Of a stretch of DNA of 64,000 nt, positions 1 to 64,000 are shown one piece after another; position 1 is the first letter of the stretch, and each line of letters opens with the position of its first letter. The DNA lies in IMG/VR virus record IMGVR_UViG_3300047476_001426, positions 32,001-96,000 of that record. The stretch is one strand, 5' to 3'. The notes beneath the pieces are model-generated. The model made no database searches. It saw only the letters and a list, made by a program, of their open reading frames with translations, and had not been told where the DNA came from. A program made the translations under genes and the position numbers. Source of the DNA: a virus.

Positions 1-48
1 AAATAGCATATAACACATTAATAAAATACGAAATATTAATATCAGAAG

Positions 49-1122
49 ATGAATAACAAAGAAAACATAGAAAAACTGTCAGTGGCTTTAGAAAACCTAA
101 CCACTAAGACTAATAACATATACTTTTTGGTATATGACACAAAAAACAATCCAAGAGCTTCGGTTAAACATATCTATGATATGGCATTAACATTGAAACA
201 AAATGGGTATAACGCTAAATTACTTGTTGAGGACAAAACTTACACCGGAGTAAATTCTTGGTTAGGTGATACATACACTGAATTAGAAGTTGTCACCATT
301 AAGGATGACCGTGTTGAAATTAAAATTGAGGACGTAATTGTTGTTCCTGAATATTATTCAAATGTTTTGGAATCCATGGCAAACATAAGATGTGTGAAAG
401 TCATGTTAGTTCAACAAAAAGAATATATATTTGAGACCTTACCAATTGGAAGTAGATGGTCTGATTATGGATTTGATAGAGTAATCACAACTACTGAGTT
501 TTCAAAGAAATACATAGGTGAAATTTTTAACGAATCTTTAGTTCATATAATTCCACCAATCATTAGCGACGAGTTTAAGGTAACTGAAAAAAATACAAAA
601 CCTATTATTGCTATTCTGTGTAAAGATAGGTCAACAAATAAAAGAATTATCTCAGAATTTTATGTTCGTTATCCACATTTAAGATGGTTAACATTTAGAG
701 ACATGGTTAATATGTCCTATCAAGAATTTGCGGATAATTTGAGAGAATGTGTTGTTTCAGTTTGGGTAGATGATGACTCAACCTTTGGTACGTTCCCATT
801 AGAATCCATGAAATCGGGTGTACCTGTTATTGGAAAGATTCCTAAAAACGAACCTGATTGGTTAAGTGAAAATGGTATGTGGACATACGACGATTCAAAA
901 ATTGTTGAAATTCTTGGTACATACATCAATGCATGGTTAGAAGGTGTGGAGATTAATGATGAAGTAAAACAGAAAATGAAAGATACCCTTTTACCATACG
1001 AAACGGAAATCACAAAAAATAACATTTTGAATATTTTCGACTCATTCATTAATAAAAGAATTGAGGCAATCGAAAAGGCATTAAATAAAATAAAAGAAGA
1101 AACAAAAGAAGAAATCGCATGA
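49..1122 (+). CDS. Putative glycosyltransferase (GT-B/GT4-like)
   Basis: 357-aa ORF; C-terminal FGTFPLESMKSGVPVIG resembles the GT-B nucleotide-sugar-binding signature (E-x7-G-x-P-V). Confidence 0.6.
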   Translation: MNNKENIEKLSVALENLTTKTNNIYFLVYDTKNNPRASVKHIYDMALTLKQNGYNAKLLVEDKTYTGVNSWLGDTYTELEVVTIKDDRVEIKIEDVIVVPEYYSNVLESMANIRCVKVMLVQQKEYIFETLPIGSRWSDYGFDRVITTTEFSKKYIGEIFNESLVHIIPPIISDEFKVTEKNTKPIIAILCKDRSTNKRIISEFYVRYPHLRWLTFRDMVNMSYQEFADNLRECVVSVWVDDDSTFGTFPLESMKSGVPVIGKIPKNEPDWLSENGMWTYDDSKIVEILGTYINAWLEGVEINDEVKQKMKDTLLPYETEITKNNILNIFDSFINKRIEAIEKALNKIKEETKEEIA

Positions 1123-1898
1123 AAGACATATCAATAATTTTACCAATCCATAAATGGGATGAGGAATATGAAACAATGTTTAAGAACGCATTTAGTTCGG
1201 TAGAGCAATTTTATAATGACGTTAAATTATTAATTGTTGGACCATCTAATATCGTTTCCAAAATAAAAATAGACGAAACCAATTTAGAATACCACATTAT
1301 CGAAAACACAGGTAATCATGATTTTTGTTCACAAGTAAATTTGGGAATTGAAAAATGTGAAACAGAATGGTTTTCAATTTTGGAGGTTGATGATGAATAT
1401 CACAAAAACTGGTTGACGTTAGTAAATTCATATAGAAAAGAAAACCCAGAAGTTAGTGCGTTTTTGAGTTTAGTTAAAGACATTAACGTCGAGGGTAATT
1501 TCTTAAGTTATACCAACGAAGCAACTTGGGCATACGGATTTACAGATAAACAAGGGTTTTTAGATAATGAAGCTCTTTTAGAATATCAAAATTTCCAAAT
1601 CAATGGTGGTCTTTATAAAACATCGGTTATTACCGAATATGGTAAGTTAAAATCAAACATTAAGTTAACTTTTGGGTATGAATTCTTACTGAGATTAACC
1701 CACAATAATGTTATCGTAATGACTATCCCAAGATTAGGATACCAACACGTCAATTTCAGAGAAGACTCGTTATTTTGGAGTTACAAAAATTCCGATAGTA
1801 TGAAACTATCTCCTGAAGAGGTTAAATTTTGGTTGGATACAGCAAAAAAAGAATTTTTCTTTAAAAATAATAGAGACATAAACTATGTAGAAAATTAA
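1119..1898 (+). CDS. Glycosyltransferase family 2-like protein
   Basis: N-terminal ISIILPIH, NLGIEKCETEWFSILEVDD (GT-A DxD region); overlaps the upstream stop (ATGA). Confidence 0.7.
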   Translation: MKDISIILPIHKWDEEYETMFKNAFSSVEQFYNDVKLLIVGPSNIVSKIKIDETNLEYHIIENTGNHDFCSQVNLGIEKCETEWFSILEVDDEYHKNWLTLVNSYRKENPEVSAFLSLVKDINVEGNFLSYTNEATWAYGFTDKQGFLDNEALLEYQNFQINGGLYKTSVITEYGKLKSNIKLTFGYEFLLRLTHNNVIVMTIPRLGYQHVNFREDSLFWSYKNSDSMKLSPEEVKFWLDTAKKEFFFKNNRDINYVEN

Positions 1899-1900
1899 AT

Positions 1901-2599
1901 ATGCCGCGTAAACGAACCCAAAAAATTTATTTTGGGGAGGAACAAGAACAAGCGGTTGTAAGATATTTAGAATCCGACTCCGATAGCGAAAAGAATAAGA
2001 TATTCAATGAATATTTAAGAGAACCTCTCACAATAATGGTCGAAAGTATTATTCGACGTTATAAATTATATAGAAAAGACTTTGAATTCGTAGATATACA
2101 TGCGGATACGATGTCTTTTCTTATGACTAAGATTAACAAATTCGACCATACAAAAAACCATAAAGCTTATTCTTATTTCGGAACCATTTGTAAAAATTAC
2201 TTAATGGGTGCGATTCAAAAGGATGCTAAGGAAATGAACAGAAATGTGTCCTATGACGACATTTCATCCGATTTAGAAGAGAGTACGGAACATTCTTATT
2301 CTATAGACGAATATCATATTGATTATAAAGATGTGATAATAAAATTCATTATTGAGTTGGAGACGTTTATGGAGGAGGAAGAACTAAACGAAAATGAACA
2401 AAAATTAGGATATGCGTTAATTGAGATTTTTAGCAACTTTGAAAAAATCTTCCAAGTTGGTGAAGGTAATAAATTTAATAAGAACCTGATTTTATTGTCA
2501 TTACGTGAAATGACATCACTTTCAACTAAAGAAATAAGAATATCATTGAAAAGATATAAAAAAGTTTATGAAGGTATCATGATTGGATTCATAAATTAA
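1901..2599 (+). CDS. Phage sigma factor, gp55-like (late transcription)
   Basis: KFDHTKNHKAYSYFGTICKNYL resembles the region-2 motif of T4-like gp55 sigma factors (FDPxK..AYFT). Confidence 0.55.
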   Translation: MPRKRTQKIYFGEEQEQAVVRYLESDSDSEKNKIFNEYLREPLTIMVESIIRRYKLYRKDFEFVDIHADTMSFLMTKINKFDHTKNHKAYSYFGTICKNYLMGAIQKDAKEMNRNVSYDDISSDLEESTEHSYSIDEYHIDYKDVIIKFIIELETFMEEEELNENEQKLGYALIEIFSNFEKIFQVGEGNKFNKNLILLSLREMTSLSTKEIRISLKRYKKVYEGIMIGFIN

Positions 2600-2620
2600 T
2601 AATTTCTCTATTTATATATT

Positions 2621-2995
2621 ATGAGGGAAAAGAAAAACATTATCTCGTTAGATACTGATTCTGCATTAGCATTAATGCAAGAGATTTATAACGATATCGT
2701 TGAACAAAAAAACACCGCATCCATGATAACAAAAAAAATGTTAACATTCATGAAGGATGCTGAGGATATGAGTGTAATTGGTCCCGTCATTAAAGAACAA
2801 CAAAAAATACTAAACGATTGTACTGAAAAAAAGATTTCGTTAGTTAAGTTACAAAGTGCTCTATTAAAACAAACTCAAGGAAGTGGTCCTAACTCAGCTG
2901 GTGGTAAACTACAACTTACAGATGAAGATAGAGTCTTGTTAGAAAAACTGATGAATGATTCAGAAGGTGAATCGTCAGGAATATATAGAGACTAA
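2621..2995 (+). CDS. Hypothetical protein
   Basis: 124-aa ORF preceded by TATTTATA motif; tightly packed operon. Confidence 0.6.
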   Translation: MREKKNIISLDTDSALALMQEIYNDIVEQKNTASMITKKMLTFMKDAEDMSVIGPVIKEQQKILNDCTEKKISLVKLQSALLKQTQGSGPNSAGGKLQLTDEDRVLLEKLMNDSEGESSGIYRD

Positions 2996-4953
2996 TGAGT
3001 AATTCAAAAGAAACGAAAAAAAAACTTCAGGCACAGATTGAGTCAATCAAAAAAATTAACGATGACCCAAAAGGTGCCTCGAACTCTATTGCCGATTTAT
3101 ATCAAAATAATATACCTGACCCAAACGAATTATTTTCTAAAAAAAGTGATGATTTAAAAAATAAATTAAAATCTAAAGTAGAAAATAACAAAGACATCTT
3201 TAAAGATTTATTGGATGTTGCTGAGCAATTTATTACAAGCAACAAAAAGACAAAATCTGATACAACCTCAACTCAAAAAGAAAGTGTTCCTGTAAACGTA
3301 GATAAAAATCTTGTAAAGGGAAAAATAAAAAGATATGCGGTATCTTCTGCTAAGACCACTTTAAAATCAGCAAAACAAATTGCGGTAAAACATTTTTCCG
3401 AAGCTCTTTTTATGGGTGACGGTATTTGTGGTAGTCAATCCGTATTCAACATCGATTCTATTGCTTTAAAACCAGATGAATTTGATTTTTTAGATATATT
3501 CACACTTGACCCCGACTCTGATTGTGGTAATTTGGTTTATGAGAAAAAATCACCTGACAAGAACAAACAAAAAACAAATAGAAAACTCTACGATTTAATG
3601 TCGTCAGGTGGGTTATACACCTACTCATCTAATAATGGTAAAAATCTATTCACATCCCAATGGAGCGCATCAACACAACAATTCCTAATCACAGGTTTGA
3701 CTCAAGGAACCACAGGTGTGACAAAAGTTCAAGATTTTATTCAAGACTATTATGAATCTTTAGAATTCCCCGATATTGAAGAAATCATAAAGACATCCAT
3801 GATGTTAACAATACAAGGTGGGTCAAGTTGTAGTGATTCAAGTAAATTCACAATTTCACTGAATAAATCATTAAGACTTATTGATAAATTATTCAAAGTT
3901 TGTGGTTCAAGCACTCAAAAAGATGAATTAAAAAATCAAACTCCGGTTGATATGTTCAGTGAAAACGACCAAGATATTGAGTTTTATTTTGATTTCGACG
4001 ACGTGGAGGGTATTGATTTAGATGACGAACAAAACAGATTTAGAAGAGTATTAAAATTCAAAGATTGTTACAATTTTGAGGTTCCTGTTGATGATATGCA
4101 CATTGAAGATTTTATTTATTTAACTAACAATAAAAATATCGAACAGGCGGTTGATGATACTTTAGAAAATGTATCTAAAGATGCCTTATCAAAATCAGAT
4201 TCCTCATTTGATATTAGTGCGTTTTTAAATAATTTATTAAACAACTTCATTTTAAATCTACCGAAAGCTTTGGTAATGTCCATACTATCAGCCAAAATAT
4301 TTTTACCAATAATAATTTTATATAAAATATTTAAAACAGGTTTAACTAATGTCTATTTGAATAGTAAAGAACTGGCTAAGAAATTCTATAAAGCTTTGGG
4401 TAATATTATAAAAGATTTATTTTGGTTATTCATCAGAGAATTTTGGAAATTAATTAAAATTGATGTTTTATCATTTGTACAAACAATTGTACAAAGAATT
4501 ATTAAAAACAAATACAAAAGATACCTCCTAATCATAACATCATTAATAGTCTTATTAAAGAAATTATTACAAAATGAGATAAACAATTGTTACGATTTAT
4601 TCCAAACAATTTTATCGACTATAAACGCGGCACTTTCTCAAAGGGCACCAATAACAGTCCCTTCTATATTACTATTGTTTTCAGAATCCCTTCCAGGTTT
4701 TAGTCAAGATAGGGCGTTTATGAATGTGATGAATAAATTAGAAGCTTCAGGAGTACCAACAGGTCCACTTTATGGTGAATCAAATGACATTGGTAATTTG
4801 GTAAAATCCGTAATCGATGGATATACAGAAGAAAAAGATGCAAATGCGTTTGTAAAAATTGTATTAAAAGGTGGGGTTTTACCGGGACCACCATTAGCGG
4901 GAGGTGCGGTAATTCCACCGGGTTTAATATCAGGTGTAGGTAAAGAATTTTAA
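2995..4953 (+). CDS. Hypothetical protein, probably virion/baseplate-associated
   Basis: 652-aa ORF coupled to neighbours upstream of the gp5-like gene. Confidence 0.5.
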   Translation: MSNSKETKKKLQAQIESIKKINDDPKGASNSIADLYQNNIPDPNELFSKKSDDLKNKLKSKVENNKDIFKDLLDVAEQFITSNKKTKSDTTSTQKESVPVNVDKNLVKGKIKRYAVSSAKTTLKSAKQIAVKHFSEALFMGDGICGSQSVFNIDSIALKPDEFDFLDIFTLDPDSDCGNLVYEKKSPDKNKQKTNRKLYDLMSSGGLYTYSSNNGKNLFTSQWSASTQQFLITGLTQGTTGVTKVQDFIQDYYESLEFPDIEEIIKTSMMLTIQGGSSCSDSSKFTISLNKSLRLIDKLFKVCGSSTQKDELKNQTPVDMFSENDQDIEFYFDFDDVEGIDLDDEQNRFRRVLKFKDCYNFEVPVDDMHIEDFIYLTNNKNIEQAVDDTLENVSKDALSKSDSSFDISAFLNNLLNNFILNLPKALVMSILSAKIFLPIIILYKIFKTGLTNVYLNSKELAKKFYKALGNIIKDLFWLFIREFWKLIKIDVLSFVQTIVQRIIKNKYKRYLLIITSLIVLLKKLLQNEINNCYDLFQTILSTINAALSQRAPITVPSILLLFSESLPGFSQDRAFMNVMNKLEASGVPTGPLYGESNDIGNLVKSVIDGYTEEKDANAFVKIVLKGGVLPGPPLAGGAVIPPGLISGVGKEF

Positions 4954-4954
4954 A

Positions 4955-5152
4955 ATGGAATCAAATAGACTTAAAAATATTATAGAGAACGCTAAAGACA
5001 AATCAAATAAAGATTTATTTGAGGCGGAAGAATTTTTGTTTAAACAACACGAAGAACTTAAAACACACATAATTGATTTGACTCGTAAATTGGAATCTAT
5101 TGAAAATTTACATCAAGTAATAATTACTGAAATTGAAAATAGGAAAGTATAA
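4955..5152 (+). CDS. Small coiled-coil hypothetical protein
   Basis: 65-aa ORF with translational coupling on both sides. Confidence 0.55.
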   Translation: MESNRLKNIIENAKDKSNKDLFEAEEFLFKQHEELKTHIIDLTRKLESIENLHQVIITEIENRKV

Positions 5153-6711
5153 TGAAAATAATTGATTTAGGTGTTTGTATTGATAATAATGACCCAAAAG
5201 GATTAGGTAGAATTCGTGTGGTTGATTATGATGATTATATTGGTGGTAAATCTAATATAAAAGAAAACATACAACACTGGAGTAAAGATGACCCCTTTTT
5301 AGCTTCCCCATTTTTACCAAATAACATAAACTTTATTCCCGAACTTAAACAGGCGGTAAAAATAATCCGTTATGATACCGAAAAAACTACGGTAAACCAA
5401 GAATATATTGCGGGCCCGTTTTCAACTAGATATGATTTTAATTCTCAAGAATTTAACACACAAATATCTCAAACATCTTATGGGGTTTCGGTTGAAGATA
5501 AGGTTGATATAATAAAAAATGAACAAGGAAATTTACCCGAAAATTGTAAAGATGCCTTGTCAAAATATAAAGACTATTCTGTTGGAGGTAAATATGGGTC
5601 AGATGCTATTTTTACTCAGGACGGTTTAGTATTGAGGGGTGGTAAACTCGTTCAAAAAGATGTCACAAGTAATCAAAATAGAGAACTATTAACCAAAGGG
5701 TTCCCAATTGCTTCCGATAAAGTTGCTAAACTTCATTTGAAAAAATTTGGTCCTAAACAGTTTATTTCTGAAGAAACAAAAACAGAAGACATAACAGAAA
5801 ACTCAAATCTTAAATTTATCATTGAGTATGATATTAATGATTTAAGTAATCCTAATTATGTCAATTTTTATGTTTACCAAATAAAACCAAATGTTTCTAA
5901 AAAATATAACTCAAGTAATTTCACTGAATCAACACAAACCGTATCAGGGGAAACAATTTTTTTAACCGAATCGGGTAACACATATACTTTTAGAAGTGAC
6001 TTAAACTCAATTACAGATTATAGTGGTTCTACATTAACAAAGAAAGTTCAATTAATCTATCAAGAAATTAGAAATAAATTAAGTACAATTCAGAGTAATG
6101 GGTTCACAGGTATAGTATCGTTTAAAATTTTAACCGACCTAATAGTCACACAAAGTGATTCAAACGTGTATCCATTCTTCTTTAGACCCACAGATGAGTT
6201 TCAAAATCGAACTGTAACAACAACAGAAAGTGATAATAGATTAAAAATATTTAATAACGTTAAACTACCTGGCTCCACTTCAAAATCTAGCTTAGTCTAT
6301 AGTAAAGATAAGGTGAACCCCAACACAAGACGGGTTGAGAAATCTGTAAAAGTTTTAAAAAATGACAGTACATCGGTGGAACAAACTTTTGGGAATGTTA
6401 CCGCGGATAAAATTTTCCTTTTGTCAACAGATACAAATTTCACAGACAAAAAGATAGATTTCCCAACACTTAATTCATATGAATATGAACAATCTGATTA
6501 CATCGAAAAAATAGACCCAAATACCTATTCATTAGTTAGGGGGGAAATTTTATTGGATTTTATAGATGCCATGTACAATGTGCTCACAACACATGTACAC
6601 AATATCAACAAACCATATGTTAAATCGGATTACGACGCTCACACCAAATTGGATTTATTATACAACAAATTAAGAGATGAATTGATAAATAAATCAATTA
6701 AAATCAACTAA
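5152..6711 (+). CDS. Baseplate hub/central spike protein, gp5/VgrG-like
   Basis: N-terminal GVCIDNNDPKGLGRIRV (gp5 OB-fold signature) and C-terminal THVH (HxH metal-binding spike-tip motif). Confidence 0.6.
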   Translation: MKIIDLGVCIDNNDPKGLGRIRVVDYDDYIGGKSNIKENIQHWSKDDPFLASPFLPNNINFIPELKQAVKIIRYDTEKTTVNQEYIAGPFSTRYDFNSQEFNTQISQTSYGVSVEDKVDIIKNEQGNLPENCKDALSKYKDYSVGGKYGSDAIFTQDGLVLRGGKLVQKDVTSNQNRELLTKGFPIASDKVAKLHLKKFGPKQFISEETKTEDITENSNLKFIIEYDINDLSNPNYVNFYVYQIKPNVSKKYNSSNFTESTQTVSGETIFLTESGNTYTFRSDLNSITDYSGSTLTKKVQLIYQEIRNKLSTIQSNGFTGIVSFKILTDLIVTQSDSNVYPFFFRPTDEFQNRTVTTTESDNRLKIFNNVKLPGSTSKSSLVYSKDKVNPNTRRVEKSVKVLKNDSTSVEQTFGNVTADKIFLLSTDTNFTDKKIDFPTLNSYEYEQSDYIEKIDPNTYSLVRGEILLDFIDAMYNVLTTHVHNINKPYVKSDYDAHTKLDLLYNKLRDELINKSIKIN

Positions 6712-6735
6712 AATGATATTTATACTATAAAAGGA

Positions 6736-8109
6736 ATGTCATACTATCGCTCATATTTTTCTAAAAACAATACTATAATTGAAAATAGTAGGGTCAACAC
6801 CGCAAAAAATCCAACAACTGAGATTTATTATGGCGATGGATATTCAAGATATATTTTTAAAGTTGATTTTACTGATTTACAATCCAAAGTGACTAATGGT
6901 GATTTAGTAATCACATCAGGAACGACACACTACCTGAAAATGACTAATACGGTAACCGGTGACCCTAAATTGGTAGGAGACGGTAAATCTAACGGAAAAT
7001 ACCGTGCCACGTCATTTGATTTAATTCTTTTTACGATACCACAATCATGGGATGAGGGTGTTGGTTATGATTATGAGTTCACCACTTATGATGATAATTT
7101 GGGTAATAAATTATACGATACCCGAGCGTCAAATTGGTATGATAGAACAACAACATCAGGTTGGACATATCCGGGAATTTACACAGGCGCAACAATACTA
7201 CAAACAATACATTTTGATAATGGTAATGAAGACATCAATGTAAACATCACCAACTATGTTAATGGTATTATTGTTTCAGGTAACACAGACCATGGATTAG
7301 GTTTAGCATTTACATCTGCTTTTGAAACAATTACCACGGGAGAGACTCAACAATCAGTTGCGTTTTTCTCAAAATACACACAAACTTTTTTTGAACCATT
7401 CGTTGAATCTGTATTTGATGATAGAATAGACGATAATAGACATAATTTCATTGAAGAAAGATATAATAATTTATACCTGTATGTCACTAAGGGTTCCAAT
7501 TTTTATAATTTAGATAGTAACCCTACGGTTGATATTTTAAACTCAAGTAGTGTTGCAATTTCGGGTTTGACAGGTCTGACTACCACAAGGATTAAAAAAG
7601 GTGTCTATAAAGTTAGATTTGGTTTGACAGGTCAGTTATGTGACGGTAAAAGATTCTTTTATGATAAATGGAAAGGATTATCTTTAGATGGTATATCAAT
7701 AAGTAATGTGACTCAGAAATTTGTACCCAAACCGTTCACATCGGGATACAGTATTGGTGCAAATCCAACAGAAACACAAAACTATAAAATTCAATTCTCT
7801 GGCATAAAACAAAATGAAAAAATTATCAGAGGTGAATTGAAAAAGATTGTACTTTATTTAAAATCAATTGAACAATCACGAACCATATTATTTGATGATG
7901 TTTACTATAGAATTTTCATAAAGGAAGGAAAAACAAATGTAATAATCTATGATTGGACTAAGACCGATGTCACCAATGAAAATTCATTTTATTTGGACAC
8001 ATCTTATTTGATACCGAGAGAATATTTTATTGAATTTAAAGCTAAAACATACACAGAAGAAATATTTTATAATGACTATATAAAGTTTGAAATATTATCT
8101 GAAATATAA
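6736..8109 (+). CDS. Putative virion structural protein
   Basis: 457-aa beta-rich, Thr/Gly-rich ORF preceded by TATTTATA. Confidence 0.5.
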   Translation: MSYYRSYFSKNNTIIENSRVNTAKNPTTEIYYGDGYSRYIFKVDFTDLQSKVTNGDLVITSGTTHYLKMTNTVTGDPKLVGDGKSNGKYRATSFDLILFTIPQSWDEGVGYDYEFTTYDDNLGNKLYDTRASNWYDRTTTSGWTYPGIYTGATILQTIHFDNGNEDINVNITNYVNGIIVSGNTDHGLGLAFTSAFETITTGETQQSVAFFSKYTQTFFEPFVESVFDDRIDDNRHNFIEERYNNLYLYVTKGSNFYNLDSNPTVDILNSSSVAISGLTGLTTTRIKKGVYKVRFGLTGQLCDGKRFFYDKWKGLSLDGISISNVTQKFVPKPFTSGYSIGANPTETQNYKIQFSGIKQNEKIIRGELKKIVLYLKSIEQSRTILFDDVYYRIFIKEGKTNVIIYDWTKTDVTNENSFYLDTSYLIPREYFIEFKAKTYTEEIFYNDYIKFEILSEI

Positions 8110-8123
8110 AAATATTTATTATT

Positions 8124-8585
8124 ATGAATAATTTAGATGGAATCATCAAAAAACACCTGAAGACACTAACTGAGGGTCAAATGCCACAAGAAAACTACAT
8201 GTTCTTTGGTAATATCGAACAAATGAAGAGACAATGTGAGTTGTTGATGCAAGAAGATAAAAATCAAATCGATTCAATTCTTAAACAACACGATTGGGCG
8301 CAAGACCACATTGCTGAAGCTAAGAGTTTATTGGACCAAGTATTTGATTTTCTGATGAATCAAACCAAAGGTGATGACCAAGAAAATAATGTCGATGATG
8401 ACCTTTTGAATGAAGAATATCAAATAGACGAAAGTAAAAATTGTCCTACTGACCCCGCTAAATGGTCAGCATCAAAATCAGCTGCTAAAGCTAAATTTGA
8501 TGTATACCCAAGTGCATATGCAAATGGTTGGGCGGCAAAGAATTATAAATCTAAAGGCGGTAGATGGAAAAAATGTAAAAAATAA
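8124..8585 (+). CDS. Hypothetical phage protein with basic C-terminal module
   Basis: 153-aa ORF; acidic N-terminal part then KWSASKSAAKAKFDVYPSAYANGW basic module. Confidence 0.6.
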   Translation: MNNLDGIIKKHLKTLTEGQMPQENYMFFGNIEQMKRQCELLMQEDKNQIDSILKQHDWAQDHIAEAKSLLDQVFDFLMNQTKGDDQENNVDDDLLNEEYQIDESKNCPTDPAKWSASKSAAKAKFDVYPSAYANGWAAKNYKSKGGRWKKCKK

Positions 8586-8588
8586 CCC

Positions 8589-9560
8589 ATGAAAATTACA
8601 GTCAACGAAGAGGATAAAAAATACATCCAAGAATGTCTTGAATCAGGTGAGGTTTTAAAAGAAGACCTTAGAAGATGGTTCAAAGAAAAATGGGTGGACG
8701 TAAGTCGTAAGGTTGACGGTAAACACCCACCTTGTGGTAGAAAAGATGCTGATGGTAAGGCATATCCAAAATGTAGGCCATCTAAAAAAGTTTCCAAAGA
8801 AACACCCAAAGTCGCTTCTTCATATGATAAAAAAGAAAAGAAAGCAATGACACAACAAAAAAGGAGGGCTGAAAAGAAAGACCCAAAAATTGGTAAGGGT
8901 AACGCCCCGACATTTACAAGATTTGATGAAAATATGATTAAGAACATAACAATAAACGTAGATGAAATAATTGATACATACAATCCACCTAAATTATGGT
9001 TAGTATCTGAATCAACCAACTTATTAAGTGAAGGTTTAAAGTATCATATTGAAAAAGAAAAACCGTTAATTGAAAATATATACAGAATTTATTCTGAAAA
9101 CTTTTTTAGTTTATTTAACGAATCAAGAGATTTATATAACAAAGGTGTTCTCGTACTTGACGGTGATGACTTAGAATTAGTCAAGACTGATATTGGTTTA
9201 ACGGGTATCTATGAAGGTGAGGAGGTTTATTTAGATATTCCTTTCATCTTAAATGAAGAAGAATATCTTGTTGAGGCTAAACATAGAGGTAAAAACGTAA
9301 AATTAAATAGACCATTTAGAACTTCGGGTGGACCTAAAAAATTCGCGGTATACGTTAAAAACAACAGTGGTAATATTGTTAAAGTAACTTTCGGTGACCC
9401 AAATCTTAGAGTCAGAAACAATAATAGAGCAGCGGCAAAATCTTTTAGAGCACGTCACAAATGTGACCAAAAGAAAGATAGAACAACGGCTGGATATTGG
9501 AGTTGTAACATCTCAAGATATAGAAAGGCTCTCGGTATCAAATCATCAAACCCTTGGTAA
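8589..9560 (+). CDS. Hypothetical phage protein with two basic Cys-containing modules
   Basis: 323-aa ORF; LRRWFKEKWVD..CGR..YPKCRP and KSFRARHKC..AGYWSC modules typical of large-phage proteins. Confidence 0.6.
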   Translation: MKITVNEEDKKYIQECLESGEVLKEDLRRWFKEKWVDVSRKVDGKHPPCGRKDADGKAYPKCRPSKKVSKETPKVASSYDKKEKKAMTQQKRRAEKKDPKIGKGNAPTFTRFDENMIKNITINVDEIIDTYNPPKLWLVSESTNLLSEGLKYHIEKEKPLIENIYRIYSENFFSLFNESRDLYNKGVLVLDGDDLELVKTDIGLTGIYEGEEVYLDIPFILNEEEYLVEAKHRGKNVKLNRPFRTSGGPKKFAVYVKNNSGNIVKVTFGDPNLRVRNNNRAAAKSFRARHKCDQKKDRTTAGYWSCNISRYRKALGIKSSNPW

Positions 9561-9856
9561 TGGATTTCCCATTCAAAGAAGAATTAAAAGAAGGATTTCA
9601 TGTTAGAACATTCACCTCAGATTTAACTGAGATGGAATTGAAGTGGCATTTTGACGAAGAAGATAGGATTGTTATTTGTGAACATGAAACTGATTGGATG
9701 TTTCAAATGGATGATGAATTACCCACACAAATTAAAAAAAATACCCCCATTTTTATACATGAGGGTACTTATCATAGACTTATTAAAGGAACGGGTAACT
9801 TAATTATTAAAGTTAAAAAACTTAATAATAATACACCTGAACACCACACTCATTGA
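9560..9856 (+). CDS. Small cupin-like hypothetical protein
   Basis: ATG overlaps the upstream TAA (TAATG); WHFD...HEGTYHRLIKG cupin-like His pattern. Confidence 0.5.
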   Translation: MDFPFKEELKEGFHVRTFTSDLTEMELKWHFDEEDRIVICEHETDWMFQMDDELPTQIKKNTPIFIHEGTYHRLIKGTGNLIIKVKKLNNNTPEHHTH

Positions 9857-10262
9857 GAAGTTGTTGACTTTTCATCTGTGATTCCACCCATTTCTCTTTG
9901 TTTTTAGTGGTACACTCTGTTTTACACCAAACCACTTTAATTCCCGAATTAACAATACCTCTAGCACAATCCATACACGGTAATCCCGAAGTAAGGTATA
10001 TTGTGGAATTTTTCAGAGAAACACCAATACGTGCGGCGTTATAGATTGCATTACGTTCAGCGTGTTCAAACCAAAAGTATTTCTCAGGTCTTTCCTGACG
10101 TTCTTCTTTAGTATCGTCTAATCCCCTCGGGAATGAATTATAACCCGTAGAAAGTACCTCATTATCAATACCAACGATTACCGCACCAATCTGTGTAGAT
10201 TTATCTTTTGATTTAAGTTTTACTTGTTCTGCAATGTTTAAAAAATATTCTGTCCAGTTCAT
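9822..10262 (-). CDS. dCMP deaminase
   Basis: HAERNA and PCMDC zinc-binding motifs of the cytidine/dCMP deaminase family. Confidence 0.9.
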   Translation of the reverse strand: MNWTEYFLNIAEQVKLKSKDKSTQIGAVIVGIDNEVLSTGYNSFPRGLDDTKEERQERPEKYFWFEHAERNAIYNAARIGVSLKNSTIYLTSGLPCMDCARGIVNSGIKVVWCKTECTTKNKEKWVESQMKSQQLLNECGVQVYYY

Positions 10263-10612
10263 ATTAGTTTTTGATTTGAAATATAATGAATTCTATTGTT
10301 AGAGTAAATTGACATACTTTGAGCAATACCTTTTTCAACCAATTTACCCATTTCCCTACAACTATTTGAATCTCTTGTATCAATACCAACAATAAACTTA
10401 CCATCTGATTGTTTTTGATATGTTACAGGTCTGATATATTTTTCATTATCATCCATGATAAGATATTTTATCATTTCTTCTTTGGTTTGTTTACATTCAA
10501 TATTTCTAGTATCAACCAAATTCTTTAAAACATCTAACCGTAATTTATTATAGTCAATTGGTTCATCGGATTTTAAACTATTTGCAATTTGTTTTTTAGT
10601 CATTTTACCCAT
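10259..10612 (-). CDS. Hypothetical protein
   Basis: 117-aa ORF coupled to the dCMP deaminase gene. Confidence 0.55.
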   Translation of the reverse strand: MGKMTKKQIANSLKSDEPIDYNKLRLDVLKNLVDTRNIECKQTKEEMIKYLIMDDNEKYIRPVTYQKQSDGKFIVGIDTRDSNSCREMGKLVEKGIAQSMSIYSNNRIHYISNQKLI

Positions 10613-10644
10613 AGAATATAAATATAATTAAAATATTTGGCAAT

Positions 10645-10673
10645 AAAAAAGGGGGACTAATGTCCCCCTTTCT
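10645..10673 (-). terminator. Intrinsic terminator after the major capsid gene
   Basis: AAAGGGGGAC-TAAT-GTCCCCCTTT hairpin with a U-tract on the minus strand. Confidence 0.85.
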
Positions 10674-10691
10674 ATTATGAGATTGAAATGA

Positions 10692-12449
10692 TTATCTCAA
10701 GGTGTCAAGACTGAATGTAGTCAAACCACCAACGTTAATCACACCAAAGTAACGGTTGTTAACCATTTTCTTAGCGTATCTTGTCATGATACCTTTGATT
10801 GGTGTAAAGTTGAATGGGTTGTACATTGTAGGTGTCAATTGTAATGGAACGTATGGTGCGTAAATGTAACCAGCGTCCAACAATGATTTACCTTTGTGAC
10901 CGATGATGATTTTACCTGATGGTAAATAAGGGTCACGGTAAACTTGGTAACGACCTGCTAATGAACCGATTTTCTCGATACCCATGTTGTATTGGTCTTG
11001 CTCAGGGTTTGCGTTTGATACGTGGAAGTATTCCAAGTCATCAAATACTGCAGATACCTCAGAAGATACAACAATCCAGTTAGCTCCACCTCTTAAGGTA
11101 GTTTTGTGGATTTGAGCTGAGATTTGGTTAATCTTGGTAACCAAAGTTTGGTTCCAGTCTTTTTGAGTGTAACCAGCGAATGATGAACCACCATTACCGT
11201 ATCTCCACTCATTGTAGTCCCATTTAGCTGACCAAGCGGCACCTTTACGGATGTCACGAAGGATTTCACGGTCGATTTCTGCTGCGATTTGCTCAGACAA
11301 TAAAGCTGTCAATTCTGCTTCAGCATCGATGTTGTGGAATGCACTTACGTCTTGAGCCAATTCAGGAGACCAGCTAGCTCTTAACTTTCTTTCAGTTACA
11401 GAAACTGTTACTGATTGAAGGTCGAAAGATACTTCACCGATTTCTTCTTCGAATTCAAGTGAACTGTATTCTCTCCAAGAAACTTTAAGGTCAGTTGCTG
11501 CCAATGTAGAACCTGCAACTACGTAGTCTGTGTAACCAGTTGTTACACCGTTATATTTTTGTAAGTCAACTTGAAGGTAGATAACACCTTCAGCGTCACA
11601 AATGTTGTCATATTTACCTGTTCTACCAGTACCTTTGCTTCCGTATTCAACAATACCTTTACCGTATTTTTGAGTTACAACGTTGAAAGGGATGTTAGCG
11701 GCTACAGTTGCACCTAAGTGACTATATAGACCACTATCAATTCCTGATTGAGTAAATACTGTTAATGAAGCCAAGAATTCTTCAGTGTCCATAACTTGAC
11801 CGTTAGGACCTGCAAGTTTAGCCGCACCATCGTAAGTTGTGAAACCTGAAAGTTTTAAGATTACACTTGAAACTGAAGTACCTGAAGCGATTGCTGATTG
11901 TGTACTAGCAACACCGTTACTGAATGTTACGAATTCAATAGAAGTACCTGTGATAGTTGAATAGGTACCTTTTGAATAATCGAACAAACCTGAATCTACT
12001 GAATCACTTGACTCATAGAAACGGTCGTACAAGTTATTACCTGTGTAACCAGCAGCTGGGTCAGTCTCAGCACTTGGGAATCCGTAAGGTTGACGGTGAG
12101 CGTTGTCGCTTCTGTCTTGGATTTTAGGTACGAAGTAGAACAATTTACCGATAGGTAAGTTCATTGCTTGTACTGAAACGATGTCATTCGCTAATAATTT
12201 AGAGAATACACGACGGATGATAGGGAATACTACAGTTTCGAAAGAACCTGAAGCATCGGCTACAGCCGCTTCGTTGATTAGGTATGAAGCTTGGTTTTCA
12301 TACAATTGTGCGATGTTGTCTTTTTGGTGACCGTTAAGACCCTCAAGGAATCCTAAGTCGTCCCATTTTTTGATGGTATCTTCTTTGATAACACGAAGGT
12401 GCTTAAGACCGATGTTACCAACCATACCTGATTCTAATAATGCTCCCAT
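10692..12449 (-). CDS. gp23: Major capsid protein, T4 gp23-like
   Basis: LANDIVSVQAMNLPIGKLFY, RKLRASWSPELAQD, YAPYVPL and GIMTRYA motifs of the gp23 family. Confidence 0.95.
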   Translation of the reverse strand: MGALLESGMVGNIGLKHLRVIKEDTIKKWDDLGFLEGLNGHQKDNIAQLYENQASYLINEAAVADASGSFETVVFPIIRRVFSKLLANDIVSVQAMNLPIGKLFYFVPKIQDRSDNAHRQPYGFPSAETDPAAGYTGNNLYDRFYESSDSVDSGLFDYSKGTYSTITGTSIEFVTFSNGVASTQSAIASGTSVSSVILKLSGFTTYDGAAKLAGPNGQVMDTEEFLASLTVFTQSGIDSGLYSHLGATVAANIPFNVVTQKYGKGIVEYGSKGTGRTGKYDNICDAEGVIYLQVDLQKYNGVTTGYTDYVVAGSTLAATDLKVSWREYSSLEFEEEIGEVSFDLQSVTVSVTERKLRASWSPELAQDVSAFHNIDAEAELTALLSEQIAAEIDREILRDIRKGAAWSAKWDYNEWRYGNGGSSFAGYTQKDWNQTLVTKINQISAQIHKTTLRGGANWIVVSSEVSAVFDDLEYFHVSNANPEQDQYNMGIEKIGSLAGRYQVYRDPYLPSGKIIIGHKGKSLLDAGYIYAPYVPLQLTPTMYNPFNFTPIKGIMTRYAKKMVNNRYFGVINVGGLTTFSLDTLR

Positions 12450-12483
12450 TTTAGTATTGATTTTTAATTTTTAAGTTTATTGT

Positions 12484-13749
12484 TTATTTTAATTTCGACA
12501 TCAAATCTTTCATTCTCTTGAATTGTGGATTCTCATATGCTTTAGATTCCGACAATACTTTTTGAGATGAAGAAGAAGTTGGTGCCGTAGTTATTTTATC
12601 AACCACTGATTCAGTCACAGGTTTTTTAGTGTCTAATTCAGTTTTTATAGAACTATATAAGTTCTTAGACTCTTTCAAGGTTGAAATTGAATCGAATCTC
12701 TTTAAGATGTTTAACTTCTCTTGTTTGGTGGTTGAGTGTTCAGTAAACAAACGAGTGGCGTAAGCTAAGTTGGCGTTAAAGACAGCAACTTCATTCAACT
12801 TTTCTTTGAATAATACAAGAGCTTTCTTGTACTCATCATTTTGTTTTTTAAGTTTGCTAACTTCTTCGTTGATTTCTTCTCTCTTATTACCAGCTTGGAA
12901 TTTCTTTTTGGATTTAATTCCTCCATGATATCCATTACCCATAGTACGAGCAGATTCCTCAACATCACCTTCGATAGAATCATCACCTTCTTCGTAAGTT
13001 TCATCAACATATTCTTCTAATGATTCACCTCCTAAGGTTTCATCATCATCTTCATATGACATGTCTTCGTTTGTATCATCAAGTTCGATTTCGTAAACAG
13101 TTTCTTCAGTGTCATCCATCATTTCTTCTAAAGATTCATCTGAATATTCTGATTCATCACCTTCTCCCAAATTTTCATCGGAATATTCTGATTCATCACC
13201 TTCTTCTAAATCTTCTTCAGACATCATAGTTTCATCTAAGTCTTCTTCACCTAACTTAATGATATACTCATCATCACCGTCAGACAATTCAATGTGGTCA
13301 TCATCTTTTTTCACGATTACACCATCTTCAGGACTCATTGCTTTGAAAACTTTTAAAATTTCGTCTTCATCAGCACCTGTCATATCAACAACATCATCAT
13401 CATCGTTTCCGAATCCACCCATGTCAAGCATGTTGTCATCGTCTTCTTCAGATGAATCTTTGTCCTCAATACCTTTAGCTGGCTCATCAGATGAATCGTC
13501 ATCATCTTCGTCTGAGTTATCGTCCCCTATTTCATCATCAGCAACGGCTGACACATCATCTGTGGGGTCTTCGTCAGGAGTAGGTTGTTCTTTAACTTCC
13601 TTCTCCTCATCTTCCATTGATTCTTTCAACAAATCACCTAGTTCTTGCTTCATGGTAGATGCAAGTATACCTTTTGCGTTTGCCTTAACTGCCTCTTCAA
13701 GAGTCTGTACTTGAAGTAATGCTTGTTCTAGAATGGATTTTTCGCTCAT
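12484..13749 (-). CDS. gp22: Prohead core scaffolding protein, gp22-like
   Basis: Highly acidic, coiled-coil C-terminus; lies between protease and capsid genes as in T4. Confidence 0.75.
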   Translation of the reverse strand: MSEKSILEQALLQVQTLEEAVKANAKGILASTMKQELGDLLKESMEDEEKEVKEQPTPDEDPTDDVSAVADDEIGDDNSDEDDDDSSDEPAKGIEDKDSSEEDDDNMLDMGGFGNDDDDVVDMTGADEDEILKVFKAMSPEDGVIVKKDDDHIELSDGDDEYIIKLGEEDLDETMMSEEDLEEGDESEYSDENLGEGDESEYSDESLEEMMDDTEETVYEIELDDTNEDMSYEDDDETLGGESLEEYVDETYEEGDDSIEGDVEESARTMGNGYHGGIKSKKKFQAGNKREEINEEVSKLKKQNDEYKKALVLFKEKLNEVAVFNANLAYATRLFTEHSTTKQEKLNILKRFDSISTLKESKNLYSSIKTELDTKKPVTESVVDKITTAPTSSSSQKVLSESKAYENPQFKRMKDLMSKLK

Positions 13750-13829
13750 TTTATTAAATATATTTTCCTATAAATATGTCGATAATGTAAAAAAATACGG
13801 TTTATAGCGTGATAAACTATAATAAATTA

Positions 13830-14513
13830 TTATTTACCCAAATAAGTATCTAACTTGGACATTAGATTTTTCATCCTATCCGAGTCTACGGGTTTTTCTT
13901 GAATTGATTCTTGATATTGGTCTCTGTCCTTTAAATCGGCAAAAACATACGCACCTGGCGTACTTGGGGATGATACTAAGTCAAAACAAACTAATTCAAA
14001 ATCTTCTTGAACTATGTTTTGACCTTTGATGTTTTTTAATGAACCCACACCTCTTGAAGAAATACCAAGAGTTGCACCATTCATTAATAACATTGCAGCT
14101 TGGTCCCCTTTGGTACTAACTATACCCATTTTCTTCCAAGCGGGAGAAGTAAATAATTTAATCTTACCCATCAAGATTTTTCCATCCCACCATGTTTCTA
14201 ATATGGAATGTGAAACTCTATCTAAATCGATAAGGGAAGATGTTGGGTGATTTAATTCATTTAACGCACTACCTTTTTTAATTAAGGTTTGATATTTTTC
14301 GTTTTCTCTTTTTAAAATGCTTTCAGGATATATTCTACCGTTTTTATTTGGGGTATCATATTTTTGCAAAACTGCGTAAAGGATTATATCTTGTGAATAA
14401 TCCACATCCTTCATTTCAGAAATTATTTTCTGATTCTCTAATGGTGATATATAACCGGCATCGTATTCTATTAGTATACCTTTACCGGTTTCGTTTGGGC
14501 CGAGTATTTTCAT
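13830..14513 (-). CDS. gp21: Prohead protease, gp21-like
   Basis: NKNGRIYP, ELNHP, LGISSRGVGS and FDLVSSPS motifs. Confidence 0.93.
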   Translation of the reverse strand: MKILGPNETGKGILIEYDAGYISPLENQKIISEMKDVDYSQDIILYAVLQKYDTPNKNGRIYPESILKRENEKYQTLIKKGSALNELNHPTSSLIDLDRVSHSILETWWDGKILMGKIKLFTSPAWKKMGIVSTKGDQAAMLLMNGATLGISSRGVGSLKNIKGQNIVQEDFELVCFDLVSSPSTPGAYVFADLKDRDQYQESIQEKPVDSDRMKNLMSKLDTYLGK

Positions 14514-14548
14514 CCAACTTTTTTATAATAAATACCCCGAATACTGAA

Positions 14549-14974
14549 TTAATTCTTCTTTTCAAAGAAATTAAATAAAGTTTCGTCCGTTAAAACGGTA
14601 TCTACTATAGATTCTGATAAGTTGGATATAATGTTTCTAACCTCTTTTGACCTTACATCAAAAAATTTTTCTACATATAAAGTTATTTCAAGGTCCATGA
14701 ATGACCTTTTGTTTTCTTTTATACCATTGGTTTTAATATCTAAATCGACTATTGATTCTCTCTTGAATAGTTCAGAATTTAGAGAATAGATTTTCTCCTT
14801 AATCTGTCTTCTGGTTTTTGATATTAGTTTATCAAAGTCATGGTCGATTATTGTGGGTTGGGTCCATGAGTTTAGTTGAATGTAGACCGTTTTTAAGTTC
14901 TTGTAATCAACAGTGCCGTACCCAATCTTTACATTATTGTGTACACCGATTGAAATAAACTTTCCTTTTTTCAT
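14549..14974 (-). CDS. Hypothetical protein
   Basis: 141-aa ORF in the head module, divergent from rpsU. Confidence 0.6.
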   Translation of the reverse strand: MKKGKFISIGVHNNVKIGYGTVDYKNLKTVYIQLNSWTQPTIIDHDFDKLISKTRRQIKEKIYSLNSELFKRESIVDLDIKTNGIKENKRSFMDLEITLYVEKFFDVRSKEVRNIISNLSESIVDTVLTDETLFNFFEKKN

Positions 14975-15070
14975 TTAAATTTATCATACTTATATATTTT
15001 ATGGTGTATTTAAAATATACAGAATAAACTTAACAAATCAAAATATTTCAATTATATTTAAAAAAAACTT

Positions 15071-15271
15071 ATGATAATCGTAAACGTCAGTAAAGAGAAG
15101 AACCTTGAATCTGCATTAAAAAAATACAAATACAAGGTTCAAAAGACTAAACAAAATGATAAATTGAGGGAGAAACAGGAATATACCAAACCCTCAGTTG
15201 CTAAAAGAAGTAAAAAGTTAAAAGCCATCTACAAACAACAATTATTCACGAATCAAGAAAAATCAAATTAG
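15071..15271 (+). CDS. rpsU: Phage-encoded 30S ribosomal protein bS21
   Basis: 66 aa, basic; V..EKNLESALKKYK.K...LREKQEYTKPSVAKR matches the bS21 pattern. Confidence 0.9.
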   Translation: MIIVNVSKEKNLESALKKYKYKVQKTKQNDKLREKQEYTKPSVAKRSKKLKAIYKQQLFTNQEKSN

Positions 15272-16003
15272 ACCGTTTTTCAATTCAATCAATTTGTAGT
15301 AATTGTATTTAGTATTCTCTGATTTATCTACTTCAGATTTTACATTATTAAGTTTACTTACCACCGAATCCTCGGTCGATTCTTTTAAAAGTGAATCAAG
15401 TTTATTATTCAATTCTTTTTTAATACTTTCCATTTCAAGAACCAGTTCTTCATTTGTCATGGAAACAATCTTATTAAAAATTCCTTTTTGCTCTTCATTT
15501 AAAAAATCTGCGTATTTGATATTGAAATTATTTACCAAGACGGCATTTAATAAAGAATGGTTTTCAATTTGAATTGGGGAAGGTTCAACAACTTCTTGTT
15601 TCTTTTCAGAAACTAAGTGATTTATTAAGTTTTCTCTCGCGTCAATTTTAGATGCAATGTTATGCATGTTTGATTCTTCAGATAAAACATCTAAATCATT
15701 GTAAACCGAACTATTCTCCACAACAACATCTTTGAGAGATTTACCGAACTCTTTCATTTCTTTTTTCAAAGATTTCATCTTATCAATCAAAATAGGTTCA
15801 ATAGATTCCACATACAATTTTGCTTTATCCTTACTTTTAATATTGAGATTTTCTATGTTTTCATAAAACATATACATCTCAACCAAAGATTTATTTGATT
15901 TTAATTTTTTTACCAAATCTTTAATTTCACCTTTATTATTAGAGGTGTACGATTCGGTTAATTTTGTTAACAGTTTTGTTTTTAATTCACCAAAGTTTGT
16001 CAT
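15263..16003 (-). CDS. Hypothetical helical protein (head module)
   Basis: 246-aa ORF directly downstream of the portal gene. Confidence 0.6.
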   Translation of the reverse strand: MTNFGELKTKLLTKLTESYTSNNKGEIKDLVKKLKSNKSLVEMYMFYENIENLNIKSKDKAKLYVESIEPILIDKMKSLKKEMKEFGKSLKDVVVENSSVYNDLDVLSEESNMHNIASKIDARENLINHLVSEKKQEVVEPSPIQIENHSLLNAVLVNNFNIKYADFLNEEQKGIFNKIVSMTNEELVLEMESIKKELNNKLDSLLKESTEDSVVSKLNNVKSEVDKSENTKYNYYKLIELKNGLI

Positions 16004-16008
16004 TTTAG

Positions 16009-17817
16009 TTATTCGTTTAAGAAGTCTTTTAGTTTATTTTCTATTTCATAAATATTCTGTTGAGCTTTATCCATGTTAAATAAATCTTTTAAATTTTCAT
16101 CTTCACCTAACATGCTCAATATATTATGTTTTTTTGTTTCATTTTCACTCAATGGCGCTTCACCTCCAGCTGGTGGTGGCGGTGGTGGTGCGGATGCTCC
16201 CATGTCTCCACCCATTTCTCCTCCTCCTTCAGGTGCTTCACCACCTTCTTGTCTCTCTTCTTCAGGTACACCATACTTAGAATCTACATCATCAAATACT
16301 CCTGAACGTTTAATTACATTTTGGGTATTTGTTAATTCAAATCCTATCGCCCTTTCAAGTCTTTGTTGTTGTAAATCCAACACAACTTCACTATCACTCA
16401 TACCAAGAATGTTTTTCTTAGCCCATGTGTGAGAAACAGGGAGGATACCTATTTGAGATTGGTCTGATGTTGCATCTTTATATAGAGTAATTTTCTCTTT
16501 CCACTGTTCAATTCTTAATAAATCAGATTGTGCTGATGGATTGGTTAACGATAATGTGAAGTTATCCAATTCATCTTCTAAACCAAGTAAATAAAGATGG
16601 ATTAATGCAATCTTATTTAATTCTTGAATTATAGATTTTTGAATTCTATTGATTGTTCTCGCAAAACGTATATCCATTAATGCAAGAGTCTTACCATCAC
16701 CAACGACCTCTTCAAATCCTAAGAATGCTTTTGGGATACGAAGGGCCGCTAACATTTTCTTTTGGATGTACTCAATATCTGCGATTTCACCTAAGTTTTG
16801 TGCTCCCGCTAAAGTCTCGATTGGGTTTGTTTGTGCTGGGTCACGAACAGGTATGAAATAATCTTGGTCTACCGCCATTTGATTATATCTCATATCGACT
16901 TGACCGTTTCTCGAGTCCACTATTTGGTCTCTCTTGAATTTGTTTGCAACACGTTGTACATACGCTTCAATATCTTTGTCATCCATGTTACCAACAAAGA
17001 TTTTAAACACTCTTCTTTCAGGTGCTCTCGTTGTTCTATAAATCAACATCGCATCCTCCGCCAAAAGTAATTGTTTCCAAATCCTTCTTATTTTATCTAA
17101 CATAGAAGTACCGTAAGGTAATTTTCTATCATCCCCCAACAATCTAAAGTGTGCAATTTCCCAAGCTTGAAATTCCAAATCTTTATTCTTCCATTGAAAT
17201 CTTAATTCTCTGGTTGGTAATTGCATTGCATTTTGTTGGTTGGGTGTTTTACTTTCTTTACCCTCGTGTCTTTCTATTTCAATATTTGGTAATTGTTGAC
17301 AACCAATAATACCTCTCTCAGGGTCGATTTTTAAATAAACAAAGTTGTCTCCGTATTTACACACACCTCTTGTCCACATTTGTAGATTAGTGTTTAAATC
17401 TAATCTATTAATGAATAAATCTTCAAGAATACTTTTAATTCTTGTAGATTCTGAGAATATAGTTAAAATTTCACCCTTTTCTGATAGAGTTGTTGATTCT
17501 TCAGCATAAATGTCTAACGCCGCTGAAATCTCAGGAGTAAACTCCATTGATTCATAATCATAATACGCCGATAACCTGTTAGGTTCGTAGTATACTGATT
17601 GGTTATAAAGAGATTGGTCGAGTTTTGTCCATTTATCTGCGATGTATTGACTTTGTTGAGCTTGCAACATCGCTTTCTCATATTCTTCTCGACTATTTGT
17701 TTTTAAAATTTGCTCTTTATCAAAATTGAAAGACGGTGCTTCTTCAGGAGTCACCTTACCGGGAAACCCAAATACTTTTGTTAACCTCTGAAAAACCGTC
17801 AAATTACTTTCTGCCAT
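16009..17817 (-). CDS. gp20: Portal protein, T4 gp20-like
   Basis: EDAMLIYRTTRAPERRVF, DYFIPVR, IETLAG and ALRIPKAFL motifs. Confidence 0.95.
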   Translation of the reverse strand: MAESNLTVFQRLTKVFGFPGKVTPEEAPSFNFDKEQILKTNSREEYEKAMLQAQQSQYIADKWTKLDQSLYNQSVYYEPNRLSAYYDYESMEFTPEISAALDIYAEESTTLSEKGEILTIFSESTRIKSILEDLFINRLDLNTNLQMWTRGVCKYGDNFVYLKIDPERGIIGCQQLPNIEIERHEGKESKTPNQQNAMQLPTRELRFQWKNKDLEFQAWEIAHFRLLGDDRKLPYGTSMLDKIRRIWKQLLLAEDAMLIYRTTRAPERRVFKIFVGNMDDKDIEAYVQRVANKFKRDQIVDSRNGQVDMRYNQMAVDQDYFIPVRDPAQTNPIETLAGAQNLGEIADIEYIQKKMLAALRIPKAFLGFEEVVGDGKTLALMDIRFARTINRIQKSIIQELNKIALIHLYLLGLEDELDNFTLSLTNPSAQSDLLRIEQWKEKITLYKDATSDQSQIGILPVSHTWAKKNILGMSDSEVVLDLQQQRLERAIGFELTNTQNVIKRSGVFDDVDSKYGVPEEERQEGGEAPEGGGEMGGDMGASAPPPPPPAGGEAPLSENETKKHNILSMLGEDENLKDLFNMDKAQQNIYEIENKLKDFLNE

Positions 17818-17869
17818 GTATATAAATAGTTTATGAGAATATAATTAATTCTATTATGATAATAAAGGT

Positions 17870-19645
17870 TTATCTTTTTTTACCGAACAACCACGCGTAC
17901 TGTTGATAGTTTTCTTTTGTTGCATTGTTATTGTGTCTTGGGATACTTGGGTCATTATCCATAGACATCGAACCTATTTGGTCAAACGCGGTCCCATATG
18001 AATAAAATGATTTATTTGGTTCGTATGTTCTTTCAGATAGTGTCCATGACTCTAACATCGCTTTATTTGCGTTTTCATTTTTAGTCAATTGACTAAAGGA
18101 AATATCCCCAACATATAAAGCCATCGACATACTCATAATAGCATCATCATGAGCCCCTTTCATGTGGTCAGGTCTACCATTTATATAGACAAACGTATTT
18201 AATTCGTTCATCAATCTAGCGGACCTAACCTGAAAACCTTTCCTCAATTGTTCCTCAAATGCTGCAACGATTTGTGTTCGTTTATTATTGAAATTTAATC
18301 CAGGAATTTTTTCCATTGCTTTAGAATTATATTCCCAAATATTCTTGGTATTAATACCATCAATGTATAAATTCTTGTAGTTTAATTCTTGAAGTTTTCT
18401 TGATGTTGCAACACCCATACCTCCCGTAATATCGACAACAATAAACGCTTCATATAGAATACCCCATTTATATGCAATGGATGCTAAATCATCTGGTGGT
18501 ATTTTTCCAATATATTCCGCAACTTGTTCTCTCTCGTCGAAATCGATAATATTAATTGATGAGAAATCCTCACTATCACCACGGGATACGTCAACACCCA
18601 TAATATATTTGTGACCTTGTATTGGTTCTTTCCATTGCCAAAAGGTCCCCTGCATATATTTTTCCTTTGGGTCCCTCAACATATTTTTTACAATATTATC
18701 TTGAACCTCACTTGGGATTACACCATCACCTGAACCTAAGAAGTCACATTCTAACTCTTGTGCGATTTTACGTCTATCAAATTTGAATTTTTTAGACATT
18801 GCTTCAAACCATGAAGAAAGTGGTTTATAACCGTCTTCTTCATATTGTTTATAGTTGGCGATATCAAAATCGTACATAACAACTTCATCATCATCATATT
18901 GTTCCCTGTTCAACATATAGTGAACAATATCTGAACATTTAACCCATCTTAAATCTTTTGTATATCGAGGGTCTTTAAACCATCTTAAATCGGTAATGTG
19001 AAAATCGTTAACACCTCTGATTGCTTGGTCATATACACCATAATAAATTGGGTCAAATCCATTAGGTGTAGAAATCAAAATAATTTTACCACCCGTTGAT
19101 AATGACGCCATTGATGCTGCCCAAAAATCCTCACCAGCTTCAATATATGCAGCCTCGTCAAATACAAGTATTGTAGGGGTGTAACCACGTAAAGCATCCG
19201 CAGATGTTGCGACCGCTTTCACCTCACACCCATTGTTTAATCTAAATCTACTTTCAGAGTTTTTATCGGGAGAAAACCCAACATTTAACCAATCAGGCCA
19301 TTGGTCTAAAAAATGTCTAATTTTGTTAGCCATCTCCACCGCGGTATCCTTTTTGTTTGCGATGACAAGAACCCTTTCAGGGTTTTCGGGTTTTGCTAAT
19401 TGTAACTTTTTAGAAATCCAAGCAGCAGTTACTGTTGTAACACCGGCCTGTCTATATTTTCTAGTTATATTTTCGTTATAATGTTCGTAATCTTTGAGTA
19501 ACTGAATTTGGTCAGGAAACAACTCTAACGGCACATATCTTTTTTGAGTATTGTCATATGTTTGAAGATACGTTTTTAATGCGTAGGTAGTATCTTTCAT
19601 TATACGAGCATACTCTTTTAATTGTTCAATTTTTTGATTACTCAT
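17870..19645 (-). CDS. gp17: Terminase large subunit, gp17-like
   Basis: KYRQAGVTT Walker A, LVFDEAA Walker B, ISTPNG, nuclease GVDVSRG and HDDAIM. Confidence 0.95.
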   Translation of the reverse strand: MSNQKIEQLKEYARIMKDTTYALKTYLQTYDNTQKRYVPLELFPDQIQLLKDYEHYNENITRKYRQAGVTTVTAAWISKKLQLAKPENPERVLVIANKKDTAVEMANKIRHFLDQWPDWLNVGFSPDKNSESRFRLNNGCEVKAVATSADALRGYTPTILVFDEAAYIEAGEDFWAASMASLSTGGKIILISTPNGFDPIYYGVYDQAIRGVNDFHITDLRWFKDPRYTKDLRWVKCSDIVHYMLNREQYDDDEVVMYDFDIANYKQYEEDGYKPLSSWFEAMSKKFKFDRRKIAQELECDFLGSGDGVIPSEVQDNIVKNMLRDPKEKYMQGTFWQWKEPIQGHKYIMGVDVSRGDSEDFSSINIIDFDEREQVAEYIGKIPPDDLASIAYKWGILYEAFIVVDITGGMGVATSRKLQELNYKNLYIDGINTKNIWEYNSKAMEKIPGLNFNNKRTQIVAAFEEQLRKGFQVRSARLMNELNTFVYINGRPDHMKGAHDDAIMSMSMALYVGDISFSQLTKNENANKAMLESWTLSERTYEPNKSFYSYGTAFDQIGSMSMDNDPSIPRHNNNATKENYQQYAWLFGKKR

Positions 19646-19658
19646 ATATATAAATATG

Positions 19659-19684
19659 AAAAAGGGTGGTTAAAACCACCCTTC
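19659..19684 (-). terminator. Intrinsic terminator
   Basis: AAGGGTGGT-TAAA-ACCACCCTT hairpin with a minus-strand U-tract. Confidence 0.75.
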
Positions 19685-19693
19685 AGTATTATT

Positions 19694-21043
19694 TTAAGAA
19701 GTAGGACCCTCTGGGTCGTCGTCATCATCTGAGAACCTAATCCCGATGTCTCCTAAGAAATCTCTTAAATCATCATCATCGGTTTCGTCACTTACTTGCT
19801 CCAAATCTTCGTTAAATCTCGACATTGCATCTTGATAATCTTGATTTTTTAACATTTGGTCAATCCCTTGTAATAATTCACCCATAAATCTTTTTCCATT
19901 TTCAGAACCTGATAAAACCTCCTTGGTGAAAACCAAAAATTCTTTAGCTGGTAATCTAAAAATACTCACCAAAAGATAGTTTTGTAATTCAAATTTAGTT
20001 TCATCAACCAAAATTTCTTCAGGGAACTGTCTTCTCATTCTTTCCCAAATCGCTGGACCTAATCTCAAATCCCATACTTCTTTTTCTAAAGTATCTTCAG
20101 ATTGTTCAACTTCGGACCATCTTGGGTCTTCATTACCTTCTTCATCTTTAGGTCTACCTTGAATTGCGAACAATTCTAAAACCCCTTTTATTAATTCATG
20201 AACTAATATTGGGAAATTAATTCCTCTAGCAACAATAGTTGGGGGTGTGGTGTTTCTTCTAACTTCTTGTTTACCACCTACACTTCCACCTCCACCGGCT
20301 CCACCCATCATCATTTTCATGGTGTCATCACTCAATTGCCAATACAGTGTGTCATTTACTGACATTAATATTCCATATTGATTAAGTAACGTTTCTGAAC
20401 CAGTAATTTCTCTAATTTTATCCGCAACAAAATGATACATGTAGTGACCTTTTTTAGATGCCCCCTGTATCATACTATTGATTAATCTTCTTTTTGCTTT
20501 TTCCAAATTCAAAGTACTCAAGTCATCAGATAAATCTTGTTCAATGTCAACAGGTTCCATGTTAGGTTCTTCCTCCATTTCTCTATTGAAATTTGATGTA
20601 TCTATTTGACCCATACCAACAATCTTAGCATCAAACTGTAATCTACCCTCAGGTATAGACATTTCTTTTTTTACTAATTCGATTGCTAATTGTTCGAGAG
20701 CTTCTTTGTGTTCTGATTCAGTTTGAATAATTTCATTGTGGGCATTCATCATCATTTGAGCAAGTGGCATTACACCAGCTTCACCCGTCATAGGGGTTTG
20801 TATACCAGTGTATTCTCTTACTTTAGCAACAACTTGTCTATATCTTTCCGAAGCCAATAATTCTTGGAAATTTTTATTCGGTTCGTCACCTGTCTGAGGT
20901 AAAGGTACTTTTTTTAAAGGTGTGTCACCTTGAGATAACTTATCTTGTATTCCTTGATAAGGTCTATCTTCTGTATCAAAATCCATTGGCATTTCATTAA
21001 TATCTTCCATTAAAGATAATAAATCTTTTTTTGTAAATCTCAT
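19694..21043 (-). CDS. Hypothetical protein (probable virion/internal head protein)
   Basis: 449-aa acidic ORF in a late-motif operon. Confidence 0.55.
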   Translation of the reverse strand: MRFTKKDLLSLMEDINEMPMDFDTEDRPYQGIQDKLSQGDTPLKKVPLPQTGDEPNKNFQELLASERYRQVVAKVREYTGIQTPMTGEAGVMPLAQMMMNAHNEIIQTESEHKEALEQLAIELVKKEMSIPEGRLQFDAKIVGMGQIDTSNFNREMEEEPNMEPVDIEQDLSDDLSTLNLEKAKRRLINSMIQGASKKGHYMYHFVADKIREITGSETLLNQYGILMSVNDTLYWQLSDDTMKMMMGGAGGGGSVGGKQEVRRNTTPPTIVARGINFPILVHELIKGVLELFAIQGRPKDEEGNEDPRWSEVEQSEDTLEKEVWDLRLGPAIWERMRRQFPEEILVDETKFELQNYLLVSIFRLPAKEFLVFTKEVLSGSENGKRFMGELLQGIDQMLKNQDYQDAMSRFNEDLEQVSDETDDDDLRDFLGDIGIRFSDDDDDPEGPTS

Positions 21044-21660
21044 TTTGATATTTTTTTCTTTTCTGCTAATGCCTTTGGTTTTGGGTCAGTACCCGGTCCT
21101 GGCTCATACGGGTCAATAGTTGGTTTCTCAGGTGTCTTCGGTTTAGTTGGGGTATCAACATCAGGTTTTGTTGGTGCCGGTGCTGGTTGTGATGCTACGA
21201 TTGCATCATATGACATAAACTCAGGAACACCATTGTGACCTTTACGGGCTTTACTCTTTGGCATTGGTTGGAACGTTTCACCAACCTTCTCATTTATAAC
21301 ACCCATGATGTCTTTTTTTGATGTAAAATGAGAATATTTTGATTCTGCCAAATCTAAAACCCACTCCTCAATTTCTTGAGATTTGTTTTCTTTGTGTTTT
21401 TTGTCATCACACTTACAATCTTTCATTCCACAAACGGAACAAACTTTAGTCTTATTTTTTTCTGTTAATTGAACATTAAATCCGGCGTCCGTATATTTTT
21501 TAACTTCAGCTGGAGACGTTGTCTTTTTCATCATAACAGAACCCGCCTCTTTTAAAACGGTGTTTGAAAGTGTTATAAGCTCATTATCACTTAAACGAGA
21601 AAGAGTTTTATCCGAAAACCCTTCCATAACTAATTTTTCGATGATTAATTTTCTATTCAT
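21040..21660 (-). CDS. Hypothetical protein
   Basis: 206-aa ORF with CxxC-x3-C-x-C and a Pro/Thr/Lys-rich tail. Confidence 0.55.
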   Translation of the reverse strand: MNRKLIIEKLVMEGFSDKTLSRLSDNELITLSNTVLKEAGSVMMKKTTSPAEVKKYTDAGFNVQLTEKNKTKVCSVCGMKDCKCDDKKHKENKSQEIEEWVLDLAESKYSHFTSKKDIMGVINEKVGETFQPMPKSKARKGHNGVPEFMSYDAIVASQPAPAPTKPDVDTPTKPKTPEKPTIDPYEPGPGTDPKPKALAEKKKISK

Positions 21661-22058
21661 GATTCTTTGAATTTAATTGATTTTTTTTCAAGGGTGAAAT
21701 TTCTTTCTTTTAATTTTTTTGAAACATTTTCATATGATTCACCGAAACGGAAAAATAACCTATCCTCTTCCAAATCAAAATTTGATTTTTCCCAAGCCAT
21801 GGCGATTATTCCGTCCACAGCATCAATAACACCGAAATAGTCAGAATTTTGTATTAATTCAAAAACTATGTCGGTGTCTTTTAGGAGACCTACTTGGTCT
21901 ATATATTCTATGTTTGGTGATTTTGGTGTAGATGTTGAAGATGCTGGTACGTCAAACCATTCGTCCATGTCTATCTCAGTAGATTCACTAAAAATGAATT
22001 CATACTGTTTTTGACCCTTATAATCGGTTCCGATTTCGTTGACATATATCAGTCTCAT
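21657..22058 (-). CDS. Hypothetical protein
   Basis: 133-aa ORF coupled to neighbours. Confidence 0.55.
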   Translation of the reverse strand: MRLIYVNEIGTDYKGQKQYEFIFSESTEIDMDEWFDVPASSTSTPKSPNIEYIDQVGLLKDTDIVFELIQNSDYFGVIDAVDGIIAMAWEKSNFDLEEDRLFFRFGESYENVSKKLKERNFTLEKKSIKFKES

Positions 22059-23081
22059 TTACTTAAAGTATTTACCTAATGTTTCAGATATACTTTTGTG
22101 GATTTCATTTTTTATTTCGTCCAAATCAATTTCTTTAACATCATCATTACCTAAATCGGCATATTTTGATAAATCAATTTCTTCTTCAGTTGACATTGGG
22201 GTATTGATGAATGACTCAAGTTTATCCATTACATCCATCTCACCTAAATCTCCCTCGTCACCTGTCGGTTCCGCTGGTGTGGTGTCATCATCAGCTGGTA
22301 CGTCTGGCATATCATCAGACATTGCAGCGTCGTCTTCAATTTCTCTATCGAATTTTTTACCTATTTCTTCAATGTCCTCATCATCAAGTTTATCCAAGTC
22401 AACGGCGGAAATAATCATATTCAAAACATATTTGATATCATCACTTTCCATTTTTTCTTTTTGGTCTCTTAATTCTTGACCAAGTTTACCTGAATATTTT
22501 TGAATTTCAGACATGTAATCAGATGGTTTAGCACCACCCATATCTCCTTCATCACCCATATCTGTTTCATCTGATGGTGGAACATCACCACCCATTTCGG
22601 GAGCAGGAGGAACATCACCACCCATTTCGGGAGCAGGAGGAACATCACCACCCATTTCAGGTGCGGGAGGAACATCACCACCCATATCAGGTGCTGGTAC
22701 AGGAGCTTCATTTGCTTGTCCTGAATTTTGTTTTAAAACATATTTTGTTGCTTCATTAAGTTCACCACCAGATAATAGTTGTAATCTTTTTAATGCCTCA
22801 GCATATGAATTAAATCTATTTTTATTTTTCATAAAAAGACCACCAATGTAGTCTAATGAACTTTCATTTAATCCTTTTTTTACGTAATAACCATCTTTCT
22901 CTTTAACAATACCAAATACGGAACCATTTACTGATTCAGATAGATATTCGGTTTTTGATGTTAATGATTGATTTGATGTAGTTGATTTTTTATCACTACC
23001 GTAATAGGTTAACTCAAGGATACGCTTCAATTTGTCGTCTCCGTTAAGTTTTTCGCTTCCTAGTGGTTTTAAATCTGCCAT
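22059..23081 (-). CDS. Acidic hypothetical protein with GGDVPPAPEM repeats
   Basis: 340-aa ORF preceded by the TATTTATA motif. Confidence 0.6.
   Translation of the reverse strand: MADLKPLGSEKLNGDDKLKRILELTYYGSDKKSTTSNQSLTSKTEYLSESVNGSVFGIVKEKDGYYVKKGLNESSLDYIGGLFMKNKNRFNSYAEALKRLQLLSGGELNEATKYVLKQNSGQANEAPVPAPDMGGDVPPAPEMGGDVPPAPEMGGDVPPAPEMGGDVPPSDETDMGDEGDMGGAKPSDYMSEIQKYSGKLGQELRDQKEKMESDDIKYVLNMIISAVDLDKLDDEDIEEIGKKFDREIEDDAAMSDDMPDVPADDDTTPAEPTGDEGDLGEMDVMDKLESFINTPMSTEEEIDLSKYADLGNDDVKEIDLDEIKNEIHKSISETLGKYFK
22579..22698. repeat. 30-bp coding tandem repeat (about 4 copies)
   Basis: GGAACATCACCACCCATTTCGGGAGCAGGA unit repeated; encodes (P)APEMGGDVP. Confidence 0.9.
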
Positions 23082-23155
23082 TTGTTTAAATGTTGATAAT
23101 TATATTATTCTTGTATCCTATAAATACATGCATATAACAAAAAAAATTATTCTGT

Positions 23156-23941
23156 TTACTGCGGTAGGGACAATTTTTTATTTCTGACCTTGGTTTTTAT
23201 ATCAAATAACTTCTCGATATAACCATTTCTTCTTAATAACTTGAAAGTTAAGTTTTCGTAGGAGTATTCACCTCCCACCTCTAATCCTGTTTGTCTGAAC
23301 TTTTTTAACTTATTCTTTAGTTCATCAACTTGTTTAATAACATCCTTACCTTCTTCTGCTTCCTTATCCAATTTATCAATTAACTTACCATACTCCTCAC
23401 TCTTTTCGATTATTTTCTTATCGTCTAAGTCAAACGCAGATTCCACTTTTTTAGGTTCAACAACCCAATCATTATTTAATATGGAATAAACACCGGTGGA
23501 TATACCGGGTGAGTCAATATCTTGTACATAAAATTCCACCTCAAAACCTTTAACCCTAATGTCATTCGATGAAGACCATGCTTTTTTCTTTAATTCGAAA
23601 AATTCTTGGATTATTTCATGAAAAACAATAGAATTGGATTTAGCGGAATCAAATTCATCAATATCAATGATGATATGAATATCTAAATCAGAGTATTTCG
23701 ACCAATTGTAATTTGCTAAAGAACCTGTAAAATGGATGTCGTAAATAAAAAAATCAATACCAAGAAAATCAAGAAACGCGTTTGTGTTTTCTAAAAGTTT
23801 CTCTCTAATTTCTTCTTTTAAGATGTAAGAATTTTTTGTCTTATCAAAAATTTCCAATGAAAGAGAATCCTTAGGAATAAAGGATTTCATTATTTCTTTG
23901 TCTTTTTCAACGTCTTCAATAAATTCTCTATAATGTTTCAT
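23156..23941 (-). CDS. Pol-beta-superfamily nucleotidyltransferase
   Basis: TGSLANYNWSKYSDLDIH (GS-x8-DxD) plus a third acidic residue in EVEFY. Confidence 0.75.
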   Translation of the reverse strand: MKHYREFIEDVEKDKEIMKSFIPKDSLSLEIFDKTKNSYILKEEIREKLLENTNAFLDFLGIDFFIYDIHFTGSLANYNWSKYSDLDIHIIIDIDEFDSAKSNSIVFHEIIQEFFELKKKAWSSSNDIRVKGFEVEFYVQDIDSPGISTGVYSILNNDWVVEPKKVESAFDLDDKKIIEKSEEYGKLIDKLDKEAEEGKDVIKQVDELKNKLKKFRQTGLEVGGEYSYENLTFKLLRRNGYIEKLFDIKTKVRNKKLSLPQ

Positions 23942-24183
23942 TTTATTTTTTTGTATTTGAAAGTTTTTGAAATGTTTGCATTAAAATGTTTTCCTTGAGA
24001 TTCCGCTTTTTTAAAATCTGTAAACGTTTCTAATGGAACTTTCTCATACTCATAAATAGAGCCATTATTAAATTCAATCATAAGATTGTTATCGTCAGTA
24101 TTGAAAATTGCTCTACTGATGTTTGAAGATGTTACCACCACCTCAATTAAGTTACCTTCTGTCTTTTCTAAAATAATTGCCAT
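23938..24183 (-). CDS. KTSC domain protein
   Basis: SSNI...L.IEFNNGSIYEY..VP......F..AES.GKHFNANI pattern. Confidence 0.85.
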   Translation of the reverse strand: MAIILEKTEGNLIEVVVTSSNISRAIFNTDDNNLMIEFNNGSIYEYEKVPLETFTDFKKAESQGKHFNANISKTFKYKKIK

Positions 24184-24384
24184 AATTTTTTAGATGTTAT
24201 TATACATAATAAATATCAAATAAAAAACCCGAGACGAATAAGTGGTATTTTTTGATTATGTTTGTAATGACCATATTCCGTGAATGCGTTTTAGACAATA
24301 TATCATTTTTATTTTTATACATTGAAAATGTCATTGTTTGTTTTTACGGGATATATTTTGTATACTTAAAGAAAAATAATTCAG

Positions 24385-26403
24385 ATGTCAGTAGATTTTT
24401 TCGAAGAAGGAAATGTTTCCAACCCCAAAAAGACGAGAAAGGGTTCTACCACCCCTATCCTTGATAATTTTTCAAGGGATTTAAACAAAATGGTTGAAGA
24501 AGGTAAAATTGACCCCGTCATCGGTAGAGATGGTGAGGTTAAGAGAATCGCTCAAATTTTATCTCGTAAAAAGAAAAACAACGTAGTAATTGTTGGTGAC
24601 GCAGGTGTTGGTAAATCTGCTTTGGTTGAAAAGTTGGCCCAACTAATTGTTAAGGGTGACTGCCCTTCAAATCTTTTAGATAAAAGGATTGTGTCACTTG
24701 ATTTGACATCATTAGTTGCTGGTACCAAATATAGAGGTCAATTTGAAGAAAGGATTAAGGCCATACTAAATGAATTACAAAACGAACCCAATGTAATTGT
24801 GTTTATTGATGAAATACATACGATGGTTGGTGCGGGTAATGCTAGTGGTTCCATGGATGCTGCTAATATCATGAAACCAGCTTTGGCGAGAGGTGAAATC
24901 CAATGTATCGGTGCAACCACCTTTGATGAATTTAAGAAACACATTGAGAAGGACGGTGCGTTGGTAAGAAGATTCCAAAAAATAATTTTAAAGGAACCGA
25001 CTAAAGAAGAAACGGTACAAATTTTAAATAACTTGAAGGAGTCATATCAAAACTTCCATAAAGTATTTTATGAACCGAATGTGTTTGAAACGATTGTTAA
25101 TCTTTCATCTAGATTTATCACAGATAGACAATTTCCTGATAAGGCGATTGATGTTATGGATGAACTTGGTTCAGACAAAAAAATCAACACCAAAATCCCT
25201 GAAGTGTTGGAAAAACTCAAAAAAGATTCTGACGAGCTAAAGGAAAGAAAAATACAGGTTGTTAAAAGTCAAAATTATGAACAAGCAGCAAAATTGAGGG
25301 ATGAAGAAAGGAAGATATTGAGTAGGTTAGATGAAGAGAAGAAAAAATGGTTGGAAAAACAAAAGGACAATAAAACACCCGTAACTATAGACGATGTATA
25401 TGATATTATCTCGCAAATGACAGGTGTGCCACTCTCTAAAATTGACGAGAGGGAGACAACAAACTTATTAAGTTTAGAAGAAAAATTAAAATCAAAAGTG
25501 ATTGGACAAGATGAGGCCATCTCAATCATATCAAAATCTATCAGAAGAAATAGAGTTGGTATTAAAGATACCAACAAACCTATTGGTTCGTTTATATTCT
25601 TAGGTTCAACAGGTGTTGGTAAAACCTACTTAGCTAAATCAATTGCAGAAATTTTATTTGGTGACCCTGATAAAGTTATACGAGTTGATATGAGTGAGTA
25701 CATGGAAAAACACAATGTTGCTAAACTAATAGGTTCTCCTCCGGGTTATGTTGGGTATGATGAAGGTGGTCAATTGACTGAAAAAATAAAAAACAATCCA
25801 TTTTCAGTTGTCCTATTTGATGAGGTTGAAAAGGCACATAAAGATGTCTTCAATATCCTACTTCAAATTTTGGACGAAGGTCACCTAACAGACTCCTTTG
25901 GTAGGAAGGTAAACTTCACAAATACAATTGTGATTATGACATCAAACATTGGTGCAAAAAAGGTTTCCGAATTTGGTAGAGGAGTTGGTTTTGACTCATC
26001 ATCATCAAACACACAGAATTTTGAAGTTAAAAAATCAATTGTTCAAAAATCTTTGAAACAACATTTTAACCCCGAGTTTTTAAATAGGGTTGATGACATT
26101 ATCAGTTTCAATTCGTTAGATAAAGACGTTATTAAACAAATTATTGGAATTGAACTGAATAAATTGGTTGTGAGATTGAAAGACAAAAACTTCAAAATTT
26201 CATTTGATAAAACAATCATTGAAAGAATTTCAGAACTCAACACACAAGAAGATTATGGTGCTAGACCTATTAAAAGAATCATTCAAAACCTTTGTGAAGA
26301 CTTCTTAAGTGATTCAATTTTGAAAGGTGATATTAAAGAAAATGAAAACATTACTTTGAAATTTAAAGATGGTGAAATAAAAATTTTTAAAAAAAAGGTC
26401 TAA
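24385..26403 (+). CDS. clpC: ClpC/ClpA-like double-AAA+ ATPase lacking the N-terminal Clp domain
   Basis: GDAGVGKS and GSTGVGKT Walker A, FIDEIH and FDEVEKAH Walker B, GYVGY pore loop, UVR-like middle domain, VGF loop. Confidence 0.85.
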   Translation: MSVDFFEEGNVSNPKKTRKGSTTPILDNFSRDLNKMVEEGKIDPVIGRDGEVKRIAQILSRKKKNNVVIVGDAGVGKSALVEKLAQLIVKGDCPSNLLDKRIVSLDLTSLVAGTKYRGQFEERIKAILNELQNEPNVIVFIDEIHTMVGAGNASGSMDAANIMKPALARGEIQCIGATTFDEFKKHIEKDGALVRRFQKIILKEPTKEETVQILNNLKESYQNFHKVFYEPNVFETIVNLSSRFITDRQFPDKAIDVMDELGSDKKINTKIPEVLEKLKKDSDELKERKIQVVKSQNYEQAAKLRDEERKILSRLDEEKKKWLEKQKDNKTPVTIDDVYDIISQMTGVPLSKIDERETTNLLSLEEKLKSKVIGQDEAISIISKSIRRNRVGIKDTNKPIGSFIFLGSTGVGKTYLAKSIAEILFGDPDKVIRVDMSEYMEKHNVAKLIGSPPGYVGYDEGGQLTEKIKNNPFSVVLFDEVEKAHKDVFNILLQILDEGHLTDSFGRKVNFTNTIVIMTSNIGAKKVSEFGRGVGFDSSSSNTQNFEVKKSIVQKSLKQHFNPEFLNRVDDIISFNSLDKDVIKQIIGIELNKLVVRLKDKNFKISFDKTIIERISELNTQEDYGARPIKRIIQNLCEDFLSDSILKGDIKENENITLKFKDGEIKIFKKKV

Positions 26404-26511
26404 ATATTCAAGCTTTTTAAAAAAACATATATATTTATATTCACACAGGACATCTTTGCCGATTTCCTCTCGTTTTTATAGTCTGTGGTGTTGAAACCAC
26501 AAAATGACCAC

Positions 26512-26541
26512 AAACCCCCGACTCACCGTTGGGGGTTTTTT
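26512..26541 (+). terminator. Intrinsic terminator
   Basis: AAACCCCCGAC...GTTGGGGGTTT hairpin followed by a T-run. Confidence 0.8.
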
Positions 26542-26568
26542 ATTTTTGGTATTCTAAAAATAATTCAT

Positions 26569-26576
26569 TATATTTG
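26569..26576 (+). promoter_or_regulatory. Bacteroidota sigma70 -7 element
   Basis: TATATTTG (TAnnTTTG) 18 nt upstream of the kinase gene. Confidence 0.65.
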
Positions 26577-26594
26577 TGATAAAGTAACTTTAAC

Positions 26595-27008
26595 ATGGAA
26601 TATACAAAAGATTTGATACTTGTTCGTGGTATCCCGGGTTCTGGTAAATCGACTTTGGGTGAGGTAATATTATACACCCCAAATAATCCAATGAAACCTT
26701 TATCTGCGGATGATTACTTCATGGATAAAGAAGGTAATTACAACTTTGACCCCTCAAAAATAAGGGAGGCCCATAACGACTGCCAACAAAGATGTGCAAA
26801 CCTGATGATGAATTCAGTTGTCAGAGTTGTGGTTTCAAATACATTCACTCAAGAATGGGAAATGGAACCATATTTTGAAATGGGTCGTCGATATGGTTAT
26901 AGAGTCCATACAATCATTGTTGAAAATAGACACGGTGGTGAGAATGTTCATGGGGTCCCTGAAGACAAAATAGACATAATGAAAAACCGATTTGAAGTTA
27001 AGTTGTGA
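26595..27008 (+). CDS. P-loop polynucleotide-kinase-like protein (AAA_33)
   Basis: RGIPGSGKST Walker A, SADDYF, VVVSNTF...EMEPY, HGVPED. Confidence 0.8.
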   Translation: MEYTKDLILVRGIPGSGKSTLGEVILYTPNNPMKPLSADDYFMDKEGNYNFDPSKIREAHNDCQQRCANLMMNSVVRVVVSNTFTQEWEMEPYFEMGRRYGYRVHTIIVENRHGGENVHGVPEDKIDIMKNRFEVKL

Positions 27009-28075
27009 TAGATAGACTGAAAAAATATCATGAAGATGGGTTGTTAATGAGACAAACACACCCAACTAAAGATTTGTACATATGGAATTATACCCCAAGA
27101 GTACAGTATGAATCTTTATGGGATGATATTACTACGCAATGTCGTGGACTCATTACAACTCATTCAGGTGAAGTCATATCAAGACCATTCGGTAAGTTTT
27201 TTAACTATGAAGAGGTTATTGATAAGGATTTAATTCCATGGGACAGTGAGTATGCTCACGTTCAAACAAAAATGGATGGTTCTCTTGGTATATTGTTTTT
27301 TTATGATGGTGAATGGATTATGGCAACAAGAGGTTCATTTACATCTGAACAATCAATTCGAGGATTAGAGATTATAAAATCAAAATACGATTTGAGTAAG
27401 TTTTCTGAGAAATTCACTTATCTATGTGAAATAATTTATCCTGAGAATAGAATCGTGGTAAATTACGGTGAGGATAAAATCACATTCTTATCTATAACCA
27501 CTCCTGAATCAGAATTAAATTGGGCAACATCAATAGCAATATTCCATTCATCAGATATCAAAGAAGAGGACATTGTTGATAGTACTATGGTGACCTTCAA
27601 TAAAGAAACTTTTGAAACTTACAAAAATCTAAACATACCAAATGAAGAGGGATTTGTTATTAGGTTCTACCCTTCTAATTTTAGAATGAAAATAAAGTTT
27701 GAGGAGTATGTTCGTTTACATAGAATATTAACGAATGTGTCTAATAGAGATATATGGGAAGTGCTCCGTACCAATGGTGATATGAAGGAAATACTTGATG
27801 GTGTACCAGATGAATTTTACGATTGGGTTCGCAAAACTAAAGAAGATTTATTATTTCAATACAAACACTTGGAACGTGAATATCAATGGATTTTTAAAAT
27901 CATTAATAGAGCACCCAACATAGAAAATCGAGCGGTTTTCGCGGAATACGCAAAAAGATATAAACACCCTTCAATATTGTTTAATATGTTGGATAATAAG
28001 GATTACTCTCAACAAATTTGGAAGTTAATCTATCCTTCGTATTCGAAACCATTTAATACAAATGAAGATAATTAG
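27005..28075 (+). CDS. T4 Rnl1-like RNA ligase
   Basis: KMDGSLG adenylation motif, PFGKFFN, EGFV, FRMKIK. Confidence 0.88.
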   Translation: MIDRLKKYHEDGLLMRQTHPTKDLYIWNYTPRVQYESLWDDITTQCRGLITTHSGEVISRPFGKFFNYEEVIDKDLIPWDSEYAHVQTKMDGSLGILFFYDGEWIMATRGSFTSEQSIRGLEIIKSKYDLSKFSEKFTYLCEIIYPENRIVVNYGEDKITFLSITTPESELNWATSIAIFHSSDIKEEDIVDSTMVTFNKETFETYKNLNIPNEEGFVIRFYPSNFRMKIKFEEYVRLHRILTNVSNRDIWEVLRTNGDMKEILDGVPDEFYDWVRKTKEDLLFQYKHLEREYQWIFKIINRAPNIENRAVFAEYAKRYKHPSILFNMLDNKDYSQQIWKLIYPSYSKPFNTNEDN

Positions 28076-28502
28076 TAAGAAAAATTATTCAATGAAAACA
28101 AGAATTTATTTGGACGATGTGAGAACACCTGTTGAAAAAGACCAATGGGTTGTTGTTAGGAATTACGAGGAGTTCGTAAATAAAGTTAGTGAGATTGGTT
28201 TGGAGAACATCTCCTTAATATCGTTAGACCATGATTTAGGGGAAACCGCAATGGCGGAATGGCATCGTAATGTTTATCACAACTACGAGTTAGATTACGA
28301 TAATATCCTTGAGAAAACAGGAATGGATTGCACCAAATGGTTGGTTGAACAATGGATGGACGGTAAACCTGTTGTTGACGTTGTTGTCCACTCCGCGAAT
28401 GCGATTGGTAGTGGTAACATGATGGGTTATATTAACAATTATCGACATATTAATAGACTACCTCAGAATTGTATTAGGGTTCAGATTGAACACACTGTCT
28501 AA
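28062..28502 (+). CDS. Cyclic-phosphate-processing receiver-like domain protein
   Basis: IYLDDVR, ISLDHDLG, TGMDC, VHSAN motifs; start may be the ATG at 28092. Confidence 0.75.
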   Translation: MKIISKKNYSMKTRIYLDDVRTPVEKDQWVVVRNYEEFVNKVSEIGLENISLISLDHDLGETAMAEWHRNVYHNYELDYDNILEKTGMDCTKWLVEQWMDGKPVVDVVVHSANAIGSGNMMGYINNYRHINRLPQNCIRVQIEHTV

Positions 28503-28586
28503 AATTTCTCCGAACTTTTTGGTTAAAAGTTTGTTTGTGTCGGTTTTTATTGTCATATTTGTGATGAACCAAAAATTAAATCGACA

Positions 28587-28931
28587 ATGTCAACAAAAGA
28601 ACCGAACAAACCAAAAGACACGGTAATTAAAAAGCTAATACTAAAACAAGATTATAAAAACTTCAGTGATTTTTATAACATCAACAAAGAATCCATTTAC
28701 AGAACCTTAGCTAATCTTTTTAAAAGTTTGAAGAGAAAGGATAAACAAGTGGTTATTTTAGTTTTGGGAGCTAAAATTAATGGACTACAATGGGAGACCG
28801 AGCTAAAGTTTAAAAGACAAGAATCGGTTGTTTTAGTCAGAGATATTTTACCTTTCTTCGAACAAAATGAAGATTACGAAACTTGCGGTGAAATAACGGA
28901 AACCTACAATAAGATTTTAGAGATTCAATAA
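28587..28931 (+). CDS. Hypothetical protein with C-terminal UVR-like helix
   Basis: FFEQNEDYETCGEI resembles the UvrB/UvrC (E.YE.A..I) motif. Confidence 0.5.
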   Translation: MSTKEPNKPKDTVIKKLILKQDYKNFSDFYNINKESIYRTLANLFKSLKRKDKQVVILVLGAKINGLQWETELKFKRQESVVLVRDILPFFEQNEDYETCGEITETYNKILEIQ

Positions 28932-31219
28932 GACGAAGAGGATAAATTAGCATCTCCTTTTACAATATACTTAATATTGAAAATTATTGAGGTATTGGTA
29001 AAATTAATTGTGAAATTAGATACTGGTTGCACATTGTTGAAATTCGATAAAGTTATAGAATTAAAATCTGAAGATGTGTACCAATACACTTCGTTAAATG
29101 GTATCATTCCACTAATATTTGCACCCAATAGATAAGCATCAGAAATATTAATTTTACCGTCTTTATTTATATCACCCGCTTTCATTTTAGGACCATTGTT
29201 AAGAACTAAACCTGGTTGAAGTTGGGTTGGAGTATTTTCGTTTTGTGACTCATTAAAAACTTCATTAAAGTCACTCGATGTCAAAGATGGTGTGTACGTT
29301 GGTACTATCTTATAAGTTGAGTTGTATTTGGTTGGGTTAAATGTAAATGAACCTGTTGCACCAACTATTGCGGTCTGTAATAGAGTCTCGACCCCATTTT
29401 CAACCAAATAAAATTTTAATTCAGGTCTTACAGATAAACCTGAAGGGATAGTAACTGTTCCTGATATTGTTTCTGTTATTATTGTAACAGAACCTGAAGA
29501 ACTAAATGCAAATCCACACGTCCCACTCTGTAATTGTGCTCTGAATAGGGTTTTTACGGATATATTTGAATAAGACTGTGATGTGGTTGTATTGACAATA
29601 TCGGTCCACGTAACACCATCATTTGTCGACCTTTGCCATTTAACAATACTACCACTATAACCACTTAAAGTTACTGTTCCTGAGTTTGTTGTTGTGGTAT
29701 GAATCGATGATGATACCGAACCACCAACAGGAGGTGTACCTGATGTCACGGTAATCGTTTTTGAGTCTGAATTAACCGCACTACCACAGTTTGGTGTTTG
29801 TACTTGAACTCGATAATAATAAGTTCCAGCAGAGTTTAACGTTTCTATTAAACTTGTAGTTGTATTAGAAATATCAGTCCAATTTACATTGTCTGTTGAA
29901 CGTTGCCATTTATTGACATTACCTTGTTGACCCGATAATGTTAGTTCTACTTGACCACCGGCACATATTGAATTATTAACTGCAAATATTGTACCCGATT
30001 TTGTTGGTTTAACTGACAAGAACACACTTGATGTTGGTAAACTTGAGCAAGTTGTTGGACTGGTTGAATTTACAATTGCTCTATAGTATGTTGTTTTAGT
30101 TAGATTAGTTAAGGTAATAGTTGATGATGTGCTTGATATTGTTGTACCAGCGGTAAAAAAGTTATCAAATGAAGATTCCCATCTCACAATACTACCTGTA
30201 TATCCATTAAGTGTTAGTGTTGTACTATTACTACCTGAACAAACATTAATATCACCACCACTAATATACCCACTTGATGCCCCACTAATTTCTACGTTTC
30301 TTGTTAATATGGTTGTACTTGTGGTGATGTCACCTGGCATGTCACCATATTCACAAATATATCCGGGTAGAGATGTGTTTGGTAAATCATTCCATTGACC
30401 TAAATTACCTGAATAAAATTGACCGTAATGTTCTCCACCAGCATTATTAGGTTCCCCACCCGCCCATTTTGCATATTGACCTGTAACAGCAGTACTACCA
30501 TTGGAAAATTGAGTTCCCTTCTCAGGTCCTGTAACCCAATGCCACTTTTGTTCAACGGCTGCTTGTGATGCGAACGTAGTGGTACCTTTAGCGGTATTGA
30601 CCACACCCATTTCATCTGAAGCACCAAACCAACCATCTGATGACATTAATTTCCAAATAAAATTATTTTCCGCCTCAGATGACATTGTTGCCAAATAACC
30701 CGCTCTACCAAAATATGAACGATTTTCTGCGGATGTTTTTGAATTTGTCCATGTTGTTGAACCAGAAACATATTCATAAAAATGTTCAGTTAATGGGTTG
30801 TAAAATACAATTCCCGCAACAAATGTTACTCTTCTTTGTAGTGCATAACAGGTAGAGGTTGTTGACCTAAATTCAACTCCTCTTAAAACCGTTTCCCAAT
30901 TTGAAGCTGTTGTTGTTCCATTAAAAACTAACACCCCTGTGGTTGTATTGAATGCGGAAACAGTAATACCAGACGGTAAAGTTGCTGTTGACCTTAATTG
31001 GTCACCACTTACGCCACTTATGTAACTTTGAGATATTTGAACTCTAAACCCATTAATCGTACCATTCGCAGTCAAAGTAAGATTCGGGTCAACCTTTGTC
31101 CAAGTATTAAAACTTGCGGAAAGTGTACCCGTACTCGATGTACCTAAAGAAACTGATGTTGCTTGTGAGTAACCGAGAATCGGTAAAATTAAAAGTAATA
31201 TAAAAATTAAATTTCTCAT
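28925..31219 (-). CDS. Secreted protein: C-type lectin, Ig-like repeats and dockerin-like domain
   Basis: Signal peptide; YLAT..SEAEN, WFGASD, WAGGEPNN, WND, YICEY (CTL); repeated WQRST modules; GDINKDGKINISD dockerin-like loop. Confidence 0.75.
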   Translation of the reverse strand: MRNLIFILLLILPILGYSQATSVSLGTSSTGTLSASFNTWTKVDPNLTLTANGTINGFRVQISQSYISGVSGDQLRSTATLPSGITVSAFNTTTGVLVFNGTTTASNWETVLRGVEFRSTTSTCYALQRRVTFVAGIVFYNPLTEHFYEYVSGSTTWTNSKTSAENRSYFGRAGYLATMSSEAENNFIWKLMSSDGWFGASDEMGVVNTAKGTTTFASQAAVEQKWHWVTGPEKGTQFSNGSTAVTGQYAKWAGGEPNNAGGEHYGQFYSGNLGQWNDLPNTSLPGYICEYGDMPGDITTSTTILTRNVEISGASSGYISGGDINVCSGSNSTTLTLNGYTGSIVRWESSFDNFFTAGTTISSTSSTITLTNLTKTTYYRAIVNSTSPTTCSSLPTSSVFLSVKPTKSGTIFAVNNSICAGGQVELTLSGQQGNVNKWQRSTDNVNWTDISNTTTSLIETLNSAGTYYYRVQVQTPNCGSAVNSDSKTITVTSGTPPVGGSVSSSIHTTTTNSGTVTLSGYSGSIVKWQRSTNDGVTWTDIVNTTTSQSYSNISVKTLFRAQLQSGTCGFAFSSSGSVTIITETISGTVTIPSGLSVRPELKFYLVENGVETLLQTAIVGATGSFTFNPTKYNSTYKIVPTYTPSLTSSDFNEVFNESQNENTPTQLQPGLVLNNGPKMKAGDINKDGKINISDAYLLGANISGMIPFNEVYWYTSSDFNSITLSNFNNVQPVSNFTINFTNTSIIFNIKYIVKGDANLSSSSY

Positions 31220-32976
31220 AAATTTATCTTACTACCAACTAAGAAAAATGATAGAATTGGAAATTCAGGGTTTGTACTCATGTTCGCTTTATAGTTAACA
31301 TTTAACTTAAAACGCTTTGAGATTTGATAGTCAAAACCACTACCAATAAAACCACTCACATATCTATCAGTTATTGATACATTGTCTTTAGATGAATAAA
31401 CTAAGGGTGTTGAAATAACGTATAATTCGGGTGACACAATTAATTTTTTACCAACTTTAAATGGTCTTGTGTAAAAAGCGGTGATAGATGGTGAATAATA
31501 ACCATTCTTTTCTTCCGATATAATCGTTGCTGCTGCACTTACGTTAAAACCCGTAATACCATATTTCCCACCATTTAAAATACCACTATAACCAATAAAC
31601 CCTAAATAATTACCATAAGTGTAAACTCCTGTCAGGTTTATGTTATGAATGAACTTCAACTTTTTTGTTTTATTGTAATGTATTTTAGTATATTTTGTTG
31701 ACACAGCAAACTGTTTGAAATTTAACCAAACCATACCAGTTACACCATAACTTGATAAACCTGTCATTGACGATTTACTTGTTCCAATGTTTACTATTGG
31801 GGTGAAAGTTCTATTCAAATTTTGAGCGGAGGTAACATCAGAAGAAACAATGATAGGGTTAGACCTCGCACTACCCCCACCACCTGATTTACCTTTTCCA
31901 CCACTGTTTGAACCACCAGAACCACCGGCATTATTATCATTGTGAGCATCGTTGTTCATTTGTGTTGTTGCACCAACTTCTTCACCTTGTTGTTGGGTGT
32001 TGTTTTGATTATTATTTCCATTAGAGGTACCCGTTCCACCACTATTTGAGTTTCCTGAACCTCCGCTATTTCCTGTGGTAGTAGAACCTCCAGAACCCCC
32101 GTTATTACCTGAAGTTCCCGAACTTCCCGAACCATTATTTCCTGTGTTTGTTCCGTTGGTTGTTCCCGAACCACCTGTTGTGCTCGAACCATTTGAACCC
32201 CCGTTATTTGATGGAGACCCATTTCCGTTATTAGAACTACCTGTTGACCCTGAACCACCGTTGTTCGAACCAGAATTGTTTGATGGGGTTGACCCATTAG
32301 AGTTACCCGAACCTACAGATGGTTGAGTCGTTGAATTTCCCCCCTGAGTTGAGTTACCTGTACTTGATGACGTTCCTCCATTTGTTGAATTTCCACTTCC
32401 TTGAGTCGAGTTACTTCCTCCATTTGTTGAATTAGTTCCTGAATTCGATTGGGATTGTCCTCCATTTTGAGTTGTACTATTATTCGTAGTATTTGATTGA
32501 GATGAATTACTTCCATTTCCTTGATTATTATTGTTTTTCTTCTTATCAGAATTTTTATTATCCTTACCACCAGCATCACTACTACCCGAAGAACCAGTTT
32601 CTAAACTAGATGATTGTGCTTGACTACTTGACAATATCGAACTCACAACTGATTGAACCGTACTACCAATAATTTGTGCGGTTATTTGGTTTTGAGTTAC
32701 TTGACCCTGTTGTTGTGAACATGGGTTTGTTTGTCTGTATGTGGTATAAACCTGATTTACCCAATTGGAAAATGTTCCATTGGATAAATCGTTCGCGTCA
32801 AAACTACCAACATTATTTAAAAAAATAATCATCGTTTTACCCCCCTGTATTGGTACACTAAATATTGTGACTTCTTTTGTACAAGGGTCTATAAAAGTAT
32901 ACGTTGATACTTGTGCTTTCGATACATTATATACGAAAGTAAGAAAAAATGTTAATATTAATGTCTTAATGTTCAT
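31216..32976 (-). CDS. Secreted protein with G/S/N/T-rich linker and putative C-terminal beta-barrel
   Basis: Signal peptide; about 250-aa low-complexity linker; alternating-hydrophobic strands ending FFLVGSKINL. Confidence 0.6.
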   Translation of the reverse strand: MNIKTLILTFFLTFVYNVSKAQVSTYTFIDPCTKEVTIFSVPIQGGKTMIIFLNNVGSFDANDLSNGTFSNWVNQVYTTYRQTNPCSQQQGQVTQNQITAQIIGSTVQSVVSSILSSSQAQSSSLETGSSGSSDAGGKDNKNSDKKKNNNNQGNGSNSSQSNTTNNSTTQNGGQSQSNSGTNSTNGGSNSTQGSGNSTNGGTSSSTGNSTQGGNSTTQPSVGSGNSNGSTPSNNSGSNNGGSGSTGSSNNGNGSPSNNGGSNGSSTTGGSGTTNGTNTGNNGSGSSGTSGNNGGSGGSTTTGNSGGSGNSNSGGTGTSNGNNNQNNTQQQGEEVGATTQMNNDAHNDNNAGGSGGSNSGGKGKSGGGGSARSNPIIVSSDVTSAQNLNRTFTPIVNIGTSKSSMTGLSSYGVTGMVWLNFKQFAVSTKYTKIHYNKTKKLKFIHNINLTGVYTYGNYLGFIGYSGILNGGKYGITGFNVSAAATIISEEKNGYYSPSITAFYTRPFKVGKKLIVSPELYVISTPLVYSSKDNVSITDRYVSGFIGSGFDYQISKRFKLNVNYKANMSTNPEFPILSFFLVGSKINL

Positions 32977-32986
32977 GGTGTATATT

Positions 32987-33011
32987 AAAAAAGGGGTTTT
33001 ACCCCCTTTTT
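32987..33011. terminator. Bidirectional-looking intrinsic terminator
   Basis: AAAAAAGGGG-TTTTA-CCCCCTTTTT. Confidence 0.7.
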
Positions 33012-33035
33012 ATTAGTATTATCAAACATTATTAA

Positions 33036-33821
33036 TTATTTAGGGAATACACCCTTTTTTATCATTCTTAATAGAATTCTAGAACACGCAATATCTAATG
33101 CTTTTTTGGTGCTAATCCCTATTGTCGATTGATTAAATTTAACTTCACTTAAATTATCGTCATTTAGTAAACTTAATTCTCTAACGGTAACCGCTTCACC
33201 CAATCCACTAGCAGCAATTATTTGACCCGTTTCCGCATCGGTAAATCTAACTTGTAACCCTAATCTTGTAACAACAGTGTTTTTAACACCATTACTAAGA
33301 TTAACCGTCTCATCCTCACTCACTGAAAATTCATAAACTTCAATTGTAACAAAATAGTGTGCTAAACGTATTTTTCCTCTACCATCTAATGTGTCATAAC
33401 TAATACCCGCTTGAGAGGCTTGGTATTGTTTCACCATTCTATTTTTGATTTCGGTTTTGTCCTCAGTAAATGTGAATCTATTTAAATTCTCCAAATATTC
33501 TAATGTTATATTTGCCACACCTAAACCCACCTTCTTTTCTTTTAATTCAGGATATTGTTCGTATACCTCATCACTGATACCAATTTTTAAAATTTGTATT
33601 GGTATTTGGGGGCCATCGTAATCCATTAAAGAATCGATACTAACATTAGTCTCAAATGATGCTTTATATTGTTCTGTTTGAGTTTTACCAACAACCTGTG
33701 CACTTACAGTATTAGCAAAAACAAACATCAATACAAACCATAGTATTATCAGAATTACTGGTGATAATAGTTTTTCTATGACAAATTTTTTCATTTTACT
33801 CGGGGTCTTGTATTTTACCAC
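33036..33821 (-). CDS. CsgG/HfaB-like periplasmic or outer-membrane protein
   Basis: Signal peptide; LENLNRFTFTE, AHYFVTIEVYEF, LQVRFTDAETGQIIAASGLGEA resemble the CsgG fold. Confidence 0.6.
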   Translation of the reverse strand: MVKYKTPSKMKKFVIEKLLSPVILIILWFVLMFVFANTVSAQVVGKTQTEQYKASFETNVSIDSLMDYDGPQIPIQILKIGISDEVYEQYPELKEKKVGLGVANITLEYLENLNRFTFTEDKTEIKNRMVKQYQASQAGISYDTLDGRGKIRLAHYFVTIEVYEFSVSEDETVNLSNGVKNTVVTRLGLQVRFTDAETGQIIAASGLGEAVTVRELSLLNDDNLSEVKFNQSTIGISTKKALDIACSRILLRMIKKGVFPK

Positions 33822-34332
33822 ATTTTAAACATTCCAACTCACCGTCATTGTCTTGGTCGCCCCAAACATGTTCACATTGTCTATGTTCAAAATATTCATC
33901 AATTATACCGTCATTATCATAATCTAAACCATCCATAACACCATCACCATCTTCATCGATTTCAACACCGACCTTTGACGATGATTCTGTAATTACTTCA
34001 TTTTTAGTTTCATTGCTTGACGATTTCATGTCAGCAGTGTTTGAAAAAGAAACACCATCTTCCTCATCCATTTTTTGGACTAACATTTTATCCTTATCGG
34101 TATCACTGAACCAATAATCAATGATTTTACCATAAGAACCAATGAAAGCACCTAATAAAAGAAGTAGTAGTTCTTTCCATTCACCACCGATTTCATTTTT
34201 ACCTATAATCGCGGCGAAAATACCGGCCATAATAAACATAAAACCACCCAAGACGATAGCGGTAATAAACCACCTTCTTCTCATCATTGCGTTAAGAAGG
34301 TCTCTAAATCCGGTTGGTTGATTGTTTACCAT
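33796..34332 (-). CDS. Two-TM membrane protein with DxDxDG calcium-binding repeats
   Basis: Two hydrophobic helices; DEDGDG, DYDNDG, DQDNDG; terminal C..H/CxxC. Confidence 0.6.
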   Translation of the reverse strand: MVNNQPTGFRDLLNAMMRRRWFITAIVLGGFMFIMAGIFAAIIGKNEIGGEWKELLLLLLGAFIGSYGKIIDYWFSDTDKDKMLVQKMDEEDGVSFSNTADMKSSSNETKNEVITESSSKVGVEIDEDGDGVMDGLDYDNDGIIDEYFEHRQCEHVWGDQDNDGELECLKCGKIQDPE

Positions 34333-34667
34333 TGTGGCTCCTTTTCTTTAAATTCATCACCCTCTTTTTTAGGTTTTGCGGGTTCTGACTTAACCGGTTT
34401 TTCAACCACTCTTTCTTTTATTATGGTTGTGTTACCACCACCACTTGATGACGTATTCTTAGAAGAATTGTCAACATTCAAATTAATTACAGGTGCTGCT
34501 TGCTGTGTTTGAGTTGGTTCCTTTTCTTTGTCATCACCCCCACCAAATAAGGTGGTGGTAAAGTAAGTTCCACCCGCCATAACCGCAGTGGTAATAACCC
34601 CAATAATTGTTTTCTTAAGTCCTGACCATGTTCCGTCAGATTCTGGTACGTTTGTTTCTTCGCTCAT
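34326..34667 (-). CDS. Single-TM low-complexity protein
   Basis: One hydrophobic helix followed by a Thr/Gln/Lys/Pro-rich tail. Confidence 0.55.
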   Translation of the reverse strand: MSEETNVPESDGTWSGLKKTIIGVITTAVMAGGTYFTTTLFGGGDDKEKEPTQTQQAAPVINLNVDNSSKNTSSSGGGNTTIIKERVVEKPVKSEPAKPKKEGDEFKEKEPQW

Positions 34668-34671
34668 TGTT

Positions 34672-36585
34672 TTAAACTTTTACAAATTGTTTAGTTAATT
34701 GTTTATTATAATTATGCAAAACCAAGTAATAATTACCGGCTGCGGATGATGTCATATCGATTTGTTTATATGCAATTTTCTCTGATGAATTGGTTGTAAC
34801 AGAACCGATGTTTTTCACCAATTGACCTCTTACATCATAAATTGAACCGTTCATTTCCATGTTTGGATTTGGGAATCTAATTTCAATTTCAAACCATCCA
34901 CTTGTTGGGTTTGGTCTTATTGATGCTGTAATCTCATCAATTGATTGGTCTGTAGGTGGTGCCATTTTATACATGATAACCGCAACACTACTAACCAAAT
35001 CAATATTTAAATGGTCACCCTTCTCATCTGATGCATCCATTAATTGTCTCACATAAATGTTACTTACAATATCATTACCACCAATTGGTGAGAATTTAAG
35101 TTTAAATGGTGTTGATTGACCTATTAAACCATCTTTCATCTGATTGTTCATCCCACCGAATCTAATTGTACCATTAGAAGCATCGTGAGTAACATATTGT
35201 AACCATGGACCACCATTAAAATTTGATATAATCTCCTCAAACTTAACTTTAGTTTTATCGTATTTCATTTCAAACTGTAAACCATAATTGTTATCACCAT
35301 TTGTGTTAACATTGAATGGTACATATAATGGTTGACTTCCTGATGCTGAAGTATTAGGTATTTCAACATCTAATTTACCTTTAAACACCGCCTTAGCAAC
35401 TAATACCCCCGATGAGTTCCATACTCTTGATGAATACGTTCTGTCTACGTCACCTTGAATAAAGTACTTAATGTTTACTGTTTTATTAACTAAACCAACA
35501 CTATCCGTGATAAAATTGGTTGCGGTTAAATGGTTTGGCCAATCATTCCATTGAGTTGAACCTAAAACTAAAGAATCATAAACACTCGCGTGGAAAGTTC
35601 TAATCATTGTTGTGGTATCTATCTTTTTCATACCACTTACGTTCGCGTAAATTAGATATGGGTCACCACCATCCAATTTTCCGTTTTGGTTCATATCACC
35701 AATAAGGTATGCCAAACCATTTTTTAAGTATTGTTGTCCAAATCCTTGGTTAACGTCTGTAATTGTGTATTCATCATATGTCTTTACAGCGTCTGATATT
35801 GTAACCGCGTAATCTCTGAAGACTTCCATACTATCTGCTGGAAATCTAACCAATAATTTATATTTGGTATTTTTATCTACATTGTTTAATGAGTAGTTAC
35901 CAGCGGTGTCACATAAAGAAGATGAAACAAATGTGCCTGTATTATACTTTGTACATATTACTGTTGGTCTTCTACCGGCCAATTTCATTGTTGGAGGTAA
36001 TTCAACAACACCACTAATCACCAAGTTACCCAAAAGTTCAAGGTGCATATCTTGTACATTTAAGATTGCGATGTTATCACCAATTGTAGAACCGTCATAC
36101 TTAAACATTCTTGCCCAGTTAATTTCAACACTGTCAGCATCAAAGTTTGATTCTACGTCATTAATAATAAATTTGTTATGTATTAAAAATGTGTCTTGTG
36201 TTATTTGAGAACCACTTGAAAGTACCAAGAAATTTCTTGCCACAGTATAGTTGGTATCACTTGTGTATGAATACAAACCTGTACCTGAACTGTAACTTGA
36301 ATATTTGTAATTGTTAAAGAATTTTATCGAAAGTGCTGGAGTCATGGTACTCACAGTTGGGTCAACAGTAGTTGATACGTGAGTAAAAAGTTGTTTCCTA
36401 TATTGGAAATCAACTTGGAATGTTCTCACATCAACCGCGGATGCTGGTGTGTATTTAAACACAACATCTAAAGTATCACCTCTTTTGATAGTTTTATACG
36501 CAACGGGGTTACCTATTTCAGGTGTTTGTGAAAACGCCATTGTCGTGACAAATAAAGTAATTAGGGATAAAATTATTTTTTTCAT
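34672..36585 (-). CDS. T9SS-type cargo protein with cohesin-like and dockerin-like domains
   Basis: Signal peptide; cohesin-like FQVDFQY and LQFEMKYD...GTIRFGG; GDMNQNGKLDGGD; C-terminal IRPNPTSG..IYDVRGQLV..IDM...GNYYL..KQFVK (T9SS type A CTD). Confidence 0.8.
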   Translation of the reverse strand: MKKIILSLITLFVTTMAFSQTPEIGNPVAYKTIKRGDTLDVVFKYTPASAVDVRTFQVDFQYRKQLFTHVSTTVDPTVSTMTPALSIKFFNNYKYSSYSSGTGLYSYTSDTNYTVARNFLVLSSGSQITQDTFLIHNKFIINDVESNFDADSVEINWARMFKYDGSTIGDNIAILNVQDMHLELLGNLVISGVVELPPTMKLAGRRPTVICTKYNTGTFVSSSLCDTAGNYSLNNVDKNTKYKLLVRFPADSMEVFRDYAVTISDAVKTYDEYTITDVNQGFGQQYLKNGLAYLIGDMNQNGKLDGGDPYLIYANVSGMKKIDTTTMIRTFHASVYDSLVLGSTQWNDWPNHLTATNFITDSVGLVNKTVNIKYFIQGDVDRTYSSRVWNSSGVLVAKAVFKGKLDVEIPNTSASGSQPLYVPFNVNTNGDNNYGLQFEMKYDKTKVKFEEIISNFNGGPWLQYVTHDASNGTIRFGGMNNQMKDGLIGQSTPFKLKFSPIGGNDIVSNIYVRQLMDASDEKGDHLNIDLVSSVAVIMYKMAPPTDQSIDEITASIRPNPTSGWFEIEIRFPNPNMEMNGSIYDVRGQLVKNIGSVTTNSSEKIAYKQIDMTSSAAGNYYLVLHNYNKQLTKQFVKV

Positions 36586-37079
36586 AGTATTAATTTGTTA
36601 ATTAAGGTTTGAGTTGTTTTCTTTAATGCCGAACTAGCAGATTGTTGATTGAATTTACCACCCTCATCAATCATAATAGTTGAGGTTGAAATTTCAGTGG
36701 ATTTACCCTCTGAGAATTCCTGTTTAATTTTTTTATCACCTTTATATAGGACACCTTTCATTCTTATAACGGTAGTTGTCTTGTCTTCGTGAAAAATACT
36801 AACCCCCGAGTTAGTGGTTACAATATCAAAAAATATGAGCTCGACTTTAATTTTATAGTCCGCCTTATTTTTATCTGTAATCAGAATTAAACTGTCCTGT
36901 TCGTTTATGATTTCTTCTATTATATTTTTTACACCAAAAGCCAAATTTTTATTTTCGGTAAACGGACCAATCTTAATGTTGTTGATTACTGTGTCAACAA
37001 CAATAGTTTGTGCGTTCAGATTGGAAAACCCAAATGATATTAAAAAAAATAGTAATATGATTGGCAGTCTTGTCATCAC
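36582..37079 (-). CDS. Secreted protein, CsgG/LpoB-like fold candidate
   Basis: Signal peptide; LAFGVKNIIEE...KADYKIKVELIFF pattern similar to 33036-33821. Confidence 0.45.
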   Translation of the reverse strand: MMTRLPIILLFFLISFGFSNLNAQTIVVDTVINNIKIGPFTENKNLAFGVKNIIEEIINEQDSLILITDKNKADYKIKVELIFFDIVTTNSGVSIFHEDKTTTVIRMKGVLYKGDKKIKQEFSEGKSTEISTSTIMIDEGGKFNQQSASSALKKTTQTLINKLIL

Positions 37080-37116
37080 AAAAAAGAAAAAAACGGGGCA
37101 CTGAGCCCCGTATTAA

Positions 37117-37371
37117 TTACTCAGATACTGAATCGTCTGATTTTTTCTTATGTGAGAACTTGTCTAAAGTATCTGCACCCATTCCAATGGCAGTAATTAC
37201 CATTACCGCATTTACCAATTCTTCTGATGGTTTAATGTCACCATGTGTAAAAGAGTTTGCCATCATGGTTCCGCAAAGGAAAAGTGCACCTAATAGTGCG
37301 ATTACCGGTTTGATTGAAGTTGACCCTCTTTCATCTTTGAATAGGTCAATAATCCATTTTTTAAAGTTCAT
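37117..37371 (-). CDS. Small two-TM membrane protein (holin-like)
   Basis: 84 aa, two hydrophobic segments, charged C-terminus. Confidence 0.5.
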   Translation of the reverse strand: MNFKKWIIDLFKDERGSTSIKPVIALLGALFLCGTMMANSFTHGDIKPSEELVNAVMVITAIGMGADTLDKFSHKKKSDDSVSE

Positions 37372-37492
37372 AGTTGTAATTTAGTTTAGTTTTATTATTT
37401 GGTTTATTATAAATACCTCGGCAATCGAGATTGTCATATATATTATTTTAAAAAAAATTTTAACTTTTCTTGTTTTTTCGAATACTTATTAG

Positions 37493-37500
37493 TATCTTTG
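37493..37500 (+). promoter_or_regulatory. Bacteroidota sigma70 -7 element driving tRNA cluster 1
   Basis: TATCTTTG, 30 nt upstream of leader ORF 1. Confidence 0.75.
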
Positions 37501-37530
37501 TAAAAGATTTCAAAAATTAAATAAATTTCG

Positions 37531-37620
37531 ATGATACGTTCAACACATACAATGTCGTTTACAATCTGTTCAAAATGGGCGGAGGTAGCTGATATTTGCA
37601 TGTCCCGAGGTGTCTTCTAA
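37531..37620 (+). CDS. Leader peptide 1 (MIRSTHTMSFTICSKWAEVADICMSRGVF)
   Basis: 29-codon ORF between promoter and terminator; its 3' end carries a perfect antiterminator strand. Confidence 0.75.
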   Translation: MIRSTHTMSFTICSKWAEVADICMSRGVF

Positions 37621-37647
37621 GTTGTTTAATTTTAAAAACGATAAAAG

Positions 37648-37677
37648 AAACCTCGGGAGAAATCTCGAGGTTTTTTT
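37648..37677 (+). terminator. Attenuator terminator 1
   Basis: AAACCTCGGGA-GAAA-TCTCGAGGTTT followed by TTTT. Confidence 0.85.
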
Positions 37678-37684
37678 GTTTTAT

Positions 37685-37754
37685 GGGCCTGATGTCAACG
37701 GCAGACCGTCTGATTTGCAATCAGAACGATTGGGTTCGATTCCCACAGTGTCCA
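37685..37754 (+). tRNA. tRNA-Ala(TGC), irregular acceptor stem
   Basis: TCTGA-TTTGCAA-TCAGA anticodon arm, GGTTCGATTCC T arm, G3:U70-like pair; bulge in acceptor stem. Confidence 0.65.
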
Positions 37755-37760
37755 CAAAGA

Positions 37761-37783
37761 TGTTCTTTGACATATTGGTTTAA
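37761..37783 (+). promoter_or_regulatory. boxA-like antitermination element, copy 1
   Basis: TGTTCTTTGACATATTGGTTTAA, identical to 40682-40704. Confidence 0.6.
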
Positions 37784-37786
37784 TTT

Positions 37787-37860
37787 GGTACCGTAGCTCA
37801 GTTGGTAGAGCACCAGACTGAAAATCTGGGTTGTCACTGGTTCAAATCCAGTCGGTACCA
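37787..37860 (+). tRNA. tRNA-Phe(GAA)
   Basis: Full cloverleaf; CCAGA-CTGAAAA-TCTGG. Confidence 0.93.
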
Positions 37861-37962
37861 CATAGTGTTGGCTTCAAGTCCCATTAGGGAAGTACACTTA
37901 AATAAAACATACACGGGGAAAGTGTTGACTGCAGAAACAGCGAGTACCAACGAAGGGGTAAT

Positions 37963-38036
37963 GTCTTCGTAGCTCAGTTGGTTAGAGCACCTCACTTTTA
38001 ATGAGGGAGTCACGCGTTCGAGTCGCGTCGGGGACA
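37963..38036 (+). tRNA. tRNA-Lys(TTT)
   Basis: Full cloverleaf; CCTCA-CTTTTAA-TGAGG. Confidence 0.93.
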
Positions 38037-38178
38037 CAAAGGTTGATTGGGGAATGATTATGTCTATAGTTCGAGAGTGGATACTGACTGACATAATCGG
38101 AGTTTGGAGGTATTCACCGTAGTAATGCCAATCGTAAAAGGAGATGTCCACTGAACCATCTTCTCCTTTCCTTGACTT

Positions 38179-38252
38179 AGTTCCTTAGCTCAGTTGGTTA
38201 GAGCATCTGCCTTACATGCAGAGGGTCGTTGGTTCGAATCCGACAGGGACTA
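38179..38252 (+). tRNA. tRNA-Val(TAC)
   Basis: Full cloverleaf; TCTGC-CTTACAT-GCAGA. Confidence 0.93.
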
Positions 38253-38318
38253 CAATAAACTAAAAATTGCATCAATAAACAAGGTTAGTTTATCGTGGCA
38301 AAAACAAGTTTAATAAAC

Positions 38319-38389
38319 ACGGGTGTGGTGAAAGGGTATCATACCGGTCTCCAAAACCGTTGTTGGGAGTTCGAATCTCTCCACCCGTG
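38319..38389 (+). tRNA. tRNA-Trp(CCA)
   Basis: ACGGGTG/CACCCGT acceptor; CGGT-CTCCAAA-ACCG. Confidence 0.88.
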
Positions 38390-38410
38390 CAAACTTTAAA
38401 AATAAAAACA

Positions 38411-38842
38411 ATGAACAATCAAATAGGAATCGATGCCGCAAAAATAAAATTTGAGGCTGAGAAAATGAAACTAAAAGAAGAAAGGGAACGAAGGATTAAA
38501 GAGTTTTGGGAAAACGGTATACCCAAATTAAATAATCCTGAAGACGTACCAACACTTCCAAGGGTGGATGAAAAAGAATGGAAAGAATACTATGTACCAA
38601 GATTGATTGATGCTGGTGCAATCCCTAAAAAAGATTTAATCCATGGTCAGATTTATATCGGTGAACATAGAAATACAACCATAGCAAGATGGAATCAGGA
38701 AACAAACAAATTCGACCACATGAGATATAAGTTTGGTTGGGCGAAAGATGATTGTAACCATTTTGAAGATGATGATGGATTCGCATTGTTTGTCCCAATT
38801 AGATTAGGAACACAAGAAGAATGGGATGAAAGAATTAAATAA
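38411..38842 (+). CDS. Hypothetical protein in the tRNA array
   Basis: ATG at 38411 after an A-rich leader; 143 aa. Confidence 0.65.
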   Translation: MNNQIGIDAAKIKFEAEKMKLKEERERRIKEFWENGIPKLNNPEDVPTLPRVDEKEWKEYYVPRLIDAGAIPKKDLIHGQIYIGEHRNTTIARWNQETNKFDHMRYKFGWAKDDCNHFEDDDGFALFVPIRLGTQEEWDERIK

Positions 38843-38847
38843 ATGAT

Positions 38848-38921
38848 GCTCTCGTAGTTCAATGGATTAGAACATTTCACTACGGATGAAAGGGTTGGGA
38901 GTTCGAGTCTCTCCGAGAGTA
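38848..38921 (+). tRNA. tRNA-Arg(ACG)
   Basis: TTTCA-CTACGGA-TGAAA; full cloverleaf. Confidence 0.9.
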
Positions 38922-38926
38922 CAATA

Positions 38927-38998
38927 GGGTCAGTTTGGTCATGGAGGCCGGTTAGTCTGCAAAACTAACGGAGTTGGTTCGATTCCAACATTGACCTC
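38927..38998 (+). tRNA. tRNA-Cys(GCA)
   Basis: GTTAGT-CTGCAAA-ACTAAC; T arm GTTGG-TTCGATT-CCAAC; weak D arm. Confidence 0.8.
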
Positions 38999-39053
38999 AA
39001 TATAAGGTCTGAACCTAATAGTGGGGGATTATTAGGTGTGGACCTTATAATAT

Positions 39054-39128
39054 GGTAGATATAGTTCAGTTGGTTAGAACGTCTGATTGTGGTTCAGAAG
39101 GTCGTCGGTTCGAATCCGATTATTTACC
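39054..39128 (+). tRNA. tRNA-His(GTG)
   Basis: TCTGA-TTGTGGT-TCAGA; encoded G-1:C73. Confidence 0.92.
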
Positions 39129-39135
39129 CAAACAT

Positions 39136-39212
39136 TGGAATATAGCTCAATTGGTTAGAGCATTCGTCTGATACGCGAAAGGTTATAGGTTCGATTCCTA
39201 TTATTCCAACCA
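39136..39212 (+). tRNA. tRNA-Ile(GAT)
   Basis: TTCGT-CTGATAC-GCGAA; encoded CCA. Confidence 0.93.
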
Positions 39213-39217
39213 AACAT

Positions 39218-39291
39218 TGCGGGGTGGACTGGAGAGGTTCCAGCTCAGTCTCATAAGCTGAATGACGTGGGTTCGATTCCCACCCCCGCAA
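39218..39291 (+). tRNA. tRNA-Met(CAT), fMet-like body
   Basis: TGCGGGG/CCCCGCA acceptor; TCAGT-CTCATAA-GCTGA (lacks the three G-C pairs of classical initiators). Confidence 0.8.
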
Positions 39292-39460
39292 CTTTTTCAT
39301 TGAACATTTTGAAATATGGAATTTCATGTTTATATTTTAATTGTTCGTTTGTTCTTTGAAATAAAAATATGGATATAACTAGGGTCGAGCCAGATTTTGC
39401 CACGGTTATGTCAAGGGTTGGAAGGACCAGAGCTGGCCGTGACTACTCCAACCCACTATT

Positions 39461-39534
39461 GCCTCCTTAGCTCAGTTGGCCAGAGCGCCTCACTTGTAAT
39501 GAGGATGTCGTTGGTTCGAATCCGACAGGAGGCT
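39461..39534 (+). tRNA. tRNA-Thr(TGT)
   Basis: CCTCA-CTTGTAA-TGAGG. Confidence 0.93.
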
Positions 39535-39631
39535 CTGCAGGGTTTTCGGTGTAAAGGGTGTCAAAACCCACCTGAGCAAAACCTAACATATGTCCACTAT
39601 GTGTTAGGGTAATGTGGATAAAACCGAAATT

Positions 39632-39703
39632 GGTCTCATAGTTAAACGGCTATAATGCAGCCCTGTCACGGCTGAGTTCGGGGTTCGATTCCCCGTGGGA
39701 CCG
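39632..39703 (+). tRNA. tRNA-Asp(GTC)
   Basis: CAGCC-CTGTCAC-GGCTG. Confidence 0.93.
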
Positions 39704-39994
39704 CAATGAGTAAGAGATACTCAGGAAGATTGGCTACATTCTGTAAAAAAGTAGTGGTGGTAAAAAAATCCTCGACCTTAATGAGGTATCGATTTGGATA
39801 AAACGGTAGCAAGACTCTGCACCGCCGACGTATAGAGTTGACAGGTTTTTATGTGGTAAGACACTAATGAAAAAGACCCAATGAAGGAGGACGCTTTTAA
39901 GCAATATGTTCAGAGAGCGTTGGGGGATATGGTTCTCGAAACAGTGAGAGAAACCCGTTAAAATCTACTTATTGTAATCTCAGATAAGGAAATT

Positions 39995-40080
39995 GGAGAG
40001 TTGGCAGAGCTGGTTGAACGCGGCGGTCTTGAAAACCGTTTTACTGAAAGGTAACGGGGGTTCGAATCCCTCACTCTCCG
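39995..40080 (+). tRNA. tRNA-Ser(TGA)
   Basis: GCGGT-CTTGAAA-ACCGT with a long variable arm. Confidence 0.92.
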
Positions 40081-40088
40081 CAAATTAT

Positions 40089-40163
40089 GGCCCTTTCGTC
40101 TATCGGTTAGGACAGGTCCCTTTCACGGACCAGAGACGGGTTCGATTCCCGTAGGGGCTACCA
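40089..40163 (+). tRNA. tRNA-Glu(TTC)
   Basis: GGTCC-CTTTCAC-GGACC; encoded CCA. Confidence 0.92.
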
Positions 40164-40179
40164 AACAAAAAAAACCAAT

Positions 40180-40422
40180 ATGTTAGAGAAAATTTTAGAA
40201 CAATATGAGAGTGAGGAAATCTTAATTGCCGATGGATTTGATAATGCGGTTATAGGTATTGATGAATCCACAATGAGATTAATTTATTCCGTTGAGAAGT
40301 GTATAAACATCCTAATGGAACAAGGAATGGATATGACAGAAGCGGTTGAATACTTTGATTTCAACGTCTCAGGTTCATATGTTGGTGAGAAGACTCCAAT
40401 ATGGTGTGATGATTTATTTTAA
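40180..40422 (+). CDS. Small acidic hypothetical phage protein
   Basis: 80 aa; ADGFDNAVIG...YSVEKC..EAVEYFDFN..GSYVGE.TP pattern common in phages. Confidence 0.7.
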   Translation: MLEKILEQYESEEILIADGFDNAVIGIDESTMRLIYSVEKCINILMEQGMDMTEAVEYFDFNVSGSYVGEKTPIWCDDLF

Positions 40423-40462
40423 AAAAAAATTTAAAATTATTTGTAAATAAAAAAACTTTTCG

Positions 40463-40470
40463 TATCTTTG
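40463..40470 (+). promoter_or_regulatory. Bacteroidota sigma70 -7 element driving tRNA cluster 2
   Basis: TATCTTTG with upstream TTTG (-33 element). Confidence 0.8.
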
Positions 40471-40487
40471 TGATAGTTATTTAAGAA

Positions 40488-40592
40488 ATGATGAACTTGG
40501 TATACATACAACAACCGTTGAACAATCCACTTAGTGGTAATGGGAGAGGTATATATTTATGTGACCCAAGTTCGGAGTTAGTCAAATTATAA
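40488..40592 (+). CDS. Leader peptide 2 (MMNLVYIQQPLNNPLSGNGRGIYLCDPSSELVKL)
   Basis: 34-codon ORF between promoter and terminator; carries antiterminator strand AAGTTCGG. Confidence 0.75.
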   Translation: MMNLVYIQQPLNNPLSGNGRGIYLCDPSSELVKL

Positions 40593-40616
40593 GGATAAGA
40601 TAACCTACTATAGATG

Positions 40617-40649
40617 ACCCGAACTTAAATAAAAAAGTTCGGGTTTTTT
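40617..40649 (+). terminator. Attenuator terminator 2
   Basis: ACCCGAACTT-loop-AAGTTCGGGT followed by TTTTT. Confidence 0.85.
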
Positions 40650-40681
40650 GTTTTTAGAGTTTTTTGTTTTTATATTTGAAG

Positions 40682-40704
40682 TGTTCTTTGACATATTGGT
40701 TTAA
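40682..40704 (+). promoter_or_regulatory. boxA-like antitermination element, copy 2
   Basis: Exact 23-nt repeat of 37761-37783. Confidence 0.6.
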
Positions 40705-40710
40705 GTAGTT

Positions 40711-40795
40711 GCCGAGGTGATGGAATGGTAGACATGAGGGACTTAAAATCCCTTGGACAGTAATGTTCGTGTGGGTTCGACTCCCATCCTCGGTA
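40711..40795 (+). tRNA. tRNA-Leu(TAA)
   Basis: AGGGA-CTTAAAA-TCCCT, long variable arm. Confidence 0.92.
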
Positions 40796-40800
40796 CAAAA

Positions 40801-40999
40801 GAAACTTCCTTACAGAAGGTGATAATGCTTCACTGAAAGGACTACTGACTTCCAAGTGGGTCGCAACCACAATCGGAAGGTACGACACGGCTCAGTAGAC
40901 TCTGTAACGGACCCTGCTCTATGGTGCACACATAACAGGTGATGGGGAACAAACCATCGGTAAAATCTAAACCCACGGTGAGCGTGGAAGGAATGTTTC
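40801..40999 (+). ncRNA. Unclassified multibranch structured RNA
   Basis: End-to-end stem GAAAC.TTCCTT/AAGGAA.GTTTC; internal TTACAGA/TCTGTAA, CTACTGA/TCAGTAG and several hairpins. Confidence 0.55.
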
Positions 41000-41009
41000 T
41001 TTTTTTAAT

Positions 41010-41083
41010 GTCTCCGTAGCTCAGCTGGATAGAGCAACAGCCTTCTAAGCTGTGGGTCATTGGTTCGAATCCAATCGGGGATA
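41010..41083 (+). tRNA. tRNA-Arg(TCT)
   Basis: ACAGC-CTTCTAA-GCTGT. Confidence 0.93.
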
Positions 41084-41085
41084 CT

Positions 41086-41225
41086 AAGATAGTGGTCACT
41101 CTCACAATGAAAGTCGACAAAGTAGTTGTGAGGTTCATAGTGTTCAGCACCCTCGGCCAGTGCACTGATAAAACTCAGAAGAAGCCGTTAAGATTGGAGC
41201 GAGACGGGTACTCCATCACTATCTT
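41086..41225 (+). ncRNA. Unclassified structured RNA
   Basis: Closing stem AAGATAGTG/CACTATCTT; internal CTCACAA/TTGTGAG and TGGAG/CTCCA hairpins. Confidence 0.5.
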
Positions 41226-41230
41226 TTTTT

Positions 41231-41305
41231 CGGGATGTAGCGTAGTCCGGTTATCGCGCATGGTTTGGGACCATGAGGTCGCAGGTTCGAATCCTGCTAT
41301 CCCGA
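41231..41305 (+). tRNA. tRNA-Pro(TGG)
   Basis: CATGG-TTTGGGA-CCATG. Confidence 0.93.
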
Positions 41306-41355
41306 CAAAGTCCGAGAGTAATTAACTCGGTACCTGAGAGGTTCGAAACTCTCGA

Positions 41356-41449
41356 TTGATTATGGTGTAATGGCGCACAGCAGAACGGAGTACGGGCATC
41401 GGCCTCGAAAGGGGACGCAGGATTAAGGTTCGAATCCTTATTAATCAGC
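41356..41449 (+). ncRNA. tRNA-like RNA with anticodon arm replaced
   Basis: Acceptor TTGATTA/TAATCAG, D arm GTGT/GCAC, T arm TAAGG-TTCGAAT-CCTTA; about 45-nt non-canonical middle. Confidence 0.6.
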
Positions 41450-41651
41450 AAGCCGTCTTTTTTCATACTCGCACCGATGAGGGGGACTGTTGAGACGTTA
41501 AAGTAACAGTGTAAAGCAATCGGGGGTTTATCCAAGTTACCCACAAACTGGGGTCGTTTTCCTTACCGAAGGAGTTTCCCGACCAATAAACTGAAACTCA
41601 AACGATAGAAAAAAGTAGGGACACATGGGGAAGCTTTAACCCGTCCCGAAA

Positions 41652-41750
41652 TAGTCAGGTGAGTTGGTACTCACGGAGGGTCGTTAAATGGAAAGATACC
41701 ACATCGACGAGGTGGTAAATGCCGAACAGGTTCGAGTCCTGTCCTGACTA
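41652..41750 (+). ncRNA. tRNA-like RNA, TAGTCAGG class, copy 1
   Basis: TAGTCAGG/CCTGACTA stem, GTGAG/CTCAC arm, ACAGG-TTCGAGT-CCTGT; no 7-nt anticodon loop. Confidence 0.6.
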
Positions 41751-41823
41751 CTAAGTAGAGAGAACCGTGAGTTTGCGGATGGAAACAACCATAAAACGAG
41801 CATACGTCATACTCTACTTAACA

Positions 41824-41918
41824 TAGTCAGGTTTGGTACAAGGTCGGTTCGAGTCCGATGGAAGGTCATGGATGTCGGGTAGCTCCCTGTAGAGAGGTTC
41901 GATTCCTCTCCTGACTAC
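41824..41918 (+). ncRNA. tRNA-like RNA, TAGTCAGG class, copy 2 (two T arms)
   Basis: Same terminal stem; TCGG-TTCGAGT-CCGA and AGAGG-TTCGATT-CCTCT. Confidence 0.6.
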
Positions 41919-41995
41919 GATACGGTGTTGACCTGTCCGCGACCGAAATGTATACAAAACAGTGGAGGGTGACAAATAGGGAGAGACCTGTACAT

Positions 41996-42136
41996 GATTA
42001 AGTGGCGAAATTGGTTTACGCGCTGGTCAGTACCCAAAAGAGTGTTGAATGGGGAAAACTGGTGGACATACTACAGACACGAGTAGTAGGAGATTATGTC
42101 TTTAAATCCGTACAGGTTCGAATCCTGTCTTAATCT
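41996..42136 (+). ncRNA. tRNA-like RNA with a long insertion in place of the anticodon arm
   Basis: GATTAAG/CTTAATC acceptor, Leu-type D arm GCGAAATTGGTTTACGC, ACAGG-TTCGAAT-CCTGT. Confidence 0.6.
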
Positions 42137-42263
42137 CGAATGTGGTTCGATTCCACTCGTTAACTGAGGTTTTGGAAAGTAGTCCAATGGAGGTACACAC
42201 TCCACTTAGAAATAAGGTAGAATGATGGAGAACAGTTTGGAGGTGTGGGAAGACACACAAAAT

Positions 42264-42335
42264 TCCTCGATAGCTCAGCGGTAGAGCAAACGGCTGTTAA
42301 CCGTTAGGTCCCAAGTTCGAATCTTGGTCGGGGAG
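42264..42335 (+). tRNA. tRNA-Asn(GTT)
   Basis: AACGG-CTGTTAA-CCGTT. Confidence 0.93.
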
Positions 42336-42411
42336 CAAAAAAATCGTTGATGGAAACATCGAAGGTGTACAATACTAGTAACACCGTAGGTTTGGCGATG
42401 TCCTACAATAG

Positions 42412-42492
42412 GCCTTGGTGGTGGAATGGTAGACACGCTAGTCTTAGGAACTAGTGGCGAAAGTCGTGTCGGTTCGAGTCCGACCTGAGGTA
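42412..42492 (+). tRNA. tRNA-Leu(TAG)
   Basis: CTAGT-CTTAGGA-ACTAG. Confidence 0.92.
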
Positions 42493-42497
42493 CAAAT

Positions 42498-42601
42498 TCA
42501 TTCTTAGTGTTATGAGGTAAAACACTTTGACTCTCACATCGCCTGGTTAGTACTGACCCGAATGTGAGACGAGTAAGTTGGTTCGAATCCAACAGAATGG
42601 A
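42498..42601 (+). ncRNA. tRNA-like RNA with an extended hairpin replacing the anticodon arm
   Basis: TCATTCT/AGAATGG acceptor, GTGTT/AACAC D arm, TCTCACAT/ATGTGAGA hairpin, GTTGG-TTCGAAT-CCAAC. Confidence 0.65.
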
Positions 42602-42663
42602 CAACCCGTCGAAAGCTCATGTTGGTCCGAGTGAGATGGAAACGCGGATATCGGACCCGTTAT

Positions 42664-42745
42664 TGGAAGGTGGGTGAGTGGTTAAAACCGGCAGACTGTA
42701 AATCTGCTCCCATTGGGTACGGGGGTTCGAATCCCTCCCTTCCAA
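42664..42745 (+). tRNA. tRNA-Tyr(GTA)
   Basis: GCAGA-CTGTAAA-TCTGC, variable arm. Confidence 0.92.
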
Positions 42746-42758
42746 CAAAAATATCATT

Positions 42759-43310
42759 ATGAAAAAAAATAAAATAATTTCAGAGATGTTATCAAACATC
42801 ACACCTGAAATGAAAGAAAAATGGAAACAAGAGAGAATTGAACGTAAAAACAAATTAACACCCGAATATCAACTCGGATATTATGTTGGTTTGGAAATTG
42901 TTCACAGATATCTACCAACTCTTTCTACTGATATGATACAATCTCGCACCGTGATTGAAGTTTCTGAAGAAGATACTTTAGAAAATGAAAGATTGGATAC
43001 CGAATGGTATACAACAACAAAACACGGTGGAGAATGGAATGGTGTTGATGAAAACGGCAATAAAGAGAAATGGGATTTATACCATCAACACAATAAAATG
43101 TTGGGAAGGAAATACCTACCAAATCCATTGGAGTGTTACATGAGTTTGTTAAATGTTCAAAACATGGATGAATTTAAAAAAGGTTTAAGGTTCGCATTGT
43201 GGGATTGTGATATGTGTTCATACAATATTGAACCTGAAAACATAAAAATTTACGATGATGAACAAGCCATGTTTACTATTATCGAATTTCAATTAGATTC
43301 AGTGGTGTAG
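42759..43310 (+). CDS. Hypothetical protein in the tRNA array
   Basis: 183-aa ORF; its TAG stop overlaps the 5' end of tRNA-Ile(TAT). Confidence 0.65.
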   Translation: MKKNKIISEMLSNITPEMKEKWKQERIERKNKLTPEYQLGYYVGLEIVHRYLPTLSTDMIQSRTVIEVSEEDTLENERLDTEWYTTTKHGGEWNGVDENGNKEKWDLYHQHNKMLGRKYLPNPLECYMSLLNVQNMDEFKKGLRFALWDCDMCSYNIEPENIKIYDDEQAMFTIIEFQLDSVV

Positions 43311-43377
43311 CTCAATTGGTGAGAGCAGGACTCTTATACAGTCAAGGTTATGGGTTCAAATCCCGTCATCACTACCA
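43301..43377 (+). tRNA. tRNA-Ile(TAT)
   Basis: GACT-CTTATAC-AGTC anticodon arm; encoded CCA. Confidence 0.85.
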
Positions 43378-43428
43378 ATTATCGGTTAAATAACCGATAA
43401 AATAAATTATCGTCGATTTGAACGATAT

Positions 43429-43502
43429 GGTCCCTTAGCTCAGTTGGTTAGAGCAACTGACTCATAATCAGTAGGCCCACGGTTCAAGCCCGTGAGGGAC
43501 CA
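43429..43502 (+). tRNA. tRNA-Ile2 or Met (CAT)
   Basis: ACTGA-CTCATAA-TCAGT; body resembles bacterial lysidine-type Ile2. Confidence 0.85.
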
Positions 43503-43527
43503 CAGAGATATTTATATATAAAAAACT

Positions 43528-43980
43528 ATGGGAATAGAATTAAAAAAGAAAAAACAACTTATCGAAAGATTAAATAAAAGGTTGTTATCGGAAGCCGAAA
43601 TGGAATGTCCAAAACCAACTCAAGATTTGGAATTAAACACCAAAAACAGAGATAAATCAATAAAGGCAGATTATATTAAATATGGTCCACTTAATATTGA
43701 TGAACCGGGAGATTATTGGGAAATGGTTGCATCCGATTGGGATACAACTGTTGAGGCAGCAAAAAAATCACTATGTGGTAATTGTGTTGCTTTTGATATT
43801 TCACCAAGAATGGATGAATGTATGCCGGGTTCTGTTTCTGATGACAGCGGTAGATTAGGTTACTGTTGGATGCATCATTTTAAATGTCATTCAGCAAGAA
43901 CATGTAAAACATGGGCTAAAGGTGGACCTATTACCGAAGACACGGTTTCATACGAATGGCAAGAAAAAAATAAAGAATAA
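43528..43980 (+). CDS. Cys-rich hypothetical phage protein
   Basis: 150 aa; CGNCVAF, GYCWMHHFKCHSARTC; preceded by TATTTATA. Confidence 0.7.
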   Translation: MGIELKKKKQLIERLNKRLLSEAEMECPKPTQDLELNTKNRDKSIKADYIKYGPLNIDEPGDYWEMVASDWDTTVEAAKKSLCGNCVAFDISPRMDECMPGSVSDDSGRLGYCWMHHFKCHSARTCKTWAKGGPITEDTVSYEWQEKNKE

Positions 43981-44043
43981 ATGTAGTCGTACCCTTAACT
44001 CCAAAACTCACAACTGAGTCTCTGTTATGGGAAGGCTACTCCC

Positions 44044-44116
44044 GCGGAAATAGCTCAGTTGGTAGAGCATCACCTTGCCAAGGTGAGGGTCGCGAGTTCG
44101 AGTCTCGTTTTCTGCT
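44044..44116 (+). tRNA. tRNA-Gly(GCC)
   Basis: TCACC-TTGCCAA-GGTGA. Confidence 0.93.
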
Positions 44117-44185
44117 CTAAGTAAACCTTAAAAAGGGCCCTTCCGTTGGTACGACAACGGCTTGTTGAGCCCGGGTTTACTTTTT

Positions 44186-44257
44186 GCGAATATCGTATAA
44201 TGGTCATTACTTCAGACTTCCAATCTGAAGATGTCAGTTCGATTCTGACTATTCGCT
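44186..44257 (+). tRNA. tRNA-Gly(TCC)
   Basis: TCAGA-CTTCCAA-TCTGA. Confidence 0.92.
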
Positions 44258-44310
44258 CAATCATTATAGTGGTCACTAAATCGGGTTAGTGAAAATCTAT
44301 TTGATATTAT

Positions 44311-44381
44311 TGTCCTGTGGTGTAACGGCAGCACATCTGGTTTTGGTCCAGAGAATTGAGGTTCGAATCCTTGCGGGACAA
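44311..44381 (+). tRNA. tRNA-Gln(TTG)
   Basis: TCTGG-TTTTGGT-CCAGA. Confidence 0.92.
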
Positions 44382-44439
44382 CAAAATTTTTAAATTATGA
44401 AAAAAGAAAGAGACTTCTATTAGGTAACACTAATAGAAT

Positions 44440-44709
44440 ATGTCAAAACACAGAAACAGAGCTAAGCTCAAAAACGCAGAATGTGGTAGGGATTACCACC
44501 TAATTTCTTTAAACGAATGGTATCCCCTTTATTGGGATGAGGGGTACAACTTCTATCCACGATGGAGAAGAGGTTACAAAAATCCCAACAAGACAATTCC
44601 AATCTTTAAAGTACGTGAGTACAGAACTTGGAAGTACAACAGAAAAAACCAATATGTTGAGAGGAAAGTTACCCAAGTTGGTGAAGGGGACGGTTTGCTA
44701 AACCGTTAG
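44440..44709 (+). CDS. Small basic hypothetical protein (3' end overlaps tRNA-Ser)
   Basis: Arg/Lys/Trp-rich ORF ending in YRTWKYNRKNQY-type motif common in phages. Confidence 0.5.
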   Translation: MSKHRNRAKLKNAECGRDYHLISLNEWYPLYWDEGYNFYPRWRRGYKNPNKTIPIFKVREYRTWKYNRKNQYVERKVTQVGEGDGLLNR

Positions 44710-44750
44710 GTCGAGTAATCGGCGCGAGGGTTCGAGCCCCTCACTTTCCG
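44663..44750 (+). tRNA. tRNA-Ser(GCT)
   Basis: ACGGT-TTGCTAA-ACCGT, long variable arm. Confidence 0.92.
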
Positions 44751-44781
44751 CAAAATACTTATAAGTAGAATAATATGTAAT

Positions 44782-45243
44782 ATGACAAAATTTAGAACAT
44801 TGTACGGAACACCCATAACTGACGTTATTGGTTACATCAAAGATTATTTGGTTGATAAAACTGATGTTGAGATATTAATTGGTTCGGATTCACAATCATT
44901 TAGTAATTCAAAAACAGTTTACGGGGTGGTTATTGCTCTTTACACAACAGGTAAAGGTGCACACGTACTATGTACTAAAGATATCACACCATTTGAAAAA
45001 GACACATCAAGTAGATTAATGACCGAAGTTTGGAAAGCTGTTGAAGTTGCCGAACATTTGAGAAATAATGGTTTACCAAAAGCCACATGGATTGATATAG
45101 ATTTAAATCCCGACCCAAGATATAAATCAAACAAAGTTTTGAGACAAGCAGTTGGTTTGGTTGAAGGTATGGGATACAAGGTAAGATACAAACACGCAGG
45201 TGCTATGGTGACTTACAGTGCAAACCATTTGGTAAGAATTTAA
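44782..45243 (+). CDS. YkuK-like RNase H-fold protein
   Basis: ILIGSDSQ, RLMTEV, WIDIDLN..SN..GLVEGMGY pattern. Confidence 0.7.
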   Translation: MTKFRTLYGTPITDVIGYIKDYLVDKTDVEILIGSDSQSFSNSKTVYGVVIALYTTGKGAHVLCTKDITPFEKDTSSRLMTEVWKAVEVAEHLRNNGLPKATWIDIDLNPDPRYKSNKVLRQAVGLVEGMGYKVRYKHAGAMVTYSANHLVRI

Positions 45244-45310
45244 AAAAAAGATAAGAGGGCTTGTTTTTTTAAAAAAGTCCTTTTATCTTTGTAATGTAAT
45301 ATTTATAGTC

Positions 45311-45652
45311 ATGAGAAAAAACTAGATTAACAGACTTGTAGTCGTAACCCGTAAAGACTTAAAACCCGGGTACCAAATTGCACAATCGGGACATGCAATC
45401 TCTCAGTTCATTTTAGAACACCCCGAATTGTCGAAACGATGGAACAACAGTTATCTGATTTCATTATCCATCGATTCAGAAGAAAAATTACAACAATTAC
45501 TTTTTAGGTTAGAAGATTCAGGAATACCTGTATCTCATTTCATTGAACCCGATATCGGGAATCAATTAACATCTATTTGCTTTCTCGAAACCGAGGAAAC
45601 AAAAAGATTCACATCATCATTGCCTTTATCCTTAAAGGAATATAATAAATAA
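45311..45652 (+). CDS. Pth2-like peptidyl-tRNA hydrolase with in-frame TAG at codon 5
   Basis: MRKN*INRLVVVTRKDLKPGYQIAQSGHA...EPDIGNQLTSI; VVVTRKDL..G..IAQ..HA is the Pth2 N-terminal catalytic motif. Confidence 0.75.
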
Positions 45653-45672
45653 ACAATTTAATCTTAAAAATT

Positions 45673-45927
45673 ATGAAGTAGATTAACAAAAAATGTGAAA
45701 TTATTTTTCACTTCAACAAGAAACACTTGGAAAATCCGACGATTCCAATGTGGGTTGTGAAATGTCGGGGCGACACTTATTATGTTCATCATGTTGATGT
45801 CTCACCGGGTGTGGGATTCTCAACAAAAGAAACTCCCGATAACCCTCATACCAAAGGGAGTATAAAATTCAAAGCAAATTTGGAAATTGAGGAAAACAAT
45901 AACATAATAACAGCTAAAATTTTTTAA
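45673..45927 (+). CDS. Hypothetical protein with in-frame TAG at codon 3
   Basis: MK*INKKCEIIFHFNKKHLENPTIPMWVVK...; A-rich leader before the ATG; frame continuous with ORF 45727-45927. Confidence 0.65.
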
Positions 45928-45929
45928 AA

Positions 45930-46268
45930 ATGAAAAATACAAAACACAACCCAACAATGATGATTAAATCATCTTTCTCGAACAAGATTCATAATCTTTT
46001 AGGTATCAAACACAAACCATATTCAAAAGAGTGGTTTGAAGGTATGAAACAAAGAAGAGAATTGACTAATGAAGAAAAGTCTAAACTTTTTGATGAAATT
46101 ATGAAGGTGTATGTTGAAACATCCGACGAATTGGTAAACTATCGTAAAGATAGGAGATTAAAAAAATGGGTCAACAAAAAACGTTTAGAAAGAGGATATG
46201 TCCCAAAGAAAAAAACAAAAAAAGAAGATTATGAAAAAAATCTTCAAAATGATTTGGAGATATCTTAA
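45930..46268 (+). CDS. Basic hypothetical protein
   Basis: 112-aa ORF coupled to the previous gene. Confidence 0.55.
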   Translation: MKNTKHNPTMMIKSSFSNKIHNLLGIKHKPYSKEWFEGMKQRRELTNEEKSKLFDEIMKVYVETSDELVNYRKDRRLKKWVNKKRLERGYVPKKKTKKEDYEKNLQNDLEIS

Positions 46269-46385
46269 TTAATATCTACTTTTGAATTGTGATTGAAAAG
46301 TGACAGTGACAAATAGACCAAGTGGGGCACACGTAAAATTGTATCAGTCGAAAGTCGAGGTGATAGACCACCATCAATCACAAAC

Positions 46386-46457
46386 GGTCTCGTGGTGTAG
46401 CGGTAACATTACGGTCTCTAAAACCGATAGTCACGGGTTCAAATCCCGTCGGGACCA
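46386..46457 (+). tRNA. Amber suppressor tRNA (anticodon CTA)
   Basis: GGTCTCG/CGGGACC acceptor; CGGT-CTCTAAA-ACCG anticodon arm (CTA at 46418-46420); ACGGG-TTCAAAT-CCCGT. Confidence 0.88.
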
Positions 46458-46564
46458 CAACAAAAAAAAATATTTTTAAAAAAAATTACAAAAATACTTG
46501 TTTTTTAAAAAAAGTTTTGTATCTTTGTACCACAACAATAAATAATACATTTAATACGACATTT

Positions 46565-48637
46565 ATGACAACAAGAAATTTAGTTGCATTTCAAAAGAAT
46601 TTGGTGTGTTCACCAAACGACGGTCAAGATAACAGAATCGCTGTAGCAACCGTACAATCCCACCTAATGCAATGGGGTTACATGTTAGACGAAGACGCTT
46701 TCTTCGCATTAGCCAAATCAGATTTATCGTTTATTCAAAACTTCAATGATGAAGTGTTGAATCATTTGAAAAATGTAATGGGAGGTAAACGTAATTACCA
46801 ACCTTTATATAAAAACTTCCCACAAGAAGTGATGGTTATGTCCGACTTCGAATTGTACATGAATGCAATCATTCATTATTGGAGTAACGGTCAATGGGAA
46901 CCATCTACCCATACTTACGAAAAAGAAATCAAGTTTGAGAAAATCAAATACAACTTGATTAAGTATGGTACTTCGGAAAGATTCTCAAAAATCTTCACTG
47001 ACTTAGTGTCAATAAACACATCGTTAACTCCTCAAGACCTTGAGATTGTTAAATGGTTTGTTGAGAGCGGTGAAACATTAGTCTTCCCTGACACAATTCC
47101 ATTCAAAGAGAATTTGTGTACATTGGCGGCAATGGGAATCTCGGGATTACCAGTTAAGACTTCAACCGATGTGTTAAGAATCGCCGTTCATCTTTCAGGT
47201 GGTGATATTAGTTTACCAAAAGTTCCTCAAAAGGAAATTAGGGCAAGTGTATGGACCACCCAAAGGATTACGAATCCTGAAAGAGAAAAGTTTAAATTCA
47301 AGAAATTCTCTCGTAAAGAGAGAAAATACATCTTGGGTTTACTGGAGAACACAAACTGTGACCCACGTGAAATGGTTTTAAGAGACCAACGTTGGGTACG
47401 TTTAGGTGAAATATTACACCCGGGTGAATATAAAAACCAATTCCCTAAGTCTTTCGAGGCCTTCAACAAAATCCGAAACGAGAAAGTTAAATCTTGGTTC
47501 GCACTTGTTAACGAAGGTTTCAATAAAGGATTAGAGAATGGTTTGAGAGTTTTGTCTCAAAGACCTGGTGAGTTCTCTCGTAGAATGGATTGGTTGGTTC
47601 GTACATATCCAAAAGATATTGAACTGATTATGAAGTTCTTCGGAGAAGCGGTAAAAGGTACATCAAACAAAGTATTGTTTGAAGTTTACACTCACTTTGA
47701 AAATCGTACTGAACCTATGGATAATAGGTCTATTATGATAAAAGGGGCGAGAAAACGTACCACATTACCATCACTACCAGCAATCCCTAAAGAGATTGTG
47801 GAAACCATCCACTCTAAATTATTCGAAACACTTAGAGATAAGTTTTCGGTAATGGAATCTTTAGGTAACTGTTGGATTGATGAGGAATTGAAAAAAATTC
47901 CTTTACCAACCAACATGAGAAGTATGAACTTCTCAACTAAACCAACAATCAGAGGTCAAAGAGTTCCACTCGATAACCCTGATGCAAAAGTTATCAGACC
48001 GTTTGTTCATTGGATGGATAAACGTGGTAGCGAAGACTTGGATTTAAGTGTTACGTTTGTTGGTGAAAAGGTGTCAGAAGTACTATCTTTCAGTAACTTG
48101 AGAGTTGGTAAATCTTGTCACTCAGGGGATGTGAGACATAGACAGGGTCCTTGTGCCGAGTACATCGACATTGATATTCAAGATGCATTGAAAAGAGGAT
48201 TCAAATATGCAGTCATTGATGTGAGAAACTTCAATGGAGGTACTTTGAGTTCACTTGAAACGTCTTTTGGTATCATGGAACGAGAACACCCTGAATCAAA
48301 CAAAACATGGTTACCTGAAACAATTTCAAATTGTCAATCATTGGAATCAGCGTCGTCAAACACATTGATTTCTATTATTGACCTTGAAACTAAGGAGTAC
48401 ATCATGTTGGATATTGATTCATCAGGTTTCGTTACCGCAAGAGGTGACTTCAAACACACTCTTAAAGTGATTCAACAATACGCTGAATTACCAAAAGTAA
48501 GTGTTTATGACCTTATTCTTCTACACGTAGAAGGTCGAGGAAAACAAGTTACCCTTGATGAAAATGTCGACGTACACTTCAAGTACGAGGACTTCTGTTA
48601 CTCTTATGAGGAAACAGGAAAATTAATGGGTGTGTAA
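46565..48637 (+). CDS. Large alpha-helical protein with C-terminal TerD-like domain (Ro/TROVE-like candidate)
   Basis: ATG at 46565 after a TATCTTTG promoter (46520); EDLDLSV..HSGDV..AEYIDID TerD-type motifs; N-terminal helical region unassigned. Confidence 0.6.
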   Translation: MTTRNLVAFQKNLVCSPNDGQDNRIAVATVQSHLMQWGYMLDEDAFFALAKSDLSFIQNFNDEVLNHLKNVMGGKRNYQPLYKNFPQEVMVMSDFELYMNAIIHYWSNGQWEPSTHTYEKEIKFEKIKYNLIKYGTSERFSKIFTDLVSINTSLTPQDLEIVKWFVESGETLVFPDTIPFKENLCTLAAMGISGLPVKTSTDVLRIAVHLSGGDISLPKVPQKEIRASVWTTQRITNPEREKFKFKKFSRKERKYILGLLENTNCDPREMVLRDQRWVRLGEILHPGEYKNQFPKSFEAFNKIRNEKVKSWFALVNEGFNKGLENGLRVLSQRPGEFSRRMDWLVRTYPKDIELIMKFFGEAVKGTSNKVLFEVYTHFENRTEPMDNRSIMIKGARKRTTLPSLPAIPKEIVETIHSKLFETLRDKFSVMESLGNCWIDEELKKIPLPTNMRSMNFSTKPTIRGQRVPLDNPDAKVIRPFVHWMDKRGSEDLDLSVTFVGEKVSEVLSFSNLRVGKSCHSGDVRHRQGPCAEYIDIDIQDALKRGFKYAVIDVRNFNGGTLSSLETSFGIMEREHPESNKTWLPETISNCQSLESASSNTLISIIDLETKEYIMLDIDSSGFVTARGDFKHTLKVIQQYAELPKVSVYDLILLHVEGRGKQVTLDENVDVHFKYEDFCYSYEETGKLMGV

Positions 48638-48744
48638 TATCACCCACTAAGTTCTTTGAAATTTTGTAATAGGGGTTAATCAGGCGTAAATGGTTAACAT
48701 AAAAATGTAGTGAAGCTCGTTCCCTTCCTTACTAAAAAATATTA

Positions 48745-49257
48745 TATGTGGCTATGTGAGTCACTGAGAGGATAACGTTTACCTACTATAGAAATCACGG
48801 AGTGGTACTATTTTAGGTCTTAGAGAAGGTGAAAGTATCGGTGCAAACGTCTTACTTCTAACATACAACTATCAGATACAACGTTAGACACACAATCTCC
48901 ACATAACTTCTTAGACGGCTATGTATTGGGTTACTTCTATAAAATACAATTGGATGTAAAACCACCCGTACTCTTTCCGTCAACCATTTTAATGGCTACG
49001 TATTCAGTTACTTCTATCTTTGACTTCAACTCAAAACCGATTACTGATACATTTTCCATTTACTTTAGTTCTTTGATAAAAACATTGATGGCTATTGACC
49101 TTGTTACTTCTAGCTGGTTAACTCAGGTTCGATTCCTGAATTATCCTCGAAAGAGGGTGATTTATTACAAGTCATATTTCCATCTAACTTCTTTACCGGC
49201 TATGAGTGTAGTTACTTCTATCCTTTATTATACGATTTTACTCATTCAATTTCTGGT
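48745..49257 (+). ncRNA. Array of five Y-RNA-like RNAs sharing a GGCTAY...GTTACTTCT module
   Basis: Units 48745-48905, 48914-48981, 48991-49060, 49087-49184, 49195-49257, each closed by its own terminal stem. Confidence 0.75.
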
Positions 49258-49265
49258 TTTTATAT

Positions 49266-49389
49266 GAGGGGTGTAGCTCAGTTGGTAGAGCACGTATTAC
49301 TGGTTTAATTTCTGTTAATACGGCTATAAGCTAAGTTACTTCTTAGGCTGTTAACCTCGTGGTCGTAGGTTCGAATCCTACCACCCCTC
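49266..49389 (+). ncRNA. tRNA-Asn(GTT)-like RNA with the array module inserted in the anticodon stem
   Basis: AGGGGTG/CACCCCT acceptor, canonical D and T arms, CG[50 nt]AGG-CTGTTAA-CCTCG. Confidence 0.75.
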
Positions 49390-49450
49390 CTAATTGTTTC
49401 ATGTGAAACAATGATAAACAACAAATTAACAACATTTTAAAACAACAAAA

Positions 49451-49897
49451 ATGGCAAAAACAACAACCGACGAAAAAGTTAAACAATTGTTTGACCTCGT
49501 ACAAGAAAAAAAATTAGCAATCGAAAAGGCGGAAAGACCTTGTTGGAAAACAAGTTGTAATTTCGGATTCTCAGCAAATTCTGCACATGACAGGACATCA
49601 ATTCCATTAGTGACTGATGTTCGTAAACTCGTAGAAATGTACGCTTTCTTAATGGAAAGACGTGATAAATCTGAAAGTGCTGCGAAAGAGCTTGGAGTTG
49701 ATTACAATTTCACTTGGTTAGGATTTACAGTAGAGGAATGGAAAGACGATTTTCAAACTCGAGTGAATCAAATTTCAGTTCAAGAAAAACGTAAAGAACT
49801 CGCCGAATTAGAATCTCGTTTGAACGCAATTATTTCACCTGAATTAAGAGCACAAATGGAATTAGAGGCAATTGAAAAATTACTCAGTTCTAAGTAA
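49451..49897 (+). CDS. Coiled-coil hypothetical protein
   Basis: 148-aa ORF with an A-rich leader. Confidence 0.65.
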   Translation: MAKTTTDEKVKQLFDLVQEKKLAIEKAERPCWKTSCNFGFSANSAHDRTSIPLVTDVRKLVEMYAFLMERRDKSESAAKELGVDYNFTWLGFTVEEWKDDFQTRVNQISVQEKRKELAELESRLNAIISPELRAQMELEAIEKLLSSK

Positions 49898-49964
49898 AAA
49901 CTTTTCTTAGTTTTAAAAAACTAAGTGGTGGAGTCGTACCGAAAAACCGGTCGTCCTATTAAGT

Positions 49965-49992
49965 AAGGGGTTGGGAAACTGACCCCTTTTTT
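49965..49992 (+). terminator. Intrinsic terminator
   Basis: AAGGGGTT...GACCCCTT followed by TTTT. Confidence 0.75.
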
Positions 49993-50023
49993 AAATAAAA
50001 TAATTTATATATATTTACAATAT

Positions 50024-50743
50024 ATGAGAATAGTTTGTATATCCGATACCCACTCTTTACATCCGTATATGTCACACGACATACCGAATGGTGATATATT
50101 AATACATTCTGGTGATTGTACAAATATTGGTGAAGAAAATGATGTTCGCGAGTTTATTACTTGGTTCCAAAATATTCGGGGATTTAGTCATAAAATTTTT
50201 ATTGCAGGAAATCATGATTTTGCATTTGAAAGAGAACCTTCATGGTTGAATCTTTATACCGACCCAAATATTTTAACAGAACACAATGTGACATATTTGG
50301 AAGATAGTGAATTAGAGATTGTGAGTTCTGAATTTTCAAGACCAATAAAAATATACGGTAGTCCGTGGCAACCCGAATTTTACGATTGGGCTTTTAACTT
50401 ACCGAGAAATGGTGAAGTTTTGGCATCAAGATGGGCGGATATACCTGATAATACGGATATTTTAATTACCCATGGACCTCCACACGGTATTAGAGACTTT
50501 ACTCCCACAAATTTACAAGTAGGATGTGAATTACTAAGAAGTAGAGTTTTTGAAATAAGACCGTTATTACATGTTTTTGGACATATACACGGTGCTTATG
50601 GTGGTGTTGAGGTAGATGGTATTACTTTTGCAAATGCATCAATTTGTACTGAAAGATATAAACCAACAAATAAACCATTAGTTTTTGATTTAACAGAAAA
50701 TAATGGTAATTTTACAATTACATACGTAGACGAAGAAAATTAA
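50024..50743 (+). CDS. Calcineurin-like metallophosphoesterase (MPPED-like)
   Basis: ISDTH, HSGD, AGNHD, THGPP, FGHIH motifs. Confidence 0.88.
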   Translation: MRIVCISDTHSLHPYMSHDIPNGDILIHSGDCTNIGEENDVREFITWFQNIRGFSHKIFIAGNHDFAFEREPSWLNLYTDPNILTEHNVTYLEDSELEIVSSEFSRPIKIYGSPWQPEFYDWAFNLPRNGEVLASRWADIPDNTDILITHGPPHGIRDFTPTNLQVGCELLRSRVFEIRPLLHVFGHIHGAYGGVEVDGITFANASICTERYKPTNKPLVFDLTENNGNFTITYVDEEN

Positions 50744-50770
50744 TTATCTTTGTTTCGTTCTTTGATTTAT

Positions 50771-51167
50771 GGGGGTGTATGGAATCGATTGGCATTGATA
50801 TCCTAAATGGGCACGTAGTCGGACTTCATCTACGACTTAAATCTACGGTGGAAAAATTCAAACGGCAACGTTTACAACAACATGGAAGTAGCAGGTCTTC
50901 TTGCAACTTCTAAAGTTGCTGCCTAATCGGCAGTAACTAACGGGTCGGTGGACACATAACCTTGGAACAGAAGTCCTTACAGTGTAATACCACTTAGAGT
51001 GTTAGGAGAATGGCCTGACTGTCTCTTTAAATTATAGTCAGGAACAGGTTTGTTGTTTTTCTGTGTATGAAATCAAATATTTGTTGGTTGTGAATAACCA
51101 AATAAACGTGTAGTCCATTTATGGTATGATGAGCAAGACGCGGGTTCGAAACCCGCCACCTCCACCA
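50771..51167 (+). ncRNA. ssrA: tmRNA
   Basis: GGGGGTG/CACCTCC-A-CCA acceptor with G3:U70, T arm GCGGG-TTCGAAA-CCCGC, tag ORF 50864-50926 GNVYNNMEVAGLLATSKVAA*. Confidence 0.92.
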
Positions 51168-51170
51168 AAT

Positions 51171-51200
51171 AAGAAGGGGACCCTAAAGGTCCCCTTTTTT
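51171..51200. terminator. Bidirectional terminator between ssrA and the DUF2589-like genes
   Basis: AAGGGGACC-CTAAA-GGTCCCCTT with a T-run. Confidence 0.85.
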
Positions 51201-51687
51201 ATTGTTTTGTTGGATTAATATTTGGTTCAGACATATTTTGAATGTAACCATCTATGATTCTACTGACCGCTTCAGGTTTGTCATCTGATTTAAATTTTAC
51301 TTTAATCTTAGCCATTCCATAGTCGTCAATATTTTTACCTGAGTCAACTTTTATTCCTCTGATATTGTGTTTGTAATCTTTTTTCTTAAAAATCCCTAAA
51401 AGTGATTTTTTTAAATTTGATACATCACATGAATCATCGTCAAAAAGAAGTCTGGCGTCAAATTCGACATCCAATTCGTTTAACCCAATTGAAGAATGGT
51501 CCGCTAAAATATAATAAGGAACCACTATTTCTTTTTCCCCAACTTTAAAAGTTGTTGTTATTGGTGTACCATCTTCATTGAAATAATTTTTTAAATTATC
51601 AATGTGTTGTCTTTCACTAATACTTTGGGCAACCATAGCCGCCTCTAAAAGACCACCAATAAGTTCTTCAATATTTAATTTTGACAT
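51199..51687 (-). CDS. DUF2589-like protein
   Basis: LIGGLLEAAMVAQ..., VPYYILADHSSIGLNELDVEF pattern. Confidence 0.55.
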   Translation of the reverse strand: MSKLNIEELIGGLLEAAMVAQSISERQHIDNLKNYFNEDGTPITTTFKVGEKEIVVPYYILADHSSIGLNELDVEFDARLLFDDDSCDVSNLKKSLLGIFKKKDYKHNIRGIKVDSGKNIDDYGMAKIKVKFKSDDKPEAVSRIIDGYIQNMSEPNINPTKQ

Positions 51688-51742
51688 TATTAAAAATTAT
51701 GTTAATTAAATATAACACAATTTTTTGACAAAATCAAATACC

Positions 51743-52339
51743 TTATTTACTTGGGTCTGCCGTTAAAGGAATCAAAGATGGTTCTAACATCTGAGTAAGA
51801 TAATCAGACAACTTTAACATACCCTCAGTTGGTGGTAATTGTTCTGCGTGAACTTTAACTTCATATTTAGCTGAGTTATCTGTACTTCTTGTGTTTTCCT
51901 TATGAGTGGCAACTTTACCTGCAACAGTTGCTGAGAATTTCATACCCCACCAACTAGCAGATGCTGTCGCAGAATATGATGATTCACTATCAGAACTCTC
52001 TTGAGATGTTTCTGAAGTTTTAACTTCCATTGTAAATCCAATGTCGGCAGAAGTGATTGCTAAAGCCGGAAGTGGAACCAATGGTAACATTGGAACTTTA
52101 TTGTATAATTTTTGAATTTCTTGTTGACCTGTATCACCGTTTGTTACAACTCTATTCATTTCAACATCCAATGAACGAGCGGTAGTGTTACCGTCCTTAT
52201 CTTTTTCAAATGCAACTTCAGAGATGTATCTCCAAGTAACTTCATTTAATTTCGCTTGTCCTTTAGCCATACCGACAATTGGGGACACGATTAAGTCTTC
52301 AATAGGAAGACCCACAAATTGGTCTGCAATTCCTGCCAT
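51743..52339 (-). CDS. DUF2589-like protein
   Basis: FVGLPIEDLIVSPIVGMAKGQAKL, VPMLPLVPLPALAITSADIGF pattern. Confidence 0.65.
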   Translation of the reverse strand: MAGIADQFVGLPIEDLIVSPIVGMAKGQAKLNEVTWRYISEVAFEKDKDGNTTARSLDVEMNRVVTNGDTGQQEIQKLYNKVPMLPLVPLPALAITSADIGFTMEVKTSETSQESSDSESSYSATASASWWGMKFSATVAGKVATHKENTRSTDNSAKYEVKVHAEQLPPTEGMLKLSDYLTQMLEPSLIPLTADPSK

Positions 52340-52399
52340 AATTTTGTTTTTTTAGTTAATTTATATAACAATAAATATCATGAGTAATGGTAAAATCGT

Positions 52400-52603
52400 T
52401 TACCCAAATTTGACCAAACCTTTATATTGTTTTTTGATTTTATCAATTTCGTTCATCGCTTCAGTGTATGTTTTTTTAATCTCTTCATTCACTGTAAAAT
52501 CTAAAATTGTTTTACAATGTGGACAAGCGGAAACAGGATGTTTAATAATAAACTCTAAAGTTAATCCGAGTGGATTTTTACACATTGGACAAGGAAGTGC
52601 CAT
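52400..52603 (-). CDS. Zinc-ribbon protein
   Basis: CPMC and CPHC pairs. Confidence 0.7.
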   Translation of the reverse strand: MALPCPMCKNPLGLTLEFIIKHPVSACPHCKTILDFTVNEEIKKTYTEAMNEIDKIKKQYKGLVKFG

Positions 52604-52788
52604 GATATAATATATGAATGGAGATATTATTTATCAAGGATAAATAAATGAGGGGTATATAACGAACAAAGGAGTCGATTAAGACCCCCTTGCCGAGATG
52701 TGGATACCTCCTTTCGTTTTTAGTCTGATTATCATCTCATGGCGACCAAACCATTTGACTCTAATTATAAATATCTCGTAATCTTAAA

Positions 52789-53739
52789 TTATACGTATCT
52801 TTTGGCTAAAGTTTTTAACAAACCTATACCAATAACACCTGAAAGTGGGTTGAATCCTGAACCTTGTTCTTGTGATTCAATTTGACTTAAATCTTGGGGA
52901 TTTGTATTCTGAGCAATGTATTGACTGACTTGAGGGTCATTAGCCAACGCGGTTCTAAATTGTTCATTGTTCATCATATCATCTAATTGATTCATACTTA
53001 AATCAGGTAACCCGAACATTTTAGCAACTTCACTCGAAGCAACTATCGACCTAAACATGTCTCGTCTTGATTGTCTACCCGCTCTTGTTACATTCCACCA
53101 TTTACTCAACCAATTGCTTGGTTCCATACCTTTTTTTGCAACATATTGAGCCAATTTTTCATCTCTAAAAAAAGATTTCATTCCTGTTGCAACTGGTCCC
53201 TTACCTGTTAACATTTTAAGGTACCCTGCAGGTTGTTGACTTGCAATTTCTTTACCAATTCTCTGTGTTAACTGTACGGGTCTTAATTTTGATGCGGTTT
53301 GTTTTAATGAACCAATACCATCTGACATTTTTTGTGCCCATGACTTATTAATACCACCAACCGCATTGATGGTTTGTTTTACACCGGCATCATCAAAGTG
53401 TTTTGACATCTTTAAAAATTGTTCTTTTGCACTTGGATTTTGCATCAAATATTTTACTAAATCATCACTACTTCTCATTGCGGTTTTTCCAGCAACACCA
53501 GCACCTTTTAATACTCTGATAAATGGTTTTACAATGAAATCACCAACTGTTGGTATTAAAGCGATTAACATAAGTCCTGCGTAGATATACTCTTTTTTGT
53601 AGATATATCTAATGATTAGAATTATATCGGCGATTTCACCGATAATAGGGACAAAACCTGCAACCATTAAAATATTTTCAAGAGTGTCCTCCTTCAATAC
53701 TTGTCTATTTTCTAATATTTGTTTTTTAGTAAGTTTCAT
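52789..53739 (-). CDS. Probable virion protein with hydrophobic pre-toxin-TG-like segment
   Basis: LMVAGFVPIIGEIAD...ALIPTVGD repeats. Confidence 0.5.
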   Translation of the reverse strand: MKLTKKQILENRQVLKEDTLENILMVAGFVPIIGEIADIILIIRYIYKKEYIYAGLMLIALIPTVGDFIVKPFIRVLKGAGVAGKTAMRSSDDLVKYLMQNPSAKEQFLKMSKHFDDAGVKQTINAVGGINKSWAQKMSDGIGSLKQTASKLRPVQLTQRIGKEIASQQPAGYLKMLTGKGPVATGMKSFFRDEKLAQYVAKKGMEPSNWLSKWWNVTRAGRQSRRDMFRSIVASSEVAKMFGLPDLSMNQLDDMMNNEQFRTALANDPQVSQYIAQNTNPQDLSQIESQEQGSGFNPLSGVIGIGLLKTLAKRYV

Positions 53740-54338
53740 TAGTGAATAAATTTACAAAGTTTGTCTGCAATGGTCTCTCCCATGTTGGAATCTCTAATTA
53801 CTTCCCCGAACATGTTACCCGCGTATCCCGAAGCAATACCACCTAAGTCAAGACCATAATTATTTCTATCAACACCAATGGTACTACCAGCAATGTATCT
53901 TGATAACGCTTCTAAAACACTATCAATCATTTTTGGCATATGAGTTGAGCAATTTGACATGTCCTTGAATGGTAATAATATATCTCTCACATCGTAATCA
54001 GCGAACACTACCGATATTGTCGTTATTATTCCCTGATTTTTCCCACCAAAAACATATGTTAATAATACATTAATCACATATTCTTTAATTTGAGAACCAC
54101 CAGCACTTAATAAATTACCACTAATATCTACATTCGAAAGAGGATTCTCAACTCCCTGAATCGCAGATTCAACTTCTTCAATTGAATAACCTTCATTCAA
54201 AAGATTTGATGTGATGAAAAAATAACGTTCAAGAAAATACTCTTTATCTCTGATGTCATTTAACTCATCATACGAAGAATGTAATTTTCTTTCTCTTTCC
54301 TCAAGTAAAGTTTCGTTTATGTATTTTCTTAATTCCAT
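53739..54338 (-). CDS. Hypothetical protein
   Basis: 199-aa ORF coupled to neighbours. Confidence 0.55.
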   Translation of the reverse strand: MELRKYINETLLEERERKLHSSYDELNDIRDKEYFLERYFFITSNLLNEGYSIEEVESAIQGVENPLSNVDISGNLLSAGGSQIKEYVINVLLTYVFGGKNQGIITTISVVFADYDVRDILLPFKDMSNCSTHMPKMIDSVLEALSRYIAGSTIGVDRNNYGLDLGGIASGYAGNMFGEVIRDSNMGETIADKLCKFIH

Positions 54339-54349
54339 TGTTAATTATT

Positions 54350-56404
54350 TTATCTAATACCTCTATCACCACCTGACGGGGTTAAACCATATCTACTTTT
54401 CATTCTATTGGCCCCCGTACCTATACCAAAATTATATTGTTGTAAACAGAATTGTAATTGTTGTCTTTCAGTTTTTGATGCTGTTGCAACACCTTGTTGT
54501 TGGTCTCTCTCATCGATAGTTTTAAATAAAGATTTACAAGACTCACGATTTAAAGTTGTTGTTTTTGTTGCACTAGCCACTTTAGCGGGTTCGGTCTGAG
54601 TTGGTTCAGTTGGTTTGGTTGGTTCAGCTGGTTTTGGTGGGGTTATTGTTGAACCTGTGGTCGTTGTGGTGCCTGTTGTAGGGGTTGGTGTACCACCCTT
54701 ACATTTAGTCATTATACCATTATAAGTAAGTTCGTCGATAACGTCCATACCAAATTTATTTCTCATTACAGATAAGGTCAATGGACCAAAGTTACCTGTT
54801 TGATATTTTGATTCCATACCTAAACATCTTTGTACGTCTTGGATTTTTGGGTTTTTACAACCAAATGTGAATGGGAATTTATCACAATATCTATATTTTT
54901 CAGGTTGTGGTACAGGTGGAACTGGTACAGGTGGAACTGGTACAGGGGGTTTATCACCATCCCATGTAATTGAAATACCTGATAAGTCAGCGGTACCACC
55001 ACCTTGTTCACCACCACCTTTACCTGATTCAATTTTTTTAATCATATCATACATGTCTTGTTTTGCTTCAACTGATGAAGCTTTAAATGTTGCGATATAA
55101 TCTAAAGTAGTTTTTAATGGATAATCCATTAATCCCGACCTATTATAAATTTCTAAAAATTTCTTACCTTGACCATTATTTACGTATTTCTGTAATAAAT
55201 TTTTTGCATTTTGTAAATCATCACCTGATACTGGAAAATCCAAATAATCAATCATTCTATCAACGTCATTTGCTAATTCAGATGGTGCTTCATTCATTTC
55301 CATTTCAGGAATTGGTTGAACCACATTATTTTTACATGTCCATGAACCTCTTTTTGTTTTGAAGTCAAGGGTCCATACTCTACCATTCATAAAGAATCCT
55401 AAACCACCTAAATTGTCATATTCGGGATTACCAGTTTTTTTAACAACTACGACAGGACCTCCACTACCACTTGTAGTTAATTGTCCCATACCTTTATCCA
55501 CTAAGTTTCTCAAACAATCCGCCATTCCGTCTGTTAGATTTGGGTCCACTACGTTTCCACCCTCGTCTTCAACGATAACATCACTACCATCAGAATCGGT
55601 AAAATATGAGTATAACATATAAGCACCACCAGCCAATAATGCCCATTGGATTAATTGTTTAGAAACACGGACTTTTTTAATACCGTTTTCAATAACAATT
55701 TTAGTGGTTTTTTTACCTTGGTCCATAATCTTTTTTAACCATTCATGATATTTTTTACCACCACCCACTATTAATTTTTGACCTTGTTCAATTTTCGCAA
55801 TTTCAGCTGCCGTTTTTTCAGCATCTTTAACTGTAGTGGTTGCCGCTTTACCAGCCTCGGCACCCGTTTTAACGGTTTTACTAGCATCCGCAACACCTTT
55901 ATTTAAAAGATTTGTTATTTCTGCGGTCTTTCTACCTGTGGCTTTAGAGGCTAATTCGGCAAATTCTTTACCGGTAATACCCATTTCCGTATAATATTTA
56001 GAAACCGCTTTAAGGGCTTCAGGATTACCTTTTTGGGCCAATGACAATGCTCTCTCAATATTTTTTGCAAAATTTCCTTTAACAATTGAATTGATAAATT
56101 TAATTCTATTTGAACCCTTTAATGAGGGAATAAATTCTTTCATTGCAACTTTTAATTCTTGTTGAGATGCTTTATTTATTAAAGCGATTGCCTCATCAAC
56201 AGATTTTGCGTTTTTTAAGAATTTTATGTTACGTAGTACACCTAAAGCTTCTTCTCCTGATTTGGTAAAGGCCATTAATAATTCCTTAAAACCTTGTTCT
56301 CTACCTTCTTCTAATGAGGTTTCCTCTTCGATGTTATCTTTTACTTCATAAGACTCAACAAGATTTATGAACTTTCTAATCAGTAATGTGTCTTTGTTTT
56401 CCAT
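54350..56404 (-). CDS. Large probable virion protein with PVP repeat and peptidoglycan-binding-like motif
   Basis: IQDVQRCLG...TGNFGPLT resembles PG_binding_1; PPVPV repeats. Confidence 0.5.
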   Translation of the reverse strand: MENKDTLLIRKFINLVESYEVKDNIEEETSLEEGREQGFKELLMAFTKSGEEALGVLRNIKFLKNAKSVDEAIALINKASQQELKVAMKEFIPSLKGSNRIKFINSIVKGNFAKNIERALSLAQKGNPEALKAVSKYYTEMGITGKEFAELASKATGRKTAEITNLLNKGVADASKTVKTGAEAGKAATTTVKDAEKTAAEIAKIEQGQKLIVGGGKKYHEWLKKIMDQGKKTTKIVIENGIKKVRVSKQLIQWALLAGGAYMLYSYFTDSDGSDVIVEDEGGNVVDPNLTDGMADCLRNLVDKGMGQLTTSGSGGPVVVVKKTGNPEYDNLGGLGFFMNGRVWTLDFKTKRGSWTCKNNVVQPIPEMEMNEAPSELANDVDRMIDYLDFPVSGDDLQNAKNLLQKYVNNGQGKKFLEIYNRSGLMDYPLKTTLDYIATFKASSVEAKQDMYDMIKKIESGKGGGEQGGGTADLSGISITWDGDKPPVPVPPVPVPPVPQPEKYRYCDKFPFTFGCKNPKIQDVQRCLGMESKYQTGNFGPLTLSVMRNKFGMDVIDELTYNGIMTKCKGGTPTPTTGTTTTTGSTITPPKPAEPTKPTEPTQTEPAKVASATKTTTLNRESCKSLFKTIDERDQQQGVATASKTERQQLQFCLQQYNFGIGTGANRMKSRYGLTPSGGDRGIR

Positions 56405-56424
56405 TTTTTAATTTTTCTTATTTT

Positions 56425-57687
56425 TTATTTTGGTTGATTTTCATATTGTTTAATTATTTGGTCAACATCACCGTCTATTCTTGTAGACATTGCTGTACCT
56501 AATTGTTGGACATTTTCTCCTTCTTTTTTTCCCGCGTAGTAGTTACCTAATTTTTCCGCCCCACCGAATAAACCATAAGACCCAACTCCCCACTTAGCAC
56601 CTTTAAATGCCGCCCTTTCGAGCTCTGCAGCTGTTTTACCACCTTTAAATGCGGTTTTTAAAGGATTTACAATATCTGTTTTTACACCCTGTTTAGCGGT
56701 TTTAATGATTCCAGGTCCCTTTGTTGCGGTATTAAAAGTGTTTGTCAATGTTTCAACAATTTTATCTAATTTGCTTTTAGCTGTGTTTACCATTTGATTA
56801 ATTTTAGGTCCACCAAAAGTTTTTGTTAACCATTGAATTGGTTTCATTATCATGTTACCAATGAAACTAACACCTTTAGCCAATAATTGTATTAATTGTT
56901 TAATACCTGGTAGTTTTGCTAATTTTGCAATACTTCTACCCGTTGATTTAATTCCTGCTTTAAGTGCCTTAGCAGCACCACCTGTAGCGAGTAATCCAAG
57001 TAAACAAACGCCGATATCTAAATAACTCCAAATATCGTCTTTAAGTTTTCCTGTAGCTAACTGATATATTTTCCAAATACCAAGAGCACCCCATAAGATT
57101 GCCCCCGCGATTTTACCAACACCGATAGCACTTAACGCTACTTCAATACCGATGGTGACTGGATTTAATAAGAATCCTTCTAGTTGTTCGAAAAACCATG
57201 GTAAACCTTTATTTAAAACCCAACTAGCGGCATCCTTAACACTGTCCCAAACTTTACCCGCAACTGATTTAATTCCATCCCAAGTATCTCCAAGCCAACC
57301 TTCCACCAAATCATTTGGTGTTATTGGTAACATGTCTAACATTTTGGTTTTTACGAAATCCCAAGACTCTATTATTGTTTTATACGTAGATAAACTAAAA
57401 GTTTCTGAAGATTCATAGATTAAATTCATTCCATATCTAACTTCATACTCCGAAACTATACCTTTATCGTGGCTTATTAACGGGTAAATTAATTGTTTCA
57501 TCTTACGAAACAATTCATTATTTTCTATTAATTTGTGTTTGTAACTGTACGCGAATTGACTCTTAAACATTTCACAAATAAATGCCGGATGTGCAGAATC
57601 TAAAGTAAACTTTAGACCCGTTTCTAAATCCACAACCATATTTTCTAGTTGTAGGTATCTTTTATCTTTACTTACATCAAAAACCAT
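56425..57687 (-). CDS. Probable virion protein with glycine-rich hydrophobic hairpin
   Basis: 420 aa; EGWLGD cleavage-like site then two Gly/Ala-rich hydrophobic helices. Confidence 0.5.
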   Translation of the reverse strand: MVFDVSKDKRYLQLENMVVDLETGLKFTLDSAHPAFICEMFKSQFAYSYKHKLIENNELFRKMKQLIYPLISHDKGIVSEYEVRYGMNLIYESSETFSLSTYKTIIESWDFVKTKMLDMLPITPNDLVEGWLGDTWDGIKSVAGKVWDSVKDAASWVLNKGLPWFFEQLEGFLLNPVTIGIEVALSAIGVGKIAGAILWGALGIWKIYQLATGKLKDDIWSYLDIGVCLLGLLATGGAAKALKAGIKSTGRSIAKLAKLPGIKQLIQLLAKGVSFIGNMIMKPIQWLTKTFGGPKINQMVNTAKSKLDKIVETLTNTFNTATKGPGIIKTAKQGVKTDIVNPLKTAFKGGKTAAELERAAFKGAKWGVGSYGLFGGAEKLGNYYAGKKEGENVQQLGTAMSTRIDGDVDQIIKQYENQPK

Positions 57688-57728
57688 TTATTTTGAACTT
57701 TATAATATAAATATCACAGATATTTGAT

Positions 57729-57983
57729 TTATTTAAGTGGATTACCTTTACTTCTTTTCAAAAGTGAACCAACAACATCTGACCATTTGGTCACACCAAC
57801 TTGATTACCTGGCCCTCTTGTCACACCACTTTCCCATTTACCCACTTCAGGATATCCTTGTTTACTACCTGAACTACCAACACCACTTGTTGGTTGTGCT
57901 GCAGATGGGTCGTCACCTTGTTCATCCAATTGATTATCCCCAAATATTAATTTGTATTGTTTTTCAGAAATTATGATTTTCAT
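57729..57983 (-). CDS. Small hypothetical protein (MKIIISEKQYKLI N-terminus)
   Basis: Likely ATG at 57983, immediately after the upstream stop. Confidence 0.6.
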   Translation of the reverse strand: MKIIISEKQYKLIFGDNQLDEQGDDPSAAQPTSGVGSSGSKQGYPEVGKWESGVTRGPGNQVGVTKWSDVVGSLLKRSKGNPLK

Positions 57984-57984
57984 T

Positions 57985-58353
57985 TTATTCGTCGTATATG
58001 GTGTTGTCCTTTTTTGAGAACATTTTAATGAATTGTCCAGCTTTAGAGTTTGCTTCATCTTCAATTTCACCTCCAATATCGGGTGGTTGTACTTTCAATC
58101 TACCCTGTTCATATTGTTTATGGTGTACCATTTCGTGTGCTATACTTCTTAAAATATCCACAAGGGCTCTGTTTTTAACGTTGATACGAACCACTTGAGG
58201 TTCTTTAGAGTGATTATAACTTGCGGTAGTTTTTAATTTACCTCTTCCATTTTGTAGGACGATAACGGGACATTTTTCTAAGTCAAGTTCTTCTTTAACG
58301 AATTTGACAAAGTCCGAAATTTTTTCTTTTTTATTATCACCTAAAAAATCCAT
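57985..58353 (-). CDS. HExxH zincin-like protein
   Basis: LRSIAHEMVHHKQY. Confidence 0.65.
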   Translation of the reverse strand: MDFLGDNKKEKISDFVKFVKEELDLEKCPVIVLQNGRGKLKTTASYNHSKEPQVVRINVKNRALVDILRSIAHEMVHHKQYEQGRLKVQPPDIGGEIEDEANSKAGQFIKMFSKKDNTIYDE

Positions 58354-58431
58354 ACTTATAAATATTCTCTTCTCTTTAATTTATCCTATACTATATATAC
58401 AAATAACTTATTAATTGATATAATTACTGGT

Positions 58432-58761
58432 ATGATGGATTGGTATACTATAGAATATTTGTACCCGAGAGCACTGGATGTCTTCGCAAAAATGATGTTC
58501 CCAAATGTGGGTTTACCGTGTTTATCCATATTGCATTACTATGATATTAAAAAATTATACAAATTTTTTGATAAAAACGGTATCTATTTGACTGTTGAAA
58601 TGATGACTAAAAACAACTGGGTTTACAGTGTTTCATTAAATGAGGGTAAAATATTTTACCCGTGCCAAGATTCCCAAACAAATAGAGAATCAATAGAAGA
58701 ACAAGGATTTATGGAGTGTTTTAGGTTGTTAGAAATGAAACTAAAACCTGATGAGGATTAA
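58432..58761 (+). CDS. Hypothetical protein
   Basis: 109-aa ORF. Confidence 0.55.
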   Translation: MMDWYTIEYLYPRALDVFAKMMFPNVGLPCLSILHYYDIKKLYKFFDKNGIYLTVEMMTKNNWVYSVSLNEGKIFYPCQDSQTNRESIEEQGFMECFRLLEMKLKPDED

Positions 58762-58982
58762 ATTTTATTTTTAACTTTTCGTGAAAATAAAATATAGGAT
58801 AACCAAAAACATCCTGAAATGCAGTAAAAAATTATATCTGCAACCCAATACGAACCAGTGACCTCCATCAATAACTTGAATAAAGCGTCGTACCCGAATG
58901 GGAGAAAAAACATCGCTAGCATTAGTGATGTATCTCGATAAAGGGTCAATCTCGTCTCCTTGTGTCTCAGTTTTCGTATCAC
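58758..58982 (-). CDS. Small membrane protein
   Basis: Two hydrophobic segments. Confidence 0.4.
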   Translation of the reverse strand: MIRKLRHKETRLTLYRDTSLMLAMFFLPFGYDALFKLLMEVTGSYWVADIIFYCISGCFWLSYILFSRKVKNKI

Positions 58983-59048
58983 TATCGGGGTCCATAAGGG
59001 TGTATTAAAATACTTATGACTTAAAGTCTGTTTTTATTAAATATTAGA

Positions 59049-59969
59049 TTACTCTAACATTTTTTTAATTCCGTCCCTCAAAATTACAAAATTATTGTAA
59101 TTTGTACAGTTTTTTAATTCAGTTAAATCGGGTTTTCTCCACTTTGTATCGTTTTTCCACGCCTCCTTATATGAAACATTAAATTCAACACCCATGATTT
59201 CATGAATAATTTTGGATAGTTCTCCAATTGTTATTTCTTCATCAAAACCGATATTTAAAATTTTATTGTTGGTGTTTTCAATTAATTGTGTCATGATTTC
59301 AGCGTGGTCACTTACATAACAAAAAGAACGAGTTTGTTTACCATCCCCAAACAAATAAAAAGGTTCACCTGATTTAATTCTTTCGATAAATTCGGGTATT
59401 ACTTGACCATAACCATTTGTTGCCATTCTTGGGCCATATGTGTTAAATGGACGGACAATTAAATAATCTTTATCGTTTTCCTTAGCCCATAATCTAACCA
59501 AATATTCGCCTATGGCTTTAGATGATGCGTAAGAATCTCTATCGGCCATAGAATCTAAAATAATATATTCACTCTCTTTAGTTGGTACCTTGGGTTCTGG
59601 TCCATATACTTCTGAAGATGATGCATATACCACTTTTTTAACAGAACTACCACAAGAACTTAGTATATTCTGAGTTAAAACGATATTGTCATTACAAACT
59701 TTATATGGAATATCGTAAAAATATTTTGTACCATTTATTGCGGCATAATGAACAACAATCTCGGGATACTCAATATCCATAATAATTTTTGTCTGACTTA
59801 AATTCCTTAAATCTAATTCATAAAATCTAAAATTTTCGTGGATTGGTATATTAGACTTCTTACCTCTAAAAAAATTATCGACACCAACAACTTGATGTCC
59901 ATTGGAAAGAAGTGAATCACATAAATGAGAACCTAAAAAACCTGCAGCCCCTGTTACTAATATTTTCAC
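59049..59969 (-). CDS. NAD-dependent nucleotide-sugar epimerase/decarboxylase (extended SDR)
   Basis: GAAGFLG, ASSSEVYG, YASSK, RPFNTYGP, GKQTRSFCYV. Confidence 0.9.
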   Translation of the reverse strand: MKILVTGAAGFLGSHLCDSLLSNGHQVVGVDNFFRGKKSNIPIHENFRFYELDLRNLSQTKIIMDIEYPEIVVHYAAINGTKYFYDIPYKVCNDNIVLTQNILSSCGSSVKKVVYASSSEVYGPEPKVPTKESEYIILDSMADRDSYASSKAIGEYLVRLWAKENDKDYLIVRPFNTYGPRMATNGYGQVIPEFIERIKSGEPFYLFGDGKQTRSFCYVSDHAEIMTQLIENTNNKILNIGFDEEITIGELSKIIHEIMGVEFNVSYKEAWKNDTKWRKPDLTELKNCTNYNNFVILRDGIKKMLE

Positions 59970-59970
59970 T

Positions 59971-60768
59971 TTACTTTCTCATCCCTTTTGGGACTTTTTT
60001 TATGAATTTATCATTTTCTTTATCTATGAATTTGAAAATTTCTACATCGATATTGTACTTATCACACAAAACCTTCATTGCCTTTGTGTCTTTAGGTAAA
60101 CATACACCAGCATATCCACCAAATTCGTCATTAACATTCAAATAATGACTTTCTCCAACACCATGAAATAAAAACGCATCTTTTATTGCTCCGTAATTTG
60201 CACCAAAGTGTTGACACACTCGGTGAAATGAATTTGCAAATGTTATTTTAGTTGCTTTATAGGTGTTTGAGAAATATTTCATTAACTCGGCTTCAACAGT
60301 TTTCATTTTGACTCTATGTACAGGAAGAGTACCATGACTTTCAACTATTAAATCATAATCCGAGTCATTATCTACACCAACAACAAGAATATTATTGTTA
60401 AAAACAAAATCATTGAATGCACAACGTTCTTTCAAAAACTCAGGTACAAATGCAAACCTCAAATTTGAATATTGTAGTTTTAGTTTATCCGTGGTTCCCG
60501 GTTCTACCGTGCTTTTAATTGCAATTAATCCTGTGTAGTTTAAATCATTCAATTGACCAACAACACTATTCACTGCTGTCAAATCACATTCCTCATTTAA
60601 ACCGATTAATGTGCTCACTGTTAAATAAGTGATTTCACAACCTAAAACATCTTCTATTTTTGTCTCAGGCATTTTTATATCATATGCAGATACTTCATGT
60701 CCTATGTATTCAAAACCATCTTTGATGGCTTGACCTACAACACCGATACCTATGACTCCAATTTTCAT
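59971..60768 (-). CDS. UDP-glucose/GDP-mannose dehydrogenase family protein (short form)
   Basis: GIGVVG, KSTVEPGT, PEFLKE, AELMKY, GYAGVCLPKD. Confidence 0.88.
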   Translation of the reverse strand: MKIGVIGIGVVGQAIKDGFEYIGHEVSAYDIKMPETKIEDVLGCEITYLTVSTLIGLNEECDLTAVNSVVGQLNDLNYTGLIAIKSTVEPGTTDKLKLQYSNLRFAFVPEFLKERCAFNDFVFNNNILVVGVDNDSDYDLIVESHGTLPVHRVKMKTVEAELMKYFSNTYKATKITFANSFHRVCQHFGANYGAIKDAFLFHGVGESHYLNVNDEFGGYAGVCLPKDTKAMKVLCDKYNIDVEIFKFIDKENDKFIKKVPKGMRK

Positions 60769-60772
60769 AAAA

Positions 60773-62464
60773 TTAATTTTCTCTTCTTTCGTTGGGTTGA
60801 TAGTGTTTAATTCTATCGTGCCAAATCGGAGATGCTAATAACACCGCCGGTTTTAGTTTATTTTCTTTTGTTAATTGATACATATACGACATCCAAGTTT
60901 GTTCATACGGATGTGCCCATGTGGTTTCAATAAACATTTTATAATTACCTTCTTTGCTAACAATCATTGGCCAGTTTGCGTAATAGATTTCACCATCTAT
61001 ATACGATAAACCATCCATACTTCTAATATTCTTAAACTCTGTTAATGGTACATTAGGGTCCAAACCTGTTACGGGTAATTTGTCATAATGTGGCCAATCT
61101 CTTGTTCTAATATGTTGAGGTACGTTGTACCAAGAACATTGTTTATCATTATCAAAATACACCTCAGTGAAGGATAATTTTAAGAAATCAAATTGTTCCT
61201 TCAACATTATTCTGTGAACCAAATTATATAGATTTGGGATGTATTTTCTAAAACCATTTCTACAGAATTGACCTTCAATTTCAGGAGGATTAACCGTCAT
61301 ATCATCTTCAAAGAAGAACATAAAATCGGCATCAGAATTATGAAAATGTTCTGCGGCTGCTTGTCTACCACCACAAATTCCGGTGTTACCACCTAAACTA
61401 ATGTACTCAAATTTATAATGCTCCGCAATCTCTCTATTATTGTCTCGAGCTTCTTCGGTTGTTGAATTATCAAGTAAAACCAAATGAGGTCTATTCAACC
61501 AATCAGGTGTCTTTTCCATTGACGCAATGGTGTGTAGAACCTGTTCAGCGAAATTAAATGTTAAGACATATAGGTTTGTTTTAACCTTTTCAACATCCCT
61601 ATCTGTGTACTTAATAAATTTTTGGGATTCAGTTATTTTAGGTGCAACAATATCTACTTTTTCATCAATAACCGCTTGAGTGAATTTAACAATCAAACCA
61701 TTACCATCCAACTCAAACCTTTTATACAAATGAGGTTCATTATATGACATCAAAGTGAAGATACTTTCCTCTGTACCCATGTAACCAGTATTCAATGTAT
61801 TAGTCAACATTGAATAATATGTTGCATTTGCTTCGTGTATTTGTTGTTTGTGTCCACCGAATAAACCACCTCGACAAACGTATTCTACGTTCGCACGTGC
61901 AATCTTATTCATCTCACTAAAAGTAAATCCGTGGATTTCAGTTTCGGCTTGATATGGGTAACTTAAAAACAAGAAAGGATTACCATATTGTGGTAACTTA
62001 TCTAAAATGTTATTTTCAGTTATATGGGTATGTGGAACAGTATTTGTTATTCCCGCATCCAACCAAAAGAAATACTCAGTGTCAAACGGATTCCAAATGG
62101 ATGCGTCGTTTAACATGAACATTTTTGATTGTACAATTGGATTATAATACTCCAATACCGCTTGGGGTGAACCCGATAACCAACCAGCTTGATTTAACCA
62201 ATCAGGGTTTGTTCTAATTTGTTGTGTTTTATCCCAAAAAGGACTATATAAATTCTTAACGTCCTCAAGTTCTGTTATCCTAACATAGGTGTTTTCTCTT
62301 GTCCTTTTTTCCCAAACCAAATATTCATATTCCGCGGGAATGTAAATAAATAAGTTTTGAGGAATATCCAAGAACATTTTAAAGTGTTCTATATAGTGAG
62401 AGAAATCCCTACCGGGTCTACCTATATTCCACAATCCTGTTACTATGGTTAAATTATTGTTCAT
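60773..62464 (-). CDS. HtrL/YibB-like glycosyltransferase fused to a GT2-like domain
   Basis: TIVTGLWNIGR...FFWLDAG..GGLFGG (HtrL-like); C-terminal LLDNS..FFFEDD. Confidence 0.65.
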   Translation of the reverse strand: MNNNLTIVTGLWNIGRPGRDFSHYIEHFKMFLDIPQNLFIYIPAEYEYLVWEKRTRENTYVRITELEDVKNLYSPFWDKTQQIRTNPDWLNQAGWLSGSPQAVLEYYNPIVQSKMFMLNDASIWNPFDTEYFFWLDAGITNTVPHTHITENNILDKLPQYGNPFLFLSYPYQAETEIHGFTFSEMNKIARANVEYVCRGGLFGGHKQQIHEANATYYSMLTNTLNTGYMGTEESIFTLMSYNEPHLYKRFELDGNGLIVKFTQAVIDEKVDIVAPKITESQKFIKYTDRDVEKVKTNLYVLTFNFAEQVLHTIASMEKTPDWLNRPHLVLLDNSTTEEARDNNREIAEHYKFEYISLGGNTGICGGRQAAAEHFHNSDADFMFFFEDDMTVNPPEIEGQFCRNGFRKYIPNLYNLVHRIMLKEQFDFLKLSFTEVYFDNDKQCSWYNVPQHIRTRDWPHYDKLPVTGLDPNVPLTEFKNIRSMDGLSYIDGEIYYANWPMIVSKEGNYKMFIETTWAHPYEQTWMSYMYQLTKENKLKPAVLLASPIWHDRIKHYQPNERREN

Positions 62465-63239
62465 CTTTATTTTTTAATTTCTCATATACTTTGTTTATAC
62501 CTCTTTCTAAACCAACATATTCAATACCCAAATCAACAAACTGACCTTTATATGGTGTCGAATTTTCACCATCAATCACAATGGGTAATGAATAACTACT
62601 TAGATTATTTATCATCTCAGCAATCTCAATTGTTTTATATGTTTTATCATATGTGCATTCATATGTCTTTGGTAATTTATTACTATCACTAAAAATATAA
62701 TGTTTTACTAACGTTGTAAAGTCTTCCGAATAAAAAAAATCCATTTCTTTATTATCGAAAACTTTTAAAGGTTCTTTTTTGATGTATCTCAGAATGTTTG
62801 ATTTTATAAATCGAGTCTCCATTTCGTTTTCATCAAATACCGCAAATATTCTAATGTCAAAGAAATTTTCTTTTTCTTTTATAGAATTATGAATAACTTT
62901 TTTACTTAAACCATATGGTGAATCAGATTTATATATTTCCGCACCTGAACCAAAATGAATAAATCGACCATACTTATTTTGACAATTTAATAAATTATAA
63001 TACATTTTTAAATTGTCGTCCATCACCGTAAAATCATCCATTTTTAATCTACTACCACCCACAACAGCACAATGAATAACAACATCAAAATATCTATTTG
63101 AGAAAAATTTTAACGTTTCAAACGAATCAGTTAAATCAAAATCCTTTCTTGAAATTTTGGTGATTTCCAAAGAATTTTTAAAATTTTCAAAAATAATTTT
63201 TGAAATATATCCTTCTCCACCTGTTAATAAAATTTTCAT
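62454..63239 (-). CDS. NAD-dependent epimerase/dehydratase
   Basis: LLTGGEGYIS, HFGSGAE, YGLSK. Confidence 0.8.
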   Translation of the reverse strand: MKILLTGGEGYISKIIFENFKNSLEITKISRKDFDLTDSFETLKFFSNRYFDVVIHCAVVGGSRLKMDDFTVMDDNLKMYYNLLNCQNKYGRFIHFGSGAEIYKSDSPYGLSKKVIHNSIKEKENFFDIRIFAVFDENEMETRFIKSNILRYIKKEPLKVFDNKEMDFFYSEDFTTLVKHYIFSDSNKLPKTYECTYDKTYKTIEIAEMINNLSSYSLPIVIDGENSTPYKGQFVDLGIEYVGLERGINKVYEKLKNKDEQ

Positions 63240-64000
63240 TCCATTATTTGTTTCATTTGTTCTTCTGACAAATACGGATACATATTTTCTAAAGAATTGG
63301 ATATTATTTTTCCGTCTTCAGTTTTGGAACTTTGGACTCTTGGTATCAATAATTGATTCTCATTCATCATAATTTCACAAATAATTGGTCCGTCGTAATT
63401 CAAAACTTTATCAATACTATTTGAAAGTTCTATTTCATCCTTAAACCGAATAGATTTAATACCATACGCATCTGAAACTTTTAAAAAATCTGGTGAACTA
63501 ACTCCTGATTCCTTATTTGACCCAACATAATTACCATTAAACAAATTTTCTTGCATTAATGAGATGGCTAAATACCCATTATTATTTAAAATGAATATTT
63601 TGATTGGAATTTTATAATGGACAATTGTTTGTAGTTCTTGAATGTTCATTTGAAATCCACCATCACCCGCAATTAAAATCACATTTTTTGTTTTATCACC
63701 GTAATAAGCACCGATTGAGCCAGGTAATCCAAAACCCATAGAACAACACGCACTTGATGTGAATAATCTATTTTTACCATTCGTTTTTAATGATTGCATC
63801 GTACAAGTGTAACTCGTACCCATATCGGTCACTACGACATCATTATCTTTTAATTTTTTGGATAATATTTCCATAAAAGTAAAAGAATTAATTTTATCTT
63901 TAATTTTTACGTGAGGTTCTTTAAAAACTGGATAATCCCTTTTCCAATCCAGTGTTTTTTTAATCCATGAATCAAATTTTGGAATTTCTTTATATGATAA
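63236..64000 (-). CDS. Thiamine-pyrophosphate enzyme (acetolactate-synthase-like), 5'-truncated by the window edge
   Basis: SMGFGLPGSIGA, GDGGFQMNIQEL, LNNNGY TPP-binding motif; frame stays open to 64000. Confidence 0.85.
   Translation of the reverse strand, partial: LSYKEIPKFDSWIKKTLDWKRDYPVFKEPHVKIKDKINSFTFMEILSKKLKDNDVVVTDMGTSYTCTMQSLKTNGKNRLFTSSACCSMGFGLPGSIGAYYGDKTKNVILIAGDGGFQMNIQELQTIVHYKIPIKIFILNNNGYLAISLMQENLFNGNYVGSNKESGVSSPDFLKVSDAYGIKSIRFKDEIELSNSIDKVLNYDGPIICEIMMNENQLLIPRVQSSKTEDGKIISNSLENMYPYLSEEQMKQIME

What the first reader, a model, noticed from the sequence alone, without database searches (positions are those of the whole stretch)
45673..45927. The adjacent gene carries the same TAG-ATT-AAC-A amber cassette
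Seen: ATG AAG TAG ATT AAC AAA..., open for about 80 more codons. The 10-nt context TAGATTAACA is identical to that in the Pth2-like gene, at a different codon position (3 vs 5) and in an unrelated protein. Recurrence argues for a selected recoding signal rather than decay. All other long genes read cleanly in code 11, so this would be local, gene-specific recoding, unlike the genome-wide TAG reassignment known in some crAss-like and Lak phages.
Basis: partly seen in the sequence, partly recalled or inferred. Interest (0 to 1): 0.82.

Follow-up and report, generated by a model that had tools for sequence, protein, structure and literature searches.

The report
Amber-gated genes beside a suppressor tRNA
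Two neighbouring phage genes begin with a stop codon (TAG) that most likely only the phage's own suppressor tRNA, encoded 459 bases away, can read through, and this three-part arrangement recurs in many unrelated phages, so it looks like a built-in switch rather than damage.

Summary
ATG AAG TAG ATT AAC opens an 84-codon frame at 45673. The Pth2-like gene at 45311 has TAG as codon 5 in the same 10-mer.

- **Small protein:** homologues in 80 viral contigs give 71 distinct proteins. 46 keep ATG, 1-9 codons, then TAG. TAG-less homologues carry a sense codon at that position.
- **Ribosome-binding sites:** where present, they precede the ATG.
- **Suppressor tRNA:** a tRNA-CTA lies within 2.2 kb in 67 of 80 loci.
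- **Pth2-like gene:** it keeps an early TAG in 39 loci, usually sits directly upstream of the small gene, and is fused to it in some phages.
- **Controls:** the same scan with TAA or TGA finds no such families.
- **Recoding:** the 136-kb record and the relatives' flanks are not generally TAG-recoded.

Best reading: translation of a Pth2-like hydrolase and its small all-beta partner is gated by the phage's own suppressor tRNA.

Not shown: what the pair does, and which amino acid is inserted. Only TAG plus a following A (mostly ATT) is conserved, not the whole 10-mer.

I found no published description. I rate it a new variant of suppressor-tRNA recoding, testable in cultured phages.

The parts
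45673..45927 (+). Small all-beta protein gene (84 codons, family motif FHFNK...STKETPDNPHTKGS). ATG at 45673, in-frame TAG as codon 3, stop TAA at 45925.
   Evidence: There are 71 distinct homologues, 46 with an early TAG. AF2 pLDDT is 92 and residues 2-15 form the first strand. No Pfam, PHROG or PDB match.
45679..45681 (+). In-frame amber codon (codon 3) of the small protein gene, followed by ATT.
   Evidence: TAG-less homologues have AAC, AAT or AAA at this position. Two independent freshwater DNA runs and a diverged contig keep it unchanged.
45311..45652 (+). Pth2-like peptidyl-tRNA hydrolase gene (113 codons). ATG at 45311, in-frame TAG as codon 5, stop TAA at 45650.
   Evidence: Pfam PTH2 scores 25.8 bits against a cut-off of 23. 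The family profile hits solved Pth2 2zv3 at E 7.7e-11 over its full length. An early TAG is kept in 39 loci, 32 distinct.
45323..45325 (+). In-frame amber codon (codon 5) of the Pth2-like gene, followed by ATT AAC.
46386..46458 (+). tRNA with anticodon CTA (amber suppressor). 73 nt, short variable arm, G1-C72, A73.
   Evidence: ARAGORN. Rfam tRNA model 63.7 bits. Sequence features.
45284..45291 (+). TAtcTTTG, a Bacteroidetes-type -7 promoter box about 20 nt before the ATG of the Pth2-like gene (inferred).
   Evidence: Read and conserved in close relatives. The same motif lies at about 46521 before the 706-codon ORF. Assigning it as a promoter rests on my knowledge of the Bacteroidetes consensus TAnnTTTG.
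45930..46268 (+). 112-codon lysine-rich ORF of unknown family between the small gene and the tRNA-CTA (context only).
   Evidence: no family match.
37787..44751 (+). Array of 25 further tRNA genes on the same strand (context only).

Best explanation
Both genes start at the upstream ATG. The UAG at codon 3 or 5 is decoded as an amino acid by the phage's own amber-suppressor tRNA (anticodon CUA, window 46386-46458). Without that charged tRNA, the ribosome would make only a 2- or 4-residue peptide. With it, the full Pth2-like hydrolase and its small all-beta partner are made. Their synthesis is therefore gated by, and scales with, suppressor activity. This is a natural feed-forward gate.

Shown here: the TAG lies inside the ORF, it is conserved, it is always TAG, it is followed by a purine, and it is linked to a tRNA-CTA gene. 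The two proteins are encoded as an operon and sometimes as a fusion.

Inferred: that the tRNA does the decoding, that early placement gives a harmless OFF product, and that termination on very short nascent chains is weak.

More speculative (about 0.3): the pair handles by-products of suppression, meaning peptidyl-tRNA from drop-off or from ribosomes that ran through stop codons, or it tunes the suppressor itself. The amino acid inserted is unknown.
For: 1. A bona fide tRNA-CTA lies 459 bp downstream on the same strand.
2. In 46 distinct DNA contexts of the small gene, the TAG lies 1-9 codons after an ATG, most often 2. Shine-Dalgarno motifs (AAGGA/AGGAG) sit 7-9 nt before that ATG in the lineages that use them.
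3. TAG-less homologues read ATG CTT AAC/AAT/AAA ATT..., a sense codon at the TAG position.
4. A tRNA-CTA is within 2.2 kb (median 406 bp), same strand, in 67 of 80 loci. In the 1.5-kb flanks CTA appears in 50 of 54 tRNA-bearing layouts; the next most frequent anticodons are GCA at 21 and then 4 or fewer.
5. An unbiased scan for ATG, 1-9 codons, a stop, then at least 60 open codons gave two large families for TAG: 57 loci (46 distinct) and 39 loci (32 distinct). For TAA and TGA no cluster exceeded 5.
6. The Pth2-like gene sits 1-43 nt upstream of the small gene. Where the small gene lacks TAG, the Pth2-like gene has it. 72 of 80 loci carry at least one early TAG.
7. Natural fusions exist, P0015 and P0010. 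P0015's contig again reads ATG AAA AGG TAG ATT AAC A.
8. The +4 base is A in 41, G in 4, C in 1 and T in 0 of 46 contexts. This is the classical favourable context for tRNA-mediated amber suppression in E. coli (my knowledge of Bossi 1983 and Miller & Albertini 1983).
9. The same set-up occurs in cultured phages: Tenacibaculum phage pT24 and Rhizobium phage RHph_I1_18, where annotation truncates or misses the gene.
10. Substitutions in a diverged contig fall on third codon positions from the TAG onwards, 11 of 13, and the TAG itself is unchanged.
11. Invariant residues lie upstream of the first canonical start after the TAG.
Against: There is no direct evidence of translation: no proteomics or ribosome profiling. 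Seven TAG-type loci show no tRNA-CTA within 10 kb. The statistical link between having a TAG and having the tRNA is weak, because TAG-less modules also keep the tRNA. The codon after the TAG is an AUH codon, a weak alternative start, in 36 of 46 contexts. That leaves room for a rival. The record is only 41% complete, so more TAG-bearing genes may exist. Which synthetase charges the tRNA is unknown.
Confidence: 0.8

Rival explanations
1. ATG-X-TAG is a tiny leader ORF, and the real protein starts at the ATT right after it. This would be either plain AUU initiation or termination followed by reinitiation.
For: The codon after TAG is ATT, ATA or ATC in 36 of 46 contexts, and these are listed as rare starts in table 11. 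The PTH2 profile begins only about 3 residues after the TAG. In mycobacteriophages a GTG follows the TAG at good Shine-Dalgarno spacing.
Against: Ten of 46 contexts have non-start codons after the TAG: AAC, AAT, GTA, GTT, GTC, CCC. Pth2-like genes also show ACA, AAC and an Arg codon there. Shine-Dalgarno motifs are spaced for the upstream ATG. TAG-less homologues keep the same ATG and the same Ile two codons later as an internal residue. A leader ORF in a 33% GC genome should mostly end in TAA, yet every case uses TAG, and the TAA and TGA scans find nothing. This model gives no reason for the tRNA-CTA linkage.
Confidence: 0.08
2. This is context-driven read-through by host near-cognate tRNAs with no dedicated suppressor. 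It is the first reader's idea of a local 10-nt recoding cassette.
For: TAG ATT, and often TAG ATT AAC, recurs in both families, including the distant fusion contig L174. Seven TAG-type loci lack a detected tRNA-CTA within 10 kb.
Against: Only TAG plus A/ATT is conserved. The following codons vary: GAA, ACA, AAC, AAA. There is no significant RNA structure, with z-scores of -0.89 and +0.90. A matching tRNA-CTA lies within 2.2 kb in 67 of 80 loci. From my own knowledge, unaided read-through in bacteria is usually a few per cent or less.
Confidence: 0.06
3. The TAGs are just two instances of general TAG reassignment (code 15) in a phage whose recoded, late genes lie in the unseen 59% of the genome. 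Their early position has no regulatory meaning.
For: The record is 41% complete. TAG is rare as a stop, 7 against 35 TGA among ORFs of 100 codons or more. The Pth2-like gene also occurs in TAG-recoded Lak phages.
Against: The position-specific conservation at codons 2-10 in two families across many lineages is not expected from neutral recoding. Making TAG a sense codon raises long-ORF coverage by 6.4% in 70 relatives' 20-kb flanks, against 5.8% for the TGA control. No protein family spans a mid-gene TAG in the 136-kb record.
Confidence: 0.05
4. The genes are broken (decay or sequencing error), or UAG encodes pyrrolysine.
For: ARAGORN labels any CTA tRNA 'tRNA-Pyl'.
Against: The TAG is kept in 46 and 32 distinct sequences and in independent metagenomes, and the ORFs downstream are under purifying selection. 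The tRNA fits the standard cloverleaf model. No PylS was found in the record.
Confidence: 0.01

Closest known systems
TAG-reassigned ('code 15') phages with suppressor tRNAs: crAss-like, Lak and others (Borges et al., bioRxiv 10.1101/2021.08.26.457843; PMC9523058)
   Same: A phage-encoded tRNA with a CUA anticodon decodes in-frame TAG in phage genes while the host uses the standard code. Recoding has been proposed to act as a regulator of expression.
   Different: Here only two genes in 136 kb carry TAG. The codon is fixed at positions 2-10 of the ORF. The genes are translation-related and sit next to the tRNA, and the surrounding genomes read as standard code. In code-15 phages, TAGs are scattered through many late and lysis genes.
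'Code change module' of Jade phages: suppressor tRNA, tRNA synthetase and release factor (same preprint)
   Same: A cluster of translation genes is physically linked to a suppressor tRNA.
   Different: That module is written in standard code and holds an aaRS and an RF. This one holds a Pth2-like hydrolase and an unknown small protein that themselves carry the recoded codon.
PTH2-family hydrolases in jumbo phages and phage tRNA arrays (PMC7824862; PMC5966550)
   Same: The gene at 45311 belongs to this family and lies in a tRNA array. Those papers proposed a role in recycling peptidyl-tRNA or rescuing ribosomes.
   Different: Neither paper, as far as I searched them, mentions an in-frame amber codon, a link to tRNA-CTA, or the partner protein.
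Synthetic suppressor-tRNA gates (title of PMC7969014: 'A suppressor tRNA-mediated feedforward loop eliminates leaky gene expression in bacteria')
   Same: The logic is the same: an amber codon in the target gene makes its translation depend on a separately expressed suppressor tRNA.
   Different: That system is engineered. This one appears to be a natural, widely conserved counterpart.
Lambda bar minigenes (ATG-ATA-stop) and peptidyl-tRNA drop-off (from my own knowledge)
   Same: In the OFF state ATG-AAG-TAG is formally a two-codon minigene. Minigenes of this kind cause peptidyl-tRNA drop-off that Pth must clear, and a Pth-type enzyme is one of the gated genes.
   Different: bar minigenes are not followed in frame by a conserved protein and do not depend on a suppressor tRNA. 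The link is an analogy and was not tested.

Membership tests
Suppressor-tRNA-mediated TAG decoding in phages | The phage encodes a tRNA with anticodon CUA. | tested here: met
   ARAGORN places it at 46386-46458. Rfam tRNA model 63.7 bits.
Suppressor-tRNA-mediated TAG decoding in phages | An in-frame TAG lies inside a conserved ORF where homologues have a sense codon. | tested here: met
   AAC, AAT or AAA stand at the TAG position in TAG-less homologues. Invariant residues lie between the TAG and the next canonical start.
Suppressor-tRNA-mediated TAG decoding in phages | An amino acid is inserted at UAG (protein-level evidence). | not testable with these tools
   No proteomic data are at hand.
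Genome-wide code 15 (TAG reassigned across many genes) | Many genes carry in-frame TAGs, and coding density rises when TAG is read as sense. | tested here: not met
   Only two clear cases in 136 kb. Relatives' flanks gain 6.4% against 5.8% for the TGA control. The record is 41% complete, so this holds only for what was seen.
PTH2 peptidyl-tRNA hydrolase (gene at 45311) | Significant full-length similarity to the family. | tested here: met
   Pfam PF01981 scores 25.8 bits against a cut-off of 23. The profile of 23 homologues hits 2zv3 at E 7.7e-11, positions 4-104 of 112.
PTH2 peptidyl-tRNA hydrolase (gene at 45311) | Catalytic residues are present and hydrolase activity is shown. | not tested
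   Invariant R9, D11, Q20, H23, E74, D76 and T82 are listed, but I did not map them onto the known active site.
Pyrrolysine decoding | PylS/PylBCD genes and the atypical tRNA-Pyl architecture. | tested here: not met
   No PylS_Cterm match in the record. The tRNA matches the standard tRNA model well. The record is incomplete.
cis-element programmed stop-codon read-through | A conserved downstream sequence or structure stimulates read-through. | tested here: not met
   Fold z-scores are -0.89 and +0.90. Beyond ATT the downstream codons vary.
Non-AUG (AUU) initiation, as in infC | A conserved AUU start with the ribosome-binding site spaced for it. | tested here: not met
   The Shine-Dalgarno motif is spaced for the upstream ATG. 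Ten of 46 contexts have non-start codons after the TAG.

The most novel reading that the evidence does not exclude
Amber-suppressor tRNAs in phages travel with a dedicated accessory pair, a Pth2-like hydrolase plus a small all-beta protein. The pair's own early UAG acts as a sensor, so the pair is made in proportion to suppressor activity. Its job would be to clear or limit the by-products of stop-codon read-through (dropped-off or non-stop peptidyl-tRNA), or to set the level of suppression. That would be a previously unrecognised part of how phages deploy, and perhaps evolve towards, stop-codon reassignment.
Probability: 0.35. Interest if true: 0.88.

Novelty: new variant of a known kind. Interest (0 to 1): 0.8.

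Why it matters
Suppressor tRNAs turn up in many phages that otherwise use the standard code, and their purpose there has been unclear. This module names their first conserved clients: two genes that apparently cannot be translated without the tRNA.

- **Regulation.** It would be a natural example of translational gating by a suppressor tRNA, a design that synthetic biologists built independently.
- **Evolution of recoding.** It may be an intermediate stage on the way to code reassignment.
- **Annotation.** A whole protein family is systematically missed or truncated. In 1.84 billion representative proteins there are only 153 hits, many starting at the internal Met26.
- **Testability.** Cultured phages with the module include Tenacibaculum phage pT24 and Rhizobium phage RHph_I1_18. 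Bxz1- and Myrna-type mycobacteriophages may also serve.

Tried and rejected
- **Fold searches of the AF2 model (pLDDT 92).** PDB by Foldseek gave no hit better than E 0.45. VIA-align wide gave a best Z of 3.4. BFVD returned only uncharacterised phage proteins. No function can be inferred from these.
- **ESM Atlas.** It holds only the truncated protein and gave no informative neighbours.
- **Pfam and PHROGs on the small protein and its long forms.** Nothing found.
- **hhalign of the long forms against the Pth2-like profile.** The N-terminal extensions (P0033, Atu_ph07) and the C-terminal extension (P0005) show no similarity. Only P0015 and P0010 are true fusions.
- **Complex prediction of the Pth2-like protein with the small protein.** No verdict, so it counts neither way.
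- **Backup stops after TAG-terminated genes.** 4 of 7 lie within 3 codons against a background of 0.31, p = 0.14. Not significant, so not used.
- **My first codon-usage score.** It did not separate coding from non-coding frames, and I dropped it.
- **Identity of the suppressor.** 60 distinct CTA tRNAs were compared. A73 occurs in 51 and G1-C72 in 50. The closest body type is Trp in 14 of 60. This is not enough to name the amino acid.
- **RNA-library contigs.** They cover parts of the locus but cannot show transcription.
- **blastn against cultured phages.** No DNA-level relatives.
- **Earlier findings of this scan.** None for this genome.
- **Literature.** Five searches found no description of early amber codons linked to suppressor tRNAs. 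The library is incomplete, so prior work cannot be excluded.

Full report
**1. The observation**

Window 45673-45927 reads ATG AAG TAG ATT AAC AAA and then stays open for 81 codons to TAA. The Pth2-like gene 362 bases upstream reads ATG AGA AAA AAC TAG ATT AAC AGA. TAGATTAACA occurs exactly twice in the window, at these two places.

As a word it is not enriched:
- The 9-mer occurs 3 times against 1.06 expected.
- With one mismatch there are 11 matches against 10.7 expected.
- The third exact copy in the 136-kb record is not at a gene start.

So the 10-mer alone proves little. The position does the work. After each TAG the first ATG, GTG or TTG comes 15 and 34 codons later. That is beyond residues that are invariant in each family.

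**2.

ARAGORN finds 26 tRNA genes on the + strand. The last, at 46386-46458, has anticodon CTA and lies 459 bases after the small gene. It scores 63.7 bits on the Rfam tRNA model. It has a short variable arm, a G1-C72 pair and A73. It is an amber suppressor by anticodon.

**3. The small protein's relatives**

tblastn against cultured phages found a homologue in Rhizobium phage RHph_I1_18:
- It is unannotated.
- It reads AGAGGAAAGG..ATG AGT GAG TTC ATG TAG AAC GAA TCG TGC.
- It ends 12 bases before a tRNA annotated tRNA-Pyl(cta).

A scan of IMG/VR gave 80 loci at 53-99% identity, holding 71 distinct proteins. Of these, 46 have ATG, 1-9 codons (most often 2), then TAG, then the conserved body.
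- The codons before the TAG vary widely.
- Many lineages have AAGGA or AGGAG 7-9 bases before the ATG.
- The 25 TAG-less homologues mostly read GGAAAGGAGG..ATG CTT AAC/AAT/AAA ATT. That is a sense codon where the others have TAG, and the same Ile follows it.

So the TAG lies inside the reading frame.

**4. Linkage to the tRNA**

With 10-kb flanks, 67 of 80 loci hold a tRNA-CTA. It is always on the same strand and always within 2.2 kb, median 406 bases, on either side of the gene. In the 1.5-kb flanks CTA appears in 50 of 54 tRNA-bearing layouts. Cys-GCA appears in 21, and every other anticodon in 4 or fewer. The tRNAs themselves are diverse, with 60 distinct sequences. The link therefore cannot come from one recent mobile element.

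**5. The Pth2-like gene**

I scanned the 80 loci and the record without prior assumptions for ATG, 1-9 codons, a stop, then at least 60 open codons, and clustered the products by homology from their N-termini.
- For TAG there were two large families: the small protein (57 loci, 46 distinct) and the Pth2-like protein (39 loci, 32 distinct).
- For TAA and TGA no cluster exceeded 5, and those came from near-identical contigs.

The Pth2-like gene lies 1-43 bases upstream of the small gene in about 38 loci. In 17 loci the small gene has no TAG of its own. There the Pth2-like gene has one, and the small gene follows within 1-20 bases, often behind a strong Shine-Dalgarno motif. In all, 72 of 80 loci carry at least one early TAG in the pair.

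Two representatives in the 1.84-billion-protein library are in-frame fusions of the two domains (P0015 and P0010). The contig of P0015 again begins ATG AAA AGG TAG ATT AAC A. Operon order, coupling and fusion show that the two proteins work together.

The Pth2-like family is a true PTH2 relative. Pfam scores it above the cut-off, and its profile hits the solved Pth2 structure 2zv3 at E 7.7e-11 over its full length.

**6. Beyond metagenomes**

- **Tenacibaculum phage pT24** (cultured, Bacteroidetes host). Its PTH2 gene reads ATG AAA TAG ATA. The annotated CDS starts at an internal Met. A tRNA-CTA, annotated tRNA-Sup, lies 2.5 kb upstream.
- **Three huge-phage assemblies.** All show the early TAG in the PTH2 gene, and one has a tRNA-CTA within 1.5 kb.
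- **Mycobacteriophages Myrna and IkeLoa.** The PTH2 gene lies 130-250 bases from a tRNA-CTA, and its annotated GTG start is directly preceded by GTG TAG or ATG TAG.
- **185,579 prokaryote genomes.** Only six loci hold the small protein, all on MAG contigs. Four have the early TAG and four have the tRNA.

**7. Not general recoding**

In the 136-kb record only these two genes show an early TAG with no alternative start and no overlapping ORF.
- Joining ORFs across TAG is no commoner than across TGA.
- No PHROG family spans a mid-gene TAG.
- In 70 relatives' 20-kb flanks, reading TAG as sense raises long-ORF coverage by 6.4%, against 5.8% for TGA.
- TAG is a rare terminator, 7 against 35 TGA among ORFs of 100 codons or more.

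Caveat: CheckV rates the record 41% complete, so the unseen part could differ.

**8. Rivals**

- **Start at the ATT after the TAG.**
  - For: ATT, ATA or ATC follow the TAG in 36 of 46 contexts.
  - Against: 10 contexts have non-start codons.
  - Against: Shine-Dalgarno spacing points to the ATG.
  - Against: TAG-less homologues keep the ATG and the internal Ile.
  - Against: a leader ORF would not always end in TAG in a genome where three quarters of stops are TAA.
- **cis-only read-through.** It lacks a conserved element beyond TAG-A/ATT and lacks any RNA structure.
- **Decay.** Conservation rules it out, and so does population data. Two independent freshwater runs keep both TAGs. A diverged contig keeps the TAG, and 11 of its 13 differences in the gene fall on third codon positions, starting directly after the TAG.
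- **Pyrrolysine.** The tRNA has a standard cloverleaf and there is no PylS.

**9. Context**

The base after the TAG is A in 41, G in 4, C in 1 and never T. From my own knowledge of classical E. coli work (Bossi 1983; Miller and Albertini 1983), a 3' purine, especially A, favours suppression by amber-suppressor tRNAs. The Ile is also kept in TAG-less homologues, so part of that signal is at the protein level.

**10. The proteins**

The small protein gives a confident all-beta model (pLDDT 92). Residues 2-15 form the first strand, so a product started downstream would lack a core strand. Invariant positions include N15, P25, W27, K30, G33, Y37, H40, T51-K52-E53-T54, T60 and G62. No solved or named fold matches it.

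**11. Mechanism**

- **Shown:** the anatomy and its conservation.
- **Inferred:** the suppressor tRNA decodes the UAG, so both proteins appear only when the tRNA is made and charged, and in proportion to it. Early placement makes the OFF product a harmless di- or tetrapeptide. From my own knowledge of minigene work, termination on very short nascent chains is inefficient, which would help the tRNA compete.
- **Speculative:** the purpose. A peptidyl-tRNA hydrolase tied to a suppressor suggests clearing peptidyl-tRNA produced by drop-off or by ribosomes that ran through host stop codons. Feedback on the suppressor itself is an alternative.

The inserted amino acid is unknown. A73 (51 of 60) and G1-C72 (50 of 60) differ from the E. 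coli Gln identity set, and the closest tRNA bodies are Trp-like in 14 of 60.

**12. Novelty**

Already described:
- Phage suppressor tRNAs and TAG reassignment.
- PTH2 genes in jumbo phages and tRNA arrays.

Not found in five full-text searches:
- The conserved early amber codon.
- Its link to tRNA-CTA.
- The partner family.

I rate this a new variant of a known kind.

Noticed in passing
L005, L008, L016, L021-L037, L174, L185, L189 and others; in the window tRNA-Cys is at 38928-38998: A tRNA-Cys(GCA) gene recurs right beside the tRNA-CTA or the small gene, in 21 of 54 tRNA-bearing layouts. No other anticodon appears in more than 4. In several lineages the order is tRNA-CTA, small gene, tRNA-Cys. 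In this window the Cys tRNA is 7 kb away. I have no explanation.
   Followed up: partly
L178 (Mycobacterium phage Myrna, 1470-1490) and L179 (IkeLoa, 2470-2485): The annotated GTG start of the PTH2 gene is directly preceded by GTG TAG (Myrna) or ATG TAG (IkeLoa). A TANNNT hexamer lies 6-7 nt before that first NTG, so the mRNA might be leaderless with UAG as codon 2. A tRNA-CTA lies 130-250 bp downstream, and the Myrna record annotates it as tRNA-Ser.
   Followed up: partly
L180/L184 (Tenacibaculum phage pT24, record 194083-195036): CDS BPT24_235 is annotated from an internal Met. Read from ATG AAA TAG it is a 317-residue PTH2 domain plus a C-terminal region with a weak HD-domain match (E 0.061, below cut-off).
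   Followed up: partly
L001 583-831 (Rhizobium phage RHph_I1_18): The small-protein homologue is not annotated in the GenBank record, presumably because of its TAG at codon 6.
   Followed up: yes
L183 1734-1806 (Prevotella phage Lak-A2): A tRNA with anticodon TTA (an ochre suppressor by anticodon) lies about 700 bp upstream of the PTH2-like match in this TAG-recoded megaphage.
   Followed up: no
whole record G000 (136,485 bases): It is an IMG/VR virus record that CheckV rates 41% complete. Relatives' contigs reach 343-362 kb, so this is probably a fragment of a jumbo phage. Near-identical sequence occurs in freshwater and other aquatic metagenomes from seven studies, not counting the runs flagged as the window's possible source. 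Promoter boxes of the type TAnnTTTG suggest a Bacteroidetes host.
   Followed up: partly
genome 117055-117621, minus strand (outside the window; L092): An endonuclease-like ORF (phrog_681) ends in TAG and is followed by 76 open codons. With an active suppressor it would be extended by read-through.
   Followed up: partly
L065, L045, L058, L048, P0005, P0007 (long forms); L002, L003, P0033 (N-terminal extensions): Some homologues of the small protein carry a C-terminal extension of about 100 residues. Others, including Agrobacterium phage Atu_ph07 and Sinorhizobium phage Phosso, carry an N-terminal extension of about 100 residues and no TAG, and sit next to a phosphatase gene. Neither extension matches a known family.
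   Followed up: partly
L148 (IMGVR_UViG_3300012036_000005): This is the only relative's flank where reading TAG as sense clearly raises long-ORF coverage more than the TGA control (0.168 against 0.024). This phage may be recoded more widely.
   Followed up: no
L154-type contigs, minus strand near 10694: A third, small cluster of early-TAG ORFs (259 codons, 8 loci, 3 distinct). An ATG 11 codons after the TAG makes an ordinary start likely.
   Followed up: no
window 44782-45243: An RNaseH-like (PF04308) gene lies directly upstream of the Pth2-like gene, wedged between tRNA-Ser and the amber-gated pair. It is conserved in close relatives.
   Followed up: no

What the first reader, a model, noticed from the sequence alone, without database searches (positions are those of the whole stretch)
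46277..46457. Separately promoted amber suppressor tRNA, apparently Trp-derived
Seen: the anticodon arm CGGT-CTCTAAA-ACCG differs by one base from that of the phage tRNA-Trp (CGGT-CTCCAAA-ACCG), but the acceptor stem and A73 differ. It has its own TAnnTTTG promoter (46277-46284) and lies outside the two attenuated clusters. A 97-nt element closed by a perfect 10-bp stem (TTGTGATTGA 46287-46296 / TCAATCACAA 46374-46383) sits between promoter and tRNA. Established: the E. coli Trp-derived amber suppressor Su7 inserts Gln as well as Trp. Inference: this is the trans-acting half of the amber switch, and the upstream structure may control its maturation. Side effect: TAG-terminated genes such as rpsU (15271) could be extended.
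Basis: partly seen in the sequence, partly recalled or inferred. Interest (0 to 1): 0.8.

Follow-up and report, generated by a model that had tools for sequence, protein, structure and literature searches.

The report
Phage amber-suppressor tRNA gating own cassette
A large lake-water phage that otherwise uses the normal genetic code carries a tRNA that reads the UAG stop codon, in a small removable cassette whose first two genes (one a peptidyl-tRNA-hydrolase-like enzyme) have UAG a few codons after the start, so they are probably made only while this tRNA overrides the stop.

Summary
Window 46386-46457 (+) is a well-formed tRNA with anticodon CUA (ARAGORN; Rfam tRNA 63.7 bits), preceded by TACTTTTG and a 97-nt element closed by a perfect 10-bp stem.

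It is the last gene of a 1.24-kb cassette (about 45245-46496) flanked by direct repeats of a promoter-like region. Close relatives lack the cassette, including two 93-100% complete 310-kb genomes.

The first two cassette genes have an in-frame TAG near the start: a PTH2-fold hydrolase at codon 5 and an 84-aa ORF at codon 3. That TAG is kept in every copy found, while the codons around it vary.

The rest of the 136-kb record, head genes included, reads in the standard code.

Across 57 distinct PTH2-like genes from diverse phages, 49 have a suppressor tRNA within 2.5 kb and 27 carry the early TAG.

So the "trans-acting half of an amber switch" reading is supported by comparison only; nothing is experimental. 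A Trp origin cannot be shown.

The upstream element is a conserved structured RNA with a covarying closing helix. It also occurs away from suppressor tRNAs and is missing from some cassettes, so a dedicated maturation role is not supported.

I found no published description of the pairing. This scan has noted the same module many times on other DNA.

The parts
45239..45293 (+). Left copy of the direct repeat that flanks the cassette. It holds a promoter-like stretch (CTTGTTTTTTTAAAAAAGT...TATCTTTGTA), with TATCTTTG at 45284-45291.
   Evidence: the repeat finder families D1 and D3, spacing 1236-1237 nt, 78-83% identity. The cassette-less relative L003 joins window 45244 to about 46497.
45311..45652 (+). 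Gene A: PTH2-family peptidyl-tRNA-hydrolase-like protein, ATG-AGA-AAA-AAC-TAG(45323-45325)-ATT..., 113 codons if the TAG is read. There is no ATG/GTG/TTG for 34 codons after the TAG.
   Evidence: Pfam PF01981, 26 bits against a cutoff of 23. PDB profile hit 2zv3, E 1.5e-5. AlphaFold model pLDDT 92.6 and Foldseek TM 0.73-0.78 to archaeal Pth2 and human Bit1. TAG conserved in all copies.
45673..45927 (+). Gene B: 84-codon ORF of unknown function, ATG-AAG-TAG(45679-45681)-ATT... There is no canonical start for 15 codons after the TAG.
   Evidence: TAG at codon 3 in all 9 homologous copies plus L094. No Pfam, PHROG or Atlas lead.
45930..46268 (+). Gene C: 112-aa basic protein of unknown function, without an in-frame TAG.
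   Evidence: Open frame; conserved in cassette copies at 38-95% identity; no family hit.
46277..46284 (+). Promoter-like TAnnTTTG motif (TACTTTTG), with a TTTG 20 nt upstream.
   Evidence: Read directly. The motif is kept at this position in relatives (TATTTTTG, TAATATTG, TATCTTTG). It is not enriched in the window. Inference only.
46287..46383 (+). 97-nt structured element: an 8-10 bp closing helix, a highly conserved interior and an invariant 3' hairpin GGTG-N6-CACC.
   Evidence: 17 homologues aligned (A4). All 8 closing pairs show compensatory changes and 44 columns are invariant. The covariance model finds one copy in the window at 119.9 bits. No Rfam family at E <= 10.
46386..46457 (+). 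tRNA with anticodon CUA (46418-46420): G1-C72, A73, 5-nt variable loop, canonical T loop, no encoded CCA.
   Evidence: ARAGORN; Rfam RF00005, 63.7 bits, full-length alignment; orthologues in 10 or more independent contigs.
46476..46529 (+). Right copy of the flanking direct repeat. It is also the promoter-like region of the downstream 690-aa gene (TATCTTTG at 46520-46527).
   Evidence: the repeat finder D1 and D3.

Best explanation
The tRNA is a working amber (UAG) suppressor. It is the decoding half of a self-contained accessory cassette in a standard-code jumbo phage.

Proposed course:
1. The tRNA is transcribed from its own promoter-like site behind a structured leader.
2. RNase P cuts it out.
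3. It is given CCA, which the gene does not encode.
4. A host synthetase charges it, most likely with Gln or Lys, because U35 with a CUA anticodon favours these in E. coli.
5. It reads the UAG at codon 5 of the PTH2-like gene and at codon 3 of the next small gene.

Both proteins would therefore be made only when, and in proportion as, the suppressor is active.

PTH2-like genes sit beside suppressor tRNAs across very diverse phages, with or without the gate. The hydrolase is therefore most likely a functional partner of the tRNA. It might recycle or limit peptidyl- or aminoacyl-suppressor tRNA, or clear peptidyl-tRNA produced when stops are overridden. The early UAG would then be a feedback sensor.

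Shown by comparison: the tRNA gene, the conserved in-frame TAGs, the joint gain and loss, and the standard code elsewhere. Inferred: expression, charging, read-through, the hydrolase's substrate and the direction of the feedback.
For: - The tRNA is real and canonical.
- The cassette is a presence/absence unit flanked by direct repeats.
- Both gate TAGs are conserved in all copies, down to 42-59% protein identity, while the 1-3 codons between ATG and TAG vary freely (MRKN, MKRH, MKKQ, MKNY, MTH, MK, ML...). The stop at this position is always TAG, in genomes where TAG ends only 4-6% of genes of 100 aa or more.
- The base after the TAG is a purine in 28 of 30 distinct contexts (A in 22). From published E. 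coli work this is the favourable context for amber suppression.
- Of 27 gated PTH2-like genes, 24 have a tRNA(CUA) within 2.5 kb. In 17 of the 57 distinct genes it is the only tRNA there.
- G000, G003 and G004 carry the PTH2-like gene and the tRNA together. G001 and G002 (93-100% complete) and G011-G013 have no PTH2-like gene, and G001 and G002 were also scanned whole and have no tRNA(CUA) (positive control).
- In G000, G003 and G004 the only convincing start-proximal gates are the two cassette genes.
- There are no internal in-frame TAGs in conserved genes. Major head, portal and terminase genes are intact.
- A distant phage (L095) has its TAG at codon 33 of the PTH2-like gene, with the tRNA 31 nt downstream and its neighbours in the standard code.
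Against: - There is no expression, charging or proteomic evidence.
- The codon after the TAG is ATT or ATA in 17 of 27 gates. A tiny upstream ORF with re-initiation at AUU/AUA could therefore explain part of the pattern without read-through.
- About half of the PTH2-like genes next to suppressor tRNAs have no TAG at all, so the gate is not needed for the partnership.
- The phage still ends real genes in TAG (S21, RNA ligase and others), so strong suppression would have a cost.
- Only 41% of this genome is in hand.
Confidence: 0.7

Rival explanations
1. This is ordinary phage stop-codon recoding (code 15, as in crAss-like and Lak phages). The tRNA mainly serves many TAG-containing late genes in the unseen 59% of the genome, and the cassette TAGs are just two of them.
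For: Only 41% of the genome is held. All three cassette-bearing records cover the same part of the reference genomes. Lak phages, which are TAG-recoded, also carry a PTH2-like homologue.
Against: - Major head, portal, terminase and about 160 other genes in 136 kb read in the standard code.
- There are no internal TAGs opposite sense codons of relatives.
- Complete relatives use the standard code.
- Five other module-bearing genomes show no gain from reading TAG as sense in 60 kb each.
- TAG still ends real genes here.
Confidence: 0.1
2. The early TAGs are true stops of 2-5-codon leader ORFs, and genes A and B re-initiate at the adjacent AUU/AUA. The tRNA acts on something else, such as host or phage genes that end in UAG.
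For: ATT or ATA follows the TAG in 17 of 27 gates. ATG-AAR-TAG resembles minigenes such as lambda bar, which load peptidyl-tRNA hydrolase (established knowledge).
Against: - The codon after the TAG is AAC, ACA, AGA, AAT, GTA or CTG in other lineages, and none of these is a start codon.
- The leader stop is always TAG, never the far commoner TAA.
- The gate co-occurs with tRNA(CUA) in 24 of 27 cases.
- L095 and L129 have the TAG deep inside the conserved domain.
Confidence: 0.12
3. The tRNA is a decoy or spare part against host tRNA-cutting defences. The PTH2-like enzyme clears peptidyl fragments of cut tRNAs, as proposed for jumbo-phage PTH2 (PMC7824862). The CUA anticodon makes the tRNA nuclease-proof rather than serving to decode.
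For: The phage carries 26 other tRNAs, a tmRNA, a T4-type RNA ligase and an RNase H-like gene. PTH2 in jumbo phages was interpreted this way.
Against: This does not explain why the anticodon is specifically CUA in 43 of 44 linked tRNAs, nor why the linked genes carry in-frame TAG.
Confidence: 0.05
4. It is a decaying or mutated tRNA gene with no function.
For: None beyond its absence from close relatives.
Against: It has a canonical cloverleaf at 63.7 bits. The CUA anticodon is conserved across 44 distinct sequences, with compensatory stem changes between them.
Confidence: 0.02

Closest known systems
Stop-codon recoding in phages with phage-encoded suppressor tRNAs (TAG read as Gln, code 15; crAss-like, Lak and others; bioRxiv 10.1101/2021.08.26.457843, PMC9523058)
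   Same: A phage of a standard-code host carries a tRNA(CUA) and keeps in-frame TAG in its own genes, so translation of those genes depends on the phage tRNA. A 'code change module' next to the recoded genes has been described.
   Different: Here the rest of the genome, structural genes included, is in the standard code. The only TAG-containing genes are two small genes in the tRNA's own cassette. The TAG sits at codons 2-6. The conserved partner is a PTH2-like hydrolase, not a synthetase or release factor. None of the recoding papers searched mentions peptidyl-tRNA hydrolase.
E. coli Su7 (supU), tRNA-Trp with anticodon CUA
   Same: The anticodon arm is identical in form..GGU-CUCUAAA-ACC.. (own knowledge for Su7; the phage tRNA-Trp arm is compared).
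   Different: The acceptor stem, discriminator (A73, not G73), D arm details and T arm are not those of the phage's tRNA-Trp. Whole-molecule identity is 0.67, no better than to Phe, Asn or Arg.
prfB (RF2) autoregulation through an in-frame UGA
   Same: A translation-related protein whose own synthesis passes through an early in-frame stop codon that reports on how that stop is being read.
   Different: prfB uses +1 frameshifting and senses its own product. Here a separate tRNA reads the stop, and the direction of any feedback is unknown.
Jumbo-phage PTH2 (PMC7824862) and phage lambda bar minigenes with host Pth
   Same: PTH2-type hydrolases were noted in jumbo phages. Very short ORFs such as ATG-AAR-TAG are the classic producers of peptidyl-tRNA that need a hydrolase (own knowledge).
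   Different: That paper does not report the link to suppressor tRNAs or the in-frame TAG.
Phage T4 stable RNAs species 1 and 2 (rnaC, rnaD) in the tRNA cluster; freshwater-1 RNA (RF02979)
   Same: For the 97-nt element: a small structured RNA of unknown function lying inside a phage tRNA transcription unit, flush against tRNA ends, so that tRNA-processing enzymes would release it (own knowledge for T4). A freshwater-1 RNA lies in this window's tRNA array.
   Different: There is no sequence or model match. Rfam gives no hit at E <= 10 for 46150-46560.
Promoter-flanked mobile gene cassettes of T4-type phages (PeSL cassettes)
   Same: A small gene set bounded by direct repeats of a promoter region, present or absent between close relatives. 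The comparison rests on my own knowledge.
   Different: Different phage group and promoter type. The mobility mechanism was not tested.

Membership tests
tRNA (Rfam RF00005) | Cloverleaf scoring above the family's gathering score, with canonical D and T loops | tested here: met
   63.7 bits against 29, model positions 1-71 of 71; also called by ARAGORN.
Amber suppressor tRNA | Anticodon CUA | tested here: met
   CTA at 46418-46420, conserved in orthologues.
Amber suppressor tRNA | Is aminoacylated and inserts an amino acid at UAG in vivo | not testable with these tools
   Indirect support only: conserved in-frame TAG in linked genes.
tRNA-Pyl (ARAGORN's label) | Pyl-type shape: 6-bp anticodon stem, 3-nt variable loop, short D loop, one base between the acceptor and D stems | tested here: not met
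   The Rfam alignment shows the standard shape: two bases (U8, G9), a 5-bp anticodon stem and a 5-nt variable loop. pylS and pylBCD were not searched for.
Su7-type suppressor (tRNA-Trp with a changed anticodon) | A tRNA-Trp body (acceptor stem, G73, T arm) with only the anticodon changed | tested here: not met
   Only the anticodon arm matches. The acceptor is GGTCTCG/CGGGACC with A73, against ACGGGTG/CACCCGT with G73.
Code-15 (TAG-recoded) phage | Many genes, typically late ones, with in-frame TAG; coding density rises when TAG is read as sense | tested here: not met
   No such gain or TAG-split genes in 136 kb. Head genes are intact. 59% of the genome is unseen.
PTH2 peptidyl-tRNA hydrolase (PF01981), gene A | Sequence above Pfam's gathering score, and the PTH2 fold | tested here: met
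   26 bits against 23. PDB 2zv3, E 1.5e-5. Model pLDDT 92.6 with TM 0.73-0.78 to 2zv3, 1q7s, 3erj, 1xty.
PTH2 peptidyl-tRNA hydrolase (PF01981), gene A | Hydrolyses peptidyl-tRNA; catalytic residues in place | tested here: inconclusive
   The invariant columns include D11, H23 and D76 (numbered from the first residue after the TAG). They resemble the archaeal motifs, but this was judged by eye only. There is no assay.
Theta / HDV-like ribozyme next to phage tRNAs (PMC10879173) | Cleavage site within 5 nt of a tRNA 3' end; nested double pseudoknot with a catalytic C | tested here: not met
   The element lies 5' of the tRNA. The sequence after the tRNA is an A/T run. No HDV-type Rfam hit. Definition taken.
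freshwater-1 RNA (RF02979) | Match to the Rfam model | tested here: not met
   No hit at E <= 10 in 46150-46560, whereas the true copy at 40903-40965 scores 72.5 bits.

The most novel reading that the evidence does not exclude
The cassette is a natural, self-contained genetic-code switch in phages that otherwise use the standard code. A suppressor tRNA and a PTH2-type hydrolase form a feedback loop through a start-proximal UAG. The hydrolase is made only by read-through and in turn recycles or restrains the suppressor. This would set a controlled level or time window of stop-codon override in the infected cell, and would explain why many standard-code phages carry suppressor tRNAs at all.
Probability: 0.25. 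Interest if true: 0.85.

Novelty: new variant of a known kind. Interest (0 to 1): 0.7.

Why it matters
Phage suppressor tRNAs are known from phages that recode many late genes. Why standard-code phages carry them has had no answer.

Here the tRNA has identifiable clients: two genes in its own cassette. It also has a conserved protein partner, a PTH2-like hydrolase, across very different phages. One of them is cultured: Mycobacterium phage Myrna, where I confirmed the pairing. The idea can therefore be tested at the bench.

If read-through is confirmed, this would be a compact natural example of gene control by a private stop-codon reading. It would also be a ready-made orthogonal tRNA-and-gate pair.

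It matters for annotation too. Gene callers truncate these genes: the ESM Atlas holds gene B only from residue 23, and Myrna's tRNA(CUA) is annotated as tRNA-Ser.

Tried and rejected
- **Genome-wide TAG recoding.** I tested stop-set ORF statistics, TAG-split ORF pairs and tblastn of relatives' proteins for stops inside alignments. Nearly all stops fell at alignment ends or in antisense frames. The candidates at genome 111892 (5' UTR) and 13435 (antisense to a real gene) were spurious.
- **Nucleotide similarity to deposited phages.** None found for 45900-48700.
- **The 97-nt element as a known RNA.** No Rfam hit. It is not a theta/HDV-like ribozyme, because those lie 3' of tRNAs. I saw no hammerhead core by eye.
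- **The element as a decayed copy of the tRNA-like 'Cys(GCA)' gene** that precedes the suppressor in L011, L015 and L053. Rejected, because L110 and L111 have both elements in tandem.
- **The element's two AGACC boxes pairing with the tRNA 5' end (GGUCU).** Rejected, because relatives whose tRNA starts with GGCUC keep AGACC, and other copies have no tRNA behind them.
- **Many hits of the 17-nt motif search** were coding sequence (an RGDRPP peptide) and were discarded.
- **Stop codon and tRNA changing together.** The one UCA tRNA locus (L164) shows no TGA gate, so this test was uninformative.
- **TAG-stop depletion in cassette-bearing genomes.** Orthologue pairs give 1-3 TAG stops in the cassette-bearing genome against 3-7 in the cassette-less one. 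The numbers are too small to count.
- **Gene B function.** Pfam, PHROGs and the ESM Atlas gave nothing.

Full report
**What is there**

- Window 46386-46457 (+) is a canonical tRNA with anticodon CUA at 46418-46420. ARAGORN calls it. The Rfam tRNA model scores 63.7 bits over its full length, against a gathering score of 29.
- It has G1-C72, discriminator A73, a 5-nt variable loop, a standard T loop and no encoded CCA. ARAGORN's 'Pyl' label only reflects the anticodon; the shape is not that of tRNA-Pyl.

**Setting**

- The window is bases 32001-96000 of a 136,485-bp IMG/VR virus record, 33% G+C, estimated 41% complete.
- Relatives are jumbo phages of about 310 kb from lake metagenomes. One has terminal repeats and is rated 100% complete.
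- The window holds 26 other tRNA matches, a tmRNA (50771-51167) and a freshwater-1 RNA. It also holds major head, portal and large terminase genes.

**The code is standard**

- Treating TAG as sense gives no special gain in open frames, and TAG-split frame pairs are not in excess.
- TAG ends 12 of 163 greedy ORFs.
- Proteins of two cassette-less relatives, aligned to this record and to two other suppressor-bearing records, show no internal TAG opposite a sense codon. The stops seen lie at alignment ends or in antisense frames.
- All three suppressor-bearing records cover the same third of the reference genome, so about 170 kb remains unseen.

**The cassette**

- Comparison with relatives shows a clean presence/absence unit. 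L003 (95-97% nucleotide identity on both flanks), L004, L005 and L014 join window 45244 to about 46465-46497. L010, L011, L015, L051, L053 and L054 have the intervening 1.2 kb.
- The unit is bounded by direct repeats of a promoter-like stretch, 45239-45293 and 46476-46529, 1237 nt apart. Recombination between such repeats would explain its gain and loss.
- Inside are three ORFs and the tRNA.
- Gene A (45311-45652) reads ATG AGA AAA AAC TAG ATT AAC... After the TAG comes a PTH2-type domain, with no canonical start codon for 34 codons.
- Gene B (45673-45927) reads ATG AAG TAG ATT AAC..., with no start codon for 15 codons.
- Gene C (45930-46268) has no TAG.
- Gene A passes Pfam's PTH2 threshold and hits archaeal Pth2 in a PDB profile search. 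Its model (pLDDT 92.6) superposes on Pth2 and Bit1 structures with TM 0.73-0.78.

**The gates are conserved**

- Every copy of the cassette keeps the TAG in both genes, including copies at 59-71% protein identity. The codons between ATG and TAG change freely.
- With a profile of nine members (A3) I fetched 80 viral loci holding 57 distinct PTH2-like genes, 35-97% identical to this one.
- Of the 57, 49 have a suppressor tRNA within 2.5 kb (48 CUA, one UCA). It is often 4-60 nt behind the stop codon, and in 17 of the 57 it is the only tRNA there.
- Of the 57, 27 carry a TAG 1-4 codons after the start (the second to fifth codon), and 24 of these have the tRNA in the fetched stretch. Two more have a TAG deep in the domain.
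- In L095 the TAG is at codon 33, the tRNA is 31 nt downstream, and the neighbouring genes are in the standard code.
- The base after the gate TAG is A in 22 and G in 6 of 30 contexts.
- In G000, G003 and G004 a genome-wide scan finds no other convincing start-proximal gate.
- Relatives without the cassette have no PTH2-like gene. These include genomes rated 93% and 100% complete, which were also scanned whole and have no tRNA(CUA) (the same query matched 5 of 5 carriers).
- Five distant carriers (127-364 kb) are in the standard code in 60 kb sampled from each.

**Reading**

- The tRNA's evident clients are the two gated genes of its own cassette.
- The PTH2-like gene is a conserved partner of suppressor tRNAs even where there is no gate. 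This points to a functional tie between the hydrolase and the tRNA, with the early UAG acting as a sensor of suppressor activity.
- Expression, charging, read-through and the enzyme's substrate are all inferred.
- The main rival is a 2-5-codon leader ORF with re-initiation at AUU/AUA; ATT or ATA follows the TAG in 17 of 27 gates. It fails in three ways. In some lineages AAC, ACA, AGA, AAT or GTA follows the TAG. It does not explain why the stop is always TAG. It does not explain the linked tRNA(CUA).

**Origin and identity of the tRNA**

- Only the anticodon arm matches the phage's tRNA-Trp (16 of 17 bases). Over the whole molecule Trp (0.67) is no closer than Phe, Asn or Arg. The D arm is as close to tRNA-Gln.
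- The GGU-CUCUAAA-ACC arm recurs in linked suppressors of unrelated phages, whose discriminators vary between A, U and G.
- That arm is also the arm of E. coli Su7, long regarded as near-optimal for UAG reading (own knowledge). Convergence is therefore as likely as descent.
- The inserted amino acid cannot be read from the alignments, because the gate lies in an unconserved N-terminus.

**The 97-nt element**

- It is a real, conserved structure. Seventeen homologues align with 44 invariant columns. All eight pairs of the closing helix show compensatory changes, in three or four sequence classes. A 3' hairpin GGUG-N6-CACC is invariant.
- It occurs in two places, always on the tRNA strand. One is between the promoter-like motif and the suppressor tRNA, or before a tRNA-like 'Cys(GCA)' gene that precedes the suppressor. 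The other, in other phages, is 7 nt after tRNA-Leu(UAA) with no tRNA behind it.
- Some cassette copies keep only a short hairpin of the same stem sequence (L010). Others have a different hairpin (L052, L098).
- No Rfam family matches. A covariance model finds no further copy in the window or in four relatives' genomes.
- It lies on the wrong side of the tRNA for a theta ribozyme.
- Most likely it is a small RNA released by tRNA-processing enzymes, like the T4 species 1 and 2 RNAs. Its function is unknown, and a role specific to this tRNA is not supported.

**Side effects of suppression**

- S21 (15071-15271) ends in TAG-A and would gain 16 residues.
- Two larger TAG-terminated genes have TAA at once or one codon later.
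- Cassette-bearing genomes have about half the TAG stops of their orthologues, but the counts are too small to weigh.

**Literature and earlier notes**

- The recoding papers I could search do not mention peptidyl-tRNA hydrolase. A jumbo-phage survey notes PTH2 but not the tRNA link or the TAG.
- Homologues occur in cultured phages. In Mycobacterium phage Myrna, gp84 is followed 130 nt later by a tRNA(CUA) that the record calls tRNA-Ser.
- After I had reached this reading, a look-up showed that this scan has noted the same amber-gated PTH2/suppressor module many times on other DNA. Those notes agree with what I found, but they are not independent evidence.

Noticed in passing
window 50771-51167 (+): Phage-encoded tmRNA (Rfam 98.4 bits). 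ARAGORN did not call it in the window but gives the tag peptide GNVYNNMEVAGLLATSKVAA in relatives. It is preceded by TATCTTTG at 50745 and is present in relatives with and without the cassette.
   Followed up: partly
window 40903-40965 (+): freshwater-1 RNA (RF02979, 72.5 bits, just above the gathering score) inside the tRNA array, directly before tRNA-Arg(TCT).
   Followed up: partly
window 41087-41225 (+): Another hairpin-closed stretch of about 135 nt (AGATAGTG ... CACTATCT) between tRNA-Arg(TCT) and tRNA-Pro. The tRNA array seems to hold several structured spacers.
   Followed up: no
window 37685-37754 (+): A weak extra Rfam tRNA match (31.8 bits) that ARAGORN does not call, at the head of the tRNA array.
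   Followed up: no
window 15071-15271 (+) and 27005-28075 (+): Phage-encoded ribosomal protein S21 (PF01165) ending in TAG-A. A T4-type RNA ligase 1 gene (PF09511) ends in TAG followed at once by TAA.
   Followed up: partly
L011:3755-3832, L015:3236-3307, L053, L105, L110, L111 (relatives): A tRNA-like gene directly upstream of the suppressor tRNA in some cassettes: 7-bp acceptor stem, U73, anticodon loop YCGCAAG (GCA, but with C33), T loop TTTAAAT/TTTGAAT. ARAGORN calls some copies tRNA-Cys. L094 has four tRNA-Cys(GCA) calls and no CUA tRNA next to gated A and B genes.
   Followed up: partly
L239 (Mycobacterium phage Myrna NC_011273.1, record 33036-33593): gp84 is a PTH2-like gene. ARAGORN finds a tRNA with anticodon CUA 130 nt downstream that the record annotates as tRNA-Ser. 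The frame upstream of the annotated GTG start reads GTG-TAG-GTG.
   Followed up: partly
L112/L026:436-1814: Two PTH2-like genes in tandem, each with an early TAG (MKNS*ITRL..., MNT*RLIT...), upstream of one tRNA(CUA).
   Followed up: no
L113:1707-2489: A 260-aa gene directly upstream of a gated PTH2-like gene also starts MK-TAG-V..., so the early-TAG gate extends to other genes in some lineages.
   Followed up: no
G003 around 104031 (-): An orthologue of a 226-aa TAG-terminated gene has an extra TAG 8 codons before its end, and the alignment continues past it.
   Followed up: no

What the first reader, a model, noticed from the sequence alone, without database searches (positions are those of the whole stretch)
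48745..49257. Array of Y-RNA-like RNAs with a shared protein-binding-type module
Seen: five consecutive units, each with its own terminal stem (TATGTGG/CCACATA, GACGG/CCGTC, AATGG/CCATT, GATGG/CCATC, ACCGG/CTGGT). An asymmetric loop follows (5' CTAT or CTAC opposite a pyrimidine-rich TCTTT/ATTTT/TATTT/AATCT/AATTT). Then comes a second helix, usually 9 vs 8 nt with one bulge (GTATTGGGT/ACCCGTAC, GTATTCAGT/ACTGATAC, TGACCTTGT/ACAAGTCA), followed by conserved TACTTCTA. Helix sequences differ while pairing is kept, which is covariation inside one genome. Interiors vary, and one holds a T-arm mimic (TCAGG-TTCGATT-CCTGA). The array starts after a boxA-like GTTCTTTGAA (48651), just downstream of the helical-TerD gene. 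Established: Y RNAs have a terminal Ro60-binding bulged helix and a variable effector domain, and bacterial Y RNAs mimic tRNA. Inference: a new RNP family in which one protein is loaded with interchangeable RNAs. The motif does not match the Ro60 site I know.
Basis: partly seen in the sequence, partly recalled or inferred. Interest (0 to 1): 0.9.

Follow-up and report, generated by a model that had tools for sequence, protein, structure and literature searches.

The report
Handle-RNA array beside TerD-capped protein
A freshwater phage carries six small folded RNAs that share one constant "handle" but differ in their inserts, next to an unstudied 690-residue protein; the same RNA-protein pair recurs in about 130 phage and bacterial loci, so it is probably an undescribed RNA-protein particle built on the plan of Ro60 with its Y RNAs.

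Summary

**The RNAs.** Window 48745-49258 holds five units of one RNA family. A sixth copy of the constant module lies inside a tRNA-Asn(GUU) gene at 49267-49390.
- Each unit has a closing stem P1 that ends in GG:CC.
- A CUAU/nUUU internal loop follows, then a 4+4 bp helix P2 with a one-base bulge.
- Next comes unpaired UUACUUCUA, then a variable insert.
- Inserts seen: plain loops, a T-arm, and a roughly 90-nt branched domain. In relatives there are whole or circularly permuted tRNAs.
- Covariation is strong across many phages and bacteria. No Rfam family matches.

**The gene link.** The RNA is tied to the upstream gene (46565-48637).
- In loci chosen by the protein alone, 67 of 79 viral and 63 of 80 bacterial loci have units.
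- All 285 matches lie on the gene's strand, directly before or after the gene.

**The protein.** It has a helical-repeat domain and a TerD β-sandwich.
- The best structural matches of the helical domain are three Ro60 structures, at modest Z (5.5-7.0).
- Profile comparison with TROVE is negative.

**Verdict.** Best reading, at about 0.6: an undescribed RNA-protein particle that works like Ro60/Y RNA but is not a demonstrable family member. Binding is untested. The "boxA-like" motif is more likely a promoter element. Earlier notes of this scan describe the same pair on other genomes.

The parts
46565..48637 (+). Partner protein gene, 690 aa. Residues 1-430 are a helical-repeat domain, about 458-640 a TerD-like β-sandwich, followed by C-terminal helices.
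   Evidence: - AlphaFold2 model: pLDDT 95.4.
- TerD structures 3ibz (Z 15.6) and 2kxt (Z 12.8) match residues 472-634.
- Helical domain alone: Ro60 structures rank 1, 3 and 16 of 48,161 chains, with Z 7.0, 6.6 and 5.5 over 224-250 aligned residues.
- No Pfam family.
- NCBIfam NF041916: 2.4e-69 but below the curated cut-off.
- 2417 representative clusters at E <= 0.001.
48651..48660 (+). GTTCTTTGAA, a promoter-like element ahead of the array. A second copy, GTTCTTTGAT, lies at 49068-49077 ahead of unit 4.
   Evidence: - Four copies in the window, all on the + strand, against 0.89 expected. The other two are at 39351 (tRNA cluster) and 50757 (5 nt before the tmRNA).
- The same motif lies 8-20 nt before units in L030, L080, L082 and L059.
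- Its function is inferred, not shown.
48745..48905 (+). Unit 1: handle core (P1 TATGTGG/CCACATA) with a roughly 90-nt branched insert at the P2 bulge.
   Evidence: - The partial R1 match at 48849-48889 covers inner P2 and UUACUUCUA.
- RNAalifold on 12 orthologues: 34 pairs, 14 with compensatory changes.
48913..48982 (+). Unit 2: canonical short unit (P1 GACGG/CCGTC; P2 GTATTGGGT/ACCCGTAC).
   Evidence: R1: 72.2 bits, E 4e-15. The MFE fold gives P1 and bulged P2.
48990..49061 (+). Unit 3: canonical short unit (P1 AATGG/CCATT).
   Evidence: R1: 63.8 bits, E 4.6e-13. Fold.
49086..49185 (+). Unit 4: handle core whose loop holds a T-arm-like hairpin (49123-49139, TCAGG-TTCGATT-CCTGA) and a second hairpin.
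   Evidence: - R1: 47.6 bits, E 3.9e-9.
- The centroid fold keeps P1, P2 and both hairpins.
- Orthologues in L030 and L080 keep GGTTCGAATCC hairpins.
49194..49258 (+). Unit 5: canonical short unit (P1 ACCGG/CTGGT, with G·U).
   Evidence: R1: 49.8 bits, E 1.1e-9. Fold.
49267..49390 (+). tRNA-Asn(GUU)-like gene carrying a 50-nt insert (49295-49344) in the 5' strand of its anticodon stem. The insert is a hairpin followed by GGCTAT-N8-TTACTTCT.
   Evidence: - ARAGORN and Rfam do not call it as it stands. Rfam gives only 16.7 bits for the 3' part.
- Removing 49295-49344 in silico gives a canonical tRNA-Asn(GUU) with a fully paired anticodon stem.
- The same arrangement occurs in L080, L011, L030, L090 and L132.
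- L082 has a tRNA-Tyr(GUA)-like version, read by eye.

Best explanation
The units are genes for a family of small non-coding 'handle' RNAs. They are the dedicated partners of the 690-residue helical-repeat/TerD protein encoded next to them.

**Proposed mechanism.**
- The constant module is the protein-binding handle. It comprises the P1 stem ending in GG:CC, the CUAU/nUUU internal loop, bulged P2 and the unpaired UUACUUCUA.
- The variable loop or insert is a payload presented by the particle. Payloads seen are plain loops, a T-arm hairpin, a branched domain, and whole, permuted or handle-interrupted tRNAs.
- One protein would therefore be loaded with interchangeable RNAs, several of which mimic or contain tRNA. 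This is the logic of Ro60 with Y RNAs such as YrlA.
- In this phage the likely field of action is tRNA or RNA quality control or repair during infection. It carries 26+ tRNAs, a tmRNA and an Rnl1-type RNA ligase.

**Shown:** the fold of the RNA, its covariation, and its near-obligate same-strand linkage to the gene across phages and bacterial phyla.

**Inferred:** binding itself, discrete RNA ends, and the cellular role.
For: 1. **Conserved structure with covariation.** Shown in two independent ways.
2. **Linkage in loci picked by protein only.**
   - 67 of 79 viral loci have units at E <= 0.1, and 54 at E <= 1e-3. All 185 matches are on the gene's strand and abut the gene.
   - 63 of 80 bacterial loci from many phyla have units at E <= 1. 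These include Bacillus, Paenibacillus, Priestia, Gemmata, Armatimonadota, Obscuribacterales and Acidobacteriota. All 100 matches are on the gene's strand.
   - The 5' sequence motif occurs 263 times on the + strand and 0 times on the - strand in these loci.
3. **Linkage survives rearrangement.** Units lie downstream of the gene in the window's clade and upstream in distant phages and bacteria at 27-50% protein identity.
4. **No other neighbour is conserved across the 159 loci**, so RNA plus protein is a self-contained pair.
5. **Payloads include tRNA parts.**
   - T-arm in unit 4.
   - Circularly permuted tRNA, by eye in L101 and possibly L076.
   - Complete tRNA-Met with CCA in L203.
   - Handle-interrupted tRNA-Asn in the window.
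6. **Protein structure.** A confident model shows a helical-repeat domain whose best matches among 48,161 chains are Ro60 from Thermus phage phiLo, D. radiodurans and Xenopus. These align over 224-250 residues, against about 95 for generic HEAT hits. Many Arg/Lys residues are invariant or nearly so in that domain.
7. **Presence in RNA libraries.** Contigs from four freshwater or river metatranscriptome studies cover parts of the array. This shows presence only.
8. **No known RNA family.** Nothing matches in Rfam 15.
Against: - No experiment or read-level data show binding, discrete ends or expression. The RNA-library contigs could stem from DNA carry-over.
- The Ro60 likeness is weak. Z <= 7.0 is within the range that helical repeats reach by chance according to the tool's own note. 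Foldseek finds nothing for the domain alone. No member hits Pfam TROVE. hhalign against a TROVE alignment gives probability 0.6%.
- In most bacterial loci the 1-3 units sit in the 5' region of the gene with no terminator in between (L259). That also fits a cis-acting operator.
- 12 of 79 viral and 17 of 80 bacterial loci gave no match. These are mostly the most distant proteins or cut contigs.
Confidence: 0.6

Rival explanations
1. Cis-acting operator or leader. The units are binding sites on the protein's own mRNA through which the protein feeds back on its own synthesis or stability. They would not be free-standing partner RNAs.
For: - In bacterial loci 1-3 units lie directly upstream of the start codon on the same strand.
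- No terminator was found between the units and the gene in L259.
- The strict strand bias fits co-transcription.
Against: - In the window's clade the array lies after the stop codon, with promoter-like motifs of its own inside it.
- Up to six or seven units occur, with elaborate payloads such as a T-arm, a branched domain and whole tRNAs. That is far more than an operator needs.
- One copy sits inside a tRNA gene.
- Each unit is closed by its own P1 stem.
Confidence: 0.15
2. Tandem riboswitch-like aptamers for a small ligand or ion, for example the nucleoside-like signal or Ca2+ linked to Ter systems. They would control the TerD-domain gene.
For: - Upstream tandem position in bacteria.
- A conserved internal loop and unpaired conserved nucleotides within a covarying scaffold.
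- TerD domains are discussed as binders of nucleotide derivatives (PMC7159879).
Against: - No expression platform or terminator was seen in the two leaders examined: a terminator scan of L259 and reading by eye of L271.
- The arrays lie downstream of the gene in many phages.
- The loops are highly variable, and whole tRNAs are inserted in them.
- The conserved residues are mostly a pyrimidine run rather than a compact pocket. This last point is my inference.
Confidence: 0.07
3. A tRNA-linked insertion or intron-like element. The module would be a small mobile or spliced insert of tRNA genes. The free-standing units would be decayed or derived tRNA genes, or scaffolds for tRNA maturation.
For: - In-silico removal of exactly 50 nt restores a perfect tRNA-Asn(GUU), and similarly in relatives.
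- Units hold T-arms, permuted tRNAs and a whole tRNA-Met with CCA.
- The array lies next to tRNA clusters.
Against: - Most units, including nearly all bacterial ones, have no tRNA part.
- The insertion points differ: between nucleotides 28 and 29 in the window, at the start of the anticodon loop in L082 and L203.
- To my knowledge no bacterial or phage machinery is known for such short introns.
- The joints seen in RNA-library contigs have short sides of 19-24 nt. They look like ordinary tRNAs of other organisms.
- This reading does not explain the link to the protein.
Confidence: 0.06
4. Self-cleaving ribozyme units that cut the multi-unit transcript into pieces.
For: The units are arrayed with conserved unpaired nucleotides at a helix junction. 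Phage tRNA regions are known to hold small ribozymes; this is from my own knowledge and was not checked here.
Against: - No match to any ribozyme family in Rfam, even at E <= 10.
- Single units occur in bacterial leaders.
- The tight link to a large non-enzymatic-looking protein is not explained.
Confidence: 0.03

Closest known systems
Ro60 (Rsr; TROVE + vWA) with bacterial and phage Y RNAs, especially YrlA/YrlB (Chen et al. 2014, PMC4201824; structures 2nvo, 1yvp, 9l5y)
   Same: - One or several small structured RNA genes lie next to, and on the same strand as, a large helical-repeat protein gene.
- Each RNA has a terminal stem with a conserved protein-binding-type module and a variable second domain.
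- Some RNAs mimic tRNA with a closed acceptor end (YrlA; compare L101 and unit 4).
- The protein has a helical domain followed by a metal-binding domain.
- Ro60 structures are the top structural matches of the helical domain.
- The system occurs in both bacteria and phages.
   Different: - No sequence-level TROVE signal: Pfam on 48 members and hhalign probability 0.6%.
- The C-terminal domain is TerD, not vWA.
- The handle motif GGCUAU...UUACUUCUA is unrelated to GNCGAAN0-1G or GGUCCGA.
- No Rfam family, Y-RNA families included, matches the array at E <= 10.
- Genomes can carry a canonical Ro60 as well: 3 of 5 tested.
- Arrays are longer, and payloads include complete tRNAs.
TerD family proteins (PF02342; structures 3ibz, 2kxt, 2qz7)
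   Same: The C-terminal β-sandwich superposes at Z 12.8-15.6 and rmsd about 2.5 Å over about 150 residues. The SGD motif and acidic residues are invariant in the family.
   Different: Classical TerD proteins are stand-alone domains of about 190 residues in tellurite-resistance/stress operons, with no known RNA partner. Here the domain caps a 430-residue helical domain and the gene travels with RNA genes. Only 1 of 48 members reaches the Pfam model.
NCBIfam NF041916, MXAN_6230/SCO0854 family RING domain-containing protein
   Same: This is the best sequence-family match: E 2.4e-69, covering residues 308-666 against profile positions 386-761 of 842. The ESM Atlas neighbours are named 'TerD family' and 'Prokaryotic RING finger family 4'.
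   Different: The score of 234 bits is far below the 600-bit cut-off. The best-matched stretch covers only profile positions 386-761 of 842, so a RING part is not evident; this was not examined directly. I could not test whether RING-bearing relatives also have the RNA, because no DNA was available.
tmRNA and other tRNA-derived chimeric RNAs
   Same: A tRNA body is combined with a large foreign module. The window encodes both (tmRNA at 50771-51167), behind the same promoter-like motif.
   Different: There is no tag reading frame, no SmpB link, and a different topology, with the module in the anticodon stem or loop. Most units have no tRNA part.

Membership tests
Ro60/TROVE protein | TROVE domain (PF05731) recognisable by sequence | tested here: not met
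   - No Pfam hit for the window protein even at E <= 10.
- None of 48 family members hits TROVE at E <= 1.
- hhalign of the 100-sequence family profile against a 33-sequence TROVE alignment: probability 0.6%.
Ro60/TROVE protein | Ring-shaped HEAT-repeat fold like solved Ro60 | tested here: inconclusive
   - Helical domain alone against 48,161 chains: 9l5y_B at rank 1 (Z 7.0, 224 aa, rmsd 4.9), 2nvo at rank 3 (Z 6.6, 240 aa), 1yvp at rank 16 (Z 5.5, 250 aa).
- These alignments are 2-3 times longer than the other hits with low rmsd. Z is still below the tool's caution level for helical repeats.
- Foldseek finds nothing.
Ro60/TROVE protein | C-terminal vWA domain with a MIDAS site | tested here: not met
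   The C-terminal domain is a TerD β-sandwich (3ibz at Z 15.6).
Y RNA (YrlA/YrlB, Rfam Y RNA families) | Ro-binding motif GNCGAAN0-1G or GGUCCGA in the terminal stem (PMC4201824), or a match to the Rfam models | tested here: not met
   No Y-RNA family matched at E <= 10 over 48600-49450. The stems carry GGCUAU/nUUUCC instead.
Y RNA (YrlA/YrlB, Rfam Y RNA families) | Gene next to, and on the same strand as, the partner protein gene | tested here: met
   185 of 185 viral and 100 of 100 bacterial matches lie on the gene's strand and abut the gene. The partner is not Ro60, however.
Y RNA (YrlA/YrlB, Rfam Y RNA families) | A tRNA-like domain in at least one RNA of the locus | tested here: met
   T-arm hairpin in unit 4. 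tRNA-Asn body in the sixth copy. Permuted tRNA in L101 and a whole tRNA in L203.
Y RNA (YrlA/YrlB, Rfam Y RNA families) | Physical binding to the partner protein | not testable with these tools
TerD (PF02342) | TerD β-sandwich fold with conserved acidic metal-binding motifs | tested here: met
   Z 12.8-15.6 to four TerD structures. S520, G521, D522, D493, E532 and D606 are invariant. By sequence only 1 of 48 members reaches the Pfam model.
NF041916 (MXAN_6230/SCO0854 RING family) | Score above the curated cut-off, and an N-terminal RING domain | tested here: not met
   234 bits against a cut-off of 600. The best-matched stretch covers only profile positions 386-761 of 842. The protein is related but not an equivalog.
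tRNA (for 49267-49390) | Cloverleaf recognised by tRNA models | tested here: inconclusive
   As encoded it is not called by ARAGORN or by Rfam at the gathering score, and scores 16.7 bits at best. After in-silico removal of 49295-49344 it is a canonical tRNA-Asn(GUU). Whether the insert is ever removed is unknown.
Riboswitch / cis-regulatory leader | Expression platform (terminator or SD-sequestering helix) coupled to the aptamer | tested here: inconclusive
   No terminator was found in the L259 leader. By eye there is no overlap with the SD sequence in L271. Only two loci were examined.

The most novel reading that the evidence does not exclude
The particle would be a tRNA-directed surveillance or counter-defence device.
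- A ring-like protein would be loaded, through the constant handle, with baits that copy parts of tRNA or are complete tRNAs. One such bait is a tRNA-Asn with the handle in its anticodon stem.
- It could capture host anticodon nucleases.
- Alternatively it could bring damaged tRNAs to repair enzymes such as the phage's Rnl1-type ligase.
- Bacteria would use the same particle for stress-time RNA quality control.

If so, it would be a second, independent lineage of Ro/Y-type ribonucleoproteins.
Probability: 0.17. Interest if true: 0.9.

Novelty: new variant of a known kind. Interest (0 to 1): 0.82.

Why it matters
**Gap in the databases.** The RNA has no Rfam family. The protein has no Pfam family, although it has about 2,400 representative clusters. 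Its gene neighbours the RNA in phages and in bacteria of at least eight phyla.

**Biology, if the pair forms a particle.**
- It would be a widespread, unstudied counterpart of Ro60/Y RNA.
- It would give the first RNA-linked role for a TerD domain.
- It would show a modular way of presenting tRNA-like payloads.

**Testability.** Cultivable carriers exist (Bacillus, Paenibacillus, Priestia). The handle is short enough for direct mutational tests.

**Annotation.** Phage annotation would gain a new class of small-RNA genes, and an explanation for 'missing' tRNA genes interrupted by the handle.

Tried and rejected
- **Rfam.** The gathering scan of the window and the E <= 10 scan of 48600-49450 gave only noise at the array (snoRNA- and MALAT1-like, E 0.8-9). 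Twelve bacterial loci gave nothing at the units.
- **Literature.** Full-text searches for the motif strings, for Ro60 plus TerD, and for TerD domain plus non-coding RNA found nothing relevant. Four papers I wanted are not held: Burroughs & Aravind 2016, Burroughs et al. 2011, Sim et al. 2020, and one looked up by DOI. Prior description in them cannot be excluded.
- **TROVE in the phage record.** None found, but the record is only about 41% complete.
- **Sequence searches for the protein.** PDB: nothing. Foldseek on the helical domain: nothing significant.
- **Protein alignment for locus search.** The 100-sequence alignment was too diverse for the search for related loci. A closer 16-sequence alignment was used instead.
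- **RING-bearing relative P0244.** The contig was found but no DNA was served, so the RNA link could not be tested there.
- **Metatranscriptome contigs.**
  - Only contigs were available, so no ends, strand or expression level can be read.
  - The joints near 49292-49361 carry foreign anticodon arms between the two sides, so they are ordinary tRNAs of other organisms.
  - The joints 49292>49343 and 49296>49344 each rest on one contig with a 20-23 nt side.
  - None of this is evidence for or against splicing.
- **Brute-force deletion scan of handle-bearing tRNA genes.** ARAGORN is permissive. Asn(GUU) dominates in the window, L011, L030, L090 and L132, while L102, L089 and L076 are ambiguous.
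- **L259 promoter.** My by-eye promoter (TTGCAT-17-TATACT) did not pass the consensus scan.
- **RNA-repair operon claim.** In my 159 loci no RNA-repair gene recurred beside the pair. The neighbour clustering was coarse.
Full report
**Setting.** The window is part of a 136-kb IMG/VR virus record, about 41% complete. It carries:
- 26 tRNA genes by ARAGORN and 27 tRNA matches by Rfam between 37.7 and 46.5 kb, including an amber-suppressor tRNA(CUA);
- a tmRNA at 50771-51167 and a freshwater-1 RNA;
- an Rnl1-type RNA ligase at 27005-28075, and a protein with a type-9-secretion sorting domain that points to a Bacteroidota host.

**Observation.**
- The motif GGCTAY-N8-TTACTTCT occurs five times in the window against zero expected. 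A long variant spans 48745-48905.
- Single-sequence folds give a closing stem P1 and a second helix P2 with a one-base bulge.

**The RNA is a family with real covariation.**
- A pattern scan of viral contigs returned many contigs with 2-6 copies in arrays.
- A MAFFT alignment of 40 short units from different contigs, folded by RNAalifold without guidance, gave P1 (5 bp, ending in invariant GG:CC) and P2 (4 bp, bulge, 4 bp). 11 of 13 pairs had compensatory changes.
- 87% of cells are paired against 63% in shuffles (0 of 500). Pairing collapses when the partner is slid by one to three columns.
- My first picker used pairing to find 3' ends, so I repeated the test on loci chosen by the protein, with 3' ends defined only by the motif [TA]T[TAC]CC. 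P1 gave 3.07 of 4 pairs against 1.61 with shuffled partners. P2 gave 5.66 of 8 against 3.66.
- The consensus is N-P1-GGCUAU-P2a-UU(A/C)CUUCUA-variable-P2b-nUUUCC-P1', with a median length of 65-69 nt.
- Covariance model R1 finds four full units in the window at E from 4e-15 to 4e-9. It also finds the inner part of unit 1 and a weak match in the tRNA-like gene.

**Payloads.**
- Unit 1 is the same core with a roughly 90-nt branched insert at the P2 bulge. Twelve orthologues support the insert's helices by covariation.
- Unit 4 carries a T-arm-like hairpin and a second hairpin.
- In relatives the loop can hold a circularly permuted tRNA with a closed acceptor end. This is read by eye in L101; L076 may be a second case.
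- The loop can also hold a complete tRNA-Met(CAT) with CCA (L203).

**The sixth copy.**
- Region 49267-49390 is not called as a tRNA as it stands.
- Removing 49295-49344 in silico gives a canonical tRNA-Asn(GUU) with a fully paired anticodon stem.
- The 50-nt insert is a hairpin, in the place of P1, followed by GGCUAU-N8-UUACUUCU.
- The arrangement recurs as the last element of the array in relatives.
- In L082 and L203 the module sits at the start of the anticodon loop of other tRNA-like genes.
- Handle-in-tRNA and tRNA-in-handle are circular permutations of one design.
- Whether the insert is ever removed is unknown. The joints seen in RNA-library contigs are unreliable.

**Linkage to the protein.**
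- In the pattern-selected loci, the only window protein with homologues in most loci was the 690-aa product of 46565-48637. It was present in 23 of 29 loci, down to 27% identity.
- I then selected loci by the protein alone.
  - Viral: of 79 loci, 67 have R1 matches at E <= 0.1 and 54 at E <= 1e-3. All 185 matches are on the gene's strand, directly before or after the gene.
  - Bacterial: of 80 loci from Bacillota, Planctomycetota, Armatimonadota, Acidobacteriota, Verrucomicrobiota, Obscuribacterales and others, 63 have matches at E <= 1. All 100 matches are on the gene's strand, mostly 1-3 units just upstream.
- The 5' motif occurs 263 times on the + strand and never on the - strand in these loci.
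- No other gene is conserved across the loci.
- The linkage holds whether the array is upstream or downstream of the gene.

**The protein.**
- It has no Pfam family.
- It has a sub-threshold NCBIfam match to the MXAN_6230/SCO0854 RING family. ESM Atlas neighbours are named TerD and prokaryotic RING family 4.
- It belongs to a large family with 2417 representative clusters.
- AlphaFold2 with 100 homologues gives pLDDT 95.4. Residues 1-430 are helical repeats, about 458-640 a β-sandwich, and C-terminal helices follow.
- The sandwich is TerD-like, with Z 12.8-15.6.
- The helical domain was folded alone (pLDDT 95.5) and aligned to 48,161 chains. Its best matches are Ro60 of Thermus phage phiLo (Z 7.0, 224 aa), D. 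radiodurans Rsr at rank 3 (Z 6.6, 240 aa) and Xenopus Ro at rank 16 (Z 5.5, 250 aa). The other low-rmsd hits are HEAT pieces of about 95 aa.
- These Z values are modest. Foldseek is silent. No member hits Pfam TROVE. Profile-profile comparison with a TROVE alignment built here gives probability 0.6%.
- The protein therefore has a Ro60-like plan but is not a demonstrable TROVE homologue.
- Three of five carrier genomes tested also have a canonical TROVE protein.

**The 'boxA-like' motif.** GTTCTTTGAW occurs four times in the window, all on the + strand. The sites are inside the tRNA cluster, before the array, before unit 4, and 5 nt before the tmRNA. In relatives it lies 8-20 nt before units. 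A promoter element for small-RNA genes is the simpler reading. This is an inference.

**Expression.** Contigs from four freshwater or river metatranscriptome studies cover:
- the 3' end of the gene plus units 1-2 (48457-48961);
- 48760-49018 and 48964-49166;
- the insert-bearing tRNA-like gene (49280-49443).

Contigs show presence only, and DNA carry-over is not excluded.

**Interpretation.**
- The best-supported reading is a two-component ribonucleoprotein. The constant handle binds the helical/TerD protein, and the variable part is a payload, often tRNA-like.
- This is the working logic of Ro60 with Y RNAs, including YrlA's tRNA mimicry (PMC4201824). The defining Ro60/Y features that I could test by sequence are not met, so I file it as working like Ro60/Y RNA and not as a member.
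- The rivals are a cis operator, a riboswitch, a tRNA intron or insertion element, and a ribozyme. Each explains a subset of the facts. Each fails on the downstream arrays, the elaborate payloads or the protein link.

**Earlier notes of this scan.** I consulted them only after my own analysis. They describe the same RNA-protein pair on at least a dozen other genomes and reach the same reading. They are not independent evidence. One claim, that the pair sits in RNA-repair operons, was not seen in my 159 loci.

Noticed in passing
window 39351-39360, 48651-48660, 49068-49077, 50757-50766: GTTCTTTGAW occurs four times, all on the + strand, against 0.89 expected. Each copy lies just ahead of small-RNA genes: the tRNA cluster, the handle-RNA array, unit 4 and the tmRNA. 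It is probably a phage or host-type promoter element.
   Followed up: partly
window 49267-49390: A tRNA-Asn(GUU) gene is interrupted by a 50-nt handle module between anticodon-stem nucleotides 28 and 29. Standard tRNA finders miss it. An uninterrupted tRNA-Asn(GUU) also exists at 42264-42336.
   Followed up: yes
window 46386-46458: An amber-suppressor tRNA (anticodon CUA; ARAGORN labels it Pyl) lies directly upstream of the partner protein gene. I did not test whether the phage reads TAG as sense. The ORFs examined are open under table 11.
   Followed up: no
window 40903-40965: A freshwater-1 RNA (RF02979, 72.5 bits, just over the gathering score) lies inside the tRNA cluster.
   Followed up: no
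window 27005-28075: An Rnl1-type RNA ligase (PF09511, 1.6e-16) lies about 20 kb from the array. It fits an RNA-repair theme but is not adjacent.
   Followed up: no
window 34672-36585: A 637-aa protein ends in a type-9-secretion sorting domain (PF18962). This suggests a Bacteroidota host. The closest cellular homologue of the partner protein is on a Puia sp. MAG contig.
   Followed up: no
window 49451-49897 and 50024-50743: A 148-aa protein of unknown function (phrog_2574) and a metallophosphoesterase follow the array. They recur after it in 28 and 23 viral loci, but in at most one bacterial locus. They may be clade-specific accessories.
   Followed up: partly
window 51199-52339 (- strand): Two adjacent DUF2589 paralogues.
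   Followed up: no
window 37685-37754: A weak extra tRNA match by Rfam (31.8 bits) that ARAGORN does not call.
   Followed up: no
L203:6547-6672 and L203:6680-6801: On a Puia sp. MAG contig, one handle unit carries a complete tRNA-Met(CAT) with CCA in its loop. The next tRNA-like gene has the handle in its anticodon loop, so that the conserved UUCUAAA ends the loop and reads like an anticodon CUA.
   Followed up: partly
L261 (Bacillus toyonensis CP170571 stretch): Seven genes abut with no intergenic bases and no RNA units. The near-identical gene in L259 has a 670-nt upstream region with three units. The record looks odd.
   Followed up: no
L266:2206-2730 and L203:5402-6260: An ORF lies between the handle units and the partner gene: a small TPR-like one in nine bacterial loci (example L266, Obscuribacterales) and an unexamined one in L203.
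   Followed up: no
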